The translations under genes were made by a program, and so were the position numbers. From assembly GCA_965223845.1 (NCBI GenBank), contig CBDCXR010000004.1, positions 5,344,001 to 5,408,000 of the forward strand: a stretch of 64,000 bases of DNA, written 5' to 3'. The stretch comes from Planctomycetota bacterium (GTDB lineage: Bacteria; Planctomycetota; UBA8108; SXIK01). Under the pieces are notes generated by a model that ran no database searches, had not been told where the DNA came from, and saw only the letters and a list, made by a program, of their open reading frames with translations. Position 1 is the first letter of the stretch. Every line of letters begins with the position of its first letter. Shown in pieces: positions 1-64,000 of the stretch.

Positions 1-1
1 G

Positions 2-604
2 CTCCGCCGCGACCGAACGCTCGAGCGTCTCTACCTCGATCCGCTGCGCGCTCGCGTCGCGCGCAACGGAGGGCGCGTCTTCAAGGACACGCCTTCGTTC
101 ACGCTGCTCATCGATCTCAAGTCGGAGGGAGAGACGACCTACCGTGCCCTCTCCCGCGTCCTCGCCGGCTACGCCGACATGCTGACGACGATTCGGGACG
201 GCAAGGTCGAACGGAAGGCGGTGACCGTCGTAATCAGTGGCAACCGTCCCCACGCGGTCGTCGCGGCCGAGCGAGTGCGTTACTCGGGGATCGACGGTCG
301 GCTCCCCGATCTCGACGCGCCGAAGCCCGTCCATCTGATGCCACTCATCAGCGACCGCTGGACGAGCCACTTCAAGTGGCGCGGCGAGGGTGCGATCTCG
401 GCGGAAGAGAGGGCCAAGCTGCGGACACTCGTCCGGCGTGCACATGAGCGCGGCCAACGAATTCGTTTCTGGGCTACGGCCGATGTTCCCGCGATGTGGG
501 AAGAGCTCCTTGCGGCGGGTGTCGATCACATCAACACGGACGATCTCTGTGGACTGCAGCGCTTCCTCTTGAGCAAGAAGCGCAAGGGAGCCGCGACCAG
601 ATGA
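2..604 (+). CDS. PI-PLC/glycerophosphodiester phosphodiesterase-like protein (5' truncated by window)
   Basis: Frame is open from base 2 (..TLERLYLDPL..LLIDLK..VVISGNRP..RIRFWAT..GVDHINTDDL); these motifs are typical of PLC-like/GDPD TIM-barrel proteins. Confidence 0.75.
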   Translation, partial: LRRDRTLERLYLDPLRARVARNGGRVFKDTPSFTLLIDLKSEGETTYRALSRVLAGYADMLTTIRDGKVERKAVTVVISGNRPHAVVAAERVRYSGIDGRLPDLDAPKPVHLMPLISDRWTSHFKWRGEGAISAEERAKLRTLVRRAHERGQRIRFWATADVPAMWEELLAAGVDHINTDDLCGLQRFLLSKKRKGAATR

Positions 605-862
605 ACGAGCCGTCTTCCTCTAGAAACACCGCGCACCGGGTCGCTGATCGTAGGGTCGCTCGCTAGACATCGCCTCGTTCTTCGAGCGAGCCCGCCGGCT
701 CCCTTCGCACTGCTGAACGGTGCCGATCGAGACGCACGCCGAACCTGATCCGCGATGAAGGTGTTCCCCTACTTCATTCGCTGAGACGCCAAAGTTGATG
801 ACGCTCCGTTCACGACCAAATCGATCCACCACGTACGGCGTCGAATTGGTATCTGGTGAGAC

Positions 863-1378
863 ATGCAGACTGAATCTTCCGACCTCGCTTCCTTCGATCC
901 GTATTCGTTCGTCTCGTACGAGCACGAACGCGATCAGAGCAGTGTCATCGCCTTGATCGGCGCTTGCTACGGCGGATACGGACAAAAGCTCGAACTCGAG
1001 ACTCTCGACGACGACCTGCTTCGGATCCCGTCCGTTTATCCTCCCGGGCCGAACACGTTTCGCGTCCTCCGCGCGGGCGAACGGGTCGTCGGCACCGTAG
1101 CGGTGAAGGCGCGAAGTGAGACAGAGGCGGAGCTCAAGCGAGTGTTTCTCGATCCCGATCTCCGCGGTCGCGGAACGGGAAAGCAGCTCGTCCTCTGGGC
1201 CGTGGACTGGGCGCGAACGCGCGGCTATAACGTCCTTCACATTTGGTCGGACGCGCTCTACGACACCGCGCACCGCCTCTACCGCCGCATCGGTGCGGTG
1301 GAAACGGGCGAGCAGCGCCATCTCGGCGGCATCAACAACGTCGACGAGCTCTACTTTCGCCTCGATCTTTCGCGGTAG
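863..1378 (+). CDS. GNAT family N-acetyltransferase
   Basis: ELKRVFLDPDLRGRGTGKQL acetyl-CoA motif A; AHRLYRRIG motif B. Confidence 0.85.
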   Translation: MQTESSDLASFDPYSFVSYEHERDQSSVIALIGACYGGYGQKLELETLDDDLLRIPSVYPPGPNTFRVLRAGERVVGTVAVKARSETEAELKRVFLDPDLRGRGTGKQLVLWAVDWARTRGYNVLHIWSDALYDTAHRLYRRIGAVETGEQRHLGGINNVDELYFRLDLSR

Positions 1379-1431
1379 AGCTCCCGGGCGCGATCACGAA
1401 GCCGCCGGCGCGAAGACGAGAGGTCGAGATC

Positions 1432-2469
1432 ATGGAACTCCACCGGACGTCCATTGGATCACTCCCGAGCGGTGACGAGGTGGAAGAATTCGCGATCGCG
1501 TCGCCCTCCGGCGTCCGCATCCGCGTGATGAGCTTCGGCGCGATCTTGACCTCGGTCGAAACTCCGGACCGGGCCGGAAATCCGGGCGAGATCACGCTCG
1601 GCTTCGACGGCCTCTCCGGCTACCTCGGAGAACACCCCTACTTCGGTGCAACCGTCGGCCGCTACGGGAACCGCATCGCGAGCGGAAAGTTTACGCTCGA
1701 AGGTCGAGAGTACACGCTCGCGAGAAACAACGGTCCGAATCATTTGCACGGCGGGATCCGTGGCTTCGACAAGGTTCTCTGGTCCGCGAATCCATCCGCG
1801 AACGACGGCAACGCTGCCGTCACGTTCTCTTACACGAGCCACGACGGTGAAGAGGGATACCCCGGCGCGCTCGCCACGGAAGTGACGTACCGCCTCACGC
1901 GGTCGGGCGAGCTCTCGTTCGAATACCGTGCGACGACCGATCGACCCACCCACGTCAATCTCACGAACCACGCGTACTGGAACCTCGCCGGAGCGGGATC
2001 GGGCGACGTGCTCTCACACGAGCTCACACTGAACGCTTCACGCTATTTACCGGTCGACGGCTCTCTCATCCCGACGGGCGAGCTCGCGGACGTTCGGGGA
2101 ACGCCGATGGACTTCACCTCGCCGCACTCTATCGGCAGCCGCATCGCCGAAGTCGACGGCGGCTACGACCATTGCTACGTCGTCGACGGGACGAACGGCG
2201 AGCTCCGACTTGCGGCGCACGCGAGTGACCCGTCCTCCGGCCGCACGATGGAAGTGTGGACTACGGAGCCCGGAATTCAGCTTTACACCGGCAATTTCCT
2301 CGACGGGATTCGCGGCCGTTCCGGGGCCACGTACGAAAAGCAGCACGCGTTCTGTCTCGAGACTCAGCACTTTCCCGACTCGCCGAACCAGCAACGGTTT
2401 CCCTCGACGCGGCTGGATCCCGCCTCGACGTTCGAGTCGAGGACCGTGCATCGCTTTGCGGCCGAGTAG
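1432..2469 (+). CDS. galM: Aldose 1-epimerase (galactose mutarotase)
   Basis: YFGATVGRYGNRI, NHLHGG, NLTNHAYWNL, GYDHC, FCLETQHFPDSPN; ATG 1432 follows GAGG. Confidence 0.95.
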   Translation: MELHRTSIGSLPSGDEVEEFAIASPSGVRIRVMSFGAILTSVETPDRAGNPGEITLGFDGLSGYLGEHPYFGATVGRYGNRIASGKFTLEGREYTLARNNGPNHLHGGIRGFDKVLWSANPSANDGNAAVTFSYTSHDGEEGYPGALATEVTYRLTRSGELSFEYRATTDRPTHVNLTNHAYWNLAGAGSGDVLSHELTLNASRYLPVDGSLIPTGELADVRGTPMDFTSPHSIGSRIAEVDGGYDHCYVVDGTNGELRLAAHASDPSSGRTMEVWTTEPGIQLYTGNFLDGIRGRSGATYEKQHAFCLETQHFPDSPNQQRFPSTRLDPASTFESRTVHRFAAE

Positions 2470-2504
2470 ACCTTCGCGCGACGAACGAGGAGCGATCGAC
2501 AGCA

Positions 2505-3794
2505 ATGAAGCACTCTTTTCGGACGCGCCTGATTCCCCGCCGCAGCTTTCTCGCTCGCGCACTCGCGAGCGCCGGGCTCGCGAGCGGCGTTTCGGGCTGC
2601 GCCGGGCTCGGTCGGACAGAGTCGTCCGAACGCGCCGCGACGAAACCGAGCGGCGTCGACACCGATCCCGCCGAACCGATCCGAGGAAGCATTCGCGTCA
2701 CGCGCCTCGAGACGATGCTCGTCGAGCCGCGCTGGCTCTTCCTCCGCATCCACACGGACGAGGGCATCACCGGCCTCGGCGAGCCGATCCTCGAGGGCCG
2801 CGCTCTCACGTGCGCAAAGGCCGTCGAGGAGATCGCGCCCTATCTCATCGGGAAGGATGCGCGGCGGATCGTCCACCACTGGCAAGCGATCTATCGCCAC
2901 GCGTTCTATCGCGGAGGGCCGATCCTCACGAGCGCGCTGAGCGGAGTCGAGCAGGCCCTCTGGGACATCAAAGGGAAGGCGCTCGGAATTCCCGTCCATG
3001 AATTCTTCGGTGGACCGACTCGCGATCGCGTTCGCCTCTACGCGGCGGTGAGCACGCCCGAAGACCTCCGCAAGAAACGAGCCGAGGGCTTCACCGCGTT
3101 TAAGACGGGCGTCGACGGCGGTCGCGCAGTTCCGATCGTCGCGTCGCCGAAGTTCATCGCGAAAGCGACGGACTCCTTCGCCGCCCTCCGCGATGCCGGC
3201 GGGCTCGAAGTCGACATCGGCATCGACTTTCACGGCGAGGTGAGCCCGCAGACGGCCAAGCTCCTCATCAAGGCGCTCGAACCCTATCAACCGATGTTCA
3301 TCGAAGAGCCGGTTCAGTGCCAGAACGTCGACGTGATGGCCGACATCGCTCGGTCGACACACCTTCCGATCGCGACGGGCGAACGCATCTTCACGAAGTG
3401 GGGATTTCGCGAAATCCTCGAAAAGGGCGCGGCGAGCATCCTCCAGCCCGATCTGTGCCACGCCGGTGGCATCATGGAGGTTCGCCTCATCGCGGGAATG
3501 GCAGAGGCTTACTACGCCGCGGTCGCGCCGCACAATCCACTCGGTCCGATTTCGCTCGCCGCGGGGCTTCAACTCGCCGCGTCGATTCCAAACTTTCTCT
3601 GCCAAGAGCATCGATCCCTCGGTGAGGGCTATCTCAAGGAACCGTTCGTGCTTCGCGACGGATTCGTCGAGACGCCGAGGAAGCCGGGCCTCGGCGTCGA
3701 GCTCGACGACGACGCTCTCGCCGACAAGATCCCGCACGAGTGGCGAAACCTCGAAACCTACGATCCCGACGACGGCTCGGTGATCGATTGGTGA
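2505..3794 (+). CDS. dgoD: Galactonate dehydratase-like enolase-superfamily enzyme with Tat/lipoprotein-like N-terminus
   Basis: PRWLFL, GLGEP, FYRGGP, ALWDIKGK, DFHG, FIEEP, TGER, QPD, APHNPLGP; N-terminus PRRSFL...VSGC; GAGGAG upstream. Confidence 0.85.
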   Translation: MKHSFRTRLIPRRSFLARALASAGLASGVSGCAGLGRTESSERAATKPSGVDTDPAEPIRGSIRVTRLETMLVEPRWLFLRIHTDEGITGLGEPILEGRALTCAKAVEEIAPYLIGKDARRIVHHWQAIYRHAFYRGGPILTSALSGVEQALWDIKGKALGIPVHEFFGGPTRDRVRLYAAVSTPEDLRKKRAEGFTAFKTGVDGGRAVPIVASPKFIAKATDSFAALRDAGGLEVDIGIDFHGEVSPQTAKLLIKALEPYQPMFIEEPVQCQNVDVMADIARSTHLPIATGERIFTKWGFREILEKGAASILQPDLCHAGGIMEVRLIAGMAEAYYAAVAPHNPLGPISLAAGLQLAASIPNFLCQEHRSLGEGYLKEPFVLRDGFVETPRKPGLGVELDDDALADKIPHEWRNLETYDPDDGSVIDW

Positions 3795-3854
3795 CGGCCT
3801 GGCGTCGCCGCGCGGTTTCTCGGTAGTATCGGCTTCCTATCAGAAGAGATGGTT

Positions 3855-3884
3855 CACCACGAAGGGCACGAAGGGCACGAAGGT
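3855..3884. repeat. Tandem 9-mer CACGAAGGG x3
   Basis: caccacgaagggcacgaagggcacgaaggt read directly. Confidence 0.85.
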
Positions 3885-3906
3885 GAAGAGAAGAGAAAGA
3901 GAAAGT

Positions 3907-3946
<40 letters not shown>

Positions 3947-3948
3947 TT

Positions 3949-5862
3949 TTGTGGATGAGTGAGATTCAGAATGTGGCGGGATTTGGCCGGTATGGTTTGT
4001 TTGCCGGTACGTTCGACTTGAGGGTCGCTCGATCGTGTACACGGTTTCGCCCCGCCGTTGTTTGTTGCCTTCTTTTCACTGCCGCGCTCGCCCCGTCGTG
4101 TTCTGCTCCGCCGCCTCTCTCCGGTCCGCTGAAGACTCGCTGGGCTGAGAGCGCGCGCCGGTCGATCCCCCATCCCGAGTATCCGCGGCCGCACTTCGTG
4201 CGCGAGGATTGGGAGAATCTGAACGGACGATGGCAGTTCGAGGTCGCGCGGCCCGGCGAGGCGCCGCCGTTCGGCCGCGATCTCGAGCGCGAAGTGCTCG
4301 TCCCCTTTCCGATCGAGTCCGCTCTCTCCGGCGTCAAAGAACACGCCGAGCGAGTGTGGTATCGGCGGGAGATCGACGTTCCGCGCTCCATGCGCCGCGG
4401 CGGACGCGTGATTCTTCACTTCGGTGCAGTCGACTGGGAGACGACGGTCTACGTCAATCGCCGTCTCGTCGGAACGCACCGCGGCGGCTACGACAGCTTC
4501 TCGTTCGACATCGCGCCGTTCCTGAAGGGCGGGCGGAGGCAGGAGCTCGTTGTCGGCGTCTACGATCCCACCGACTCCGGTGAGCAACCGCGCGGCAAGC
4601 AGGCGCGGGAACCGAAGGGCATCTGGTACACGCCGACGACAGGAATCTGGCAGACGGTCTGGCTCGAGCCGCTCCCGAAGGCGAGTATCGCGACGATCGA
4701 GATCGATCCCGATGTCGATGCCGGTACGGCTCGGATCCGCGTCCGCGGCGACGGAACCGATGCGTCGTACAGCGTCTTTGTCGTCGCTTCGGCCGGCGGC
4801 GAAGACCTTGTGAGCGCGACCGGACCGATCGGCGCGGAGCTCAACCTCCCACTCGAGAACCCGCGTCTCTGGTCGCCGGACGATCCGTTTCTTTACGATT
4901 TGCGCGTTTCGCTCTTCGACGAGCAGCGCCGACCCGCCGATCGCGTCGACACCTACTTCGGCATGCGAAAGATCTCCATCGCGAAGGATGCGAATGGAGT
5001 CTCGCGCGTGCATCTCAACGGTCGGTTCACGTTTCAGATCGGTCCACTCGACCAAGGATTCTGGCCCGCTGGTCTCTACACCGCCCCGGGTGACGAGGCG
5101 ATCCGCACGGACATCGAGACGATGAAGCGGCTCGGGTTCAATATGGTGAGAAAGCACGTCAAGATCGAACCCTCGCGCTGGTACTACTGGTGCGATCGAC
5201 TCGGCCTCCTCGTTTGGCAGGACATGCCGAACGGCGGCCCGCATATCGGCAAGGGAGAAGGCGAGGGCGAGCGGAGCGAGGAATCCGCGCGTCAGTTCGA
5301 GGCCGAGCTCGCCGCGCTCGTTCGCGGTCGTTCCGCTCACCCGTCGATCATCGCGTGGGTGATCTTCAACGAGGGCTGGGGACAGCACGCGACCGAACGA
5401 CTCACCGCGCGCGTGCGCGCGCTCGACCCGTCGCGCCTGGTGACGAGTGCGAGCGGGTGGAACGATCTCGGAACGGGGGACGTCCACGACGTCCACGCGT
5501 ATCCCGGGCCCACCGCGCCCGAACCTAGTTCAAACGGCGGCGCCCGCGCCCTCGTCCTCGGCGAGTACGGCGGCTTCGGCCTGCCGATCGAAGGGCACAC
5601 CTGGCAGCAGAAGGACAACTGGGGCTATCGAAACCTGTCCTCGCGCGAGGAGCTGCTCGCGGAGTACCTGCGACTCCTCGATGAGCTGCGGCCGCTCATC
5701 CAGAGCCCCGGGCTCAGCGCAGCGGTCTACACTCAGCTCACGGACGTCGAGATCGAAGTGAACGGCCTTCTCACCTACGATCGAGAACGGCTGAAAGTCG
5801 ATGCCGATCGACTCGCGGCCGCACACGCCGAGCTGATTCGCGCAGCATCCGCGGCGCCGTAG
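3949..5862 (+). CDS. Glycoside hydrolase family 2, probably exported (start uncertain, possibly TTG 4018)
   Basis: PEYPRP, NLNGRW, LHFGAVDW, GPLDQGFWP, GFNMVRKHVK, WVIFNEGWGQ (acid/base), LGEYGG (nucleophile), YTQLTDVE. Confidence 0.9.
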   Translation: MWMSEIQNVAGFGRYGLFAGTFDLRVARSCTRFRPAVVCCLLFTAALAPSCSAPPPLSGPLKTRWAESARRSIPHPEYPRPHFVREDWENLNGRWQFEVARPGEAPPFGRDLEREVLVPFPIESALSGVKEHAERVWYRREIDVPRSMRRGGRVILHFGAVDWETTVYVNRRLVGTHRGGYDSFSFDIAPFLKGGRRQELVVGVYDPTDSGEQPRGKQAREPKGIWYTPTTGIWQTVWLEPLPKASIATIEIDPDVDAGTARIRVRGDGTDASYSVFVVASAGGEDLVSATGPIGAELNLPLENPRLWSPDDPFLYDLRVSLFDEQRRPADRVDTYFGMRKISIAKDANGVSRVHLNGRFTFQIGPLDQGFWPAGLYTAPGDEAIRTDIETMKRLGFNMVRKHVKIEPSRWYYWCDRLGLLVWQDMPNGGPHIGKGEGEGERSEESARQFEAELAALVRGRSAHPSIIAWVIFNEGWGQHATERLTARVRALDPSRLVTSASGWNDLGTGDVHDVHAYPGPTAPEPSSNGGARALVLGEYGGFGLPIEGHTWQQKDNWGYRNLSSREELLAEYLRLLDELRPLIQSPGLSAAVYTQLTDVEIEVNGLLTYDRERLKVDADRLAAAHAELIRAASAAP

Positions 5863-6028
5863 AGCAGAAACCCTACCGCCCCTAGCCGAAGCTCCGCCGG
5901 GTGTAGGCCTCGAGAGACGCCTGCGATAAAATGTCCAGATTCGTCGCGGCGGCGGTCGACCGCGCAGGCGGCGTCCGTCTTCTTCCGCAAACTCTTTCTC
6001 TCGATCGCGGCACCGGTCCGATCTTCCT

Positions 6029-7720
6029 ATGAGCGACACCACCACCCGACGTCTCAACAAGTTCAGCGCGACGATCACGCAAGCGAAATCGCAGGGCGCC
6101 TCGCAGGCCATGCTCTATGCGACCGGCCTCACCGAAGAGGACATGTCGAAGCCTCAAGTCGGGATCGCGAGCGTCTGGTACGAGGGGAACTCGTGCAATA
6201 TGCACCTCCTCGACCTCGCGGCGGCCGTGAAAGAAGGAGTGAAAGCAGCCGGCCTCGTCGGGCTCCGGTTCAACACGATCGGAGTGAGCGACGGGATCTC
6301 GATGGGCACATCGGGGATGAGCTACTCGCTTCAGTCACGAGACCTGATCGCCGACTCGATCGAGACCGTGATGGAAGCGCAGTGGTACGATGCCTGCATC
6401 ACTCTTCCCGGCTGCGACAAAAACATGCCCGGCTGCCTCATCGCGATGGGTCGAGTGAATCGTCCGTCGCTCATGGTCTACGGCGGCACGATCAAGCCTG
6501 GGCGCCGGGGCGATGACAAGCTCGACATCGTTTCCGCGTTCCAGTGCTACGGCGAGTTCATCGCCGGACACATCGACGAAAGTGAGCGGCGCGCGATTGT
6601 CCGTCAGAGTTGTCCCGGTGCGGGCGCCTGTGGCGGAATGTACACGGCGAACACGATGGCGTCGGCGATCGAGGCCATGGGGATGTCGCTTCCTTACAGC
6701 TCGTCGATTCCCGCGGAGGACGAAGGAAAGCTCGAGGAATGCGTTCGCGCCGGCGAGGCGATCCGCCGCCTACTCGAGCTCGATCTGAAACCGCGCGACA
6801 TCATGACGCGCGAGGCCTTCGAGAACGCCCTCGCCGTCGTCATGGTGCTCGGCGGATCGACGAACGCGGTGCTCCATCTCATCGCGATGGCGCGCGCGGT
6901 GGGAGTCGAGCTCACGATCGACGACTTTCAGTCGGCGAGCGATCGCATCCCGTTTCTCGCGGATCTGAAGCCGAGCGGACGCTACGTTCAGGAAGATCTT
7001 CACCACGTCGGTGGACTCCCCGCCGTGCTCAAGATGCTCCTCGCGGAAGGCTTGGTTCACGGGGACTGCATGACGGTCACGGGAAAGACCCTCGCCGAGA
7101 ACATCGCGGATCTCCCGGGATTCGATGAGGGGCAGGACGTCGTTCGTCCGCTCTCGAATCCCATCAAGCCGACGGGACACATCCAGATCCTCAAGGGCTC
7201 CCTCGCACCGGAAGGTGCCGTCGCGAAGATCACCGGTAAGGAGGGTGAGACATTCAGCGGTCCGGCCCGCGTGTACGACTCCGAAGAGGAGATGCTCGCT
7301 GCTCTCGAGCGGCACGAAATCGAGAAGGGCGACGTCGTCGTGATCCGCTACGAAGGTCCCCAGGGAGGACCCGGCATGCCGGAGATGCTGACCCCCACCT
7401 CCGCGATCATGGGCGCGGGTCTCGGCGCGCATGTCGCGCTCATTACCGACGGACGATTCTCCGGCGGCTCGCACGGATTCATCGTCGGTCACGTGACTCC
7501 CGAAGCCCAGGTAGGCGGCCCGATCGCACTCCTTCGCGACGGAGACGCGATTACGATCGACGCCAAAGAGAATCGTCTCGAAGTCGAACTCGATGCGGCG
7601 GAGCTCGCGCGGCGACGGTCCGAGTGGACTGCCCCGCCTCTCAAGGCGACGCGCGGCACTCTCTACAAGTACATCCGCCGCGTGAAATCCGCCTCGGAAG
7701 GCTGCGTGACGGACGAATGA
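6029..7720 (+). CDS. ilvD: Dihydroxy-acid dehydratase
   Basis: [55 protein letters not shown]. Confidence 0.97.
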
Positions 7721-7787
7721 AGCGGTGCTTCCCGTTTGTCCGTAAGACGATAGGCGTCGGGAAGAGCCTCGAGTCGGAACGACGAAC

Positions 7788-8747
7788 ATGAAGCGAGCGC
7801 GAGTCCTGATCCCGCGACCGATCGCGCCGATCGGAATCGAGCTGCTATCGCGGGAGTGCGATTGCATCGCGCCGTGGATGACGGGCGAGGTGTGGACGGA
7901 TGAACGAATTCGCGACGAGCTCCGCGACGTCGATGCGATCGTCGTCCGCATCTTCGAGCTCCGTGCGGAAGACATCGACTCCGCGCCGCGGCTCAAGGTG
8001 ATCGCGAAGCACGGCGTCGGTGTGGACAACATCGATTGCTCGGCCGCCGCGCGGCGCGGGATTCCCGTGGTCATCACTCCGGGTGCCAATTCGAACGCGG
8101 TGGCCGAGCACACGCTCGCGCTCATCTTCGCGCTCGCGCGCCAAACGCTCGCGGCCGACGCGATCACGCGCGAAGGTCGATTCGACGAACGAGATTCGTT
8201 CGCGGGCGTCGAGCTCGCCGGAAAGACCGTCGGCGTCGTCGGGTTCGGTCGCATCGGATCGCGTGTCGCCGCGAAAGTGGAGCGCGGACTCGGCATGCGG
8301 GCGGTCGCCTATGATCCGCCTCTCGTCCAGTCGGGTCGGGCGCCGGACCGCGAGTTCGCCCCGACGCTCGACGATGTCGCCGCGAGCGCTGACTTTCTCT
8401 CACTCCACGTTCCCCTCACGCCGGACACCCAGCATCTGGTCGATCGCGAAGTGCTCGAACGTCTCGGCCCGGACGCGTTTCTCATCAACACGTCGCGCGG
8501 AAGCGTCGTCGACGAGCGAGCACTCGTCGGCGCGCTCGAAAGCGGACAGATTCGCGGCGCGGCGCTCGACGTCTTTGAAACCGAGCCGTTGCCAGCCGAC
8601 CACCCACTTTGCGGCGCGCCGCGAACACTTCTTTCGCCGCATGTCGCCGCGGCAACGTCGGAATCACGCGTGGCGATGGCGCGGATGGTAGCGGAGGGGG
8701 TTCTCGCTGCCCTTCGAGGCGAAGCTCCGCCGCACGTAGCGGAGTAA
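7788..8747 (+). CDS. D-isomer-specific 2-hydroxyacid dehydrogenase (SerA-like, no ACT domain)
   Basis: HGVGVDNID, VAEH, GFGRIG Rossmann motif, INTSRG, ALDVFETEP, SPHVA. Confidence 0.9.
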   Translation: MKRARVLIPRPIAPIGIELLSRECDCIAPWMTGEVWTDERIRDELRDVDAIVVRIFELRAEDIDSAPRLKVIAKHGVGVDNIDCSAAARRGIPVVITPGANSNAVAEHTLALIFALARQTLAADAITREGRFDERDSFAGVELAGKTVGVVGFGRIGSRVAAKVERGLGMRAVAYDPPLVQSGRAPDREFAPTLDDVAASADFLSLHVPLTPDTQHLVDREVLERLGPDAFLINTSRGSVVDERALVGALESGQIRGAALDVFETEPLPADHPLCGAPRTLLSPHVAAATSESRVAMARMVAEGVLAALRGEAPPHVAE

Positions 8748-8750
8748 GCG

Positions 8751-9509
8751 ATGACTACGCTCACTTTCCTCGGAACGGGAAACGCGTTCAACGAGGACGG
8801 ATACTTCTCCACCGCAGTGTGGATCGAGACCGAACGCCGGGAGAACGTTCTGGTCGATGCGGGACCGACGACGCTCGCGGCGATGCGCCGCGCCGAAGTC
8901 GACCCCGACGCGGTCGACGCCGTCTTCATCACACATCTCCACGGCGATCACATCGCGGGCTGGCCGTTTCTCGTCTTGGATCTCGCGCTGCGCGCTCGGC
9001 GGGAACGACCGCTCGACGTCTATGGGCCGATCGGAACCCAAGCCGCTCTCGATGCGCTCGCCCACGTCTCGTACGGCGATGCGATCGCACCCCCGCGCGC
9101 CGCGTTCGAGACTCGCTTTCACGAGCTCGACGTCGAGTCCCGCGATGATGATCGCGTGTTCGACTCGCTCGCATTCGCTGTCGTTCCGGTCGAGCATCAC
9201 CCGAGCTCGCTCGGATACTTGCTTTCGACGGGAGGACATCGGATCGGAATCACCGGCGACACGGGCTGGTGCTCAGGGCTCGAGGAGCTCGCGCAGAGGA
9301 GCTCACTCCTCGTCGCCGAGTGCACCACGGTGGACGAAACGGCGGCCGCTCATCTCTCTCTCGCGGAGTTTCGCGCGCGGCGCGGAGCGCTCTCCGTCGA
9401 GCGGATCGTCCTCGTTCACACGAACGGCGCCGTCCGGTCCTCTCTCCGCGGAGAGGCGATCCCTGGGGTGGTGACGGTTACGGACGGCGAGGTGATGGTT
9501 CTCGCGTAG
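8751..9509 (+). CDS. MBL-fold metallo-hydrolase (RNase Z/BN-like)
   Basis: FLGTG, LVDAG, THLHGDH (HxHxDH), TGDT; starts 3 bp after the previous gene. Confidence 0.85.
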   Translation: MTTLTFLGTGNAFNEDGYFSTAVWIETERRENVLVDAGPTTLAAMRRAEVDPDAVDAVFITHLHGDHIAGWPFLVLDLALRARRERPLDVYGPIGTQAALDALAHVSYGDAIAPPRAAFETRFHELDVESRDDDRVFDSLAFAVVPVEHHPSSLGYLLSTGGHRIGITGDTGWCSGLEELAQRSSLLVAECTTVDETAAAHLSLAEFRARRGALSVERIVLVHTNGAVRSSLRGEAIPGVVTVTDGEVMVLA

Positions 9510-9590
9510 TGCGCGGACTCGATGGCGGGTGAGAGAGGGAGACGGGAAGAAGAAAGAAGAGAAGAGGAGTTTGTCGGGAACGGGAACGGG

Positions 9591-9630
9591 AAAAAAGAAG
9601 AGCCGACAGGCACGAGACCTGTCGGCTCTT
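9591..9630 (-). terminator. Intrinsic terminator for a minus-strand transcript
   Basis: Perfect 13-bp stem AAGAGCCGACAGG (9598-9610) / CCTGTCGGCTCTT (9618-9630), followed on the minus strand by CTTTTTT. Confidence 0.75.
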
Positions 9631-10040
9631 GGCAATCCGATCCCTTCGGGGGGAGGAGGAGGGACCAGAAGGCGGAGGAGTGAGGGCCGAGGAGCGGGGA
9701 GAGGGAGGGGAGAGAGGGGGAGGTGAAGGGAACCAGCGGCGAGCCGCTGGTTCGGGTCGGCCCTCGAGAGTTGGGAGAGAGGGGAGGGGTGGAATGTGCT
9801 GAGGAGGGGCGGGCCTCGCTGCCGCGGAGGACAGGCGCCCGGCGGAGGGAAGGGACCCGGGAGCCGACGGGTGAGGAAGGGCCGTCGGCTCCCGTGAGGG
9901 GGGTCCCCTCGAGTGAGGGAGGGAGAGAGAGCAGCGGTGCTGCGGGGCGGTCGAACGACCGAGGAGGGAGGTGATCGTCCGGCCGCAGAGGGTTTCGGGA
10001 GGTTTCGGGTCAGATTTCCTTCGCCGGGGGTCAGCCGGCT
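9591..10040 (-). ncRNA. Putative ~450 nt C/U-rich structured non-coding RNA (family not recognised)
   Basis: Lies between a sigma54-like promoter and an oriented terminator; no ATG on the minus strand; several perfect GC stems separated by pyrimidine-rich linkers with repeated CCUCC. Confidence 0.6.
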
Positions 10041-10050
10041 CGGGGGGAAA

Positions 10051-10066
10051 AGCACCGTGCGTGCCG
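10051..10066 (-). promoter_or_regulatory. Putative sigma54 (-24/-12) promoter
   Basis: Minus strand CGGCACG-CACG-GTGCT versus consensus TGGCACG-N4-TTGCW; exact GG-N10-GC spacing. Confidence 0.6.
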
Positions 10067-10092
10067 AAGCGCCCGACCCGCCCCCGAAGACA

Positions 10093-10123
10093 CCTTAAGT
10101 TATTTACATGAAATATCTTAAGG
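10093..10123. promoter_or_regulatory. AT-rich imperfect palindrome, IHF-like site
   Basis: CCTTAAG-T-TATTT-ACATG-AAATA-T-CTTAAGG; minus strand TGTAAA-TAAC-TTA resembles WATCAA-N4-TTR. Confidence 0.5.
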
Positions 10124-10187
10124 GCCTCCCGATCGTGTTCCCTATCCGCTCGAATCCGAGCTTGCGGCCCCCGTTCCCGGACCGGGC

Positions 10188-10204
10188 TGTATCAAAAGGA
10201 GACA
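10188..10204. promoter_or_regulatory. Putative upstream activator sequence for a sigma54 enhancer-binding protein
   Basis: Dyad TGTATC-AAAAG-GAGACA (TGT-N11-ACA), about 150 bp upstream of the predicted start. Confidence 0.4.
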
Positions 10205-10538
10205 CGTAAGCGATCGGTTCGGGTGAGGCGAGACGGAGGAACGTCCGGCCGCGAGCACTCTGAGGATACGGCCGGCGATCTCGCGTGCTCGGCTGTCTCC
10301 GGCACGTAGAGTGACGGCGCACGCAAGACACACCGTCGGCGGTTTTTCCGGTGGACCGCCCCCGCGAGCGATGCCGATGTACCGGGGAGACGGCGAGTTA
10401 ACTCGTCTCCTGCGGCGGTCACTCGCGGGGATTCGGAAACGGGTCCAGAGCTCACTCGTCCATCTCGACGCTACCGCAGGGTTCGAACGCCGGCCCCGCA
10501 GGCAGCGAAACGCACGACCCCGGAGCGCAGGCGGAGCG

Positions 10539-11186
10539 ATGACCGAGTTTCTTCAACTCTGCGGACAGCCGTTCAACCTCCCGTGGACGCTGCTGCTCGG
10601 TCTCGTCGTTCTCTATTGGGTGGGCGTCATCGTCGGGGCGCTCGACCTCGACGCGTTCGACTTCGATCTCGACGCGGACGTCGATGTCGATGCCGACGCC
10701 GATGTTGAAGTCGACACCGACGCGAGCGTTCACGGCGGAAGCGCACTGCTCGGCGTTCTCCGCTTCTTCGAGTTCGGCACCGTTCCGACGATGGTCATCG
10801 TCAGCTTCTTCGCGCTCGGTGGCTGGACGGCAGCGCTCCTCTTCAACTTTCACTTCGGTGGATCGACCCTCGTCGGCTTCCTCCTCTTGATCCCGATCTT
10901 CCTCGTCGCCCTCGCCGTGACGAAGGTGACGGCCGTACCGCTCGCCGCGCTGTTTCGCCAACTCGAGAACGAGGACACCGGGACGGTGACGGTCGAAGGT
11001 CAGATCTGCACGGTGAAATCTTCGAAAGTCGACGGCGAGAGCGGTCAAGCCGAGGTGAAATCGAAGGGTGCACCAGTGCTTCTCAACGTTCGCACACGAA
11101 ACGGTGAAGTTCTCCATCGCGGAGACGAGGCGGTGGTGGTTGAGCCAGACCCCGAGACGGGGACGTACTTCGTCGCTCGCCTCTAA
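10539..11186 (+). CDS. YqiJ/NfeD-like membrane protein with C-terminal OB fold
   Basis: Hydrophobic helices, Asp-rich loop, GTVPTM, C-terminal GQICTV..GQAEV..LLNVR..GDEAVVV; GGAG before ATG; adjacent to a flotillin gene. Confidence 0.8.
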   Translation: MTEFLQLCGQPFNLPWTLLLGLVVLYWVGVIVGALDLDAFDFDLDADVDVDADADVEVDTDASVHGGSALLGVLRFFEFGTVPTMVIVSFFALGGWTAALLFNFHFGGSTLVGFLLLIPIFLVALAVTKVTAVPLAALFRQLENEDTGTVTVEGQICTVKSSKVDGESGQAEVKSKGAPVLLNVRTRNGEVLHRGDEAVVVEPDPETGTYFVARL

Positions 11187-11279
11187 CTCAGTTCAAGAAA
11201 CGCTCGGTCTCACCGCCAGCGGTCTATCCACGAATCTCGAAACCAACGACAAAACGGCGCAGTAGCTCGGAGTAGAGAC

Positions 11280-13310
11280 ATGCTTTTCCTCCTTCAGACT
11301 GACCCCACGAGTTGGATCCCCCTCATCGTCGGAGCGATCTTCTGCCTCATCCTCGCCGGGATCGCCGTCCTCATCGTCAAGTGCTACCGCAAGGTGCCGC
11401 AGGGGACCGCTCTCGTGCGCACGGGGATGGGCGGGCCGAAAGTCACGACGGGCACTGGAGTCGTCGTCATCCCGGTTCTCCACCGCGCCGAGCTGATGGA
11501 CATCTCCGTCAAGCGAATCGAAATCGCGCGCGAAGGCGAAGACGGCCTCATTTGCGCCGACAATCTCCGCGCCGATATCAAGGTGGCCTTCTTCGTCCGC
11601 GTGAACAACACCGAGGAAGACATTCTTCAGGTCGCCCAATCGCTCGGTTGCGAGCGCGCCTCGCAGCAGCGGGCGCTCATCGAGCTCTTCGACGCGAAGT
11701 TTTCCGAAGCGCTCAAGACGGTCGGCAAGCAGTTCGATTTCGTCTCGCTCTACAACGAACGGGATCGTTTCAAGGAACAGATCGTCGCGCTGATCGGAAC
11801 GGATCTGAACGGCTACGTCCTTGACGACACCGCGATCGACTTCCTCGAGCAGACCTCGCTCGAGCAGCTCAACCCGAACAACATCCTCGACGCCGAGGGA
11901 ATCAAGAAGATCACCGATCTGACCGCGCAGCAGCAGATCCTCGCGAACGACATCGTGCGCGAGAAGGAGAAGGTGATCAAAAAGCAGGACGTCGAAGCGC
12001 GCGAGGCCATCCTCGAGCTCGATCGCCAACAAGCCGAAGCCGAGGCGCGTCAGCTGCGAGAAATCCAAAGCGTCCAGGCACGCGAGACATCCGAGACGAC
12101 GCGAGTCAAGGAAGAGGAGCGGCTCAAGGCCGAACGGGCCCGTCTGACCACCGACGAAGAGGTGAAGGTCGCCGAAGAGAACGTCGAGCGACAAATCATT
12201 GTCGCGAAAAAGAACAAGGAGCGTACCGAGGCGGTCGAGAACGAGCGGATCGAAAAGGATCGGATGCTCGAGCAGACCGAGCGCGAACGCATCGTCACGC
12301 TAGCGCAAATTGAAAAGGACAAGGCGGTCGAAGCGGAGAAGAAAGAGATCCAGGACGTCATCCGCGAGCGCGTCGTCGTCGAGCGGGCTGTCGTCGAAGA
12401 GGAGGAGCGGATCAAGGACACGCGAGACTTCGCCGGCGCGGAGCGACAGAAGCAAGTCGCGGTGACGAAGGCTCAGCAGACCGCAGAGGAAGCGAAGATC
12501 CGTGAGGTTCAAGCCGCGGAAGCCAGCAAGGAAGCGTCGATGCGTCTCGCCGATCAGATGTTGATCGAAGCCGAGGCGAGTCGCGGCGCGGCGGAGAAGG
12601 AGACGGAAGCCAAGAAGCTCCTCGCCGAGGCGAAGGCCGCAGAGGAAGCCGCGCTCGGACTCGCCGAAGCCGAGGTCATGGTCGCCAAGGCAGACGCGAC
12701 GCAGAAGCAGGGTGCCGTCGAGGCCGAAGTGCTCGAGCTCAAGTACTCGGCGGAAGCGGAAGGAATCGACAAGAAGGCCGCGGCGATGAAGAAATTCGAC
12801 GAAGTCGGCCGCGATCACGAGGAGTTCAAGCTCCGGCTCGAGAAGGACCGCGACATCGATCTCGAATCGATTCGGGTGCATCGCGAGGTCGCGGAGTACC
12901 GCGCGCAAATGGTCGGCGAGGCACTCAAGACAGCCAAGATCGACATCGTCGGCGGCGAATCCGAGTTCTTCGACAAGATCGTCGGTGCGATCGGAAACGG
13001 CAAGGCCGTCGATCGAACCGTCCTCGGAAGCGATGTTCTCACGGACGTGAAACAGACGTTCTTCAATGGCGACGCGGAGTACTTCAAGGCTCAGCTCGAA
13101 CGCTTCATCGGTCAATTCGGCGTCGACTCCGAGGACATCAAGAACCTCTCGATCGCCGCGCTGATCGGCAAGCTCATGAGCAAGGCGGACAGCGAGACGG
13201 CGCGCGGACGACTCCAGTCGATGCTCGGCGCGGCGCGCGAGGCCGGCCTCGCGGACACTCTCGTCTCGCACCTCGGGCTCGATCTCTCCAAGGACTCCGC
13301 GCGCTCTTGA
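11280..13310 (+). CDS. Flotillin/SPFH-domain protein (YqiK-like)
   Basis: N-terminal TM, YRKVPQGTALVRTG, GLICADNLRADIKVAFFVRV SPFH core, long E/A/K-rich coiled coil. Confidence 0.9.
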   Translation: MLFLLQTDPTSWIPLIVGAIFCLILAGIAVLIVKCYRKVPQGTALVRTGMGGPKVTTGTGVVVIPVLHRAELMDISVKRIEIAREGEDGLICADNLRADIKVAFFVRVNNTEEDILQVAQSLGCERASQQRALIELFDAKFSEALKTVGKQFDFVSLYNERDRFKEQIVALIGTDLNGYVLDDTAIDFLEQTSLEQLNPNNILDAEGIKKITDLTAQQQILANDIVREKEKVIKKQDVEAREAILELDRQQAEAEARQLREIQSVQARETSETTRVKEEERLKAERARLTTDEEVKVAEENVERQIIVAKKNKERTEAVENERIEKDRMLEQTERERIVTLAQIEKDKAVEAEKKEIQDVIRERVVVERAVVEEEERIKDTRDFAGAERQKQVAVTKAQQTAEEAKIREVQAAEASKEASMRLADQMLIEAEASRGAAEKETEAKKLLAEAKAAEEAALGLAEAEVMVAKADATQKQGAVEAEVLELKYSAEAEGIDKKAAAMKKFDEVGRDHEEFKLRLEKDRDIDLESIRVHREVAEYRAQMVGEALKTAKIDIVGGESEFFDKIVGAIGNGKAVDRTVLGSDVLTDVKQTFFNGDAEYFKAQLERFIGQFGVDSEDIKNLSIAALIGKLMSKADSETARGRLQSMLGAAREAGLADTLVSHLGLDLSKDSARS

Positions 13311-13360
13311 GAACTCGAGCTCGCTGAATCGATCTCCCGGCCCGCCCGGACATCGACGCC

Positions 13361-16300
13361 ATGAGTGATCCCGAATCCAACCGCAGCGACGTAGAATCGA
13401 CCTCGCCCGAGGAAGCGATCGACTCGAGCACGTACGAAGTTCTGAAGCGCCGCCTCCACTCGAGCGCCGACGAGCTGCAGCGCCGTCTCGATTCGCTTCA
13501 CGAGGCGCGAAAGAGTGCGTTCGGCTCGATCGACTTCGAGCTCCTTACGACCGAACGCGTCACGACGCGGCACAACTGCGTCCCGCGTGACATGGTCGTG
13601 ATCGGAAATCGACTTCTGGTCGGCTTCAACGTTCAGTTCGGCCTCAAGACGGAGACCGTCCCGGAAGATGTGTTCGCAGTCTTCGGTTTCGCCGATCGGA
13701 AGTTCACCGAGCAGGATCTCTCGCTCGTCGAGCACCCTCAGTTCGCCGCCGACTTTCGCGACCTCTATCGCTATTACAAGAAGACGTCGTTTCTACGCTT
13801 TGCGGTGATCGGTCCGTTTCTCTTCATGGTCTTTCGCGTTGGGAAGAGCCCGGAAGATGTGAAGACGTTCAAGTGGGGGATCGAGGGAGATCGACTCCGG
13901 TACGTAGACAATCGCAGCGACCACGAGTACCGCTCGCCGCCCCAGCACGAGTTCGAGTGGACGCGGACCCACCGCGACCTGCACGTCGATGGCCTCCACC
14001 CGCACATCTCCATCGAAGACCGCGTCTTCGTCGAGACCGTTGGAGGCGACCTCACGATCAAGATCGAGAACAACACGGAATCGGGGGAGGGGATCTACGC
14101 AGAACCGGTCGACGATCCCGACCAGACTCTGGATGACGCCGAGGTCTACTACGCTCGCGTCGATCAGTTGATCCTGCTCAAGATCAGGCCCTATCGCGAA
14201 TCCGAGTTCCGCTACATCGTCTACAACGAGAAGCTCCAGACGGCGGATCGCATCGATTCGATCGAGGGTTCGTGCGTCATTCTCCCCGAAGACCAGGGAA
14301 TCGTCTTCTCGAACGGCTACTACCTTCAAGCCGGCGAAAAGAAGGTCTTCGACACCGCTGCGCACGATATGCGCTTCGATCGGCGCATCGCCGCGCCGAA
14401 CGGAGAAGACTTCCTCTTCGTGTTCCACAACCACGACGCCGGGACATACACGCTCCTCCCGTACAACATCATCGACCAACGCGTCGAGAATCCCATCAAC
14501 GGACACGGCCACGCGCTGTTCGAGAATGGCGAGCTCATTCTCTTCAAAGGCCAGCCGGAACCACAGAAACATCACGCGCTCCAGATCTGGCGCACGCCGT
14601 TTCTCGGGGACGACGCCGTCGAGTTCGCCGGAGATACACCGCTCCACAAAATCGGCAACCGCGAGCTCGTTCGTGGGATGGCCGAATGCCACGCCGTGGT
14701 AGTTCTCTCACGCCGCGATGAGATCTACGCCGACCTGTACGTCGATCTCGTGAAGACCTGCGGCGATCTCGTCGACAGCTACTTTTGGCTCGGGGACCCC
14801 GATTGCTTCGATCTCCGCGAGACGATCGAGGAAATCCGAGGGACGGCGAGCGCCGCGGTCGGCGAGTTCGAGAAAGTCGTGGCGGTCCGTCGCAGTACGG
14901 ATGCACAGGTCGCCGAGGTCACCGCCGCGACACGTTCGGCCATGCGTGACGCCGGACTGCGCCGCTTCGAAGCGATCGACGACTTCGTCGCATCGCTGAG
15001 CGAGCTTCGAGGCGTGCGCGGACGCATCATTTCACTGCGGGATCTCCGGTACATCGACGGCGCCGTCGTCGATGCGCTCGAAGCCGAGGTCGAAACAGCG
15101 TCGGCCGAGATCGCGGAGCGCTGCGTCACGTTTCTCCTCGATCCGGCGGCGCTCGACCCGTACGAAGAGCGAGTCGAAAGTCTTCGCGCGGGGATCGACC
15201 CCCTCTCGACCGTAAGCGAGGCGAAAGCACTCAGCGAGCACATCGACACGCTCGCGGGCGAGCTCGAGCTTCTCATCGAAACGGTCAGCAACCTCAAGAT
15301 CGCCGACGCGACCAAGCGGACCGAGATCGTCGATCGAATCTCGTCGGTGTTCGCGACCGTGAACGGCGTGCGGGCGACCCTGCGCGGCAAGACCCAGACT
15401 CTCGCCTCCGCCGAAGGCATCGCGGAGTTCAACTCCCAGATCAAGCTCCTCGGGCAGTCGGTCGTCAACTATCTCGACCTCTGCGACTCTCCGGAGAAGT
15501 GCGACGACTACCTCACGAAGGTGATGGTGCAGCTCGAGGAGATGGAAGGGAAGTTTGCGGAGTTCGACGAGTTTGTCGTCCAGCTCGCCGAGAAGCGGGA
15601 CGAAGTCTACACCGCGTTCGAAGGTCGAAAGGTCTCGCTTCTCGAGAAACGAAACAAGCGCGCGGCCTCGCTTGCGTCTGCCGCCGATCGTATCCTCAGC
15701 GGCATCCGCGCGCGCGTCGACAAGCTCGAATCCGTCGATGAGATCAACGGCTTCTTCGCGGCAGACCTTCTCGTCGACAAGGTGCGCGATCTCCTCGTTG
15801 AGCTCGGCGATCTGGACGATTCGGTCAAGGTCGACGAGATCGAGAGTCGGCTCAAGACGATCCGCGAGGATTCCGTCCGCCAACTCAAGGACCGCCTCGA
15901 CCTCTACACCGGCGGCGGCAGCCTGATTCAGCTCGGGCGACATCAATTCTCGGTGAACACGCAGCCGCTCGATCTGACGACCGTTTCGAAAGACGGCGAG
16001 CTCTGCCTTCACCTCACCGGGACCGATTTTCTCGACCCGATCTCCGACGCGGAGCTCACGGCGACCGGCGACGTCGCGGGGCTCGAAGTCGTCTCCGAAT
16101 CGCCGGAGGTGTATCGCGGCGAGTACCTCGCGTACCAGCTTCTCACCGCCGGAGCGGCCGCGGGCAACGGCACGGCGCCCACCGAGGACTGGCTCTCTCT
16201 CGACCGCGACACCCGCCTGGAGCGAATCCAGAAATTCATGAGCACGCGCTACAGCGAGGCGTACACCAAAGGAGTCCACGATCAGGACGCGGAGCGAATT

Positions 16301-18589
16301 CTGTCCGCCGCGCTCGAGATCGACGCCGAATGCGGACTCCTCCGCTTCGCTTCGAGCGCGCGAGCGATCGCGCGGCTCTGGTGGAATCACCTCGCCCCCG
16401 ACGCACAGAAGCGGCGGCAAAGCGAGCTCGCGAGTCTCGGTCACGCGCTCGCGCTGTTTCCCGGCAGCTCGCCGACGGGATCCTACACCGACGATCTCGC
16501 CGCCGAGCTCGGGGAATTCGTTCTTGCGAGCGAGGGTCTTCTCGACGAAGCGCTCGTTCCGGAAGCCGCCGAGTACCTCTACTCCGAGCTCCTCGAGGAA
16601 GGCCCGTTCGTCGTCTCGGCCGACGCGGCACGGATCGTCGAGGCGTTCCGTGACGAAATCGCGAAGAGAAAATCGAAGACCGAGTTCAAGAACCGCCTCG
16701 CGGCAGTCGGCGACGATTGGCGGGCGCGCGTCCGCCTTCTCCGCGACTGGACGAACGCGTTTTTGGCGGCGAAAAATGACCGCGCGGCTCGACCCTACGC
16801 CGACGAAGTCGCGGCGATCTTGGAGTCTGACTCGAGTGAACCCGAAGCGATCGTCACGGCACCCGTCGATCGCGAGATCGGAGATCTCCTCGGAAACCAT
16901 CCGCGGATCAGCGAGGGCGTGTGTCGTCTCGACTACCCCGAGTTCCGCGCACGGGTTCGGCGTCACCGCGACGTCGTCGCCCCGCGCTTCGAGCGCTACG
17001 CCGCTCGAAAGCGCGAGATCGTCGACCGCGCCCGAAACGACCTAAAGCTCGAAGAGTTCAAGCCGCGAGTTCTCAGCTCGTTCGTGCGGAATCGTCTCAT
17101 CGACGAAGTCTATCTCCCCCTCGTCGGCGACAACCTCGCCAAACAGATCGGCGCCGCCGGAGCGGAAAAACGAACCGATCTCATGGGATTGCTCCTCGTC
17201 ATCTCTCCTCCCGGCTACGGGAAGACGACGCTCATGGAGTACATCGCGAGTCGGCTCGGAATCATCTTCATGAAGGTGAACGGCCCCGCGATCGGCCATC
17301 ACGTCACCTCGCTCGATCCCGCCGAAGCACCGAACGCCTCCGCGCGCGAGGAGCTCGAGAAGCTGAATCTCGCCTTCGAGATGGGCGACAACGTGCTCAT
17401 CTACCTCGACGACATTCAGCACTGCAATCCGGAGCTCCTCCAGAAGTTCATCTCCCTCTGCGACGCGCAGCGAAAGATCGAGGGAGTGTTCCGCGGACGC
17501 GCTCGGACCTACGATCTGCGCGGCCGCAAGGTCGCCGTCGTCATGGCGGGAAATCCGTACACGGAGAGCGGCGAGAAGTTTCAGATCCCCGACATGCTCG
17601 CCAACCGAGCCGACACCTACAACCTCGGCGAGATTCTCGGCGGGAACGAAGAAGCGTTCAACATGAGCTATCTCGAGAACGCGATCACTTCAAACCCGGT
17701 GCTGAATCCCCTCGCCACACGGAGCCAGAAGGATGTGTACGCGATCATCCACATGGCAGAGACCGGTTCCGATGACGGTGTCGAGCTCGAAGGGAAGTAC
17801 TCGCTCGAAGAGCTTCAAGAAATGGTCTCGACCATGAAGAAGCTCCTCCGCGTGCGCGACGTGATTCTCCGAGTGAATCGCGAGTACATCCGTTCCGCCG
17901 CTCAGGCTGACGACTACCGTACGGAGCCCGCGTTCAAGCTCCAGGGCTCCTACCGCAACATGAACCGAATCGCCGAGAAGGTGCTTTCGGTCATGAACGA
18001 CGACGAGCTCGAGGCGGTGATCTTCGAAGCCTACGAGAACGACGCGCAGACGCTGACGACCGGCGCCGAAGCGAATCTGCTCAAGTTCAAGGAGATGTTC
18101 GACAAGCTGACACCCGAGGAGACGCGGCGCTGGGAAGAGATCAAAAGAACCTTTCAGCGAAATCTTCTTCTCGGGAGCGCCGGCGACGACAAGTTCGCTC
18201 AGGTGGTCGCGCAGCTCTCGAGCTTCAATGAATCGCTCGCGTCGATCGGCGCGGCAATCGGAGACGCGGCGAAGGCTCGTGATCGATCGAGCCCGATCGC
18301 TTCACCGGCGGGCGCCGGAGCGAAACGCCGCGCCCCCCGTCCTTCGCCTCAAGAGATCCGTGTCGTCAACCGCATCCCGAAGGTATTCCTCAACGTCCTC
18401 GAGCAACAGTTCGAGTTGATGCGCGGCTGGCTCGAGCCTCTCCAAGACGAGAGCCGCCGGCAGTCCACTCAGTTCTCACACCTCCGCGAGCGCGTGGAAG
18501 AATCCCTCTCGCGGCACGCCGAGCTGATCGAGGACCTCCGGCGCTCTGACATCGAGCGCGGGGACGACGGCGACACGACGGGCGATTGA
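13361..18589 (+). CDS. Large AAA+ ATPase (DUF3686 / so-called DNA repair ATPase family)
   Basis: Walker A SPPGYGKT, Walker B LIYLDDIQH, sensor-1 MAGNP, putative Arg finger LANRAD; long helical middle region. Confidence 0.85.
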   Translation: MSDPESNRSDVESTSPEEAIDSSTYEVLKRRLHSSADELQRRLDSLHEARKSAFGSIDFELLTTERVTTRHNCVPRDMVVIGNRLLVGFNVQFGLKTETVPEDVFAVFGFADRKFTEQDLSLVEHPQFAADFRDLYRYYKKTSFLRFAVIGPFLFMVFRVGKSPEDVKTFKWGIEGDRLRYVDNRSDHEYRSPPQHEFEWTRTHRDLHVDGLHPHISIEDRVFVETVGGDLTIKIENNTESGEGIYAEPVDDPDQTLDDAEVYYARVDQLILLKIRPYRESEFRYIVYNEKLQTADRIDSIEGSCVILPEDQGIVFSNGYYLQAGEKKVFDTAAHDMRFDRRIAAPNGEDFLFVFHNHDAGTYTLLPYNIIDQRVENPINGHGHALFENGELILFKGQPEPQKHHALQIWRTPFLGDDAVEFAGDTPLHKIGNRELVRGMAECHAVVVLSRRDEIYADLYVDLVKTCGDLVDSYFWLGDPDCFDLRETIEEIRGTASAAVGEFEKVVAVRRSTDAQVAEVTAATRSAMRDAGLRRFEAIDDFVASLSELRGVRGRIISLRDLRYIDGAVVDALEAEVETASAEIAERCVTFLLDPAALDPYEERVESLRAGIDPLSTVSEAKALSEHIDTLAGELELLIETVSNLKIADATKRTEIVDRISSVFATVNGVRATLRGKTQTLASAEGIAEFNSQIKLLGQSVVNYLDLCDSPEKCDDYLTKVMVQLEEMEGKFAEFDEFVVQLAEKRDEVYTAFEGRKVSLLEKRNKRAASLASAADRILSGIRARVDKLESVDEINGFFAADLLVDKVRDLLVELGDLDDSVKVDEIESRLKTIREDSVRQLKDRLDLYTGGGSLIQLGRHQFSVNTQPLDLTTVSKDGELCLHLTGTDFLDPISDAELTATGDVAGLEVVSESPEVYRGEYLAYQLLTAGAAAGNGTAPTEDWLSLDRDTRLERIQKFMSTRYSEAYTKGVHDQDAERILSAALEIDAECGLLRFASSARAIARLWWNHLAPDAQKRRQSELASLGHALALFPGSSPTGSYTDDLAAELGEFVLASEGLLDEALVPEAAEYLYSELLEEGPFVVSADAARIVEAFRDEIAKRKSKTEFKNRLAAVGDDWRARVRLLRDWTNAFLAAKNDRAARPYADEVAAILESDSSEPEAIVTAPVDREIGDLLGNHPRISEGVCRLDYPEFRARVRRHRDVVAPRFERYAARKREIVDRARNDLKLEEFKPRVLSSFVRNRLIDEVYLPLVGDNLAKQIGAAGAEKRTDLMGLLLVISPPGYGKTTLMEYIASRLGIIFMKVNGPAIGHHVTSLDPAEAPNASAREELEKLNLAFEMGDNVLIYLDDIQHCNPELLQKFISLCDAQRKIEGVFRGRARTYDLRGRKVAVVMAGNPYTESGEKFQIPDMLANRADTYNLGEILGGNEEAFNMSYLENAITSNPVLNPLATRSQKDVYAIIHMAETGSDDGVELEGKYSLEELQEMVSTMKKLLRVRDVILRVNREYIRSAAQADDYRTEPAFKLQGSYRNMNRIAEKVLSVMNDDELEAVIFEAYENDAQTLTTGAEANLLKFKEMFDKLTPEETRRWEEIKRTFQRNLLLGSAGDDKFAQVVAQLSSFNESLASIGAAIGDAAKARDRSSPIASPAGAGAKRRAPRPSPQEIRVVNRIPKVFLNVLEQQFELMRGWLEPLQDESRRQSTQFSHLRERVEESLSRHAELIEDLRRSDIERGDDGDTTGD

Positions 18590-18700
18590 GCCGCGGCAGT
18601 CGGCGTACCGCGGAACCGAGGCGGACGCGTTCTCGGACCTTCCCGGCTCGGCGCCTCGCCGCTCGCGTGATTCCGCAAACGTGGAGCGGGAGCGAGACCG

Positions 18701-21229
18701 ATGACCGATGTGGGCTCGGCGTGTTCGGGACGAGCCCACGCGCGGAGCTCCCCCGGACCCGTTCTCACTCGCACTCTTTCGATGCACTCTCGGCTGAAGC
18801 TCCTTCCCCTGCTCTCACGTCGCGAATCCTCACCGCAGTGGATCGCCGGTCTAGCGGCGCTCGGACTCGGCGCGACGGTCGCGACGGTTCTCATCGGGCG
18901 AGCCCTTCCCCCGGAGGCAGCGCTCGCGTCGGCCGACAACGCGCATCTCTACGTACCCGTCCGCGCGATGACCGCATGGTCGCTCGCCGGGGGCGAGCTG
19001 CCGCTCTGGAACCCCTACGTCGGCTGCGGGGTCCCGTTTCTCGCCAACCCGATGACGCAGAGCGTCTATCCGGGAAACTTCGTGTTTCTCCTCTTCGGTG
19101 CGGTCGCGGGAATCAAAGTGTTCTACGTCGCACACACAGCGCTCCTCACTTACGCGTTTTCCTCACTCGCGCGCGCGTTCGGAGCCTCGCGGAGAGCGTC
19201 GATCGCAGGCGGCCTTCTGTTCGCTCTCGCCGGACCGATCGTCAGCCTCCACTGGAATCCACTCTGGACGGCGGGGCTTCCTTGGATGCTTCTCGCACTC
19301 GCGTCGACGCATCTCTTGGTTCTCGGGCGCGTCGAGGTGAAACGCCTCCTCGCCATCGCCGCCTGCCTCGCGCTCACGGTACTCGCGGGCGGATTCGAGC
19401 TGATCGTCGGCTACACCTTCTTCGCGGCAGCGGACGTCGCCGCCGCGACGTTCCTGAGGCGCGATCGTCTCGCCGGATCATCGCTTAGAGGTCGCGTCCA
19501 GCGAGCGACGATGTACTACGGCGCCCTTACGGTCGCCGGGTCGGCAGCACTCGCTCTCGGCGCGATTCAACTTCTCCCCGCGCTCGAGCTCTTTCGCGAG
19601 AGCTCTCGCTCGTGCGGCGTCTCCATGGCGACAGCCGGGCTGTGGTCCCTTCCTCCTCTTCGTCTCCTCGAATGGCTCGCACCGCAGCTCTACCTGGAAC
19701 CCGAGAGCGGGACTCACTGGGGAACGCTTCTCCTCCCGAACGAATCGTACTACTCGACGCCGTTCCTCCCCGGGATCTACCTCGGCGCGCCCGCGGTGAT
19801 TCTCGCTGCGATCGGTGTCGGACGGATTCGCCGCGGGGATCGCCGGCTTCTTCTCGGCACGTTCGTCTGCACGCTCGTCCTCGCGTTCGGAATCACGACG
19901 CCGATCTTCGAGCTCGCACGGAACCTCGTCCCCGGAATCGCACTCTTCCGCTATCCGGTGAAGCTCGTCGTGTTCGCGGTCATCCCGCTCGCACTCGCTG
20001 CGACGTTCGGCGTCGATGCGCTCCTCACGAAATCCGATGGCGCGCGACGCCCCGCGGCGGTCGCCTGGATCGTCACGCTCCTCGTCGCTCTTCCGCTTTC
20101 GTTCCTCGTGTTCGCTCCGGATCCGTTCGAGGCGTGGCTCAGCGATCGTCTCGCCCGCACTTCGTTCGAGACTCACGCCGCGGCGCTCGTTCGAGCCGCG
20201 CGAAGCGCACTTCTCTACGGGACGATTCTCGCGGCTGCGGTGTCGGCGCTCATCAGCCTCCGCCGTCGCTTTCCGGCTTCGATCGGTGCCGGCCTGATCC
20301 TCGTCGTCGCGATCGCCGATCTCGTCATCGTCGGGCGTGATCTCGTCGAAACGGCGCCCACGCTCGGCGTCGTCGTTCGTCCGCCGAACGTTCCCGCCCC
20401 AGCCGCACTCGCCGATCCGACTGGCGAGCAGCGCATTCACTGCGTTCCCCCCGGCCCCTTTCGCTACTTTTTTCAGCCGTATCACGCGATGCAGTTCGGC
20501 TACCGGAGCACCGTCGACTACGGTGCGATGGATCTTCGCGGGCACTCGCTCCTCAGAGACGCGCTCGGCGAGAACGATCCGCGCCTCCTCGCGCTCGCTT
20601 CCGCTCGCCTGCGTCTCAGCGTCCCCCTGGAATCCCCTCACATCTTCGAGGCGCGGATCGAGTCGGTTCCCACCCTGCCGCGTGCGCGGCTCGTTCCGTT
20701 CGCGGCGATTGCGGAGAGCGACGACGACGCGATCGGCTACATCGCCTCGGCGGCGTTCCGTCCGGAGCGCGAGGTCGTTCTCAGCGACGCACCGATCGAG
20801 CTCGGACGCGTCAATCGTTCCCGAACGCCGAAGAACGAGCCCGCCGGAAGCGAGGATCGTTGCCGATTGACGATCGACGAACGGCGACACATCCGCATCG
20901 ACATCGAGACAGCGTCCGAGGCGTTCCTCGTCCTCAGCGATACTTGGTATCCAGGCTGGGAGACGACCGTCGACGGCGAGCAAGCGAGCTGCTATCGCGC
21001 CAATCTCGCGTTTCGCGCGGTGCGAGTCCCGCCGGGACGCCATGTGGTCGAGTTCCGCTATCGCCCGCTCTCGATCCTCTGGGGCATCGCGACAAGTGCG
21101 GTCGCAGCAAGTTGCCTCGGCGCCGTTTTCGTTATCGGGGCGATGCGCCGGCGACGAGAACGCGTCGAGCGAGTAGCGACGACACGCTCCGCTGCGATCG
21201 AAACGCCGACGCTCGCGCCCACACCGTAG
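18701..21229 (+). CDS. YfhO-family polytopic membrane protein (putative GT-C glycosyltransferase)
   Basis: GELPLWNPYVGCGVPFLANP, many TM helices, RYPVK, C-terminal LVLSDTWYPGW..VDG..RANLAFRAV..GRHVVEFRYRP. Confidence 0.85.
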   Translation: MTDVGSACSGRAHARSSPGPVLTRTLSMHSRLKLLPLLSRRESSPQWIAGLAALGLGATVATVLIGRALPPEAALASADNAHLYVPVRAMTAWSLAGGELPLWNPYVGCGVPFLANPMTQSVYPGNFVFLLFGAVAGIKVFYVAHTALLTYAFSSLARAFGASRRASIAGGLLFALAGPIVSLHWNPLWTAGLPWMLLALASTHLLVLGRVEVKRLLAIAACLALTVLAGGFELIVGYTFFAAADVAAATFLRRDRLAGSSLRGRVQRATMYYGALTVAGSAALALGAIQLLPALELFRESSRSCGVSMATAGLWSLPPLRLLEWLAPQLYLEPESGTHWGTLLLPNESYYSTPFLPGIYLGAPAVILAAIGVGRIRRGDRRLLLGTFVCTLVLAFGITTPIFELARNLVPGIALFRYPVKLVVFAVIPLALAATFGVDALLTKSDGARRPAAVAWIVTLLVALPLSFLVFAPDPFEAWLSDRLARTSFETHAAALVRAARSALLYGTILAAAVSALISLRRRFPASIGAGLILVVAIADLVIVGRDLVETAPTLGVVVRPPNVPAPAALADPTGEQRIHCVPPGPFRYFFQPYHAMQFGYRSTVDYGAMDLRGHSLLRDALGENDPRLLALASARLRLSVPLESPHIFEARIESVPTLPRARLVPFAAIAESDDDAIGYIASAAFRPEREVVLSDAPIELGRVNRSRTPKNEPAGSEDRCRLTIDERRHIRIDIETASEAFLVLSDTWYPGWETTVDGEQASCYRANLAFRAVRVPPGRHVVEFRYRPLSILWGIATSAVAASCLGAVFVIGAMRRRRERVERVATTRSAAIETPTLAPTP

Positions 21230-21281
21230 ACCCGTTCCCAGAGCGCACTCGCTGTAACCTAATCCCCCTACTTCACGTCCT

Positions 21282-23732
21282 ATGTTCTCCGTTTCCTTCC
21301 GAAGCGCTCACGACGCCCTCCGTCGCCGCACGCGCCGAATCGTCACCTCGCCGCGCGCGTCCGCGGTGATCGGTGGAGCGACGCTCGCGGGAACGGGCGT
21401 CCTCACGCTCCTCTGGGCGGCGCTCCCGTCGGATGTCGTCCTCTCGACGCTCGACGCCGCTCACCTCTATCTCCCGATCAAGGTACGCACGGCACTCGCG
21501 TTCGAATTCGGACATCTACCGCTCTGGACGCCCGAAGTCGGCTGCGGAGTTCCCTTCCTCGCAAACCCGATGACGCAGGCGCTCTATCCCGGAAACACTC
21601 TCTTCGCTCTCCTCCCGGCGATTCCCGGCATGAAGGCCTTTGTCGCTATCCACCTCGCCGGCGCAGCGGTCGCGTTCTACTGGCTCGCCGGAACGTATAC
21701 GCGTCGCCGCGCGGCTCGGGCCCTCGGCGCAGTGACGTTCGCGGCGAGCGGCGCGATCGTCAGCCTTCACTGGAATCCGCTGTGGATCGCGGGTCTCCCG
21801 TGGCTTCTCGTCGCGCTTCATTCCGTCCGGAGCGCGCTTCGAGGGACCGGTTTCGGAGCGTACGCGACGATCGCGCTCGCGCTCGCGATGCTGATCTTCG
21901 CCGGCGCCTTCGAAATCGCGGTCGGCTTCGCGTGGCTCGCCGGCGTCGAGGTCGTCGCCGCACTACTCGGTTCGCGTGATCGGAAGGAGCTCACTCCGAG
22001 TGGCGAGTGCGCGGATACTGGTAGAGGATCGACCGCGAGAACTCTCCTCGCTAGGTGCGGTGGACTCGCGGGCGCGGCAGCCGTCGCGGCGGCGGTCGGT
22101 GCGGTTCAGCTCCTCCCGACTCTCGAGCTTCTCGGCGAGACTTCGCGCGCGTCGGGCCTCGGCGGCCGGGAAGCGGGCGAGTGGTCGCTCGTTTCCGCAC
22201 GCCTTCTCGAGACGGTAGCTCCCGGTGCCTTCGGGAACAGCGCCGTCGGCGAAGGCTGGTCGTTCCTTCTCGGAGGAAGCGATCTCAGCCGCACGTCGTT
22301 TCTCGCGGGGCTGTATCTAGGTGTTCCCGCGCTCGCGCTCGCGATCGCAGCGATCACCAGGGCGCGCCGGGAGACGATCGTCGTCGCCGGTTTGCTAGTC
22401 GTGTGCGTCCTTCTCGCTCTCGGCGACGCGACGCCCGCCTTCGCCGCGGCGCGCGAATTCCTGCCCGGCGTCGCGCTCTTTCGTTATCCCGTAAAGCTGT
22501 TTGCATTCGCGATGGTTCCGCTCGCGCTTCTCGTGACTCTCGGCGCGGCGGCAGTCTTCGACCGCGACGAGCGAGCGACGCGCGCCGCTTCGTGGTGCGG
22601 AGCGATGCTCACCTTTGCGCTGACGCTCGGTGTCGTCCTTCACGCCGCGGAGATCGCGTCGCTCAAGGAGTGGATGAACGTCCGCTCGGTCGAAAGCGAG
22701 CGTCCTCTCGACACCGATGCGCTCGCGTCGATGCTTCGGTGGTCTCTCGTCCACGGCGCGCTCGTCGGCGGCGCTTGGCTCGCCTGGCTCGCGCGGTGGA
22801 AACGGCGCGAGTCGGCGGCGCTCATCGTTCTGCTCGTCGCGGGGATCGGTCTCGATCTCACCCTCGTCAATCGCCGCTGGGTCGCGGTCACGCCCGCCGA
22901 ACGCATCGCCGCGCGACCGCGTGAGCTTCCTCCGCCGAGCGCACTTTGGGCTCCTGCCGGCGAGCGGCGCATCGGCTGCGTGCTGCCGGGGCCGTACCAG
23001 TACTTCTACGATCCTTACCTCGCTGCGCTCCACGGCTACCGCGCCACGCTCGACTACGGTTCGGTCTCCCTCCGAACGCACGCCGAGCTCGACGGCGCGG
23101 CTCAAGCGTCCTCGCTGGGCTCGGACCGCCGACTCGAGCTTTCCGCGGCCGCGGTGCGCGTGCGTCTCTCCGAGACTCGCGAGCTCCTCGTCGAACCGCT
23201 GCCCCGGGCCGTGCCGAGGGCGTACCTCGTCCCGCGGGCGTCGATCGCGACCGACGACGCCGGCGCTCGCTGGTACGCCGGGACGCCCGAGTTCGATCCG
23301 CTCACCGAAGTGATCTTGTCCGACGCGCCGCTCGCGCTCGCAGAGACCGGACGAGATGCGAACGGACGTCCGACCGGCGGCGGGGCATCCGGTCAAGTCG
23401 CAATCGAGGTGGATCGACCGCGCGAGGTTCGAATCGACGTCAAAGCCGAACGCGACAGCTTTCTCGTCCTCACCGACTCGTGGTACCCCGGCTGGGAGGT
23501 CGAGGTCGACGGCGAGCAACGCGAGATTTACCGGGCGAACCTCGCATTCCGCGCCGTGCCGCTCACCTCCGGCCGTCACGAGGTCGTTTTCTCCTATCGA
23601 CCGCGCAGCGTTGCCCGCGGTCTCGCGATCAGCAGCACTTCGATCGTCGGCGCGCTCGCGATCGCTCTCGTCGTCCTGGGACGCCGACTACGCGGCCGGA
23701 CGGTCGCTCTCAGAGCGAGCTCAAGTACTTGA
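21282..23732 (+). CDS. YfhO-family membrane protein, tandem paralog
   Basis: Same motifs: LPLWTPEVGCGVPFLANP, RYPVK, LVLTDSWYPGW..RANLAFRAV; 3' end overlaps the convergent gene by 23 bp. Confidence 0.85.
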   Translation: MFSVSFRSAHDALRRRTRRIVTSPRASAVIGGATLAGTGVLTLLWAALPSDVVLSTLDAAHLYLPIKVRTALAFEFGHLPLWTPEVGCGVPFLANPMTQALYPGNTLFALLPAIPGMKAFVAIHLAGAAVAFYWLAGTYTRRRAARALGAVTFAASGAIVSLHWNPLWIAGLPWLLVALHSVRSALRGTGFGAYATIALALAMLIFAGAFEIAVGFAWLAGVEVVAALLGSRDRKELTPSGECADTGRGSTARTLLARCGGLAGAAAVAAAVGAVQLLPTLELLGETSRASGLGGREAGEWSLVSARLLETVAPGAFGNSAVGEGWSFLLGGSDLSRTSFLAGLYLGVPALALAIAAITRARRETIVVAGLLVVCVLLALGDATPAFAAAREFLPGVALFRYPVKLFAFAMVPLALLVTLGAAAVFDRDERATRAASWCGAMLTFALTLGVVLHAAEIASLKEWMNVRSVESERPLDTDALASMLRWSLVHGALVGGAWLAWLARWKRRESAALIVLLVAGIGLDLTLVNRRWVAVTPAERIAARPRELPPPSALWAPAGERRIGCVLPGPYQYFYDPYLAALHGYRATLDYGSVSLRTHAELDGAAQASSLGSDRRLELSAAAVRVRLSETRELLVEPLPRAVPRAYLVPRASIATDDAGARWYAGTPEFDPLTEVILSDAPLALAETGRDANGRPTGGGASGQVAIEVDRPREVRIDVKAERDSFLVLTDSWYPGWEVEVDGEQREIYRANLAFRAVPLTSGRHEVVFSYRPRSVARGLAISSTSIVGALAIALVVLGRRLRGRTVALRASSST

Positions 23733-26700
23733 GAAGCTCGATCAGCTCGCGTTCGCTCAGATCGTCGACGAGTCCTTCCGGCATGAACGACGACATCTCC
23801 TTTTCCCGCGCAGCGATCTCTTCTGCCTTGAGCACGACGGTCTCCGTGAGCGTTCGCAGCGTGACGCTCTCCTCCGTTTCCGCGAGGACGAGACCCGAGA
23901 GAACCGATCCGTCGTCCGTCGTAATCACCGTGAGCTGAAAGTCCTCACCGACGACTGCGTTTGGATCGAGGACACTCTCGAGAAAATACGCCGCACCGTT
24001 CCTGCCGGAACCGCGGAGATCGGGGCCGAGCGGCGTCGCGGTCGTGTTGCCCGCCACAGCCGCGGCCGCGTTCGGCGAGTGGCACGTAGCGCACAACTCG
24101 TCGAAGGTTTTCTTTCCCGCGCCGCCGTCGTAGGCCCAAAGCGGAGCCTCGGTGAAGAGCTTCGCGTAGCGCGCAAGGCGAGACGACACATCGCCCGAGG
24201 TGTCGCGCACGGTTCCCCACAGCTTTGCGATCAGTGTGTTCACTTCGCCGTCGCGGAGATTCCGAAGTTGGCGCACGTGAAACGAGTTCAGGTGCTTCTT
24301 GTCGATTCGCCCCGCGACCACCGCCTCGAGGAGCAACCGCGCCGAGGGCGCCCGCACGATGAGCGTTCCGAGGGCGAGAGCGCGCTCGCGGTCGTCGAGC
24401 CGAGCGAACCGCTCGAGGATCGCTCCCGGAATCTCGGCGGCGCCGAAGCGCGCGAGAAGCCGGAGGACTCCCGCTCGAAGCTCCGGAACGTCGAGAAGCT
24501 TGAGGAACGCCGGGACCGATTTCGCGTCGGCGACGCTCGCGAGCACCTCGAATGCGCCGCGGCGCTCGGATTCGACGGAGAGCGCTTTCCTCAACTTCGA
24601 AAGCACGTTCTCGTCGGAGAGAAGCGCTCCGACGCGCTCGGCTCGGTCGCGAATCGCCGGATCGGAGTGCGCGTAGAGTTTGCCCGCGACCTTCGCCCAG
24701 GCCTCTGGTGCGCGCGAGGGCGAGAGTCCGCGGCGGGCAAAGAGAACCAGCTCGAGCGTACGTCGTTCGGCATCCGCCGACGGGCTTCGGGCGAGGCCCT
24801 CGAGCAGGCGAGCGAGCCCGGTCTCCGTCTTCGCCGCGTGCCAAACGACGAAGTCGCGGAGTTGGGGCCATCGCGTCCTCGCGGCGAGCCCGAGCGCGCG
24901 CTCGAGATCACCGTCGACGTGCGGCGCGATCCCGTACCAGACCATCCGCGGCAGGTAGGCGTCGCCCGCATCCTCTGCGCGCGCAGCGAGCGCCGCAGCG
25001 AGTTTCCAAGCGAGCTCCGTAGGTGCGTCTGCGATGTAGGACGCCACCGCGAGGCGAACTCGCGCCGACGGGTCGCTCTCGGCGAGTCGAAGGAGCGACG
25101 CCGCCTGCCGCTCTGCGCGACCCGGATCTTCCGTCGCGAGACGGACGAACCACGCGCGGACGTCGTCGCTCGGCGAAGCGAGCAGCCGAGCGAAGTCCTC
25201 GGTCCGAAGCGCGCCGATCCCGTGAAGCGTCCACGCCGCGCGGAGGACGTCCGTCGCTCGATCGCCCTTGAGACCATCGCGAAGCGCCGCGATCGCGTCC
25301 CGTTCGATCGCGCGCCGTGTCGATCGCTCGTGGAGAAGCCGCCGCGAGGTTCGTGCGTACCAGGCGTTCCGATGGTCCTGCAGGCGAGCGAGCTCGAGGT
25401 CGGAAAGTTGGCGGAGATCGACCGAGCGCGGCGCGTAGGTCGAGGCGTAACTCATCCGGTAGATGCGACCGGTCGCGCGATCCCAACTCTCCGTATTCGG
25501 GCTGTGACAGTGCTGCCGGTCGTACCAATCGATGATGTAGACGGCGCCGTCGGGGCCGTAGTCGAGATCGACCGCGACGTACTGCGGGTCGTCGACGAAG
25601 AGAATATCCGTCCCCGCGTGCGTCGTTTCGTAGCCTGCTCCGCGGCGCTCGTTCACCTGACGGTTGATCTGGTGGCCGTGGAGGTTGTGCGTGAAGAGTT
25701 GCCCGCGGTACTCCTCGGGCCAATTGTCGCCGAGGTAGACCATCGTGCCGACGTGAGAATGCCCGCCGTAGAGAGCGCGACTTCCGGGCTTCCCGGCGCC
25801 GCCTTCCCCGTGACCGTAGCGAGCAGACGCGCGGAGGAAGTTTCGGAGATGCGGCAAGCCCGCGGGATGAGTTCCCGAGACGAACGGTGCATGGCGAGCG
25901 TTCGCTTGATTCCAGTAGTGTCCGCGAAGGACGACGTGCGTCGTGGGACCGCCGCCCCAATAACTCCGACAGTGCGTCATGAAGAGCTCGCCCACTTCGT
26001 CGAAATCGAGCCCCCACTGATTGCTGCCACCGTGCGCGAAGACCTCGAAGGTCTTTCTCGTCGGGTGGTAGCGCCACACTCCGGCGTAGAGAAGAACGCG
26101 GTTCTCCTCGGGCGTGCCCGGAATCCCGATGCGCGAGGCGTTGAACACGCCTTGATTCCCGTAGAGCCAGCCATCCGGCCCCCACGCGAAATTGTTCAGC
26201 GTTTCGTGCGTATCTTGGTAGCCCCAGCCGTCGAGCACGACCTCCGCGGCGCCGTCGGGAACGTCGTCTTCATCCGCGTCCGGGACAAAGAGGAGCTGCG
26301 GCGCGGCGCCGATCCAAACTCCGCCGTGGCCCAGTTCGAGACCGCTCACTAGATTGAGGCCAGCGAGAAACACCTTCTTCTCGTCGAAGGAACCGTCGCC
26401 GTCGGTGTCGGCGAGGATGGAGATGCGATCTTGCCCCTCACCCTCCGGACGGCGCTGCGGGTAGGTGAACGCCTCGGCGATCCACAAACGGCCGCGCGCG
26501 TCGAAGGTGAACGCAATCGGCTGGAGAACGCGCGGCTCGGCGGCGACGAGATCGAGGCGGAATCCCGCGGGGACGTAGGCGTTCGCGACCGTCCGCTCGG
26601 CAGCACTGGTCGGATCGCTTCCGATCGGGTTTCGCTGGAGATGCGTGAGCAGGGGATTCGCGCGCAGGCGACGAGGTCGTCCGAGCGCTCGAAGCTCGCC

Positions 26701-28077
26701 CTCCAGCTCGTCGTGAAAGCGAAAGTCATCGTAGTTGATGTGTCCCCACGCACCCGAGTGCTCGTCGACGACGCGAACGACGATGTTCTTGCCGACGTGC
26801 GCGCGTAGATCGGCGACCACGAGCTCGAGGTTTTCGTTTTGCGGGCCCGAAGCGGAGAAGATCGCGTCGCCCGACTCGACGGCGACGAGATCGACTCGCG
26901 TCTCGCGATGGTTTCCGCCGCCGACGAGAAAGCTCGCGTAGGGATGGGTCACCTCGAACGCAGCTGACTCGAGGACCCCGGTCGGGTCGTCGCCGGCGAA
27001 CTCGTATCCGCCGAGCCAAAACTCGCCGTCGTGGTCGCTTGCCTGACCCGGACGCCGGGGAGCGACCGTGTCGCCCTTCACGGGCTGGCGCGTCCAGGCT
27101 TCCCCCGTTGCCGTCCAGCCGTCGAGCGTACCGGTCTCGAACCCGAGGTTGAGCGGCTCCCCCTCGGCGTCCTTCGGGACGGTGCCGGGACGCCGATTTC
27201 GTGGCTCGGATGGCGGCGTTGACGATCGCCCGGCCTGCGGCGGCGCGCTGCGGCCGAGTTGCTTCAGCTCGATCGCGCGAAACTCGATCTTCGCCGGGCC
27301 GGGACCCGAGTGAAGCTGAAGCGCGAGCTTCCCGCTCAAGTCGAGCGCGCCGGTTTCCTCGTCGACGAGAATGGATGCGCGCTCGCCGTTCAGGAAAACC
27401 TCGATGCGAGTTCCGACCGCGCGTACGCGGTAGTCGTTCCACTCGCCGCGTCGAACGAGAGCGCGATAGGCGGACGCGCCGCGAAAGGTCTGGGTCGTAC
27501 GCCGGCCGTTCGGCGAGATCGTGACGCTCGTCCCCCGTTCCGTGATCAATCCGCGGCCGTGCTCGTCGTAGATACGACCGAGCCACGTCGCGCCGTCGTC
27601 GATGTCCGCTTGGTACCCTGCGGCGCCATCCTTCCCGACTCGCTGACTGCGAATCTGCACTCCCGAGTTGGCGCTCGCGTGACCGGAAACGCGGAACTCG
27701 AAGCGGAGATCGAAGTCGTAGAGCTCACCCTCCCAAAACAGAAAGAGATTTCGCCGGAGCTGCTCACCGGCCGCGATCTCGCCGACGATGGCCCCCGCTT
27801 CGACTCGCCAGTGCGGGTCGTCGTGGTTCCATCCGGCAAAGGAACGCCCGTCGAAGATTCTCTCGTATCGTGGGCTCGACTTGTCCGTCGGAGCGTCCGG
27901 CGATCCCTGCGCGGGAAAGAACGATACAGCGAGCACGGCGAAACTGACGCAGCAGAGAACTCGGCGGTTGAGTGAAATCATGCGACGGAGCGGGGTAAGT
28001 AGTGCTGAGAACATCGACGAATCGCGTGAGGTTTCGAAGGGAACAGGAGCGTAAGAGCGGAGAGAACAGAGCCTCAT
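23710..28077 (-). CDS. PVC-type heme-binding CxxCH protein: DUF1080 + CBM-like + propeller dehydrogenase-like + HEAT repeats + cytochrome c (alternative starts 28014, 27981)
   Basis: Signal peptide; NSGVQIR/GYQAD/LQLHSG (DUF1080); [47 protein letters not shown]. Confidence 0.85.
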
Positions 28078-31000
28078 TCCGTAGCGTCGGCTCTCTCCAC
28101 TTCGATCGCAGAGATGCGCGGGTTTTCCGTGAGCGCAATGAGCGTCACATCGAGAAACCCATCGCTCACCTCGACCGTCACAGAGTGCGTGTCCGCGATC
28201 GCGAACCCCTTGCTTGCGAAGGTGTCGTAGCCGGTGAGGACTTCGTTTCCCTCGAGCGCAACGGAGAATACCCTCGCTTTCGCACGAGCGAAATAGGATT
28301 CAACGAAGTGCAGCCGAACCGTGTAGCGCCCCGGGACGAGCGGGATCTTGTACCCGGCGCGCGCATCGTACCGCGACCAAAAGAACCGCCCTTCGGAGAA
28401 GACTGAATCCTCGTCCGTTCCCTCGATGTCCGTCGGAAGCCAGCGCCCCGCACGCGCTTCGGAAATGTCCCCGCCGAGAAAGAATCGATCGCGCGCCCAG
28501 TCGCGACCGGCGAAGGTCTCGGCGACGCCGCCGCAGTTGATTCGAAGCACCTCGCCGCGCTCGATCGTCTCGAGCGCCCAGCGCAGTTCGTCGACGTATC
28601 GCGGGGGCGACGCTCCGGACGAAGCGGGCGGAAGAGCCGCGAGGATCTGTGTGGCGTTGCGGTTTCGCTCAGTCGAGAGGCGAAACCACTCGTCCCAGAT
28701 AGAGCGCGCGAGTGCGTCCTCGGCGCGCGCGAGCTCGCGCAGCTCGGGGACGGCCACGGCGGGCGAGAACGCTCGAACGATCGACTCGGCGAGACGGAGG
28801 CGCGGGAGCGGAGCATCCGGCTCCGCCTCGACAAGGTCGCGAAGGAGCGGCACGGCCTCGCGGTCCTTCCCTTTAAGCTGGAGAAACCGGGCGGCGAAAT
28901 ACTCGGCGAGACGGATCTTGTCCGGCTCTTCCGAAGCGCGCAGATCGGCGCCGATTCCGCGCGCCATCTCCACTCGACGTTCAGAGCCGTAAGCAACCTC
29001 TACGACCGGAATGAGCGTGAGATCTGAGCTCGCACGCCTCGAGTTGAACGCTTGAATCGCGAGGACATGCTCCCCGCGAGACAGCTTCGTTGCGGGGACC
29101 TTCACGACGACGCGCTCGGTGGATGCGAGGGATCGAGACGCGGTCCCGTCGAAGGGCTGGGGTCCGGTCTGCGTCTCCCCGAGGCCGTAACGCCCGATCT
29201 CCTCGCCGTCGAGGTAGGCGATGAAGCCATCGTCGATCGACACCACGAGACGCAGCGCCTCAGCATCCTCCGCCGGATTCCACGCGAACTTCTTGCGGAC
29301 GTAGACCGTCGTGTAGCGACCGCGCATTCGCGTGAGTCGCGTCGCATCATCTCTCCCGCCGTACCCGAAGCCACTGGGCCCGAGCGGCCACTCGCTGTCG
29401 TCGAAGTCCGCGCGCGCCCATTCGAGACCGTTCGACGGTTCGCGCTCGCCGCGAAAGTAGCGCCACGAATCCCCTTCGGCGACGAGGAGCTCGGCATCCT
29501 CGAGGTAGGCATCCGCGGACGAATACGAGCGAGGAACTGCGCCGAGACGGCGCCGGAGGCGGGCGAGCTCACTGGCGCCGATCCGCGATGACGCCGGAAA
29601 CTTCTCCGCGTACTCGAGGGTAGCGAGAGCTTCGAGATCGCGCCCCTCGGCCTGAGCTTTCTTCGCCGACGCGAGCGCCCAGACATCCCGGACGAAGGGA
29701 CTGAGAAGACGGTCCGAAGAGTTCAACAGCGCGGCGTAGAGCTCGACGAACGCATCGAGATACTGCCCGAGGGTCTCGACGTCTTGAAAGCGCAGCGCCG
29801 GAGCGAGACGGACGTGAAAGTACGAGTGGCCCGGGATCAACCACGCGCCGTGAGCGTAGGCATCGATCGCAGCTCCGTACCGCTCGGTCTGCATGAGGTA
29901 GCTTCCGAGATGATGCCAGGCGTGGATGCTCTTCGGAATCCGAGCGGCGGAACAATAGAGATACCGGAGGAGTTCCTCGTCCGGGACCCCCGGCGCCCGG
30001 GAGAAGAACCCGGCGAGGAACGGATACAGCCACCACTCGTTCGGCCGAATGTTGAGCGCCCGGCGAAGGATTCGCTCGCCGACATCGAACGCGCGAAGCC
30101 CGAAGGAGATGTAAACGAGCGCTTCGAGCTCGGCGCCGGTCGGGGGTGGACCGGCGAACGCCTCATCGACGAGCGCCCGAAACGCTTCGGTATCTTGAGC
30201 GACAAGAGCCTCACGCGCGCGCGACCGGATCGAGTTCGTGTCGACGACGCTGACGAGACGAAAGAGCGATTCCCAGTCCGCCCCGTTGACTCGCCAGCGC
30301 ACGCGAAGCCAAGCGTTGAGAGCGCGAGCGACCTCGTCGCGGCAGCCGTTCTCCGTGGCGGCGCGCGCGAGCTCCGCGGGCGCCATCGTCGTGACGTCGC
30401 GCCCGAAGTAACCTCGAAAGAGCGAGTAGAACGTGTACTCTTGCGTTGCTGCGGTTTGATACGCCGCCGACTGAGTCGCTTCGTGGAGCCGGCCGACGAA
30501 CTCCGCGGTTCGCTGCTCGGCCTGGATCCGCTGCTCGATCTCGTCGGCTTGCGCGAGAAGATCCGGCGCGTCCACCGCGAGATCGCGAGCCCGGCTGACG
30601 CAATGCGCCGCCTCTTTCCAGTCGGCTGAGCCGGGTATCGCGCTGAGACGCGCGCGCTCGCAGTGAGTTCTCGCCTGGCCGATGACCGATTGAAACCGCG
30701 TGCGGATCTGATCGATTTCGTCCTGTCGCTCCTTCTCGATCCAGACGTAACCTCCCGCCCCGAGCGCGATCGCAATGGTCGCCACCGCCGCAAGCGCGAC
30801 CGTGAGCGCACGAGCCTTGCGTTCGCTGCGGGCGCGGACGCGCGACTCTGCCGCTTCGATGGCGAGGCGCTGTGCACGCTCATCGAGCGAATCTAGATAC
30901 GTTCGCATCTGACGAGCGACGGCACCGGCGGTCGGGGGGCGCTCGCGCGGCTCGATCGCGAGGCAGGCCCGCGCGAGGGCGCGAACTTCCGGGTCGGCAC

Positions 31001-32000
31001 CACACTCGTCGATCCGGGCGAGCGCGGCGTTCAATTCACCGCGGAGCGCGCGTCCGTGAACTTCGGCCGCGGTCTCGCCCTCGTAGGGCGGTGAACCGGT
31101 CAGAATCTCGCAGAGAATCGCTCCGAGCCCGAACACGTCGGAGCGCTCGTCGAGCAAATCGATCTCCCCGCGAGCCTGCTCGGGTGACATGTACGCGGGC
31201 GTACCGAGCACGCTCCCGGCGAGAGACTCCGAACCGGCGGCGCTCGATCGCGCGGTCGAGATGATGCTCAGATCCTTCGGTTTTCCGGCGCGGCGATCGT
31301 CCGCCTCTCCCCCGCGCGCGAGGACCTTCGCGAGGCCCCAGTCCATCACCTGCACCTCGCCGAACGGCCCGACCATGATGTTCGACGGCTTGAGATCCCG
31401 ATGAATCACGCCGCGCGCGTGCGCGTAGGCAAGCGGCTGACAGATCTGCTCGAAGACGCTGAGAAAGCGCGGACGCTCGCAAGCGGGACTCTCGCGCTCG
31501 TCGAGAAGGCGAGAGAGCGTCTGCCCCTTGACGAGCTTCATTGCGAAAAAAGGTCGATCGCCGCCGACGAGTCCCATCTCGTGCACCGGAACGATGCCGG
31601 GATGCTGAAGCTGCCCTCCGATCTGAGCTTCCTCGACGAAGCGGCGGACGACCTCCGGGCGCTCGTGGTGGCTTCCGAGGAGGACCTTGATGGCGATGTC
31701 GCGACCGAGGTCGACATCGCGCGCTTTGAAAACGGCGCCGACGCCGCCGCGACCGATTTCGCCATCGATCTGATACCGGCCGATCTCTCGGGGAAGCTCC
31801 GGTTCGTCCGTCGCACCGAGGGGACGGTGCACGGGCGCTCCGTCTTCTTCGATCTCGCGGAGATGAACGCGCGAGGTCGCGATCGTCTGCTCGATCACGG
31901 TGGGCGCGGGACGACTCGTGCGAGACGACCCACCGCGCTCCGAGGCATCACCCGGTTCTGGCTCGTCGACCGGAAGGGTCTCGTCGGGGGTTCCACTCAC
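28074..32000 (-). CDS. Hanks-type Ser/Thr kinase with TM helix, TPR-like region, galactose-binding-like domain and C-terminal malectin domain
   Basis: [100 protein letters not shown] before GTG. Confidence 0.9.
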
Positions 32001-32216
32001 GGGTGATCATCTCCGCGTTGAGGTAGGATCGAGGCGCGGCGGTCGGCGAACCGCGCGTCCGCCGAGGCGCTCACGCACCATCGCCGCGGCGAGCCCTCGC
32101 ATCATACCCAACGAAACTGCTCTGAGCGGTGCCGGATCGAGGCTCGCGCTCGAGGAGATTGACGTGGCGGCGCTCGGTGCGCATCTTGCGCGTGCGGAAC
32201 GTCCGGAGGAGATCAT

Positions 32217-32909
32217 TTGGATGTACTGATTCTCGGAGGCATTTGGTACGCCGTGTTCGTCGCGTCGGCGGTGGCGCACGAAGTCGCTCACGGTTTGGTC
32301 GCGCTCAAGCTCGGCGACCCGACGGCGCAGCGGGAAGGTCTCCTCACTCTCAACCCGGCCCCGCACATCCGGCGGGAATCGACCGGGATGGTCGTGGTTC
32401 CGATCGTCTCGTTTTGGCTCACGAGCTACTCGTTCATGCTCGGATGGGCGAGTGTTCCGATCGATCCTGTCTGGGCCCGCGACCATCATCGGCGGGCCGC
32501 GCTGACGGCGCTCGCCGGGCCGCTCGCGAACCTCGCTCTCGTCGTCGTCGCCGCGCTCGCCATTCGCGCGGGCATCGCCGCGGGGATCTTCGGAGAGTCC
32601 GGCGGACGCAGCTTCGATGGCGTCGCGAGAGCGCTCGATCCGGGCTGGACGCGTTGGCTCGCGCTGGGGCTCAGCATTCTCTTCAGCCTCAATCTCCTTC
32701 TCTGCGCGTTCAATTTGCTTCCGGTCCCGCCGCTCGATGGCAGTACGGTGATTCTCTTCCTCCTACCGAAGCCCGTCGCGGGAACGCTCCAGGGTCTGAT
32801 GCGGCTCCCCTTGGTCGACATCATCGGGATGATCGCGGCGTTCTTCCTCGTGCGAGATTATTTCGCGAGCTGGGTATTCCATCCGGCGTTTCGCCTCCTC
32901 TACCCCTAG
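32217..32909 (+). CDS. Site-2 protease (peptidase M50)
   Basis: HEVAH, AGPLAN, NLLPVPPLDG; GAGGAG before TTG. Confidence 0.92.
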   Translation: MDVLILGGIWYAVFVASAVAHEVAHGLVALKLGDPTAQREGLLTLNPAPHIRRESTGMVVVPIVSFWLTSYSFMLGWASVPIDPVWARDHHRRAALTALAGPLANLALVVVAALAIRAGIAAGIFGESGGRSFDGVARALDPGWTRWLALGLSILFSLNLLLCAFNLLPVPPLDGSTVILFLLPKPVAGTLQGLMRLPLVDIIGMIAAFFLVRDYFASWVFHPAFRLLYP

Positions 32910-32928
32910 TCGATGTCGAGCCCGATTC

Positions 32929-33396
32929 ATGAAGCGCTACTGGCTGATCAAGAGTGAACCCGACGCATTCTCCATCGATGACCTCGAGAAGAAGGGCAGT
33001 ACGAGCTGGGATGGCGTACGAAACTACCAGGCGCGGAACTTCATGCGAGACGACATGAAGCTGGGCGATCTTGCGCTCTTCTACCACTCGAGCACGAAGC
33101 CGCCGGGGATCGTGGGTGTCGCCCGCGTTTCGCGGGAGTCCTACCCCGATCACACGCAGTTCGACAAGAAGAGCAAGTACTACGACCCGAAAGCGAAGCG
33201 AGACGATCCGACGTGGTACATGGTCGACTTCGAATTCGTCGAGAGATTTGAGCGCGTCTTCACACTCGACGACTTGAAGGCGACCGAAGAACTCGAGGGG
33301 ATGCTCGTCACGCGGCGCGGGCAGAGACTCTCGATACAACCGGTCGAGCCCGAGCACTTTCGGGCGGCGCGCAAGCTAGCCCGAGCGGCGCGGTAG
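32929..33396 (+). CDS. EVE domain protein
   Basis: [37 protein letters not shown]. Confidence 0.95.
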
Positions 33397-33613
33397 AGGC
33401 GAGCTCGCAGCCTGCATTTCAGACCGAAATCGCGCCGAGTTGCGGGCGCGGAGGACGCCACCGAGTAGCTTCCCTTCGCGCGGGGAATCGGGTACGCTCC
33501 CTGGTTCCTTCTATCGGCGAACAGAGAACCAAACGGCGACCTCTCCCAGCGGCGCGGCTCGGTGTCGGGCGCGTGCGCATCCGGTCGTAGAGGCCCGACA
33601 ATGGAGATCCTTC

Positions 33614-34651
33614 ATGCCCCTCGTACCCATGCGTCAGTTGCTCGATCACGCGGCCGAAAACGACTACGGCCTCGCGGCGTTCAACGTCAATAACATGGAG
33701 CAAATCCAGGCGATCATGGAGGCGGCGGAAGAGACGGACTCCCCGGTGATCGTCCAAGCTTCGCGCGGGGCGCGTTCGTACTCGCAGGACGAGTACCTGC
33801 GCCATCTGATGCTCGCCGCGGCCGCGCTCTACCCGCGGATTCCGATCGCGATGCACCAGGATCACGGGAACAGCCCCGCGACGTGCAAGAGCGCGATCGA
33901 AATGGGGTTCACGTCCGTGATGATGGACGGTTCGCTGGAGGAAGACGGAAAGACCCCGGCAGATTTCTCCTACAACGCGAACGTCACGCGGGAAGTCGTC
34001 GAAGCGGCGCATCGAGTGGGCGTCACCGTCGAGGGAGAACTCGGCTGTCTCGGTTCGCTCGAGACGGGGATGGGCGACAAGGAAGACGGTCATGGAGCGG
34101 AAGGTCAGCTCTCGGAAGACCAGCTGCTCACGGATCCGGCTGAAGCCGAAGACTTCGTCGCCAAGACCGGCGTCGACGCGCTCGCGGTCGCGATCGGAAC
34201 GAGCCACGGCGCGTACAAGTTTACGCGCGAGCCGGACGGCGAAATCCTCGCGATGGAGCGGATCCGTGAAATTCACCGTCGACTTCCGAACTGCCACCTC
34301 GTGATGCACGGTTCGTCGTCCGTGCCGCAGGAGCTCCAGGACATCATCAACGAGTACGGCGGAGAGATCCGTCAGACCTGGGGTGTCCCGGTGAAGGAGA
34401 TTCAGGAAGGGATCCGTCACGGAGTGCGCAAGGTGAACGTCGACACCGACAACCGTCTGGCGATGACGGGCGCCGTGCGCAAGGTGCTCCACGAAAGCCC
34501 GGAGAAGTTCGACCCGCGCGACTGGCTGAAGCCCGCGCGCGCGGCGATGCGGCAGGTGTGTGTCGACCGCATGGTGGCGTTCGGTCAGGCCGGGAACGCG
34601 AGCAAGATCAAGCCGATCAGCCTCGAGGAAATGGCGAAGCGTTACGGCTAG
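33614..34651 (+). CDS. fba: Fructose-bisphosphate aldolase class II
   Basis: [48 protein letters not shown] before ATG 33614. Confidence 0.95.
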
Positions 34652-34867
34652 AAGCTGCGGGAGCCTGCGCAAGAAGTTGGATTCGGCCAGAAAACGGTCT
34701 GCCCCTACGGCCTCTTCGTCGCGAATCCTCGACGGTTCCTCCGGGATCGCGTGCGCTTCGCTTCGCGATTCCGACCGCGATGGTTCGTGTTCCGGCCTCG
34801 GATCGATTCTTGCGCCGGCTTCTAGCTCGCTACCCGTCGTCCGAAGCGCGACGATCTCGGGCGGCAG

Positions 34868-35476
34868 ATGACTGAGCTCCGATCTTGCGTCAAGCTTCTC
34901 GGAGCGTGGGTCATCGCGGCGTGGGTCGTCGAGGCGATCGACGTGATCGTGCTCGGCCGGGCTCTCGATGCGTTCGGCATCCGTCCCTTAGACCCTTGGG
35001 GCCTCGTCGGGATACCGCTGTCGCCGCTCCTCCATAACGGATTCGGGCACCTGGGTGCCAACACGGTGCCGTTCGCCGTTCTCGGGGGGCTGGTTCTCTT
35101 TGGACCGCACGGCGATTTTCTCCGCGCGAGCCTCACGATCATCTTGATCGGCGGCCTCGGGGTCTGGGTCGTGGGCGATCTCTTCGGCCCCGGCAACACG
35201 GTCCATATCGGAGCGAGTGGGCTCATCTTCGGATACTTCGGATTCCTTCTCGCACGTGGGTTCTACGCGCGAACGTTCAAGGCGGCGCTGATCGCGGTCG
35301 GAGTCGCCGTAATCTACGGCGGACTCGTCTTCGGCGTTCTTCCCGGACAGGATGGCGTCTCGTGGCAGGCCCACCTGTGCGGGTTCCTCGCGGGGATTCT
35401 GGCGGCGCGCCGCCTGAGCGTGCCGGGTCGAAAGACGCGGGAGACCCTCGTGCGCGGACCACGCCCTCGCACCTAG
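34868..35476 (+). CDS. Rhomboid intramembrane serine protease
   Basis: LH..FGHL.AN, IGASG (Ser), AHLCG (His). Confidence 0.9.
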   Translation: MTELRSCVKLLGAWVIAAWVVEAIDVIVLGRALDAFGIRPLDPWGLVGIPLSPLLHNGFGHLGANTVPFAVLGGLVLFGPHGDFLRASLTIILIGGLGVWVVGDLFGPGNTVHIGASGLIFGYFGFLLARGFYARTFKAALIAVGVAVIYGGLVFGVLPGQDGVSWQAHLCGFLAGILAARRLSVPGRKTRETLVRGPRPRT

Positions 35477-35563
35477 GGCACGCGCCGCGTCGAGCCCGAA
35501 TCGCGACGCGTTTGCCGAGGCCAACATTCGGCTTAAGCGGACGGTGTGCACGGGGCGCCAAGA

Positions 35564-35618
35564 TTAGAGCCGCGTTAGAGTCGCTCGTCCCGATCGAGCC
35601 GCTCCGGCGTGCTATACT
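35564..35618 (+). promoter_or_regulatory. Extended -10 promoter with upstream tandem direct repeat
   Basis: TGcTATACT at 35610-35618; TTAGAG-N5-TTAGAG at 35564-35580. Confidence 0.5.
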
Positions 35619-35645
35619 CGCCCTTGGTCCAAAAAGGGCGCCGTC

Positions 35646-36329
35646 ATGCGAATTCTAGTCGTCGAAGATGATCGTGAACTCGCCTCGATCTTGCAGCGAG
35701 CTCTCACCGAGCAGCTCTATGCGGTCGAGACCGCGTACGACGGCGAGACCGCGCGCCATCTCGCCCTCAGCGAGAACTACGATACGATCCTCCTCGACCT
35801 CATGATTCCGCGCGTCGACGGGGTCGGAGTGTGCTACGCGCTCCGCGAAGCCGGCAAACACACCCCGGTGATCATGCTGACGGCGCGCGACGGCGTGGAA
35901 GATCGCGTGCAGGGACTCGACGCCGGCGCGGACGACTACGTCGTGAAGCCGTTCGCGATGGATGAGCTCCTCGCGCGCGTCCGCGCGCAACTTCGCCGCA
36001 CGACGAATCAAACGGAGAACGTCCTCAAGGTCGGTAGGCTGTCGCTCGATCCACGCTCGACGTGTGTCCAGTACGGCGATCGCTCGATTCCTCTGACCGC
36101 GAAGGAGTTCGCGCTGCTGCAGTTCTTTATGCAGAACCCGGACGCCGTCGTCTCGCGCACGGAGATTCTCGAGCACGTCTGGGACGCGAACTACGACGGT
36201 TTCGGCAACGTCGTCGACGTGTACGTGAACTACCTCCGGAACAAGCTCGAGAGCGAGGGCGAGCCACGCATCATCCTCACGGTGCGCGGACGCGGGTATC
36301 TGCTGAAGCAGAATCATGAAGTCGCTTAG
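35646..36329 (+). CDS. OmpR/PhoB-family response regulator
   Basis: [29 protein letters not shown], winged helix [18 protein letters not shown]. Confidence 0.95.
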
Positions 36330-38142
36330 CATCACGAAGCGACTGACACTGACCTTCGCCGTCATGACCGCCGCGGTCGTGGTCCCGGCGAGCGTGGCGC
36401 TCTACGTCAGCGTCGCCCGCGCCTACACCGCGGAGAGCATCGAGAAGGTCACCGATCGAGCGAACTCCGTTGCGCGCTCGATTCTCGGGCAATTGGACGA
36501 GGAGATCTTCATCGAGTTCGAGGGTCAACCCGTTCAGTTCCCTCAGCTCCGCGCCGACGCTGAAGACTGGGCGATCGTTCGGGGCGATGGAACGATCGTC
36601 GAACACTTGAGCGGCGTATTCTCCGACACGATACGGGCGGAGGAACGATCTCCGCTCGAGCCGATCGCCGTGAACGGACGTACCTTTCGGGTGACGGCGA
36701 TCCCACTCGTTCACACCGATCACATTCCGGTCGAAGACCTTCCGCCACTCATCCGATCCGCGGCGGCGGAGTACTATCCCGACGCGAAGTACTTGACGGC
36801 AGTGCGGGCGATCAGCAAGGGGCAGAACATCGTCGAGGTGCTGAAGCTCATCGGAAATCGTGTAGCGGAGATCAAGCTCTTTGAATCCGGGGATCTCCGG
36901 AACATCGGGAGCGATCGCCTGCCGGACGAGTTCGATCGAGCCTTTCTCCGCTTCGTGCCGCTCCACCGGCGCCCCGTCGCCGATCTCGAGCTGACGTGGA
37001 CGTCGCACGCCGGGCAATTGATCGCGATCGTGAGCGGAACGACCTCGGAGGGAAGGCCGGAGACGTTCGCGATGAATCGACTCGGCGAGTTGTTCGAGCT
37101 GAATGCAAACGGCGAGGTCGAAGGAATCGAGAGCGACTCGCAACTCTTCGTTCTCGCGGCCGTCGACATCGAAGGCGAGCTCGCGCGGAAGCGCACTCTC
37201 CTCATCGGACTCGCTCTCGGCGGACCACTCGTCTGGCTCGGGCTCGTGATGATCGGCTGGTTCGTCGCTCGGAGAGCGATGTCTCCTGTCGGTGGAATCG
37301 TCGAAGCGACGCGACGGATTCATCTCTCGGACCTCGCCGATCGCGTTCCGGTGGGGAACGCGGACGACGAGCTGTCACGGATCGCCACGACGATCAATGA
37401 GATGCTGGATCGACTCGAAACCGGATACCGGCGCGAGCGACAGTTCACCGGCGACGCGTCGCACGAGCTGCGGGGCCCGCTCACGAAGATCCAGGCGGAC
37501 GCCGAGCTCGCCCTGTCGCGTCCGCGCGGCTCCGAAGAGTACCGTTCGGCGCTCCGGCGAATCGACGGCTATTCGCTGCACATGAAGAGACTGGTCGAGT
37601 CGCTTCTTCTCCTCGCGCGACTCGACGGAAACCAGGAGCGACTGAAAAAGGATCGATTCGACCTCACGGAGTTGATCGTCGAAACCGTGGCAACGTTCGC
37701 CGACGACGACGCGGCGCGCATCCATCTTTCCTTCGACGGCGAGGATCCGCCGATCGTAGCCGAGGGACAGCGAAGCCTCATCGGTACCGCGCTTCACAAT
37801 CTCGTCGACAACGCTCTACGGTACAGCCCGCCGGCGGAGCCCGTAGAGGTCCGAATCCGGCGCGCTGGCTCGCGCGTCGTCATCGAGGTGGAAGACCGCG
37901 GGCCGGGACTTTCACGCGAGGACGCCGCTCGAGTGTTCGATCGTTTCTTCCGCGTGGACGCCGCGCGGACTCCTCAAGCCGGCGCTCCGAAGGCGGGCGG
38001 CTGCGGCTTGGGTCTGTCGATCGTCAGAGCGATCGCCGGCGCGCACGGAACGCACGTCGACCTCCGCGCAGCAACTCCGAGCGGAACGATCGCACGGTTT
38101 GAGCTCGCGGCTAAACCCGGAGGAGTTCGAGTGCCGGGATAG
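36316..38142 (+). CDS. HAMP-domain sensor histidine kinase
   Basis: Two TMs, HAMP, H-box [37 protein letters not shown]; overlaps the regulator gene. Confidence 0.93.
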
Positions 38143-38165
38143 TCCCCCAGGACTCGAACTAGTGT

Positions 38166-39770
38166 CTAGCCCTCCGTCACGATCACCGTCCCGCTTCGAC
38201 GCGGATCTCCCGCCCCCTCGAGCCGCCCGTCCGCCGTTCGCCGCACGGCGTGGACGCCTCCGAAAAAGAGGTTGGGGGAAGTGAACTCCTGCACGCGGGC
38301 GGCGACTCCGCGGGCCTCAGCGAGCTGCGACGCGGGGTCGTCCAGTGCGTAGGTCTCGGCGCTCAGCACTCCGTTTTCCACGTGGATCCGCGCGCGCTCT
38401 ACGCTGTCCGTCAGCGATTCGCCGTCGGCGAGCAAGCGAAGGAGAACTTGGGGAATCACCGTGCGAATACGACTCGATCCCCCGGCACCGAGCGCGGCGA
38501 CGCCGCCGCTCGGATCGACCACGATCGTCGGCGCCATCATCGTTCGCAGTCTCTCCCCCGCTCGCTCGCTTCCGAATCCGGCGGGAAACAAGTCCTCTTC
38601 CCCGAGCAGATTGTTCATGAGGATGCCGGTGCCCGGGATCTCGTAACCGTTTCCCTCGCCGTACGTCATCGTCACGGCGGCCGCGTTTCCCGCGGCATCG
38701 ACCGCACTCACGTGCGTCGTGTTTCCGGGCGTACGTCGCTCGCGACGGTCGACGGCGCTTTCGCCCGATCGAATTCGGGCGACTCGATCGTTCAAGCGAT
38801 CGCGCGCGTCCGCGCGATCGACGAGATCCGGCGTCTCAGCTCGCTCCTCGGAGATCGCTCGAAAAATCTCCGCGATGCGCCGGAGTCGGTTCGCACTCTC
38901 CGGAATACAGCCCACCACCCCGATTTTTTCGAAGCTCGAAAGTGTCGTCTCCACGAACCATCCGCCGAAGGCTGGAAGCGGTACGGTTGCGATCCGGGTC
39001 CCACAGAAAGAAAACTCGCGAGCGCGCGAGAACCGCGGCGCGTACTCGTCGAGATCGCGAGACGTGATCCTCCCGCCTCCCGCGATTCCGAACGCGTCGA
39101 GGATCGCCGGTGTGATGACGTCCGTTTCGACTGGAGACAAACCGTCGCGGGAGATCCGTTCGAGGAGCCCGGCGAGCGCTCGATTCTGCCAGAGATCGCC
39201 GACTGCTCGAGGCAGCCCCGGCTGAGCGTCGATGAGATCGCGTCCGAGAGCCGATCGTCGCAAGAACTCGGCGAGAATGGCACTGCACTCGACCTGAAAC
39301 GAGCTGAGTCGCACGCCTTCCCGGAGGAACCGAATCGACGGGGCGAGGACGGTCGAGAGCGGAAGCTTCCCCCAGCGCCGCTGCGCCGCCTCGAGTCCAC
39401 GCAGGACACCCGGGACCGCTGCTGCACCCCGTCCGATGAAGAACCTCTGCGTGGCTCCTCCGTCACCGAAATGAACATCGAACGGAATCAACTCGACGCC
39501 GCGCCGGCGCGCGGCCTCCTCGCGATCCGCCCCGAGCCCAGGAGCGGTCGAAAAGAAATCGCAAACTCCGACCTCGCCGCTCGTGCCGCATCGGTGGATG
39601 AGCAGGCCTCCACCCGCTAGGCTGACGATCGCCGGATCCCCGGCCGCTGCCGCAAACGCGCCGGCCACGGCGGCGTCCGCCGCGTTCCCGCCGCGGAGAA
39701 ACACCTCTCTCCCTGCAGCCGCCGATTGCTCCGAGCCGGCCGCGATCACTCCGATCGCTTCGACGCTCAT
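38166..39770 (-). CDS. ggt: Gamma-glutamyltransferase family (Ntn hydrolase)
   Basis: GGNAADAAVA, AVPG, NTTHVSAVD (nucleophilic Thr), GILMNN, GAGDPRR. Confidence 0.85.
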   Translation of the reverse strand: MSVEAIGVIAAGSEQSAAAGREVFLRGGNAADAAVAGAFAAAAGDPAIVSLAGGGLLIHRCGTSGEVGVCDFFSTAPGLGADREEAARRRGVELIPFDVHFGDGGATQRFFIGRGAAAVPGVLRGLEAAQRRWGKLPLSTVLAPSIRFLREGVRLSSFQVECSAILAEFLRRSALGRDLIDAQPGLPRAVGDLWQNRALAGLLERISRDGLSPVETDVITPAILDAFGIAGGGRITSRDLDEYAPRFSRAREFSFCGTRIATVPLPAFGGWFVETTLSSFEKIGVVGCIPESANRLRRIAEIFRAISEERAETPDLVDRADARDRLNDRVARIRSGESAVDRRERRTPGNTTHVSAVDAAGNAAAVTMTYGEGNGYEIPGTGILMNNLLGEEDLFPAGFGSERAGERLRTMMAPTIVVDPSGGVAALGAGGSSRIRTVIPQVLLRLLADGESLTDSVERARIHVENGVLSAETYALDDPASQLAEARGVAARVQEFTSPNLFFGGVHAVRRTADGRLEGAGDPRRSGTVIVTEG

Positions 39771-40180
39771 CCCGCTTGCCTCTTCTCGACATCGCGTCCC
39801 ATCACCGGCTCGCGAGCGTACGCTGATCTGATCCGATCTCTCCGACTGCCAAACGATTCACGCCCATAGCTCGAACCGTGCTCAAACGTTTGCTGCCGAA
39901 CCTTGAGCGGATTCCGGTGTCGACGGGGCGGACTCGCACCGAGCGAGAAGCCGAATCGAGGCGCCGCCACACTACCAAAGACCGCGCGCCGCGACACGAC
40001 GATCGCGACGCGCGCTTCGCGGCGGGCCACAGCCGGGGTGTCGCGCCTTCTGCCCTCGGCACCTCGGCCGTGCCCGCCCGCCCACCCCGGGGAATCCGCG
40101 CGAACGACATCGAATCGGAATACAATGAGTTTCGTTCGTTCTGTCGCGCTCTCGATGCATTGGGAAGCAGGGATACACGT

Positions 40181-42415
40181 ATGCTTCGATCCCCGAATCT
40201 GCGGCGAGTCTTCCGGGCGCTCGCCGCTGTGCTCGTCGCGACAGCTCCCGCGCTGGCGGCCCCCTCGAACGATCGATTCCTCGATCGCAGCCCCCTGAGC
40301 GGGCCAACCGGACGCGTTCAAGCCACGAGCGTCGACGCTACCCGAGAGCCGACCGAGCCGCTTCACTTCAACACCGGCGGGGCGTCGGTTTGGTGGACCT
40401 GGACGCCTGCGACCGACGGCGACGCGACGATCTATACCCACGGAAGCGATTACGACACCGTCCTCGCCGTCTACACCGGCTCCTCGCTCACGAACTTGAG
40501 TCTCGTCGCCGACTCCGACGACGCCTCTCTCGCCCATACGCGGAGCGCGGTCACTTTCGCGGCGAAGAGCGGCGTCGCCTATCAAATCGCCGTGGACGGC
40601 TACGATGGGCAATCCGGCGCGATCTCGCTCACCTGGTATCAACAAACGACTCCGAACGGCCGTCCTCTCAACGACGCGTTCGGCGCTCGGATCCAACTCG
40701 ACGGAGAGGAGGGCAGCGTCTTCGGCTCGACGCTTCGCGGGTCCCGCGAGCCGCGCGAACCGCTCCACGGGAACGCTCCGGGCACGGCCTCCTCGTGGTG
40801 GGAGTGGACGGCACCCGGACCCGGCGTCGCGATCTTCCACACCGGCGGCAGCAGCTTCAGCGCGAGCATCGGGGTGTACACGGGCGACGACTTCGACTCG
40901 TTCGTCGCGATCGCGGGCAACGCCATTCCCGAGCTCAACGGCTACACGTTCTTTTCCACGACGAGCGACGTGACCTACGCCGTTGCAGTCGACGGGGCGT
41001 CCGGCGAAACGGGCGTCGTCGAGCTCTCCTGGGAGTGGATTCCGAATTGTCGACCGCCGAGCGCGCCCGAGCACCCGTTTCCGCCCGATGAAACTCTCGG
41101 CGCAGGCGCGGACGTCACGCTCGAATGGAATCGATCGGTCCCCCTCGAGCTCGACGTCATCTACGGCGCCGACGATCGCAAGGAGTACTTTCAGGTCGAC
41201 GAACCCGATCTTCTCGCCGCGGCGGACGCGACGGCCGTCGTCGTCTGGAACGAATCGGTTCGCGAGAACGGCGATGGAACGGCCACCCTACTCGGCGGAA
41301 CCTTCGCCGACGAGTTCGACCTCTGCCAAGACGAGCCCTTTCGCGATCAACCGGTCCCGGGATTCTGCTCGGCGTTTCTGGTCGCTCCCGATCTCGTTGC
41401 GACCGCCGGCCACTGCGTGCTCGACATCAATGAGTGCGCCGAGGTCTCGTTCGTCTTTGGCTTTCGCCTGGAGGATGCGGCGACCGTCATTCGGACCGTG
41501 CCCGAGTCCCAGGTATACCGGTGCGCAGAGATCGTCTCGCGTGATCTCGACGACGAAAGTTCCGATTGGGCGGTGATCCGACTCGATCGACCCGTCGTCG
41601 GCATCGAGCCCTTATCCATTCGCCGAGGAGGCAAGGTGCCGAGCTCAGAACCACTCGTCCTCATCGGCCACCCGATCGGACTTCCGGTCAAGATCGCCGC
41701 GGGTGCGAGCGTACGCGAAAACGATGATCCTCTCGTGTTCACCGCGAATCTCGACGCCTACGGAGGAAACTCGGGCTCGCCGGTTCTCAGCGCGGACTCT
41801 CTGCTCGTCGAAGGAATCCTGATCGAAGGCGAGGACGACTTCGACGACGTCGGCTGTTTCCGCTCGAAGCGCTGCGCCGACGATGAATGCTCCGGGGAAA
41901 CGTCGATCCGCACAACTGCGTTCGCTCCGGTGGTTCCGAGACTGGCATCGTCCGCCGTGCACGGAGTTTTCTTCGGACGCTGCGACGAGGAGCTGACTCT
42001 CGTCGGCACGACGGCTGAAACGAAGTGGAACGCGACTGATCTCGAGCCGGACACCGCCTACTGTTGGCGGGTTTCGACGTCCAACGCCTGCGGATCGGTC
42101 GACGGCCCCACGTGGACGTTCACCACCCGCTCCGCCGAGCCGCGGTTTCGCCGCGGCGACGCCAACGCCGACGGCGGATTCAACATCGCCGATGCGATCG
42201 GAATTCTGAACTTCCTGTTCGGCGACGGCGTCGATCTTCCCTGTCCGGACGCGGCTGATGCGACCGACGCAAACGGAGTCAATATCGCCGACGGAATCTT
42301 TATCCTGAACCACCTCTTCGGTACCGGCGGGCCGCCGTTGGCGCCGTTTGAGGAGTGCGGTGTGGATCCGACTCCCGACGAATCCTCTTGCCCGTCGTTC
42401 CCGCCCTGCGGTTAG
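40181..42415 (+). CDS. Secreted trypsin-like serine protease with two N-terminal beta-sandwich repeats, FN3-like domain and dockerin-like C-terminus
   Basis: Signal peptide; two ND.F..(S/V)WW.WT repeats; TAGHC, DWAVIRL, GNSGSP triad; FRRGDANADGGFNIADAI..DANGVNIADGI. Confidence 0.88.
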   Translation: MLRSPNLRRVFRALAAVLVATAPALAAPSNDRFLDRSPLSGPTGRVQATSVDATREPTEPLHFNTGGASVWWTWTPATDGDATIYTHGSDYDTVLAVYTGSSLTNLSLVADSDDASLAHTRSAVTFAAKSGVAYQIAVDGYDGQSGAISLTWYQQTTPNGRPLNDAFGARIQLDGEEGSVFGSTLRGSREPREPLHGNAPGTASSWWEWTAPGPGVAIFHTGGSSFSASIGVYTGDDFDSFVAIAGNAIPELNGYTFFSTTSDVTYAVAVDGASGETGVVELSWEWIPNCRPPSAPEHPFPPDETLGAGADVTLEWNRSVPLELDVIYGADDRKEYFQVDEPDLLAAADATAVVVWNESVRENGDGTATLLGGTFADEFDLCQDEPFRDQPVPGFCSAFLVAPDLVATAGHCVLDINECAEVSFVFGFRLEDAATVIRTVPESQVYRCAEIVSRDLDDESSDWAVIRLDRPVVGIEPLSIRRGGKVPSSEPLVLIGHPIGLPVKIAAGASVRENDDPLVFTANLDAYGGNSGSPVLSADSLLVEGILIEGEDDFDDVGCFRSKRCADDECSGETSIRTTAFAPVVPRLASSAVHGVFFGRCDEELTLVGTTAETKWNATDLEPDTAYCWRVSTSNACGSVDGPTWTFTTRSAEPRFRRGDANADGGFNIADAIGILNFLFGDGVDLPCPDAADATDANGVNIADGIFILNHLFGTGGPPLAPFEECGVDPTPDESSCPSFPPCG

Positions 42416-42617
42416 GAACCGGGGTAACGGAGCGAGACGGTCGCGTCTCTGAAGAAACGCGCGTTCATTCGGCGCCCGCGAGGGCACGATCGGGCCGGTG
42501 AGCGACCACGTGTTATCGGGACTGATCGGCCCCACAGCGTCACTTCGGTCGACCCGCGTGCCGATGAACGAAGCGTCGTCGAAGATCGTCCGTCCCGAAA
42601 CTGAACGAGGATCTACC

Positions 42618-44423
42618 GTGCCTCCGACCGCCCCACCCACTCGCCCCGGCATGGGCGCGATTCCCGGTCCCGACAGCACGACGTTTCGCGTCTGGGCGCC
42701 GCACGGCCGCGGAGTCGCGGTCGCGGGAGACTTCAACGAGTGGTCACACACGACGCACTCCCTCCGTCCCGAGGGGAACGGCTACTGGGCGGGCGACGTC
42801 GCCGGGATGCTCGTCGGCAACCGCTACAAGTACGTGGTCGGAACGCACGATGGCCACCACCTCCGGACGGACCCCTACGCGCGCTCCGTGCGCCACTCGA
42901 ACGGCGCGAGCGTCGTCGACGACGGAAAGTACAACTGGGGCGATCACGCTTTCTACATGCCGCCGTGGAACGAGCTCGTCCTCTATGAGATCCACATCGG
43001 GACGTTCAACGACGAACCGGGAGGCTCGCCCGGCGATCTCCACCGCGCGATCGAGCGACTCGGGCACGTAGCCGATCTCGGCGCGAACGCCGTGCAACTG
43101 ATGCCCCCCACCGAGTTCGCCGGTGGATTCTCCTGGGGCTACAATCCCGCCCACCTCTTCGCGATCGAGACCGACTACGGCGGCCCCCGGGCGTTCAAGG
43201 ACTTCGTCCGTGAAGCGCACCGCCTCGGTCTCGCGGTGATTTTCGACGGCGTCTACAACCACTTCGGCCCTTCCGATCTCGATCTCTGGCGGTTCGACGG
43301 CTGGCACGAGGGCGAGGGCGGAGGAATCTATTTCTACAACGATTGGCGCGCTCGTACGCCTTGGGGCAACTCTCGTCCGGACTACGGCCGACCGGAGGTC
43401 CGCCAGTTCATCCGTGACAACGTGCTCATGTGGCTCGAGGAGTATCGACTCGACGGCATTCGCTGGGACGCGACCGCCTACATCCGTGACGCGCACGGTC
43501 ACAACGGCGACTCCGGGAGCGGCCTGGCCGACGGGTGGAATCTCCTGCGGTGGGTGAACGACGAGATCAACGCGCGCCAGCCGTGGAAGATCAGCATCGC
43601 GGAAGATCTTCGCGACAACGCGTGGGTCACGCGTGAGTCGCCTCGAGGCGGCGCCGGATTCGACGCACAGTGGTGCGCGAGCTTCGTTCATCCGGTGCGC
43701 GACGCAGTGATCACTCCGGACGACGCTCATCGCAACATGGCTTCCGTTCGCGAAGCCATCGAGCACCGTTACAACGCCGACGCCTTCGAGCGTGTCATCT
43801 ACACCGAATCGCACGACGAAGTCGCCAACGGGAAGGCGCGCGTTCCCGAGGAAGTCTGGCCGGGGCACGCGAGCGGATGGCACGCGAAGAAGCGCTCCTC
43901 GCTCGGCGCTGCGATCGTCATGACCTCACCGGGAATCCCGATGATCTTTCAGGGTCAAGAGTTTCTCGAGGACGAGTGGTTCCGCGACCACGACCCCATC
44001 GACTGGTCGAAGCGGGAGCGCTTCGCGGGAATCGTCCGCCTCTACCGCGACCTCATTCGACTCCGGCGCAACTGGTTCGACACGACGCGCGGGCTAAAGG
44101 GTCAACACGTTCGAGTTCACCACGTGAACGATCGAGACAAGGTGATCGCGTTTGAGCGCTGGGATCGGGGTGGACCGCGCGACAGCGTCGTCGTCCTCGC
44201 GAACTTCTCCCATCGGCCGTTCTCTGCCTACCGCGTCGGCTTCCCGCGCGCCGGCGAATGGAAGGTGCGACTCAACAGCGATTGGCGCGGCTACGATCAC
44301 GAATTCGCCGGACACCCGAGCCACGATACGTACGCCCATGCGCACGCCACCGACGGCATGCCCGCGAGCGGTGAAGTCGGGATCGGCTCGTACAGCGCGG
44401 TGATCCTGTCGCAGGATCGATAG
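42618..44423 (+). CDS. GH13 alpha-amylase family enzyme with CBM48 (GlgB/TreZ-like)
   Basis: FRVWAP, YEIHIG, SWGYNP, VYNH, DGIRWDA, IAED, ESHDE; GAGGA before GTG 42618. Confidence 0.9.
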   Translation: MPPTAPPTRPGMGAIPGPDSTTFRVWAPHGRGVAVAGDFNEWSHTTHSLRPEGNGYWAGDVAGMLVGNRYKYVVGTHDGHHLRTDPYARSVRHSNGASVVDDGKYNWGDHAFYMPPWNELVLYEIHIGTFNDEPGGSPGDLHRAIERLGHVADLGANAVQLMPPTEFAGGFSWGYNPAHLFAIETDYGGPRAFKDFVREAHRLGLAVIFDGVYNHFGPSDLDLWRFDGWHEGEGGGIYFYNDWRARTPWGNSRPDYGRPEVRQFIRDNVLMWLEEYRLDGIRWDATAYIRDAHGHNGDSGSGLADGWNLLRWVNDEINARQPWKISIAEDLRDNAWVTRESPRGGAGFDAQWCASFVHPVRDAVITPDDAHRNMASVREAIEHRYNADAFERVIYTESHDEVANGKARVPEEVWPGHASGWHAKKRSSLGAAIVMTSPGIPMIFQGQEFLEDEWFRDHDPIDWSKRERFAGIVRLYRDLIRLRRNWFDTTRGLKGQHVRVHHVNDRDKVIAFERWDRGGPRDSVVVLANFSHRPFSAYRVGFPRAGEWKVRLNSDWRGYDHEFAGHPSHDTYAHAHATDGMPASGEVGIGSYSAVILSQDR

Positions 44424-44442
44424 GTACGGCTCCGTCGTCCGC

Positions 44443-46128
44443 TTATTTGGCGGCGTTCGGATTCGCGCCGATGGGACCGATGTACTCGCGCGCGATCACG
44501 ACGTTGTCGAAGTAGACCACGTTCGTCTTCTGCTTCGTCCAGCGGTCGGTGACGTACGCCTCGAGCGTGAGTGCGTTCGCGTGGAGTCCGTCGCTCTTCC
44601 GCCAGTTGATCCCTCCCCAATATCCGCGCAACTCGCCGTCGATCCAGTACGCCTGCGCGCCGTCTCGCTCTCCGGGTGTGTTGTGAACGAGGAGAAACTC
44701 CGCGCAGATCCAGCGACCGCGCTCGATCGCGCCGCCCCTCTCCGGCCGGAACGAGTTTCCCCAGAACTTGCCGTCCCGCGACTCTTTCATCTCGTGCCAA
44801 TAGGAATAGAAGTTCCACCGTCCCGGCGGCGGGTAGCGGCCCCAGTTTCCCCACGGCTCGAGCGCCGTCGAAAACCTCTCGTCCCCGCGAGGCTTCACTC
44901 CGGCGCCGCCGAAACCGCTCCATCGGTCTCCGCCCTTGAGCCCGCGATTCGCTCGCAGCGTGACGAAGTGATGCACGTAGTCGCAGGTGGGATCGAACTT
45001 GACGTAGAACCGAATGAATACCTTCGGTGCGGACTCGAACCACTTCGTGACTCCGCCGCCGGTGTTCTTTCCGAGCGTCGCGGTCACGCGGAGACTCCGC
45101 TCCCCGACCACAGAGTTCGCTCCTGCGGGCACGACAGCGAGCGTGCCGCGATCCCTCGCCTCGTCCCAGCGCTCGCGAAAAGCACCGTCTTCGAAATCGT
45201 CCGCGAAGATCACGGCCGGATGTTTCGCGATTTCACGATCGCGGGCGTAGCTCGCCGCGAATCCGGCTCCTCTCGGCAATCGCGCCGCGGCCAGACGATC
45301 GCGGCGCTCGCGAACGATCGCCCACGGATCCTCCGGTGGATCGTCCGGGTCGACGTACCGCTCGAGATCGCGAAGCGCGATGACGGTGTAGTCGTTTTCG
45401 CGCAAATACCTCATGTAGTCTTCGAATCGCTCCCTCGGAGTGTGTACCCAAGGATGCTCGCCCTCGGGAACGCCGTGGAACTGGAGCACCGCGATCCGGC
45501 CATCCTTTGCTTGCTCGACCGCGCGCACGAAATCGCTCATGCTCCAGTCCGGGCGAGCGTCCCCGGCGGAGGGAACGAGCAAGGGATGATCGCGCCCGGG
45601 CTCGTAAGCGAAGCCGCGCCCGCGTTCGTATGGATACTCGGGCGCACCGCCGCGCCGGGCGAATCGAATCCCCCGCTTCCTCAGCACGGCGAAAGCTCGA
45701 TCGGAGATCGCATTTCCGGGCCAGGCGAACGTCACAGGCTTCGGGATGCCGTGCTTCGCGCACTGGGCCTCGATCGCGCTCAGTTGAGCCTCGAGCCGGG
45801 GAACGTTCTCATCGCTCACACCCATGTGGTCGCGCGTGTGGTTCCCGATCTCGAAACCGTCTTCGTGGAGGCCGCGGATCTCGTCCCACGTCATGTAGTC
45901 CTTCTTGTTCGTGCGAAAGGTGAATCCTTCGGTGATGAAGAAGGTCGCCCCGAATCCGTAGCGCTTGAGGAGCGGGCGCGCGACGGTGTAGTGGGACTTT
46001 ACCGAATCGTCGAACGTGAGGACGACGAGCCGATCGGGGATCGGCTCTCGCGCTTCCGTCCGATCGGCGAACTCGCAAGAAATCGCGAAACTGAAAGCAA
46101 GAACGATCGAAGTTCGGATTCGAAGCAC
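44443..46128 (-). CDS. Polysaccharide deacetylase (CE4/NodB) fused to a C-terminal jelly-roll, lyase-like domain
   Basis: LTFDD, GNHTRDH, FAWPG, LQFHG; C-terminal FIRFYVKFD..GRW.C.E..NTPG..DG..WIDG..FDNVVIA; GGAGGTG before GTG 46128. Confidence 0.8.
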   Translation of the reverse strand: MLRIRTSIVLAFSFAISCEFADRTEAREPIPDRLVVLTFDDSVKSHYTVARPLLKRYGFGATFFITEGFTFRTNKKDYMTWDEIRGLHEDGFEIGNHTRDHMGVSDENVPRLEAQLSAIEAQCAKHGIPKPVTFAWPGNAISDRAFAVLRKRGIRFARRGGAPEYPYERGRGFAYEPGRDHPLLVPSAGDARPDWSMSDFVRAVEQAKDGRIAVLQFHGVPEGEHPWVHTPRERFEDYMRYLRENDYTVIALRDLERYVDPDDPPEDPWAIVRERRDRLAAARLPRGAGFAASYARDREIAKHPAVIFADDFEDGAFRERWDEARDRGTLAVVPAGANSVVGERSLRVTATLGKNTGGGVTKWFESAPKVFIRFYVKFDPTCDYVHHFVTLRANRGLKGGDRWSGFGGAGVKPRGDERFSTALEPWGNWGRYPPPGRWNFYSYWHEMKESRDGKFWGNSFRPERGGAIERGRWICAEFLLVHNTPGERDGAQAYWIDGELRGYWGGINWRKSDGLHANALTLEAYVTDRWTKQKTNVVYFDNVVIAREYIGPIGANPNAAK

Positions 46129-46165
46129 GGTCGAACACCTCCAACGGGGACGGGTTCTTTCTCGA

Positions 46166-47092
46166 TCACGCACGAGCCTTCTCGGGATCCTCCACCTGCG
46201 CCGCGGAGTCGATGCGTAGAAACCGCGAGAGATGGTGGACGCCGAAATAAAACGGAACCGTGTCGACGAGCGCGACGACGACCTTGAACAGATAGCCCCA
46301 GCCGACGATCGCCGCGAGATCGCCCACGGTGCGGGTTCCATCCGCGACCGATCCTCCAAAGGTGATCGCCACGACGAGTGTCGTATCGACGAGCTGGCTG
46401 ACCAATGTCGATCCGTTGTTGCGGAGCCAAAGATGGCGCCCGCGAGTGAGCCGCTTCCAGAAGTGAAACATGAACACATCGACGAACTGAGCGGCGAGAT
46501 AGGCGATCATGCTCGCGAAGACGGCCATTTGCGTCGTCAGTGCGATCCGCTCGAACAAGGCTCGTTCGGTAAACGTGATCTCCGCCCCTTCCGGAACGCG
46601 AAGAACCGGGGCGCCGCTCTCGTCACGAAGCTCCGCTCCATCTTCACCGCGAGCGGGCTCGAGATCGCCGTTCGCCTCGAGAAACACTTGGAACGGCGCC
46701 GGCTGGTCGACGCCGTCGATCCTCGCTCCGAGCGAGAGCACGCCGAGCACGAGGAGATTGACGAGAAGGCCGACGAACACTACCCAGTTCGCGCAGCGCT
46801 GGCCGTAGAACTCGCTGATGAAGTCCGTACAGAGGAAGGTGAGCGGATACGGCAAAACGCCCACCGCGATCACGACCGGACTCCAGGCGACACCGAGGAA
46901 CTCAAATGCCGGTGCGATGACGAGGAACTTCGTGATGCCGAGTATGTTCAGCATCGCCATCGCGCCGAGGAATACGCCCGCGAAGAGAAGAAGCAACCTC
47001 TCCCGCCGCGCGTGCAGCGTTCGCGAGTCGAGCTCCGGAAGGTCGTCGAACTTCGCCTGGGGAATGACCGCGGAGGGAAGCGAGTGGGACAT
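46166..47092 (-). CDS. Queuosine precursor transporter (YhhQ/Vut_1 family)
   Basis: GVLPYPLTFLCTDFISEFYG, ASMIAYLAAQFVDV, LWLRNNGSTLVSQLVDT, ALVDTVPFY. Confidence 0.9.
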   Translation of the reverse strand: MSHSLPSAVIPQAKFDDLPELDSRTLHARRERLLLLFAGVFLGAMAMLNILGITKFLVIAPAFEFLGVAWSPVVIAVGVLPYPLTFLCTDFISEFYGQRCANWVVFVGLLVNLLVLGVLSLGARIDGVDQPAPFQVFLEANGDLEPARGEDGAELRDESGAPVLRVPEGAEITFTERALFERIALTTQMAVFASMIAYLAAQFVDVFMFHFWKRLTRGRHLWLRNNGSTLVSQLVDTTLVVAITFGGSVADGTRTVGDLAAIVGWGYLFKVVVALVDTVPFYFGVHHLSRFLRIDSAAQVEDPEKARA

Positions 47093-47324
47093 GAGCCGGG
47101 CCGAACGAGAAGGTTCGCTGGCGAAGGACCGCCGCACGACATCGAAGCGATGGCGGAGATCATACCATAGTTCGCCGCTCGTCGGGTTGGGCGGCAAGCG
47201 GTCGCGACTCGGGCCGTGTGATGTCTCGGCCCCCGTAGTATGATTGGGCCCTTCGTCGCGTGAGAAAGTCGAGCGCGCACGACCCAACTGGCCGACCGAA
47301 CGAACCCCGATCGCGAGATTGATC

Positions 47325-48371
47325 ATGAGGAGAATCCGATTCATTCGACCGAGCGCGCGCTGTCGAACCTTCACGGCGATTCTCGTCGGTGTCGGTGCCT
47401 ATTCACTCCTTTCATCGTGCACGGGCTTCAATCCCCATCGCCGCTACGGCACACTCCCGCAGAGCTTCAGCGTGAAGCCGACGCTCACCCATCGCCAGGG
47501 GAACTACTCGGAAGGTGTCGTTCTCGACTACGAAGGGAATCTCTACTTCTCCCACGGTGAGATCATCACGGTCTTACGACCCGATGGATCTCACGACGAA
47601 TGGGCTCGCACCGGAGCTCCCAACGGCCACAAGGTGCTCGAGGACGGAACGCACCTCGTCTGCGACGGAAGCCGCCACGCGGTCCTTCACCTCGCGGCCG
47701 ACGGCACCGTGCTCGGAAACGCCTCCGACTCGTGCGACGGCCGGCCGCTTCGCGCGCCGAACGACCTCACTCTCGACGAAAAACACGGCGGCTTCTATTT
47801 CACCGACCCGGGTGGCTCAGCAGAGGAACCGATCGGAACGGTCCACTACGTCGATGCGAAGGGCGAAACGCGGCTGGTCCACGACGGTCTCCTCTTTCCG
47901 AACGGCATCGTTCTCCGGCCCGACGGCAAGACGCTGTTGGTGGCAGAAAGTAAGCAGAATCGCATCCTGGTGTTCGACGTGCTCGCGCCTGGCGAGGTCG
48001 GCGAACCGCGCGTCTTCTGCGAGCTGCCCGTGAAATCGGGGTCCCAGGTCGACAACCAACCCGACGGGATGTGCCTCGATCTCTTCGGCAACCTCTACGT
48101 CGCTCACTACGGCATGGGTCAGGTGCAAGTGATCGATCGAAAGGGACGGATCATCCGGCAGTACGCGGGGGGGAATCTACTCACGAGCAACGTCGCGTTC
48201 GCGCCTCGGGCGAGGGACGACAAGCTGAACCAGCTCTATGTAACCGGTGGGGAACCGGACGGTGAGTCCGGCGGCTTCTACCGCCTCGATCTCTCCGGCC
48301 CCGACAACATGGGCGCGTCCGGGATGGACGTTCGCCCGTATCGGGAGAGCGACGAGGCGACACCGGAGTAG
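47325..48371 (+). CDS. SMP-30/gluconolactonase family protein, probable lipoprotein
   Basis: SEG, APNG, PNDL, FTDP, FPNGI, PDGM; lipobox-like LLSSC. Confidence 0.88.
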   Translation: MRRIRFIRPSARCRTFTAILVGVGAYSLLSSCTGFNPHRRYGTLPQSFSVKPTLTHRQGNYSEGVVLDYEGNLYFSHGEIITVLRPDGSHDEWARTGAPNGHKVLEDGTHLVCDGSRHAVLHLAADGTVLGNASDSCDGRPLRAPNDLTLDEKHGGFYFTDPGGSAEEPIGTVHYVDAKGETRLVHDGLLFPNGIVLRPDGKTLLVAESKQNRILVFDVLAPGEVGEPRVFCELPVKSGSQVDNQPDGMCLDLFGNLYVAHYGMGQVQVIDRKGRIIRQYAGGNLLTSNVAFAPRARDDKLNQLYVTGGEPDGESGGFYRLDLSGPDNMGASGMDVRPYRESDEATPE

Positions 48372-48398
48372 GACAAACGTCTCACGCCGCAGAAGGAC

Positions 48399-49673
48399 AT
48401 GTACGACGAGCTCTTCCAATTCGAGCCGGGACGCGAGGGGTACTACGGACCCTACGGCGGCGCCTTTCTGCCCGAAATTCTTCACGAGACGATCGAGGAG
48501 CTCCGCACATCCTTCGAGGAGGCCCGGCGAGATCCGGCGTTCTGGGACGAGTTCGTGCAGCTCATGTCGACCTATTCGTGTCGACCGACACCCATCACGT
48601 TCTGCGACAACCTCACGCGTGAGTGCGGCGGGGCAAGAATCTTTGCGAAACGTGAAGACCTCAATCAGACGGGCGCTCACAAAGCGAACAATGTCATGGG
48701 TCAGGGCTTGCTCGTTCGGCGGATGGGCAAGCAGCGGGTGATCGCGGAGACGGGCGCAGGGCAGCACGGCGTCGCGACCGCGACGATGGCCGCGCGCCTC
48801 GGTCTCGAGTGCACCATATACATGGGTGCCGTCGACGTTGCGCGCCAGCGGCCGAACGTCTTTTGGATGGAGCAGCTCGGCGCCGAGGTGATCTCGGTCG
48901 AAGACGGCACTCGCACCCTCAAGGACGCGATCAACGCGTGCATGCGCGATTGGGTCGACTCGATGGCGACGACTCACTACGTCCTCGGCACGGTGTGTGG
49001 ACCGCACCCCTTTCCGCAGATGGTGACCTACTTCCAGTCGATCATCGGACGCGAAGCGCGCGAGCAAATGCTCGCGGAGACGGGCGCTCTACCGCGCTGC
49101 GTTTACGCCTGCGTCGGCGGAGGATCGAACGCGTCGGGAATCTTCGCGGGCTTTCTCGACGATGCGGACGTCGAGCTCGTCGGAGTCGAGGCCGGAGGCC
49201 GCGGCCTCGAGACCGGCCGACACGCGGCGCGCATCGCCGGCCAGCAGGGGACGCCCGGAGCGGCGCAGGGATATCTCACGCGCTTTCTTCAGAGCGAAGA
49301 GGGCATCATGCAGCACACGCATTCCGTATCGGCTGGACTCGATTACGTCGGCGTGGGCCCGATTCTCGCCTACCTCGGCGACCTCGGACGCGTCCGCTTC
49401 GAGGCGGCGACCGACGACGAGACCATCGCAGCGTTCAAGCGCACGGTCAGACGAGAGGGGGTCATTCCCGCGCTGGAAAGCTCGCACGCGCTCGCACAGG
49501 CTCTCGCCGAGGCGCCGGGGTACGGTCCCGATGACGTGATCCTCGTCAACATCTCCGGTCGGGGTGACAAGGACATCTTCACGATCGCCGACGCTCTCGG
49601 CGATCCGAAGTGGCGCGATTTCCTACGCGCGAAGGTCGCCGAGTACGACCGCGAAGACCGCGACGCGAGATGA
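48399..49673 (+). CDS. trpB: Tryptophan synthase beta subunit
   Basis: YYGPYGG, KREDL..GAHK (PLP Lys), AETGAGQHG, GGGSNA, SAGLDY, ALESSHA, SGRGDKD. Confidence 0.93.
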   Translation: MYDELFQFEPGREGYYGPYGGAFLPEILHETIEELRTSFEEARRDPAFWDEFVQLMSTYSCRPTPITFCDNLTRECGGARIFAKREDLNQTGAHKANNVMGQGLLVRRMGKQRVIAETGAGQHGVATATMAARLGLECTIYMGAVDVARQRPNVFWMEQLGAEVISVEDGTRTLKDAINACMRDWVDSMATTHYVLGTVCGPHPFPQMVTYFQSIIGREAREQMLAETGALPRCVYACVGGGSNASGIFAGFLDDADVELVGVEAGGRGLETGRHAARIAGQQGTPGAAQGYLTRFLQSEEGIMQHTHSVSAGLDYVGVGPILAYLGDLGRVRFEAATDDETIAAFKRTVRREGVIPALESSHALAQALAEAPGYGPDDVILVNISGRGDKDIFTIADALGDPKWRDFLRAKVAEYDREDRDAR

Positions 49674-49755
49674 TGATCGTGCCTCGATCCGCCGACGTCA
49701 CGCGGAAGAATCTAGACCACGAAGAGGGACGGGACGCGCGCCCGATTCCAAACGC

Positions 49756-50529
49756 TTGAATCTCACGGACTACATTCACGCCCGGCGGAAAGAGCGCCGG
49801 CCGCTCGTGATGACACACGCGGTCGTCGGCTACCCGTCGCTCGAAGCCAATTGGACGATGCTCGAGCGCACCGCCGAGGCCGGCGTCGACCTCGTCGAGC
49901 TCCAGCTTCCCTTCAGCGAGCCGATCGCGGACGGCCCGAGCTTTATCCGCGCGAATCAAGGCGCGCTCGACCAGTCCGTCGGTTGGAAGGAGTACTTCGA
50001 GCTCGTCGCGCGTGCGACCGAGTCCTTTCCGTTCCGCGTTCTGTTCATGGGTTACTACAACAGCGTGTACCGGATGGGTGCCGAGACGTTTTGCGCGCGA
50101 CTGCGCGAAGCCGGAGCGAGCGGATTCATCGTCGCGGACCTCCCGCCCGAGGAAGCGCGCGATCTCAACGAAGAGGCGCGCGGCGCGGGACTCGATCCCG
50201 TCCTCCTCATGACGCCGACTAACAGCGACGAGCGTCTGCGGGCGATTGCCGCCCTGGCATCGGGCTTCGTCTACTGCGTCGCGCGGAAGGGCGTCACCGG
50301 GCGACGGACGGATGTCGGAAGCGACGTGCGCGCGTTTCTCGCCCGCTGCCGGTCGGCGACCGATCTTCCGCTCGCGCTCGGTTTCGGGATCAAGACCCCC
50401 GGTGACATCGCCGCTGTCGCGGACGCCGGGGCGGATATCGCGATCGTCGGCACGGCTTGCCTCGAAGCCTGGGAGCGTGGCGGAGAGGGTGAATACGCGA
50501 GCTTTCTGAGGTCTCTCACTGCGCCTTGA
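49756..50529 (+). CDS. trpA: Tryptophan synthase alpha subunit (TTG start inferred)
   Basis: VELQLPFSEPIADGP, MGYYN, DLPPEE, GVTG, GFGI; follows trpB. Confidence 0.92.
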   Translation: MNLTDYIHARRKERRPLVMTHAVVGYPSLEANWTMLERTAEAGVDLVELQLPFSEPIADGPSFIRANQGALDQSVGWKEYFELVARATESFPFRVLFMGYYNSVYRMGAETFCARLREAGASGFIVADLPPEEARDLNEEARGAGLDPVLLMTPTNSDERLRAIAALASGFVYCVARKGVTGRRTDVGSDVRAFLARCRSATDLPLALGFGIKTPGDIAAVADAGADIAIVGTACLEAWERGGEGEYASFLRSLTAP

Positions 50530-50539
50530 GGGACGATCC

Positions 50540-51097
50540 GTGAACATTCCCGAGCACCTCGACCGACGACTCTTTGAACTCCTCCCGGAGAAACCCGCGC
50601 TCCTCGCGATGGATTTCGACGGCGTCTTCACCGACGACCGAGTCTACGTCGACGAGGCCGGGCGCGAACTCGCAGCGTGCACTCGCGGAGATGGGATGGG
50701 CGTCACTCTCCTCCGGCGCGCTGGATTCCCCGTCCTCGTCATCTCGACCGAGCCGAATCCGATCGTTCGCGCGCGCAGTGAGAAACTGGGCGTCGAATGC
50801 GTCCACGGCTGCGCCGACAAGACGCTCGAGTTTCGCGCCCTCCTCCGCGATCGCAAGATCGATCCCGCCGAGACGATCTACGTCGGAAACGATGTGAACG
50901 ACATCGGTTGCCTCCGCACCGTCGGATGTGGGCTCGTGGTAGCCGACGCGCACCCGCTCGTTCGAGACGTCGCCGACGGGGTGCTCACGCGCCGAGGTGG
51001 AAAAGGCGCGGTCCGCGAGATTTGCGAGCTCGTACTCGTTCGTCTCGGTCGCGACCTGCTGTTCAATCCGAGCGATCGCGACGGACACGGGGAATGA
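50540..51097 (+). CDS. KdsC-like HAD phosphatase
   Basis: DFDGVFTD, DGMG, YVGNDVND, GGKGAVREICE. Confidence 0.85.
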   Translation: MNIPEHLDRRLFELLPEKPALLAMDFDGVFTDDRVYVDEAGRELAACTRGDGMGVTLLRRAGFPVLVISTEPNPIVRARSEKLGVECVHGCADKTLEFRALLRDRKIDPAETIYVGNDVNDIGCLRTVGCGLVVADAHPLVRDVADGVLTRRGGKGAVREICELVLVRLGRDLLFNPSDRDGHGE

Positions 51098-51110
51098 CGC
51101 TCTCGGCGCG

Positions 51111-51935
51111 TCAGGTCTGACAGGACGGGCAGAAATACGTCGAGCGATTGAGGATCACCGACCGCCGAATCGTCGTTCCGCAGCGCCGGCACGGCTCGGC
51201 CGCGCGATCGTAGACTTCGAGCCGGCTCTGGAATCCGCCCGCGTCTCCCGTCCCGCCGCGGAAATCGGCGATCGTCGTGCCACCCCCTGCGATCGCCGCC
51301 CCGAGCACTTCCTTTACCGCCCAGACGATGCTTCCCCACCGCGCGAGCCCGATGCGTCCCGCGGCGCGAGTCGGTCGGACGCCCGCGAGAAAGAGCGCCT
51401 CGCTCGCGTAGATATTCCCGATCCCGACGACGTGGCGAGAGTCCATGAGGAAGCTCTTGACCGATCGCTTGAGCGATCTCGACCGCGCGTAGAAGCCCGG
51501 TCCCGTGAACTCGTCGGAGAGCGGTTCCACCCCCAAGTGGACGAGTCGCCGATCGCGCTCGAGTTCCCGTGGGGGCACGAAATCGACGAGGCCGAAACGT
51601 CGCGGATCGCGGAAGCGAAGCTCGCGCGCGTCGTCCAATCGAAACGACACGTGGACGTGCTTCGCTCGCGGCGCGTCCGCCTCGAACAGACGGAGCGTTC
51701 CACTCATCCCGAGGTGGACGATCACGTGTCCCGCGTCGTCGAGCTCAAGGAGGAGGTATTTCGCTCGCCGACCGATACGCACGACTCGGCGCCCGACGGC
51801 GCACCGCCGGAGGACGGCCGACCTCACGGGATAGCGAAGCCGGCGTTCCACGACGTCGACGCCATCGAACCGACGACCGACGAGCTCACGCTCGAGCGTT
51901 CGGCGGACGGTTTCGACTTCGGGAAGCTCGGGCAC
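51111..51935 (-). CDS. mutM: Formamidopyrimidine-DNA glycosylase
   Basis: PELPEVE, RRAKYL, HLGMSG, DPRRFG, GIGNIYASE, C-terminal CxxC..CxxCQ zinc finger. Confidence 0.97.
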   Translation of the reverse strand: MPELPEVETVRRTLERELVGRRFDGVDVVERRLRYPVRSAVLRRCAVGRRVVRIGRRAKYLLLELDDAGHVIVHLGMSGTLRLFEADAPRAKHVHVSFRLDDARELRFRDPRRFGLVDFVPPRELERDRRLVHLGVEPLSDEFTGPGFYARSRSLKRSVKSFLMDSRHVVGIGNIYASEALFLAGVRPTRAAGRIGLARWGSIVWAVKEVLGAAIAGGGTTIADFRGGTGDAGGFQSRLEVYDRAAEPCRRCGTTIRRSVILNRSTYFCPSCQT

Positions 51936-52136
51936 GGGAAGCGGCGGGCGTGGGGAGTTTCGATCGGAGGCGCGCGCGATGGTCGCCCATCGCCGTCACT
52001 CGAGCAAGCCCACTGTCCAATGCGAGCGTGCACTCGGCGATTCCCGTAGAATGTTCGGCGCTCGAGAGTCGAGCTCGCTTTTCAGAAATCGCTCCGCGGC
52101 TCGCGGCGCACTGGCTCTGCGCGAGGAAACCTAGTT

Positions 52137-53093
52137 ATGCGTGCCCTCTGGCTCGAGGATCGCGGGCTCCGTCTCCGCGAAGATCTCGACGCACCAACTC
52201 CGCCTCCCGGAGAAGCCCTCATCCGAGTCACCCGCGCCGGAATCTGCTCGACCGACCACGGCCTCATCGCGGGTCTCTACCCGTTCGCGGGTGTCCTCGG
52301 CCACGAGTTCGTCGGCGTGGTCGAGTCGGGTTCACCCGCTTGGCGCGGGAAGCGCGTCGTAGGAGAGATCAACGCCGTCTGCGGCCGGTGCGCGCGTTGC
52401 CGGCGTGGATTCGGGAAGCACTGCGCAGAGCGAACCGTCTTCGGCATCGTCGGCCGAAACGGTGCGTTTGCCGAGTACACGACCCTTCCCGAGGAGAATC
52501 TGCACGCGGTTCCGGACGAAGTGAGCGACGCTCAAGCGGTTTTCACCGAGCCACTCGCTGCCGCTCTCGACATTCAGGAACAGATCCGAGTCGGTCCGGA
52601 CGACCGAGTGCTTCTCGTCGGCGACGGCAAGCTCGGCCAGCTCATAGCACAGACGCTCGCTCTCACCGGCTGCGACCTCGTCGTCGTCGGCCGTCACGAG
52701 CGAAAGCTCGATCTCCTCCGCGCGCGCGGAATCGCTACGGTGAACGCGAGCGGAGTCGAGCCGGGCGCGTTCGATATCGCCGTCGAGTGCACCGGGAACG
52801 AACACGGTTTCCACGTCGCGCGGTCGGCGCTCCGACCTCAGGGAACACTCGTTCTCAAGAGCACGTATCCCGGAGAGCTCAAGGTCGACGCGACGATGCT
52901 AGCCGTGGACGAGATCAGGCTCGTCGGTTCGCGCTGCGGCTCGTTCGCACCGGCACTCCGCTTACTCAAGGATCGTCGAGTCGACGTGCTTCCTCTCGAT
53001 GAGGCGTCGTTTCCCCTCAGCGAAGGTCTGGCGGCGATCGAGCGCAGCCGGGAACGCGGCACGCTGAAGATCACGCTGGATACGTCGGTGTAG
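52137..53093 (+). CDS. Zinc-dependent MDR alcohol dehydrogenase
   Basis: GICSTD, GHEFVG, CGRCARC..C, EPLA, GDGKLG, GSRCG. Confidence 0.92.
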   Translation: MRALWLEDRGLRLREDLDAPTPPPGEALIRVTRAGICSTDHGLIAGLYPFAGVLGHEFVGVVESGSPAWRGKRVVGEINAVCGRCARCRRGFGKHCAERTVFGIVGRNGAFAEYTTLPEENLHAVPDEVSDAQAVFTEPLAAALDIQEQIRVGPDDRVLLVGDGKLGQLIAQTLALTGCDLVVVGRHERKLDLLRARGIATVNASGVEPGAFDIAVECTGNEHGFHVARSALRPQGTLVLKSTYPGELKVDATMLAVDEIRLVGSRCGSFAPALRLLKDRRVDVLPLDEASFPLSEGLAAIERSRERGTLKITLDTSV

Positions 53094-53193
53094 GAGTGAT
53101 GTCCACCGAGAGAGAGCCTCACTCGATAAGCGCGAACAATGACGACGAAGAGTGAACTCGAAGTGTGAGTGCTCCAGGTGTGAGAGGGTGCCG

Positions 53194-56112
53194 ATGACTT
53201 GGCGCGATCGCACTCGACCCTACGACTCAGGATCCGTGCTATCGAACGCCGCGGCGACACGAGGATGCTTCGACCGGCGCTCCGCGCCCGCGTTCATCGT
53301 CGGCCTCGCGTTCGTATTCGCGTTCGGCGCCAGGGCGCTCGCGACTCCTCCGAGTGAGCTCCGCGAGCTCGGTCGCGTCGTGGTGGCCTCGCTCGAAAAC
53401 GAGACGGTCGGCGAAATCCATCTCGTCGTCTCCGAGCGTACCCTCGCCGGGAATCGCGGGATGCGCCGCGCCGCGCGAGTCACCGCTCGGACCGAGTCCG
53501 GAGAATTCCTCGACGGTTCCGGACGCGGGCTCTACGCGGACGGCCGCTTTTTCATCGACGGCGAGTGCACGCTGCGCGCCCCGCCCGGAAAGGTGCGGCT
53601 GTCGATTCGCACGGGGCCCGAGCACGTCCCTCTCGACGCGGAGGTCACGGCGACGCGAGGAGATCGAGTTTACGTCGAAGCGCTCCTCTCGCGCTGGATC
53701 TCGCTCCGTGATCGCGGCTGGTACGACGGTGACAACCATGTCCACGCGCAGCACGATCGGAACGCAGCGGTTCGGACGAGCCTCGAATTCGCGGCGCTTC
53801 AAGCTCGCGCGGGGGGACTCGCGTACATCACGGAAGCCGGATCCCATCTTTCCTACGCGAACGCGGCATCTCTCTCGCGCCCCGACTTTCTCTTCGGGAG
53901 CGCGAACGAGCTCCGGCCCGGGTGTTTCGCCGGCCATCTCAACACCCCTGGCATCGCGCGCGCGGTCGACGCGGAGACGCTTCGACACGCGGAGACATCG
54001 CCGCTTCCGATCGGAGCGCTTCTCGATCCCGTCCACTCCCTCGGCGGCGCCGTGATCCACACGCACCTCATGGTCCCGCCGCACCAGCTTCACTGGATGG
54101 GAGCGACGGAGCTTCTCTCCGGTACCGTGCTCGGACGCACGGCCGACGCCGTCGATCTCGACTTCGACGGCACGCGACTCCTCTGGTTCGCCGCGCTCAA
54201 TCTCGGTAGTCGCATCGCCGCGAGCGCGTCGACCGACTGCGCGCTCGGGCGGAGACGGACACCGTCGCCGGGCGATCGGCGGGTCTACGCTCGCAGTGGC
54301 GTTCTCTCCCTCGCGGCGATCGCGCGCGCGCTTCGAGCGGGACGTTCCGTCGCAACGAGCGGCGGCCCGCTCTTCGCCGAGCTGTCGGTCGACGGACAGG
54401 GCCCGGGAGGAACGACGACCGCCGGTGCCACACCGCACGAGGTCGAAGCGCGGCTGGACAGCCTGCACCAGCTCCGATTCGCGACACTCTACTGGCGTGG
54501 GCAACCGGTCGCGGAGCTCGACGTGAACGGTGAGCGCGGAACGGTTGACCGTCGCGCTCGCGTCGAGGCGCGCGATGCGAACGCAGACGGCTGGTTCGTC
54601 CTCCACGCCGAAGATGAACGCGGGGATTGGGTGCTGACGAGCCCGGTCTACGTGAAAGGCGCGGCGACTCCGCCCGGTCGAGAGAATGAACATCTTTCGC
54701 CGGCACTCGCTCTCATCGAGATCAGCAATGCGACGCGCTTCATCGAGCTCCGGCGCGAGTTTTTCGCCCACGCGATCGTGACCGTGAGAGAGAACGAATC
54801 CCTCGATCGAGCCGAGCTTCTTCGCGATGGCGCTTCCGTCCGAGTGATTCGTGCCGCGAACGGCGACGAGCGCGCCGGGGGACGCGTTCCCGTCACGGAG
54901 CTCCGCGGCGAGTACGCGCCGGGTTGGATCTGGCATCCAGAACCCGCGCGCGCGCAGCACGTCGCGGCCGATTGGCGAATCGATGCGAGCGGCTGGTACG
55001 CCGTCCGGGCGACGACGCGCGCCGGACGCACCGTCGAGAGCGACGCCGTCTACTTCGACGCCGAGCACGAAACGAGCCACGCTCTCTCCGCGGCGACACT
55101 TTCCGGCGGCGACACGGAGTTTCGCTGGTGGGGATACGGGGAAGAGATGCCGCTCGATGCGATCGAGCTCCCGTTCGAAGGCGACCGTTGGTGGTTTCCG
55201 AAGAACACCGCCTGGCGCGTCGAGGCGCGCTTCGGCTCGCACTCCCCGCAAACCGGCGGCGGCCCCAACCAGTCCGCGCTTCGCCTCTTTCGGCGGCGCG
55301 GAAACGCCGCGCCCGCTCCCCCGCAGCGGCGGACTTCGCTTCTCGCCGGCCCGGCACTCGACGAGTTCTACAGTTGGCTCCATGCGAGTCATCATCGCGA
55401 CCCGGAGCGCGTCTTTGCTTCTCGCAACGGACGGCTTCGCATCTCGGGCGAAGGCTTCGGCTACCTCGGCACGCGCCGTGCGTATCGAGACTACCGCCTG
55501 ACTCTCGAGTACCGCTGGGGTGATCGGAACTGGCGGTCCCGCAGCGGCAAGGCTCGCGATGCGGGTGTGTTTCTCCACGCGGTCGGGCCGGACGGAAACA
55601 GCCACGACGGCGACGGTGCGTTCCGTTCGGCGATCGAGTGTCAGATCATGGAGGGCGCGACTGGTGACTTGATGCTGATTCGCGGGGACGACGAGCGCGG
55701 CGACTTGATCCCGCTCGCGCTCACCGCCGAGGTCCGCGCCGCGCCCGACAGCGACGGCTGGCCCTACTGGGAAGACGGCGGAACCGAGCGGACGATCGAG
55801 ACGTGGGGTCGACTGAACTGGTTCGGAAAGGATCCCGCTTGGGAGGATCGATTCGGGTTCCGCGGGGCCGACGATCGCGAAAGCCCGGCGGGAGAGTGGA
55901 CGCGGCTCGAGATCACCTGCGCCGAACGAACGATCGAGGTACGGGTGAACGGCGCGGTGGTCAATCGAGCGACGAACGTCGTACCGAGCGCGGGGCAGAT
56001 CCTCCTTCAGTGTGAGGGATCGGAGATCGAGTTTCGTCGAATCGACATCGAGCCGCTACGAGCGCGCTCCGGGGGGATCCTGAAGTCGAACGAGACCCGA
56101 GAGTCGCACTGA
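53194..56112 (+). CDS. Exported CehA/McbA-like (PHP-type) metallohydrolase fused to C-terminal DUF1080 (start uncertain)
   Basis: GWYDGDNHVH, GHLN, IHTH, ASTD, ATSGGP, TSPVYV; C-terminal YRLTLEYRWG, RDAGVFLH, IECQIMEG, LQCEGSEIEFR. Confidence 0.7.
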   Translation: MTWRDRTRPYDSGSVLSNAAATRGCFDRRSAPAFIVGLAFVFAFGARALATPPSELRELGRVVVASLENETVGEIHLVVSERTLAGNRGMRRAARVTARTESGEFLDGSGRGLYADGRFFIDGECTLRAPPGKVRLSIRTGPEHVPLDAEVTATRGDRVYVEALLSRWISLRDRGWYDGDNHVHAQHDRNAAVRTSLEFAALQARAGGLAYITEAGSHLSYANAASLSRPDFLFGSANELRPGCFAGHLNTPGIARAVDAETLRHAETSPLPIGALLDPVHSLGGAVIHTHLMVPPHQLHWMGATELLSGTVLGRTADAVDLDFDGTRLLWFAALNLGSRIAASASTDCALGRRRTPSPGDRRVYARSGVLSLAAIARALRAGRSVATSGGPLFAELSVDGQGPGGTTTAGATPHEVEARLDSLHQLRFATLYWRGQPVAELDVNGERGTVDRRARVEARDANADGWFVLHAEDERGDWVLTSPVYVKGAATPPGRENEHLSPALALIEISNATRFIELRREFFAHAIVTVRENESLDRAELLRDGASVRVIRAANGDERAGGRVPVTELRGEYAPGWIWHPEPARAQHVAADWRIDASGWYAVRATTRAGRTVESDAVYFDAEHETSHALSAATLSGGDTEFRWWGYGEEMPLDAIELPFEGDRWWFPKNTAWRVEARFGSHSPQTGGGPNQSALRLFRRRGNAAPAPPQRRTSLLAGPALDEFYSWLHASHHRDPERVFASRNGRLRISGEGFGYLGTRRAYRDYRLTLEYRWGDRNWRSRSGKARDAGVFLHAVGPDGNSHDGDGAFRSAIECQIMEGATGDLMLIRGDDERGDLIPLALTAEVRAAPDSDGWPYWEDGGTERTIETWGRLNWFGKDPAWEDRFGFRGADDRESPAGEWTRLEITCAERTIEVRVNGAVVNRATNVVPSAGQILLQCEGSEIEFRRIDIEPLRARSGGILKSNETRESH

Positions 56113-56162
56113 GCGCGCCGCCAGACGCCCCGTCTCCGTCCGCGCGGTTCGCGTCGACGCCG

Positions 56163-57179
56163 CTAAAACGCCCGCAGCTTCCGCCGCTTTGGAACGGTCC
56201 AGATGCGAATCGCCGATTCCTCCCGCGATTGGAGACCGACCGCAAGTCGTCGCCCGTCGGGTGAAAAGGAGATCGACCAGACCGGCGCGCCGAGGACGCC
56301 GGAATCGGCGTAGGGAACATCGCCGGCGAGCGACCAGAGCTTCACCCGACCGTCGAGACTGCCACTCGCGAGTGCAGTCCCGTCGGGGGTGAAGGCGATG
56401 GAGGTTACCCAATCGATGTGCCCACGCCGAGAGCTCGCGCGAAGTGAGTTCCAGTCGTCGCCCGTCCAAGTGCGAATGGATCCGTCGACGCCGGCCGACG
56501 CGATCGTCCGGCCGCCGGGCGCCATCGCCACCGCCATGACGGCGCCGTCGTGGCCAACGAGCTTGTTCACGAGGGATTTGCGCTCGATGCTCCACACGCG
56601 AACGATACCGTCTGCCCCGCCCGAGACGAGATGCTCTCCGTCGGGCGAAAACGCGACGCTTCGAACGGCGCCGACGTGATCGCGGAGCTCGAATTCCACC
56701 TCGCCCGTCGTGACGCTCACGATGCGAATCACGCCGTCTTCGCTCGCCGCTGCGATGCTCTCCCCGTTCGGTGAGAATTCGGCGTCGAGCGTCCAGCGCT
56801 CGGGACCCGTGATCGTCGCCTCCAGCTTTCGATCGGCAACCGACCAGATGTGCACGGCGCCGTCGTAGGCAGATGCGGCGAGCTTGTCCCCGGCCGGCGA
56901 GAGCGCTACGGACCAGACCGAAGCTCGCGTCCCCTCGAAACCCTCGGCCTCCTCCTCGGAATCGAGCGGCCAAAGCCGCACCGTCCCCGGCCGGTGAAGG
57001 AGCGTGTCGCCGCCGCCGAAGGCCAGCCGGTCGCCGCTTCGACTAAACGCGACCGAAGTCACCCAGCGGAGCTCGTCGTCGAGCTCTCGCCACTCGGCAT
57101 CCGCTCGGGCGTCGGCAAACACCGACGCAGCGACGAAGGGAACTACGAGTAGAGCGGAACGAATCGCCGAGTGCAGCAT
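56163..57179 (-). CDS. Secreted WD40-repeat protein
   Basis: Signal-like N-terminus; about seven repeats of V.SVAFSPDG..L.SG..DG.VRVW. Confidence 0.9.
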   Translation of the reverse strand: MLHSAIRSALLVVPFVAASVFADARADAEWRELDDELRWVTSVAFSRSGDRLAFGGGDTLLHRPGTVRLWPLDSEEEAEGFEGTRASVWSVALSPAGDKLAASAYDGAVHIWSVADRKLEATITGPERWTLDAEFSPNGESIAAASEDGVIRIVSVTTGEVEFELRDHVGAVRSVAFSPDGEHLVSGGADGIVRVWSIERKSLVNKLVGHDGAVMAVAMAPGGRTIASAGVDGSIRTWTGDDWNSLRASSRRGHIDWVTSIAFTPDGTALASGSLDGRVKLWSLAGDVPYADSGVLGAPVWSISFSPDGRRLAVGLQSREESAIRIWTVPKRRKLRAF

Positions 57180-57347
57180 GAAACCGACTCCGCAGATCAT
57201 CTCGGGCGAGCTCGATCGCGCGGGGCGACGAGCAGGCCGCGTGGAACGCGAATACACTGAGCTTGGAACGCATTCATTCTATCCGCTACCCGTCGTGACG
57301 GCACCACTCGCTCCCTTTCGCGGAAGAGTCTTGCTATTCTCACCGCC

Positions 57348-58025
57348 ATGAAACGAGTCGAAAAAGCAGAGCGCGTCCGAACGCAGCTCGAGACGCTCTA
57401 TCCGGATCCTCCGATCCCGCTTCGGCATCGCGACCCGTACACTCTCCTCATCGCGGTACTCCTCTCGGCGCAGACGACGGACGAACGCGTCAACAAGGTG
57501 ACGCCAGCCCTGTTTCGCCGCGCCGCCACGCCGCGCGCGATGGCTCAGCTTTCGGTCGACGAGATCCGCGAATCCATCCGCACTTGCGGGCTCGCACCCG
57601 CGAAGGCGAAGTCGATTCAGCGCTTGTCGGAGATCCTCGTCGAGGAACACGGCGGAAAGGTCCCGGAGAGCTTCGATGCGCTCGAAGCGCTTCCCGGAGT
57701 CGGCCACAAGACCGCGAGCGTCGTGATGGCACAGGCCTTCGGTCATCCCGCGTTTCCGGTCGATACGCACATCCACCGCCTCGCTGCGCGCTGGGGCCTC
57801 TCGAACGGGCACTCGGTCGAGCGCACGGAACGCGATCTCAAGGCGAGCTTTCCGAAGGAGTGCTGGAACAAGCTGCACCTCCAAATGATCTACTTCGGCC
57901 GCGAGCACTGTCCCGCCCAGCGCCACGATCTCACGATGTGTCCCATCTGCTCGTGGGCCGCGTCCAAAAAGCGAATCCGGGAGGAAGCGGCGAAGAGGAC
58001 CCGGCGGGCGCATGCCGCCCGTTGA
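57348..58025 (+). CDS. nth: Endonuclease III
   Basis: LLSAQTTD, HhH LPGVGHKTA, FPVDTH. Confidence 0.93.
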   Translation: MKRVEKAERVRTQLETLYPDPPIPLRHRDPYTLLIAVLLSAQTTDERVNKVTPALFRRAATPRAMAQLSVDEIRESIRTCGLAPAKAKSIQRLSEILVEEHGGKVPESFDALEALPGVGHKTASVVMAQAFGHPAFPVDTHIHRLAARWGLSNGHSVERTERDLKASFPKECWNKLHLQMIYFGREHCPAQRHDLTMCPICSWAASKKRIREEAAKRTRRAHAAR

Positions 58026-58135
58026 CGCGCGCGATCGGACGCGCCGACACTCGACGCTCGAGTGGACTCTCGCGATGATCCCGTCGAGACGACCGGTAAC
58101 GCAGTCCGAAGGGGAAGCTTGGGTATACTCCTTCC

Positions 58136-60274
58136 ATGCTGAGCAAGATCGCGTTGTGGCTCGTCATCATGCTGCTCCTCGTTGCGCTCTCGTCGGTCCA
58201 TCTCTTGGACGGCACGAGCCCGATCTGGGATCGTCCCGAAGACACCGAGGCGCTCGAGTACGGTAGCGAAGCGACACGAAACGCGACGATCGATCGACTC
58301 CTCGAGGAGCTCCGCGCGGCCGGTGACGACTGGGACGAAGGTCAAGCGTGGGCGATCACGGGCGTGTTCGTCTCCGCACGTCTGCCGTCGAGCGCTCGCT
58401 CTCGGATCCTCGCGGAGTACGCCCGACTCATTCCGAACGACGCCGCGCATCCTCTCGTCTCTCCCTTTCTCTGGTGTGCAGACGAGATGAGCTCGGATGC
58501 GAAACCTGCGCTCCCGGCTCTCCATCGCATCGCCGGCGCAGCCCCCCCACCCGATCCGGGCGACGTCGAACGAGACGACGAAGCTGCCACGATCGCGCGC
58601 GATCTCATCGACCGCATCGAGCGAGGAGAGGAGTCCCCCGGCGTCAACGAACGCGTTTCGCTTCACCGCTTCGTCATGCGCAGTGCGCTCGTGCTCACTC
58701 CCTTCGTCGGCGCCGCCATCGCGTTCTGGCGGGCGAAGCGACGACGAACGGGAGAGACAGAAGAGGATCGACGCCGCTACTGGCGCTGGCGTGGCCTCTC
58801 GTCGGCGCTGCTCTGGATCTCGGCCGTCGGTCTTCCGCTCACGTTCCTTTCCCCTCGAGTTGACGACTCATCCTGGCCGCTCGCGCTCGCGGGTGCTTTT
58901 GCGGGGCTCGTCGCGCTCGACTTCCTCTTCACCGCGTTTCTCTGCCATCTCGACGGGAAGTGGAGGGGGCTCAAAGGGTCAGGGTGGAAGAATTCGCTCC
59001 CCCAAATCTGGCTTCTTCTTCACGGCCTGCCCACACTCGCGGGTTTCGCGTTTCTCGCCGTCGGCCTCCTCTCGATCGGAGAAGACGCCGCGCTCAACCC
59101 GCGGTGGATTCCCATCGCGGCGTTCGCAGTTTTCATCGCGGGATGGCTGATCTGGCCGGGGCCGCTCCGGCGTGCACTCGGCTTCCTCGAGGCCCCCGCG
59201 ACGGAGAAGCTACGCTCGGTCGCTTCTCGTCACGAAGGACGGTTCAGCTCCGTCACCATCCTCCCCGCGTACGACTCGCGCTTCGCCAACGCGTTCGCGA
59301 TGCCCGGGAAGAGCCTCGTCTTCACCGACTGCATCGTCGACGCATGTGACGAAGCCGAGCTCGACGGAATCTTTTGTCACGAGCTCGGTCACCTGGAACG
59401 TCCGGCCGAAGCGCGCTGGCGCAAGGTCTTCGCCACCTCGATCCCGATCGTTCTCGTCGCGTCGGCCTCGATTCTGCCGTGGTGCTATTCGTGGCTCGGT
59501 CCAGTGCGGGCGGTCCATTCACTTCTCCCGCACGGCTGCGCGGTCGCCGCGATCGCTGCGTTCCTCGCCATCGGAGTCGCGTACCAACGAATGAGCCGCC
59601 GCTGGGAGGTTCACGCCGACTCGTACGCGATCGAGCACTGCCGCGATCCCGAGGCTCTCGCCCGCGCGCTCGTCAAGGTCCACGATCTTCTCGAGTTGCC
59701 GCGAGAGTTCCATCCGGACGGACGCGAGACCGAAACCCATCCGAGTCTTCGAAGACGGCTCGCGGCGATCTACGAACATCCGCGTCTCGAAGGGAAGGCG
59801 AACCCGTACGACGAGAGCTCGCGGGAACGCGATCCACGACGCGTCTCTCTCGAGCTCCATCCGGAGAAGCTCGCGATCGTACTGCTCCCGGCCGACGCCG
59901 AAACGCCGCCGTGGGCCGAGAACGGCGCGTTCACGTCGGTCACCCGCACGTCCCGCGAGCTCAGCATCGTTTGCTCAGCGAACCTCGTCCCGCGCGAGCT
60001 CCAGAGCGAGCGAGAGTGGCGCCGCTTCGAGATCGCCGGCGATCTCGACTTCGACGAGATCGGAATCCTCGCGTCGCTCACCGAGCCGCTCGCGGACGGC
60101 GGAGTGAGCGTGTTCGCCGTATCGACTTTTCGCACGGACTCGATCCTTGTCCCCGCCGCCGACGTCGACCGCGCCGCCGAGCTCCTCACCGCCGCCGGAC
60201 ATCGAGTGGAGGCGTCGACGGACTCCGGCGACGTCGCGGCGACTTCATCTTCGAGCGGCCGAACGCGCGACTAG
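58136..60274 (+). CDS. M48 (HtpX/Ste24-like) membrane metallopeptidase fused to C-terminal ACT (CASTOR-like) domains
   Basis: ANAFA, HELGH, EVHAD, THPSLRRRL; C-terminal SVTRT..ELSIV..WRRFEI.G.LDF..GILASL..LAD.GVSVFAVSTF.TD. Confidence 0.8.
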   Translation: MLSKIALWLVIMLLLVALSSVHLLDGTSPIWDRPEDTEALEYGSEATRNATIDRLLEELRAAGDDWDEGQAWAITGVFVSARLPSSARSRILAEYARLIPNDAAHPLVSPFLWCADEMSSDAKPALPALHRIAGAAPPPDPGDVERDDEAATIARDLIDRIERGEESPGVNERVSLHRFVMRSALVLTPFVGAAIAFWRAKRRRTGETEEDRRRYWRWRGLSSALLWISAVGLPLTFLSPRVDDSSWPLALAGAFAGLVALDFLFTAFLCHLDGKWRGLKGSGWKNSLPQIWLLLHGLPTLAGFAFLAVGLLSIGEDAALNPRWIPIAAFAVFIAGWLIWPGPLRRALGFLEAPATEKLRSVASRHEGRFSSVTILPAYDSRFANAFAMPGKSLVFTDCIVDACDEAELDGIFCHELGHLERPAEARWRKVFATSIPIVLVASASILPWCYSWLGPVRAVHSLLPHGCAVAAIAAFLAIGVAYQRMSRRWEVHADSYAIEHCRDPEALARALVKVHDLLELPREFHPDGRETETHPSLRRRLAAIYEHPRLEGKANPYDESSRERDPRRVSLELHPEKLAIVLLPADAETPPWAENGAFTSVTRTSRELSIVCSANLVPRELQSEREWRRFEIAGDLDFDEIGILASLTEPLADGGVSVFAVSTFRTDSILVPAADVDRAAELLTAAGHRVEASTDSGDVAATSSSSGRTRD

Positions 60275-60368
60275 GCGCGTCGAGCAGTTTCCGACCTGAC
60301 GCAAGTCTCGAAGTCTCTTAGACTGTTCGCGACTCCCTGGTTCTCTCTCCTTCGGACGAGGTACACCC

Positions 60369-61406
60369 ATGAAAACGCCGTTCGCCGCCGCGATTCTTCT
60401 CGTTTCGCTTGCCCTCGCCGCTCCCGCGTCTTTCGCGCAAATCCCAGATCCCGCTCCCGAAATCGAACGATTCGATCGCTATCTCGGAAACTGGGAGGGA
60501 GCGGGGACCTCGAAAGAGCTACCGGATTCGCCTCCTCGCTCGTGGACCGCAGTCTCTTCCGTGAAGAAGGTGGCCGAAGGATTCGCGATTCAGGAAGACA
60601 CGACGATCGATTTCGGTGGCCCCGCATCGTTTCTCGTTCGCAATCTTTATTGCTGGGAGATGGAGAACAAGCGCCTCACGAAGTTTTCGGTCACAAACGC
60701 GGACTTTGGAGGCTACGAGCCGATGTACTGGGTCGGTGAGAACCGGCTTACCGGCTCCGTCTCTCGTCTCGTCCAAGGGATTCCCGTCGCTCAACGCTGG
60801 GTGATCGATTTCGCGACGGACAGCTACACGATCCGCATCGATCGATCGATCGCCGGCGGTCCGTTCTTCACGTACGTCGACGGTGAGTTTCATCGCGGCG
60901 GCGAGGGGACGTCGCACGCCGACTCCGGCGGGGAAGTTCTTCTCCCCGCACCGAGAGAGATGGCCGTCACCGCTCCCGCGGCCGGCCGGTGGAAGTTCCG
61001 GGGCAAGTACAGTCCCATGCCAGGAATCCCCGGAATCGACATCTCCGGGCGAAGTACGACGGCGAACATCTTGGGCGGTCATTGCCAGTTCACCGTGATC
61101 GAGGGCGCACCGACTCCGCCGCGCTCCTATCGGGGACTCACGATCGTCGCGTGGGATGCCGAGATCCGACGGTACGCCTCCCTGAACGTCGACAACTTCG
61201 GCGCGGCGAACGTCGAAACCGCGCTTCAGACGGGTGCGCGGCAGCTGACGTATACGGGAACGGCGAGCTTTCAGGGGACGCCGATGGCGACGCGCAGCAT
61301 CGTCGCATGGTCGAGCGACGGAAACCGCGCCGAGGTCGTGGGCCATCGCGCGTTCGGCACGGACGAGCCGGACCAGTTCTTCACGCTGACGCAAGAGCGC
61401 GAGTAG
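60369..61406 (+). CDS. Secreted protein with two DUF1579-like beta-barrel repeats
   Basis: Signal peptide; two repeats P.PE....G.W...G; family assignment tentative. Confidence 0.6.
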   Translation: MKTPFAAAILLVSLALAAPASFAQIPDPAPEIERFDRYLGNWEGAGTSKELPDSPPRSWTAVSSVKKVAEGFAIQEDTTIDFGGPASFLVRNLYCWEMENKRLTKFSVTNADFGGYEPMYWVGENRLTGSVSRLVQGIPVAQRWVIDFATDSYTIRIDRSIAGGPFFTYVDGEFHRGGEGTSHADSGGEVLLPAPREMAVTAPAAGRWKFRGKYSPMPGIPGIDISGRSTTANILGGHCQFTVIEGAPTPPRSYRGLTIVAWDAEIRRYASLNVDNFGAANVETALQTGARQLTYTGTASFQGTPMATRSIVAWSSDGNRAEVVGHRAFGTDEPDQFFTLTQERE

Positions 61407-61467
61407 GAGAAGCGACCGACCACGAAGGGTTCGGTCGGACGACCCGCGGATTTGTGCCGAGATCGGA

Positions 61468-62061
61468 TCAGCGCAAACCGGCGAATCGGCGAATCTCGTC
61501 GAGAAACCCACGACAGTCAGCGCGCGTCGAGAGTTGAGATTCCTGAGCTACCGGAAGAGCGGGAAACGCGTCGCGGAGCATCGCGGCGAACAGCCCGTCT
61601 CCCGGTTGAGCGGCATCGGCGTCGGCCTCCGGTTTCCGTCGGGGCGCGCTCCCGACGCCGCAGCTAGGAGATCGACTCTTGAAGATGTAGCCGCTGATCG
61701 ACATGGCTCTCAGCCTCTCGATCTGGCGCTCACCCCAGTCGACGAGCGCGCACGTCCAGTCGTTCCCCGTCTCTTTTTCGACGACCCGAACTCCCCACCG
61801 CGTGCCGCGATCGACGAGGAGCTCGATCGGCTCACGCGGCGTCGTCATCCCAGCTCCGACCTCCGGGCAAAGCCGTTCCCACTCGACATATGGACCGATC
61901 TCGCGGAGAACGAGATCACAGCGCTTGTGTGCGCCGTCGTAACGGACGCAAGCGCCGGAGAGGCAATCCGAAATCGCGACTCGCGGCTTGTTCGGCGATT
62001 CCACTTCTCGAGCTCTCGCTGTTCCTTCACGTCGGTTTCGCTCGATCGACGAGCCTCCCAT
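61468..62061 (-). CDS. DUF523 / 2-thiouracil desulfurase family protein
   Basis: ISDCLSG.CVRYDG, CPEV..G...PRE, KSRSPSCG, G.GLFA. Confidence 0.85.
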   Translation of the reverse strand: MGGSSIERNRREGTARAREVESPNKPRVAISDCLSGACVRYDGAHKRCDLVLREIGPYVEWERLCPEVGAGMTTPREPIELLVDRGTRWGVRVVEKETGNDWTCALVDWGERQIERLRAMSISGYIFKSRSPSCGVGSAPRRKPEADADAAQPGDGLFAAMLRDAFPALPVAQESQLSTRADCRGFLDEIRRFAGLR

Positions 62062-62170
62062 TCTGTCATGGTCCCGTGCTCGTGTCGCGGCTCTCGTTCT
62101 TCTCGCCCTTCCGCACGATCGTTCGGTTAGACTCGTCGGCAGAACCGCAGTTTCGAACGAGGACTCTCCG

Positions 62171-63571
62171 ATGCCGAGCTCCCCGCGATCCCCTCGATCT
62201 CGACGTCAGTTTCTCCGCACCGCCGGCCTCGCTCTCGGCGCTTGGAGCCTCCCCGTCACGCTTCCCCGGCGACGGCGTGCGCACCGAATGGAAGCGTCGA
62301 CGCTGAACGCCGGACGACTCACCGTCGCGCGCGTCGACAGAACCACCGTGCGACTCCCCTTTCGCGAAGTACCTCGGCGCGCGATGGATCGCGAGCTTCC
62401 CCACTGGCGTTACTCGGAAATCTGCGAGGTTCACCTTCGTTCGGGTGACGTCGGCCTCGGGGAAACGCTGCTCTTCTACACCTGGGGCGCCACCGACGAT
62501 ACCGATGTCGAGCGCGCGCTCGGAAACAACGCCGCCGCGCTTCTCTGGGACGACTCTCTCGGCGCCGGACTTCAGGCGGCGCTCTTCGATGCCGTCGCGC
62601 GCGCCCAGGGGATTCCGATCCATCGCCTCCTCGGGAGGCAAGTCCACGAGCGAACGCCGCTCTCGTGGTGGAATATCGACACGCCCGCCGATGACATGGC
62701 GTCTGAATGCAAGACGGCATTCGACCAGGGCTACCTTTCGTACAAGACGAAGGGACGACCTTGGTTCGACATTTGGGACCAGGTCGAGAAGTCACGGAAG
62801 GTCGTCCCGGAGACGTTCAAGATCGACATGGACTTCAACGAGACGCTTCTCGACGCGAAGCGCGCGCTCCCGATCGTCAAGGACCTCGAGAGCGTCCCCC
62901 AGATCGACATCTACGAGTCGCCGATCCCTCAGCGCGACGTCGAAGGCAACCGAGCGATCCGCGAGGCGACACGCGTCAACATCGCACTTCACTACGGGAC
63001 TCCGCCTCCCGATGTCGTCGTCCGCGAAGGAGTCTGCGACGGCTTCGTCGTGGGCGGCGGAGCGAGTCGCGTGCTCGAGCAAGGTCGCTTCGCGGGCGAA
63101 GTGAAGATGCCGTTCTGGCTTCAGCTCGTCGGAACCGGAATCACCGCCGCGTACTCGCTCCACTTCGGTGCAATTCTGCGCGAGGCGCGCTGGCCGGCCG
63201 TCAACTGCCACCAGCTCTACACGCACTCGATGCTCGAGAAGTCGATCGCGGTCGAAAACGGCACTGCAGCCGTTCCGAACGGACCCGGACTCGGCTACAC
63301 GCTCGATCGGACCGCGCTCGAGCGCTTTCGCGTCGACAAGCCGTCCTCTCTTCCGAATCCGAAACGGATGGTCGAGGCGCGGTGGCCGGATGGCCGGCGG
63401 ATGTATTTCGCGAACGGTCCCGTCAACTTCGTGCTCCGTCCGGGAATGGAAGGGAAGATTCCGTTCTACGAGCGCGGAGTGACGACTCGCCTCTTCCCGG
63501 ACGACGGGAGCGAGTCCTGGAGCGAGCTCTACGAACGCGCGCGGAAGGACGGTCCGTTCATCCTTCGGTAG
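62171..63571 (+). CDS. Mandelate racemase/muconate lactonizing family enzyme with Tat signal
   Basis: SRRQFLR; GLGE, ALFD, YKTK (KxK), DMDFN, YESP, PNGPGLG; GAGGA before ATG. Confidence 0.82.
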   Translation: MPSSPRSPRSRRQFLRTAGLALGAWSLPVTLPRRRRAHRMEASTLNAGRLTVARVDRTTVRLPFREVPRRAMDRELPHWRYSEICEVHLRSGDVGLGETLLFYTWGATDDTDVERALGNNAAALLWDDSLGAGLQAALFDAVARAQGIPIHRLLGRQVHERTPLSWWNIDTPADDMASECKTAFDQGYLSYKTKGRPWFDIWDQVEKSRKVVPETFKIDMDFNETLLDAKRALPIVKDLESVPQIDIYESPIPQRDVEGNRAIREATRVNIALHYGTPPPDVVVREGVCDGFVVGGGASRVLEQGRFAGEVKMPFWLQLVGTGITAAYSLHFGAILREARWPAVNCHQLYTHSMLEKSIAVENGTAAVPNGPGLGYTLDRTALERFRVDKPSSLPNPKRMVEARWPDGRRMYFANGPVNFVLRPGMEGKIPFYERGVTTRLFPDDGSESWSELYERARKDGPFILR

Positions 63572-63579
63572 CGGCAAGA

Positions 63580-63999
63580 TCAGGGCTCGAGCGCGAGCAC
63601 GACGTCGGAGCCCGCGACGTTCTGAATCCCCTCGTGGTCGACGCCATCCGGTCCCGAGCTGTAGATCAAGAGTCGACCGTCGAAGAGCGCAAGCTTGATC
63701 TGCCGGCCGTCGTAAGGATCTTCGGGTAAATCGTCGATCCACTCGGGAACGAGATCCTCGGCCTTTTCGGGGAGTGAGCCCTTCGCCGATCGGTAGGCGG
63801 CTGCCGCGAGAGCGACCGCCGCGAGACGGTAGTGCGTGCGTACGCTCGCAGCGGCGCGCGGGTAGAACTCCGCGAGCGTGGGTGACAGCCGCTGCGTGAC
63901 GAGGCCGCGCTGGGACGTCACCGATCGCAACCAGCCGCGGTCGGCGGCTTGGGTCCGAACTTCGGGATACGGAAGTCGAGCGCGTGTTTTCTGCGCGCG
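63580..63999 (-). CDS. Hypothetical protein with pseudopilin-like C-terminal motif (5' truncated by window)
   Basis: Frame is open to the window end; ..AY....G.LP....DLVP.....LP.DPYDG...IYS.GPDG.D.G. Confidence 0.6.
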   Translation of the reverse strand, partial: RAQKTRARLPYPEVRTQAADRGWLRSVTSQRGLVTQRLSPTLAEFYPRAAASVRTHYRLAAVALAAAAYRSAKGSLPEKAEDLVPEWIDDLPEDPYDGRQIKLALFDGRLLIYSSGPDGVDHEGIQNVAGSDVVLALEP

Positions 64000-64000
64000 C

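Follow-up and report, generated by a model that had tools for sequence, protein, structure and literature searches.

We propose that positions 9591-10040 of the 64-kb stretch of planctomycete DNA analyzed here (the window) constitute a species-specific, self-contained gene whose product, a non-coding RNA of about 450 nt, would be transcribed from the minus strand in a sigma54-dependent manner and would act by pairing with purine-rich RNA; this is a reading of the sequence that we hold at about even confidence. Transcription would begin near 10040, at a sigma54-type promoter (10066-10051) equipped with an AT-rich, probably DNA-bending palindrome at about -68 and possibly with an activator site near -155, and would stop at an intrinsic terminator (9630-9591). 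The product would be a chain of five GC-rich hairpins with unpaired C/U tracts that resemble anti-Shine-Dalgarno sequences. By analogy with other bacterial sRNAs and their C-rich or CCUCC loops, the most likely action of these exposed pyrimidine tracts would be to pair with purine-rich RNA, such as Shine-Dalgarno regions and GA-rich leaders, in a form that is here multivalent and unusually long. The elements of this putative gene, and those upstream of it, are the following:

9591-9630, minus strand: intrinsic terminator, with a 13-14-bp stem (9598-9610/9618-9630) followed by C-UUUUUU (9597-9591)
9591-10040, minus strand: predicted C/U-rich non-coding RNA of about 450 nt, recognized by its composition, fold, CCUCC count and lack of ATG and of coding periodicity
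9682-9765, minus strand: 9-bp closing stem (9682-9690/9757-9765) around a 10-bp hairpin (9730-9753) and an unpaired pyrimidine tract of about 40 nt, from the predicted fold
9852-9907, minus strand: perfect 13-bp hairpin (9858-9870/9882-9894) with loop CCCUUCCUCAC, extendable by 9852-9857/9902-9907, from fold and sequence
9947-9986, minus strand: hairpin with loop CCUCCCUCCUCG within GAUCACCUCCCUCCU, resembling the 3' end of 16S rRNA, from the minimum-free-energy fold
10051-10066, minus strand: sigma54-type -24/-12 element CGGCACG-N4-GTGCT (CGGCACGcacgGTGCT), with GG at 10065/10064 and GC at 10053/10052, matching the consensus at 10 of 12 positions
10093-10123, no strand assigned: AT-rich palindrome CCTTAAG-N17-CTTAAGG, centered at about -68 (-53 to -83) and 27 nt upstream of the -24 GG, unique in the genome; candidate DNA-bending or regulator site
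10188-10204, no strand assigned: imperfect palindrome TGTATC-N5-GAGACA, located at about -148 to -164 relative to the predicted start; judged from its sequence, a weak candidate site for an enhancer-binding protein

Predicted promoter, terminator and fold of the proposed RNA

The 5' edge of the pyrimidine-rich block falls exactly at the sigma54-like site, which places the predicted transcription start near 10040. When scored against the sigma54 consensus TGGCACG-N4-TTGCW, its 10 matches out of 12 make it a mid-grade site, and it is the sole one scoring at least 10 on either strand between 9000 and 11000. The chromosome carries 226 sites of this grade, 63 of them intergenic (28%, in a chromosome of which 17% is intergenic), and from the coding/intergenic ratio it is likely that only about half of the intergenic sites are genuine. 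The GTGC variant of the -12 element is also found in the G007 promoter of a conserved short sRNA that is described below. The genome encodes two rpoN genes (two Sigma54_DBD matches) and yields 36 Sigma54_activat matches, 30 of which have E ≤ 1.7e-30; the host thus possesses the sigma54 machinery.

Islands with no more than 4 G+C per 25 nt are found seven times in the chromosome, and the palindrome at 10093-10123 is among them. Two of the seven sit 25-29 nt upstream of sigma54-like sites and none downstream, and AT-rich spacers occupy the corresponding position in the promoters of the conserved short sigma54 sRNA family. The occurrence of CCTTAAG near other sigma54 sites was also examined, and was unconvincing. 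The more distant palindrome (10188-10204), which is complementary at 5 of 6 positions and has no counterpart elsewhere, bears a loose likeness to the TGTCAG-N5-7-CTGACA site upstream of the short family.

At the other end of the region, the terminator consists of 14 pairs (8 G-C), a loop of 5 nt and the tail CTTTTTTCCC on the minus strand, and is therefore a GC-rich stem-loop followed by a U-tract; the T-tract is present on the minus side only. Strict criteria identified 57 terminators in the chromosome, of which 47 are intergenic: 37 follow the end of a gene with the same orientation, and the other 10, including 9591-9630, are orphans. Among strict terminators located at most 300 nt from a gene end, 37 of 42 are co-oriented with the gene. 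No minus-strand gene able to own the terminator at 9591-9630 was found within about 14 kb upstream. Given the co-orientation seen elsewhere, a terminator facing the other way points to a transcript that is missing from the annotation. A first-pass annotation of this DNA had placed both promoter and terminator on the minus strand, and both were recovered there in the sequence. Its broader proposal, that of a discrete non-coding unit of about 450 nt running on the minus strand from a sigma54 promoter to a terminator, is supported in silico by the sigma54 machinery, the AT-rich element and the ownerless terminator, and also by the conserved sigma54-driven, C-rich short sRNA found in this genome and in other genera of the order.

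The minimum-free-energy fold of the minus strand has a value of -182.4 kcal/mol, whereas shuffled sequences average -144.2 (sd 5.6; z = -6.83) and none of the 100 folded as well; for the plus strand, z = -3.81. The fold is predicted to comprise five perfect GC-rich hairpins with long unpaired C/U tracts in between, and all of the stems listed above, which had been put forward before, are present in it. Since every stem is perfectly Watson-Crick paired, the stems themselves give no strand information. The core that two of the stems were said to have in common was likewise recovered, as two copies of GAGCCGAC...GTCGGCTC; the whole chromosome holds three such hairpins, including these two. A REP-like hairpin family was also considered and rejected. 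CCUCC motifs have a mean unpaired probability of 0.79 versus 0.49 for the RNA as a whole. The 3' end of 16S rRNA, which the hairpin at 9947-9986 resembles, reads GGATCACCTCCTTTCT in the host genome.

Composition, conservation and neighboring repeats

The minus strand of 9591-10040 contains 51 A, 217 C, 96 G and 86 T (48% C, 19% U, 21% G, 11% A), with no ATG, one GTG and one TTG, and over 9500-9999 the plus strand displays a GC skew of +0.36 to +0.46 and an AT skew of +0.26 to +0.45. These values agree with the extreme strand asymmetry claimed earlier, namely a C/U-rich minus strand devoid of ATG. Stretches with at least 70% purine or pyrimidine per 400-nt window number nine in the 7.87-Mb chromosome, one of which is the region studied here. 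The surplus of C over G in the RNA reaches 58 percentage points per 78 nt, the highest value in the 64-kb window, and 162 of 449 dinucleotides in the predicted RNA are YC. Conversely, the plus strand carries 28 GGA and 14 GGAGG, as well as canonical G-quadruplex motifs at 9696-9720 and 9847-9871, of which there are 280 in the whole chromosome. Codon-position GC periodicity is absent throughout 9510-10538, and small ORFs in 10040-10538 were rejected for lack of coding periodicity.

The estimate of about 14 CCUCC copies proved correct: 14 were counted on the minus strand of the region, and CCUCCUCCC occurs in exact form at 9651-9659. This is the highest number per 450 nt in the genome (runners-up 10, 9 and 8; genome mean 0.69). 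Dinucleotide-preserving shuffles of the region have a mean of 9.0 copies (sd 2.7), and 116 of 2000 reach 14 or more, so that the view of CCUCC as a repeated, selected motif is not supported. The anomaly of 9591-10040 is one of composition, and not of a selected CCUCC pentamer. As a check for an assembly artefact, contigs of two runs (two samples of one study) that cover 9300-10600 were compared to the assembly and showed no differences, although the runs are possibly the assembly's own source and thus not independent of it.

A search for homologs, which the first-pass annotation had recommended, found no homolog in 40 relatives, 80 metagenomic loci or three syntenic loci. With the RNA body (DNA 9560-10080) as query, no homolog was obtained from the 40 relatives, one of which gave only a 63-nt low-complexity match, and the promoter region (9985-10540) matched in none of them. 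No such tract lies beside the gene for the neighboring MBL-fold (metallo-beta-lactamase) protein in the 80 metagenomic loci, where the best protein identity is 49%, and 25 genome loci of the MBL-fold protein provided nothing useful as a homolog of the region. The three genomes of the same family (G001-G003) have a different neighborhood and no RNA homolog: in G001 and G002 another gene comes next, whose relative in the host genome is found at 7.03 Mb, and in G003 a convergent gene encoding 1233 aa takes that place. A short hairpin in G003 (GGAGTCGACAG...) that resembles the terminator core was judged insufficient for homology. The 215-aa protein encoded downstream had no match in 20 genomes of the order. 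Since the other sigma54 sRNA was recovered from several genera by the same search, the element appears to be young or fast-evolving.

The lack of conservation in any search also suits a different explanation, in which the region is non-functional, lineage-specific low-complexity DNA, a by-product of GA-rich repeat processes whose promoter and terminator signals are fortuitous or left over. We consider this a minor but real possibility. A MITE-like repeat with GA-rich tails occupies about 121 loci of the genome, 93 of them intergenic, and accounts for 15 of the 16 strongest purine tracts between genes; a second repeat is present in 20 copies, and the copy at 9530-9592 directly abuts the region. 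In addition, the CCUCC count is explained by composition, and the stems are perfect and uncompensated, as in young DNA. However, 9593-10040 is single-copy and bears the signature of neither repeat; the family A terminal motif CGGGAACGGGAACGGG stops at 9592, outside the predicted RNA, and the family B repeat motif CACGAAGG does not occur within 9593-10040. The region is also G/C-rich and hairpin-rich, and not microsatellite-like. Moreover, the terminator, the sigma54 site and the AT-rich island coincide in the right order, spacing and strand, for which a rough chance estimate, based on background densities and made on signals chosen post hoc, is well below 1%.

Possible mode of action and known RNA systems

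If the region is a minus-strand RNA gene whose product pairs with purine-rich RNA, translation-initiation regions would be among its targets. This genome makes use of Shine-Dalgarno pairing: GGAGG peaks at -12 to -9, and a Shine-Dalgarno-like word is found at -20 to -5 in 1555 of 4355 crude gene starts, as compared to 615 in the upstream control. Complementarity to targets was measured by counting exact-complement k-mers. Complements of at least 9 nt to initiation regions numbered 373 versus 221-310 in five composition-matched shuffles, which is a slight excess over all five, and barely more than the 306 of in-gene controls; no outstanding mRNA target emerged from these counts.

The Rfam covariance models, a comparison also proposed at the outset, matched no family over 9000-10800, and CrcZ gave no match there at E ≤ 10. 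CrcZ, to which the predicted RNA had been likened, is about 400 nt in size. CrcZ and CrcY of Pseudomonas are sigma54/CbrB-dependent decoys, for which an AAnAAnAA motif and a decoy model involving Hfq/Crc are described in PMC5113210. The predicted RNA would share with them the size class, a promoter activated by an enhancer-binding protein, a repeated short unpaired motif and an intergenic gene with its own terminator, but their motifs are A-rich, and the predicted RNA, with 11% A, contains no AAnAAnAA. It also differs in phylum and in having no Rfam match. Hfq (PF17209) has no match in the genome, which is 91.7% complete. The analogy to CrcZ thus stands for promoter type and size, and falls short for the motifs and for the Hfq partner, which was not found.

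The second analogy that had been drawn, to the cuckoo RNAs, is weak. Cuckoo RNAs are several times shorter than the 450-nt candidate. PMC4615179 describes this alphaproteobacterial family (ar14/RSs0680/SmelC397) as two to four adjacent hairpins with CCUCCUCCC in each loop. Relative to that description, the predicted RNA also has adjacent hairpins and anti-Shine-Dalgarno-like CCUCC, with one exact CCUCCUCCC and one loop CCUCCCUCCUC, but the sole exact copy (9659-9651) belongs to a linker or a weak stem, and the other loops differ. Its pyrimidine tracts are mostly linkers or internal loops, and the phylum is another one. In Rfam, the ar14 match reached 16.5 bits versus a gathering score of 58.8 (E = 2.8).

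Among the C-rich-loop sRNAs of Gram-positives, RoxS/RsaE and the actinobacterial 6C/B11 RNAs are about 100-120 nt long, with two to four C-rich regions and wide conservation, whereas the candidate is a 450-nt orphan with a sigma54-type promoter. What they have in common with it are unpaired C-rich stretches, thought in their case to pair with G-rich ribosome-binding sites (PMC8216469, PMC12395582), and for 6C also a high-GC host. CsrB/RsmZ, which are CsrA decoys, are likewise multivalent RNAs of a few hundred nt, and GGA motifs are numerous on the plus strand here; however, GGA is confined to that strand, and promoter and terminator are on the other one. CsrA (PF02599) has no match in the 91.7% complete genome, and a CsrB-like reading of the plus strand was rejected since no CsrA was found. 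Membership in the CrcZ, CsrB and cuckoo families fails, and no paper on planctomycete sRNAs was found in a full-text literature search.

We regard it as improbable that a real minus-strand sigma54 RNA serves as a protein decoy, in which unpaired tracts rich in C and poor in G would sequester a pyrimidine-binding protein such as Rho, ribosomal protein S1 or a cold-shock protein. The local excess of C over G and the number of YC dinucleotides are in its favor, Rho is encoded in the genome, and complementarity to initiation regions shows no clear excess; CrcZ and CsrB, as multivalent decoys, offer an analogy (PMC5113210). Nevertheless, the binding motif is undefined, the partners of known decoys were not found (neither Hfq nor CsrA is matched in the 91.7% complete genome), and an untranslated C-rich RNA would be a Rho substrate itself, with early termination possible. 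To our knowledge, there is no RNA decoy of Rho or S1.

Quite improbable, in our opinion, is that the plus strand is the functional one. The G/A-rich stretch would then belong to a long mRNA, either as 3' UTR of the MBL-fold gene or as leader or spacer of the operon starting at 10539, and would operate through hairpins, G-quadruplexes or Shine-Dalgarno-like ribosome-binding sequences; in a variant, the minus RNA would be a cis-antisense regulator of read-through. The genes on both sides are indeed plus-strand genes. The downstream operon, in which PADLOC, NCBIfam and Pfam recognized only DUF3686/AAA and a weak flotillin match, yielded no promoter. Of 10 strong intergenic purine tracts between tandem genes, 9 are on the coding strand, and the two G-quadruplex motifs and the GGA and GGAGG words are all on the plus strand. 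Arguing against this reading are the T-tract of the terminator, which is one-sided, the lack of a CsrA match as reader of the GGA motifs, and the approximately 500 nt of ordinary sequence that separate the tract from the next start codon; furthermore, the other purine tracts are repeat tails, and the orientation statistic may not transfer. Lastly, a small proline/serine-rich protein encoded on the minus strand (10055-9303, GTG start) is highly improbable, as its open frame of 250 codons has codon-position GC values of 0.72/0.65/0.67 versus 0.71/0.48/0.78 in the neighboring gene, no Pfam match, no ATG and no purine-rich ribosome-binding site, and runs antisense through the MBL-fold gene.

Short sigma54 RNAs of the order and implications

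The host genome and four other genera of the order (at least five genera in all) carry a second family of sigma54-driven, C-rich sRNAs. These are about 90-125 nt long and begin with GAGACCCAAAACCC, a 5' box that does not vary and is located about 12 nt downstream of the -12 element. In all seven copies the promoter is composed of a UAS, an AT-rich spacer and TGGCAC-N5-TTGC or GTGC; the C-rich body contains CCUCC words and is followed by a GC-rich terminal hairpin, and TGTCAG-N5-7-CTGACA is conserved upstream. The short family and the 450-nt candidate have in common the genome, the promoter layout (AT-rich spacer and -24/-12, to which the candidate may add its weak activator palindrome), the C-rich body, CCUCC and the GC-rich terminal hairpin, but the candidate carries neither the 5' box nor the TGTCAG...CTGACA site. 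The 25-mer of the 5' box, with up to six substitutions allowed, was found only at C4:540674, and not in the candidate. GACCCGAAACC was considered as a link to the box and is suggestive only, as it lies 46 nt further downstream and has 13 occurrences in the chromosome. The short conserved sRNA is the more immediately usable result, in that its homologs allow covariation and target tests.

In a more speculative extension, which we think unlikely, the 450-nt RNA would be a multivalent 'anti-purine' hub under sigma54/enhancer control in a planctomycete in which neither Hfq nor CsrA was matched. It would soak up Shine-Dalgarno sequences and GA-rich leaders, including those seeded by the MITE-like repeats, or act as a decoy for a C-rich-RNA-binding protein (Rho, S1), and together with the short sRNA would constitute a sigma54-wired C-rich riboregulatory layer. 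A full-text literature search found no paper on such a layer in Planctomycetota, a phylum in which riboregulation is almost unexplored. If the proposed gene for a pairing RNA is genuine, it would represent a multivalent regulator of unusual length, controlled by sigma54, in a bacterium whose genome gave no Hfq or CsrA match. It would also imply that 'many-motif' RNAs evolve independently of Hfq/CsrA chaperones, and would provide a handle on the targets of some of the approximately 30 enhancer-binding proteins of this bacterium.

A candidate transcription unit in an intergenic spacer

The region 9591-10040 forms the core of a spacer of about 1 kb between a gene for a metallo-beta-lactamase (MBL)-fold hydrolase and position 10539, in which no coding signal was found in any frame. 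The window corresponds to G000:C4:5344001-5408000, on the chromosome contig of a 7.9 Mb genome whose nearest relatives, as indicated by record titles, are Planctomycetota MAGs. Features of the window considered here are as follows.

3795-3948: copy of the MITE-like family B repeat, core motif at 3858-3874
8751-9509, plus strand: MBL-fold hydrolase gene, preceded by ilvD and a 2-hydroxyacid dehydrogenase gene
10539-18589, plus strand: lineage-specific operon, the next gene block after the spacer
Operon gene 1, start 10539, plus strand: 215-aa membrane protein, no family
Operon gene 2, plus strand: 676-aa protein, weak match to flotillin FloT (E = 7e-4)
Operon gene 3, plus strand: 1742-aa protein with DUF3686, DUF7902 and AAA ATPase

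The operon had no match in PADLOC, and the 215-aa protein had none in 20 genomes of the order.

Every sequence statement of the first-pass annotation, which had described a C/U-rich, ATG-free minus strand with five stems, was reproduced. The plus strand is purine-rich, with a GC skew of up to +0.46, and the minus strand carries 217 C, 86 U, 96 G and 51 A and no ATG; a purine or pyrimidine share of 70% or more in 400 nt is found in just 9 stretches of the chromosome. The CCUCC copies, counted earlier as about 14, are exactly 14, the top density in the chromosome (mean 0.69 per 450 nt; runner-up regions 10, 9 and 8). Dinucleotide-preserving shuffles of the region yielded 9.0 ± 2.7 copies, with at least 14 in 116 of 2000, and composition largely accounts for the count. 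These motifs are more often unpaired (0.79) than the RNA overall (0.49), as would be expected of pyrimidine tracts generally where G is scarce. All five stems are present in the minus-strand minimum-free-energy fold (z = -6.83; equally good folds in none of 100 shuffles); since every pair is perfect Watson-Crick, the stems are uninformative about which strand matters. Contigs from two sequencing runs span the region with 0 differences, which excludes a gross assembly artefact, the proof not being independent in that the runs are possibly the assembly's own source. No Rfam family came near threshold within the region (best match ar14, 16.5 bits versus a threshold of 58.8).

Three independent signals occur in the correct order on the minus strand. 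The terminator that had been predicted there lies at 9630-9598, with a T-tract on the minus side only. With a perfect stem of at least 9 and 6 or more T in 8 as strict criteria, only 57 terminators are counted in the chromosome, 47 of them intergenic; 37 of these 47 stand behind a co-oriented gene end and 10 are orphans, including the present one, which lies about 14 kb from the closest minus-strand gene end upstream. At the other end, a sigma54-type element, CGGCACG-N4-GTGCT (10066-10051, minus strand), agrees with 10 of 12 consensus positions and sits exactly at the onset of the pyrimidine-rich block, with a predicted start near 10040. The chromosome carries 226 sites of this grade, 63 intergenic, and 23 sites of grades 11-12, 15 intergenic; judging from the intergenic share by grade, an intergenic 10/12 site is perhaps genuine about half the time. 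From chromosome densities, the probability of meeting such a site by chance no more than a few tens of bases from a position fixed in advance is nevertheless low, estimated at the order of 1e-3, for a signal that was chosen post hoc.

Further upstream, an AT-rich palindrome with a single genomic occurrence, CCTTAAG-N17-CTTAAGG (10093-10123), lies 27 nt from the -24 GG; sigma54 promoters commonly have a bending site at this position. The lowest G+C in any chromosomal 25-mer, 4, is reached by only 7 islands; two of the islands stand upstream of a sigma54-like site, at 25-29 nt, and none stands downstream of one. Two sigma54 genes are present in the genome, together with 30 strong enhancer-binding-protein domains, and no sigma70-like promoter was found on either strand of 9300-10700. 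The first-pass interpretation is partly supported: what survives of the proposed sigma54-dependent non-coding RNA is a candidate promoter-to-terminator non-coding unit, which we consider plausible, at even chances, whereas the sponge-like role proposed for it is hypothetical. The CrcZ, cuckoo and CsrB classes were all rejected for it.

Conservation and repeat background

The RNA body matched in one of 40 relatives, solely through a 63-nt low-complexity hit, and the promoter region in none of the 40. Among 80 metagenomic loci of the MBL-fold protein (best identity 49%), none had a 400-nt window beyond 66% purine/pyrimidine, and three same-family genomes carry a different gene 3' of the MBL-fold gene. 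With no conservation found, the element would be species- or genus-specific. In the related genome G003, a hairpin, GGGGAGTCGACAG..CTGTCGACTCCC, lies downstream of the MBL-fold ortholog on the strand opposite that gene (L099:4330-4400); its loop includes CCUCC, and a weak T-tract accompanies it. The hairpin core resembles the terminator of the candidate (GAGCCGACAG), a likeness that could be fortuitous or a trace of common descent.

Low-complexity purine and pyrimidine DNA evidently arises easily in this genome, which makes it a serious rival explanation that the region is non-functional. Family B is found at about 121 loci of the chromosome contig, 93 of them between genes, and frequently in pairs that face inward at a spacing of 150-300 nt; its unit, (T)TCACACGAAGGGCGCGAAGG...GAAGACGAAGG, is followed by a GA-rich microsatellite-like tail. 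Of the 16 strongest purine tracts in intergenic DNA, 15 belong to this family. The sixteenth is the candidate region, which is single-copy, bears neither repeat signature, and is G-rich and hairpin-rich, not GA-microsatellite-like. The second family, A (20 copies at up to 3 mismatches), consists of a GA-rich tract and, after it, a 22-nt motif, GTTTGTCGGGAACGGGAACGGG; many copies have, about 100-130 nt upstream, an inverted CCCGTTCCCGTTCCCG. One copy, lacking the left arm, lies at 9530-9592, directly outside the terminator, and the other 19 include L002-L010.

Elsewhere in the chromosome (G000:C4:2129190-2129320), about ten tandem 13-mers (GGAGAGTGTGAAT on the gene's strand) were observed. The repeated unit includes the start codon of a cupin-like gene together with its ribosome-binding site, so that the repeat takes in the beginning of the gene.

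A conserved family of short sigma54-associated RNAs

Grading of the sigma54 sites revealed a conserved family of predicted small RNAs of about 90-125 nt, with seven copies across 5 genera of the planctomycete order.

L100:247-396 (G000:C4:540646-540795), plus strand: own copy, perfect sigma54 site followed by an RNA-like unit
L104 from 1529, plus strand: homolog
L106 from 1525 downward, minus strand: homolog
L112 from 1522 downward, minus strand: homolog
L110, L113 and L114, each from 1522 downward, minus strand: homologs

At the perfect site (C4:540646), a C-rich RNA-like unit of about 120 nt containing UUCCUCCUCC stands in place of a gene. The G003 copy is 74% identical over 148 nt, G001 and G007 keep the 5' part, and G005 has three copies. 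All seven share an invariant GAGACCCAAAACCC at the 5' start, about 12 nt past the -24/-12 element (TGGCAC, TGGCAT or TGGTAC, N5, then TTGC, or GTGC in G007), a TGTCAG-N5-7-CTGACA-type palindrome about 80-110 nt upstream, and an AT-rich spacer between the two. The body of each copy is rich in C, and its terminal hairpin, which is GC-rich, is capped by a GNRA-like loop. No Rfam match was found. Sampling of 301 genomes from the phylum found the pattern in 3, with the own genome counted, all inside the order.

With this family, the lineage is shown to carry predicted small RNAs that are C-rich and sigma54-driven, and the layout deduced for the promoter of the candidate is shown to be the real one there. 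Because the same search method finds this RNA across genera, the missing homologs of the 450-nt element are informative. The short RNA is the sturdier by-product. The candidate itself was rejected as a member: the 5' box and the TGTCAG palindrome are absent, with only a weak TGTATC-N5-GAGACA upstream (10188-10204).

The 3' tail of the own copy (L100:~373-383, C4:540772) contains CGCCCTTCGTG, which is exactly complementary to CACGAAGGGCG, the core of family B; this 11-mer has 20 occurrences on one strand and 19 on the other, mostly inside repeat copies, and G003 retains GCCCTTCGTG. The complementarity could reflect a target relationship or a shared origin. Two other high-scoring sigma54 sites, L101 (G000:C4:2184709, plus strand, 12/12) and L102 (G000:C4:6089974, minus strand, 11/12), precede about 130-330 nt without coding signal and then a convergent gene; neither unit matched Rfam, and they may be further sigma54-driven non-coding RNAs. 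L101 adjoins a gene for a 1744-aa enhancer-binding protein.

Predicted mode of action

Pairing with purine-rich RNA is the most likely mode of the candidate RNA. Shine-Dalgarno pairing is in use in the genome, the 16S 3' end is canonical, and GAUCACCUCCCUCCU forms one hairpin loop of the candidate. Exact complementarity to translation-initiation regions exceeded that of all 5 composition-matched shuffles, with a bare excess over in-gene controls (373 versus 306 at 9 nt or longer) and no outstanding target among these regions by exact complementarity counts. A protein decoy has lower odds: the C-over-G excess is the maximum in the window and Rho is encoded, which makes such a role possible, but Hfq and CsrA, the partners of known multivalent RNAs, had no match in the genome (91.7% complete), and the minus-strand RNA of 9591-10040 contains no A-rich Hfq/Crc motif. 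Lower odds are likewise given to a cis-antisense regulator. If real, the candidate would be a regulatory RNA under sigma54 control whose C-rich tracts are exposed for pairing.
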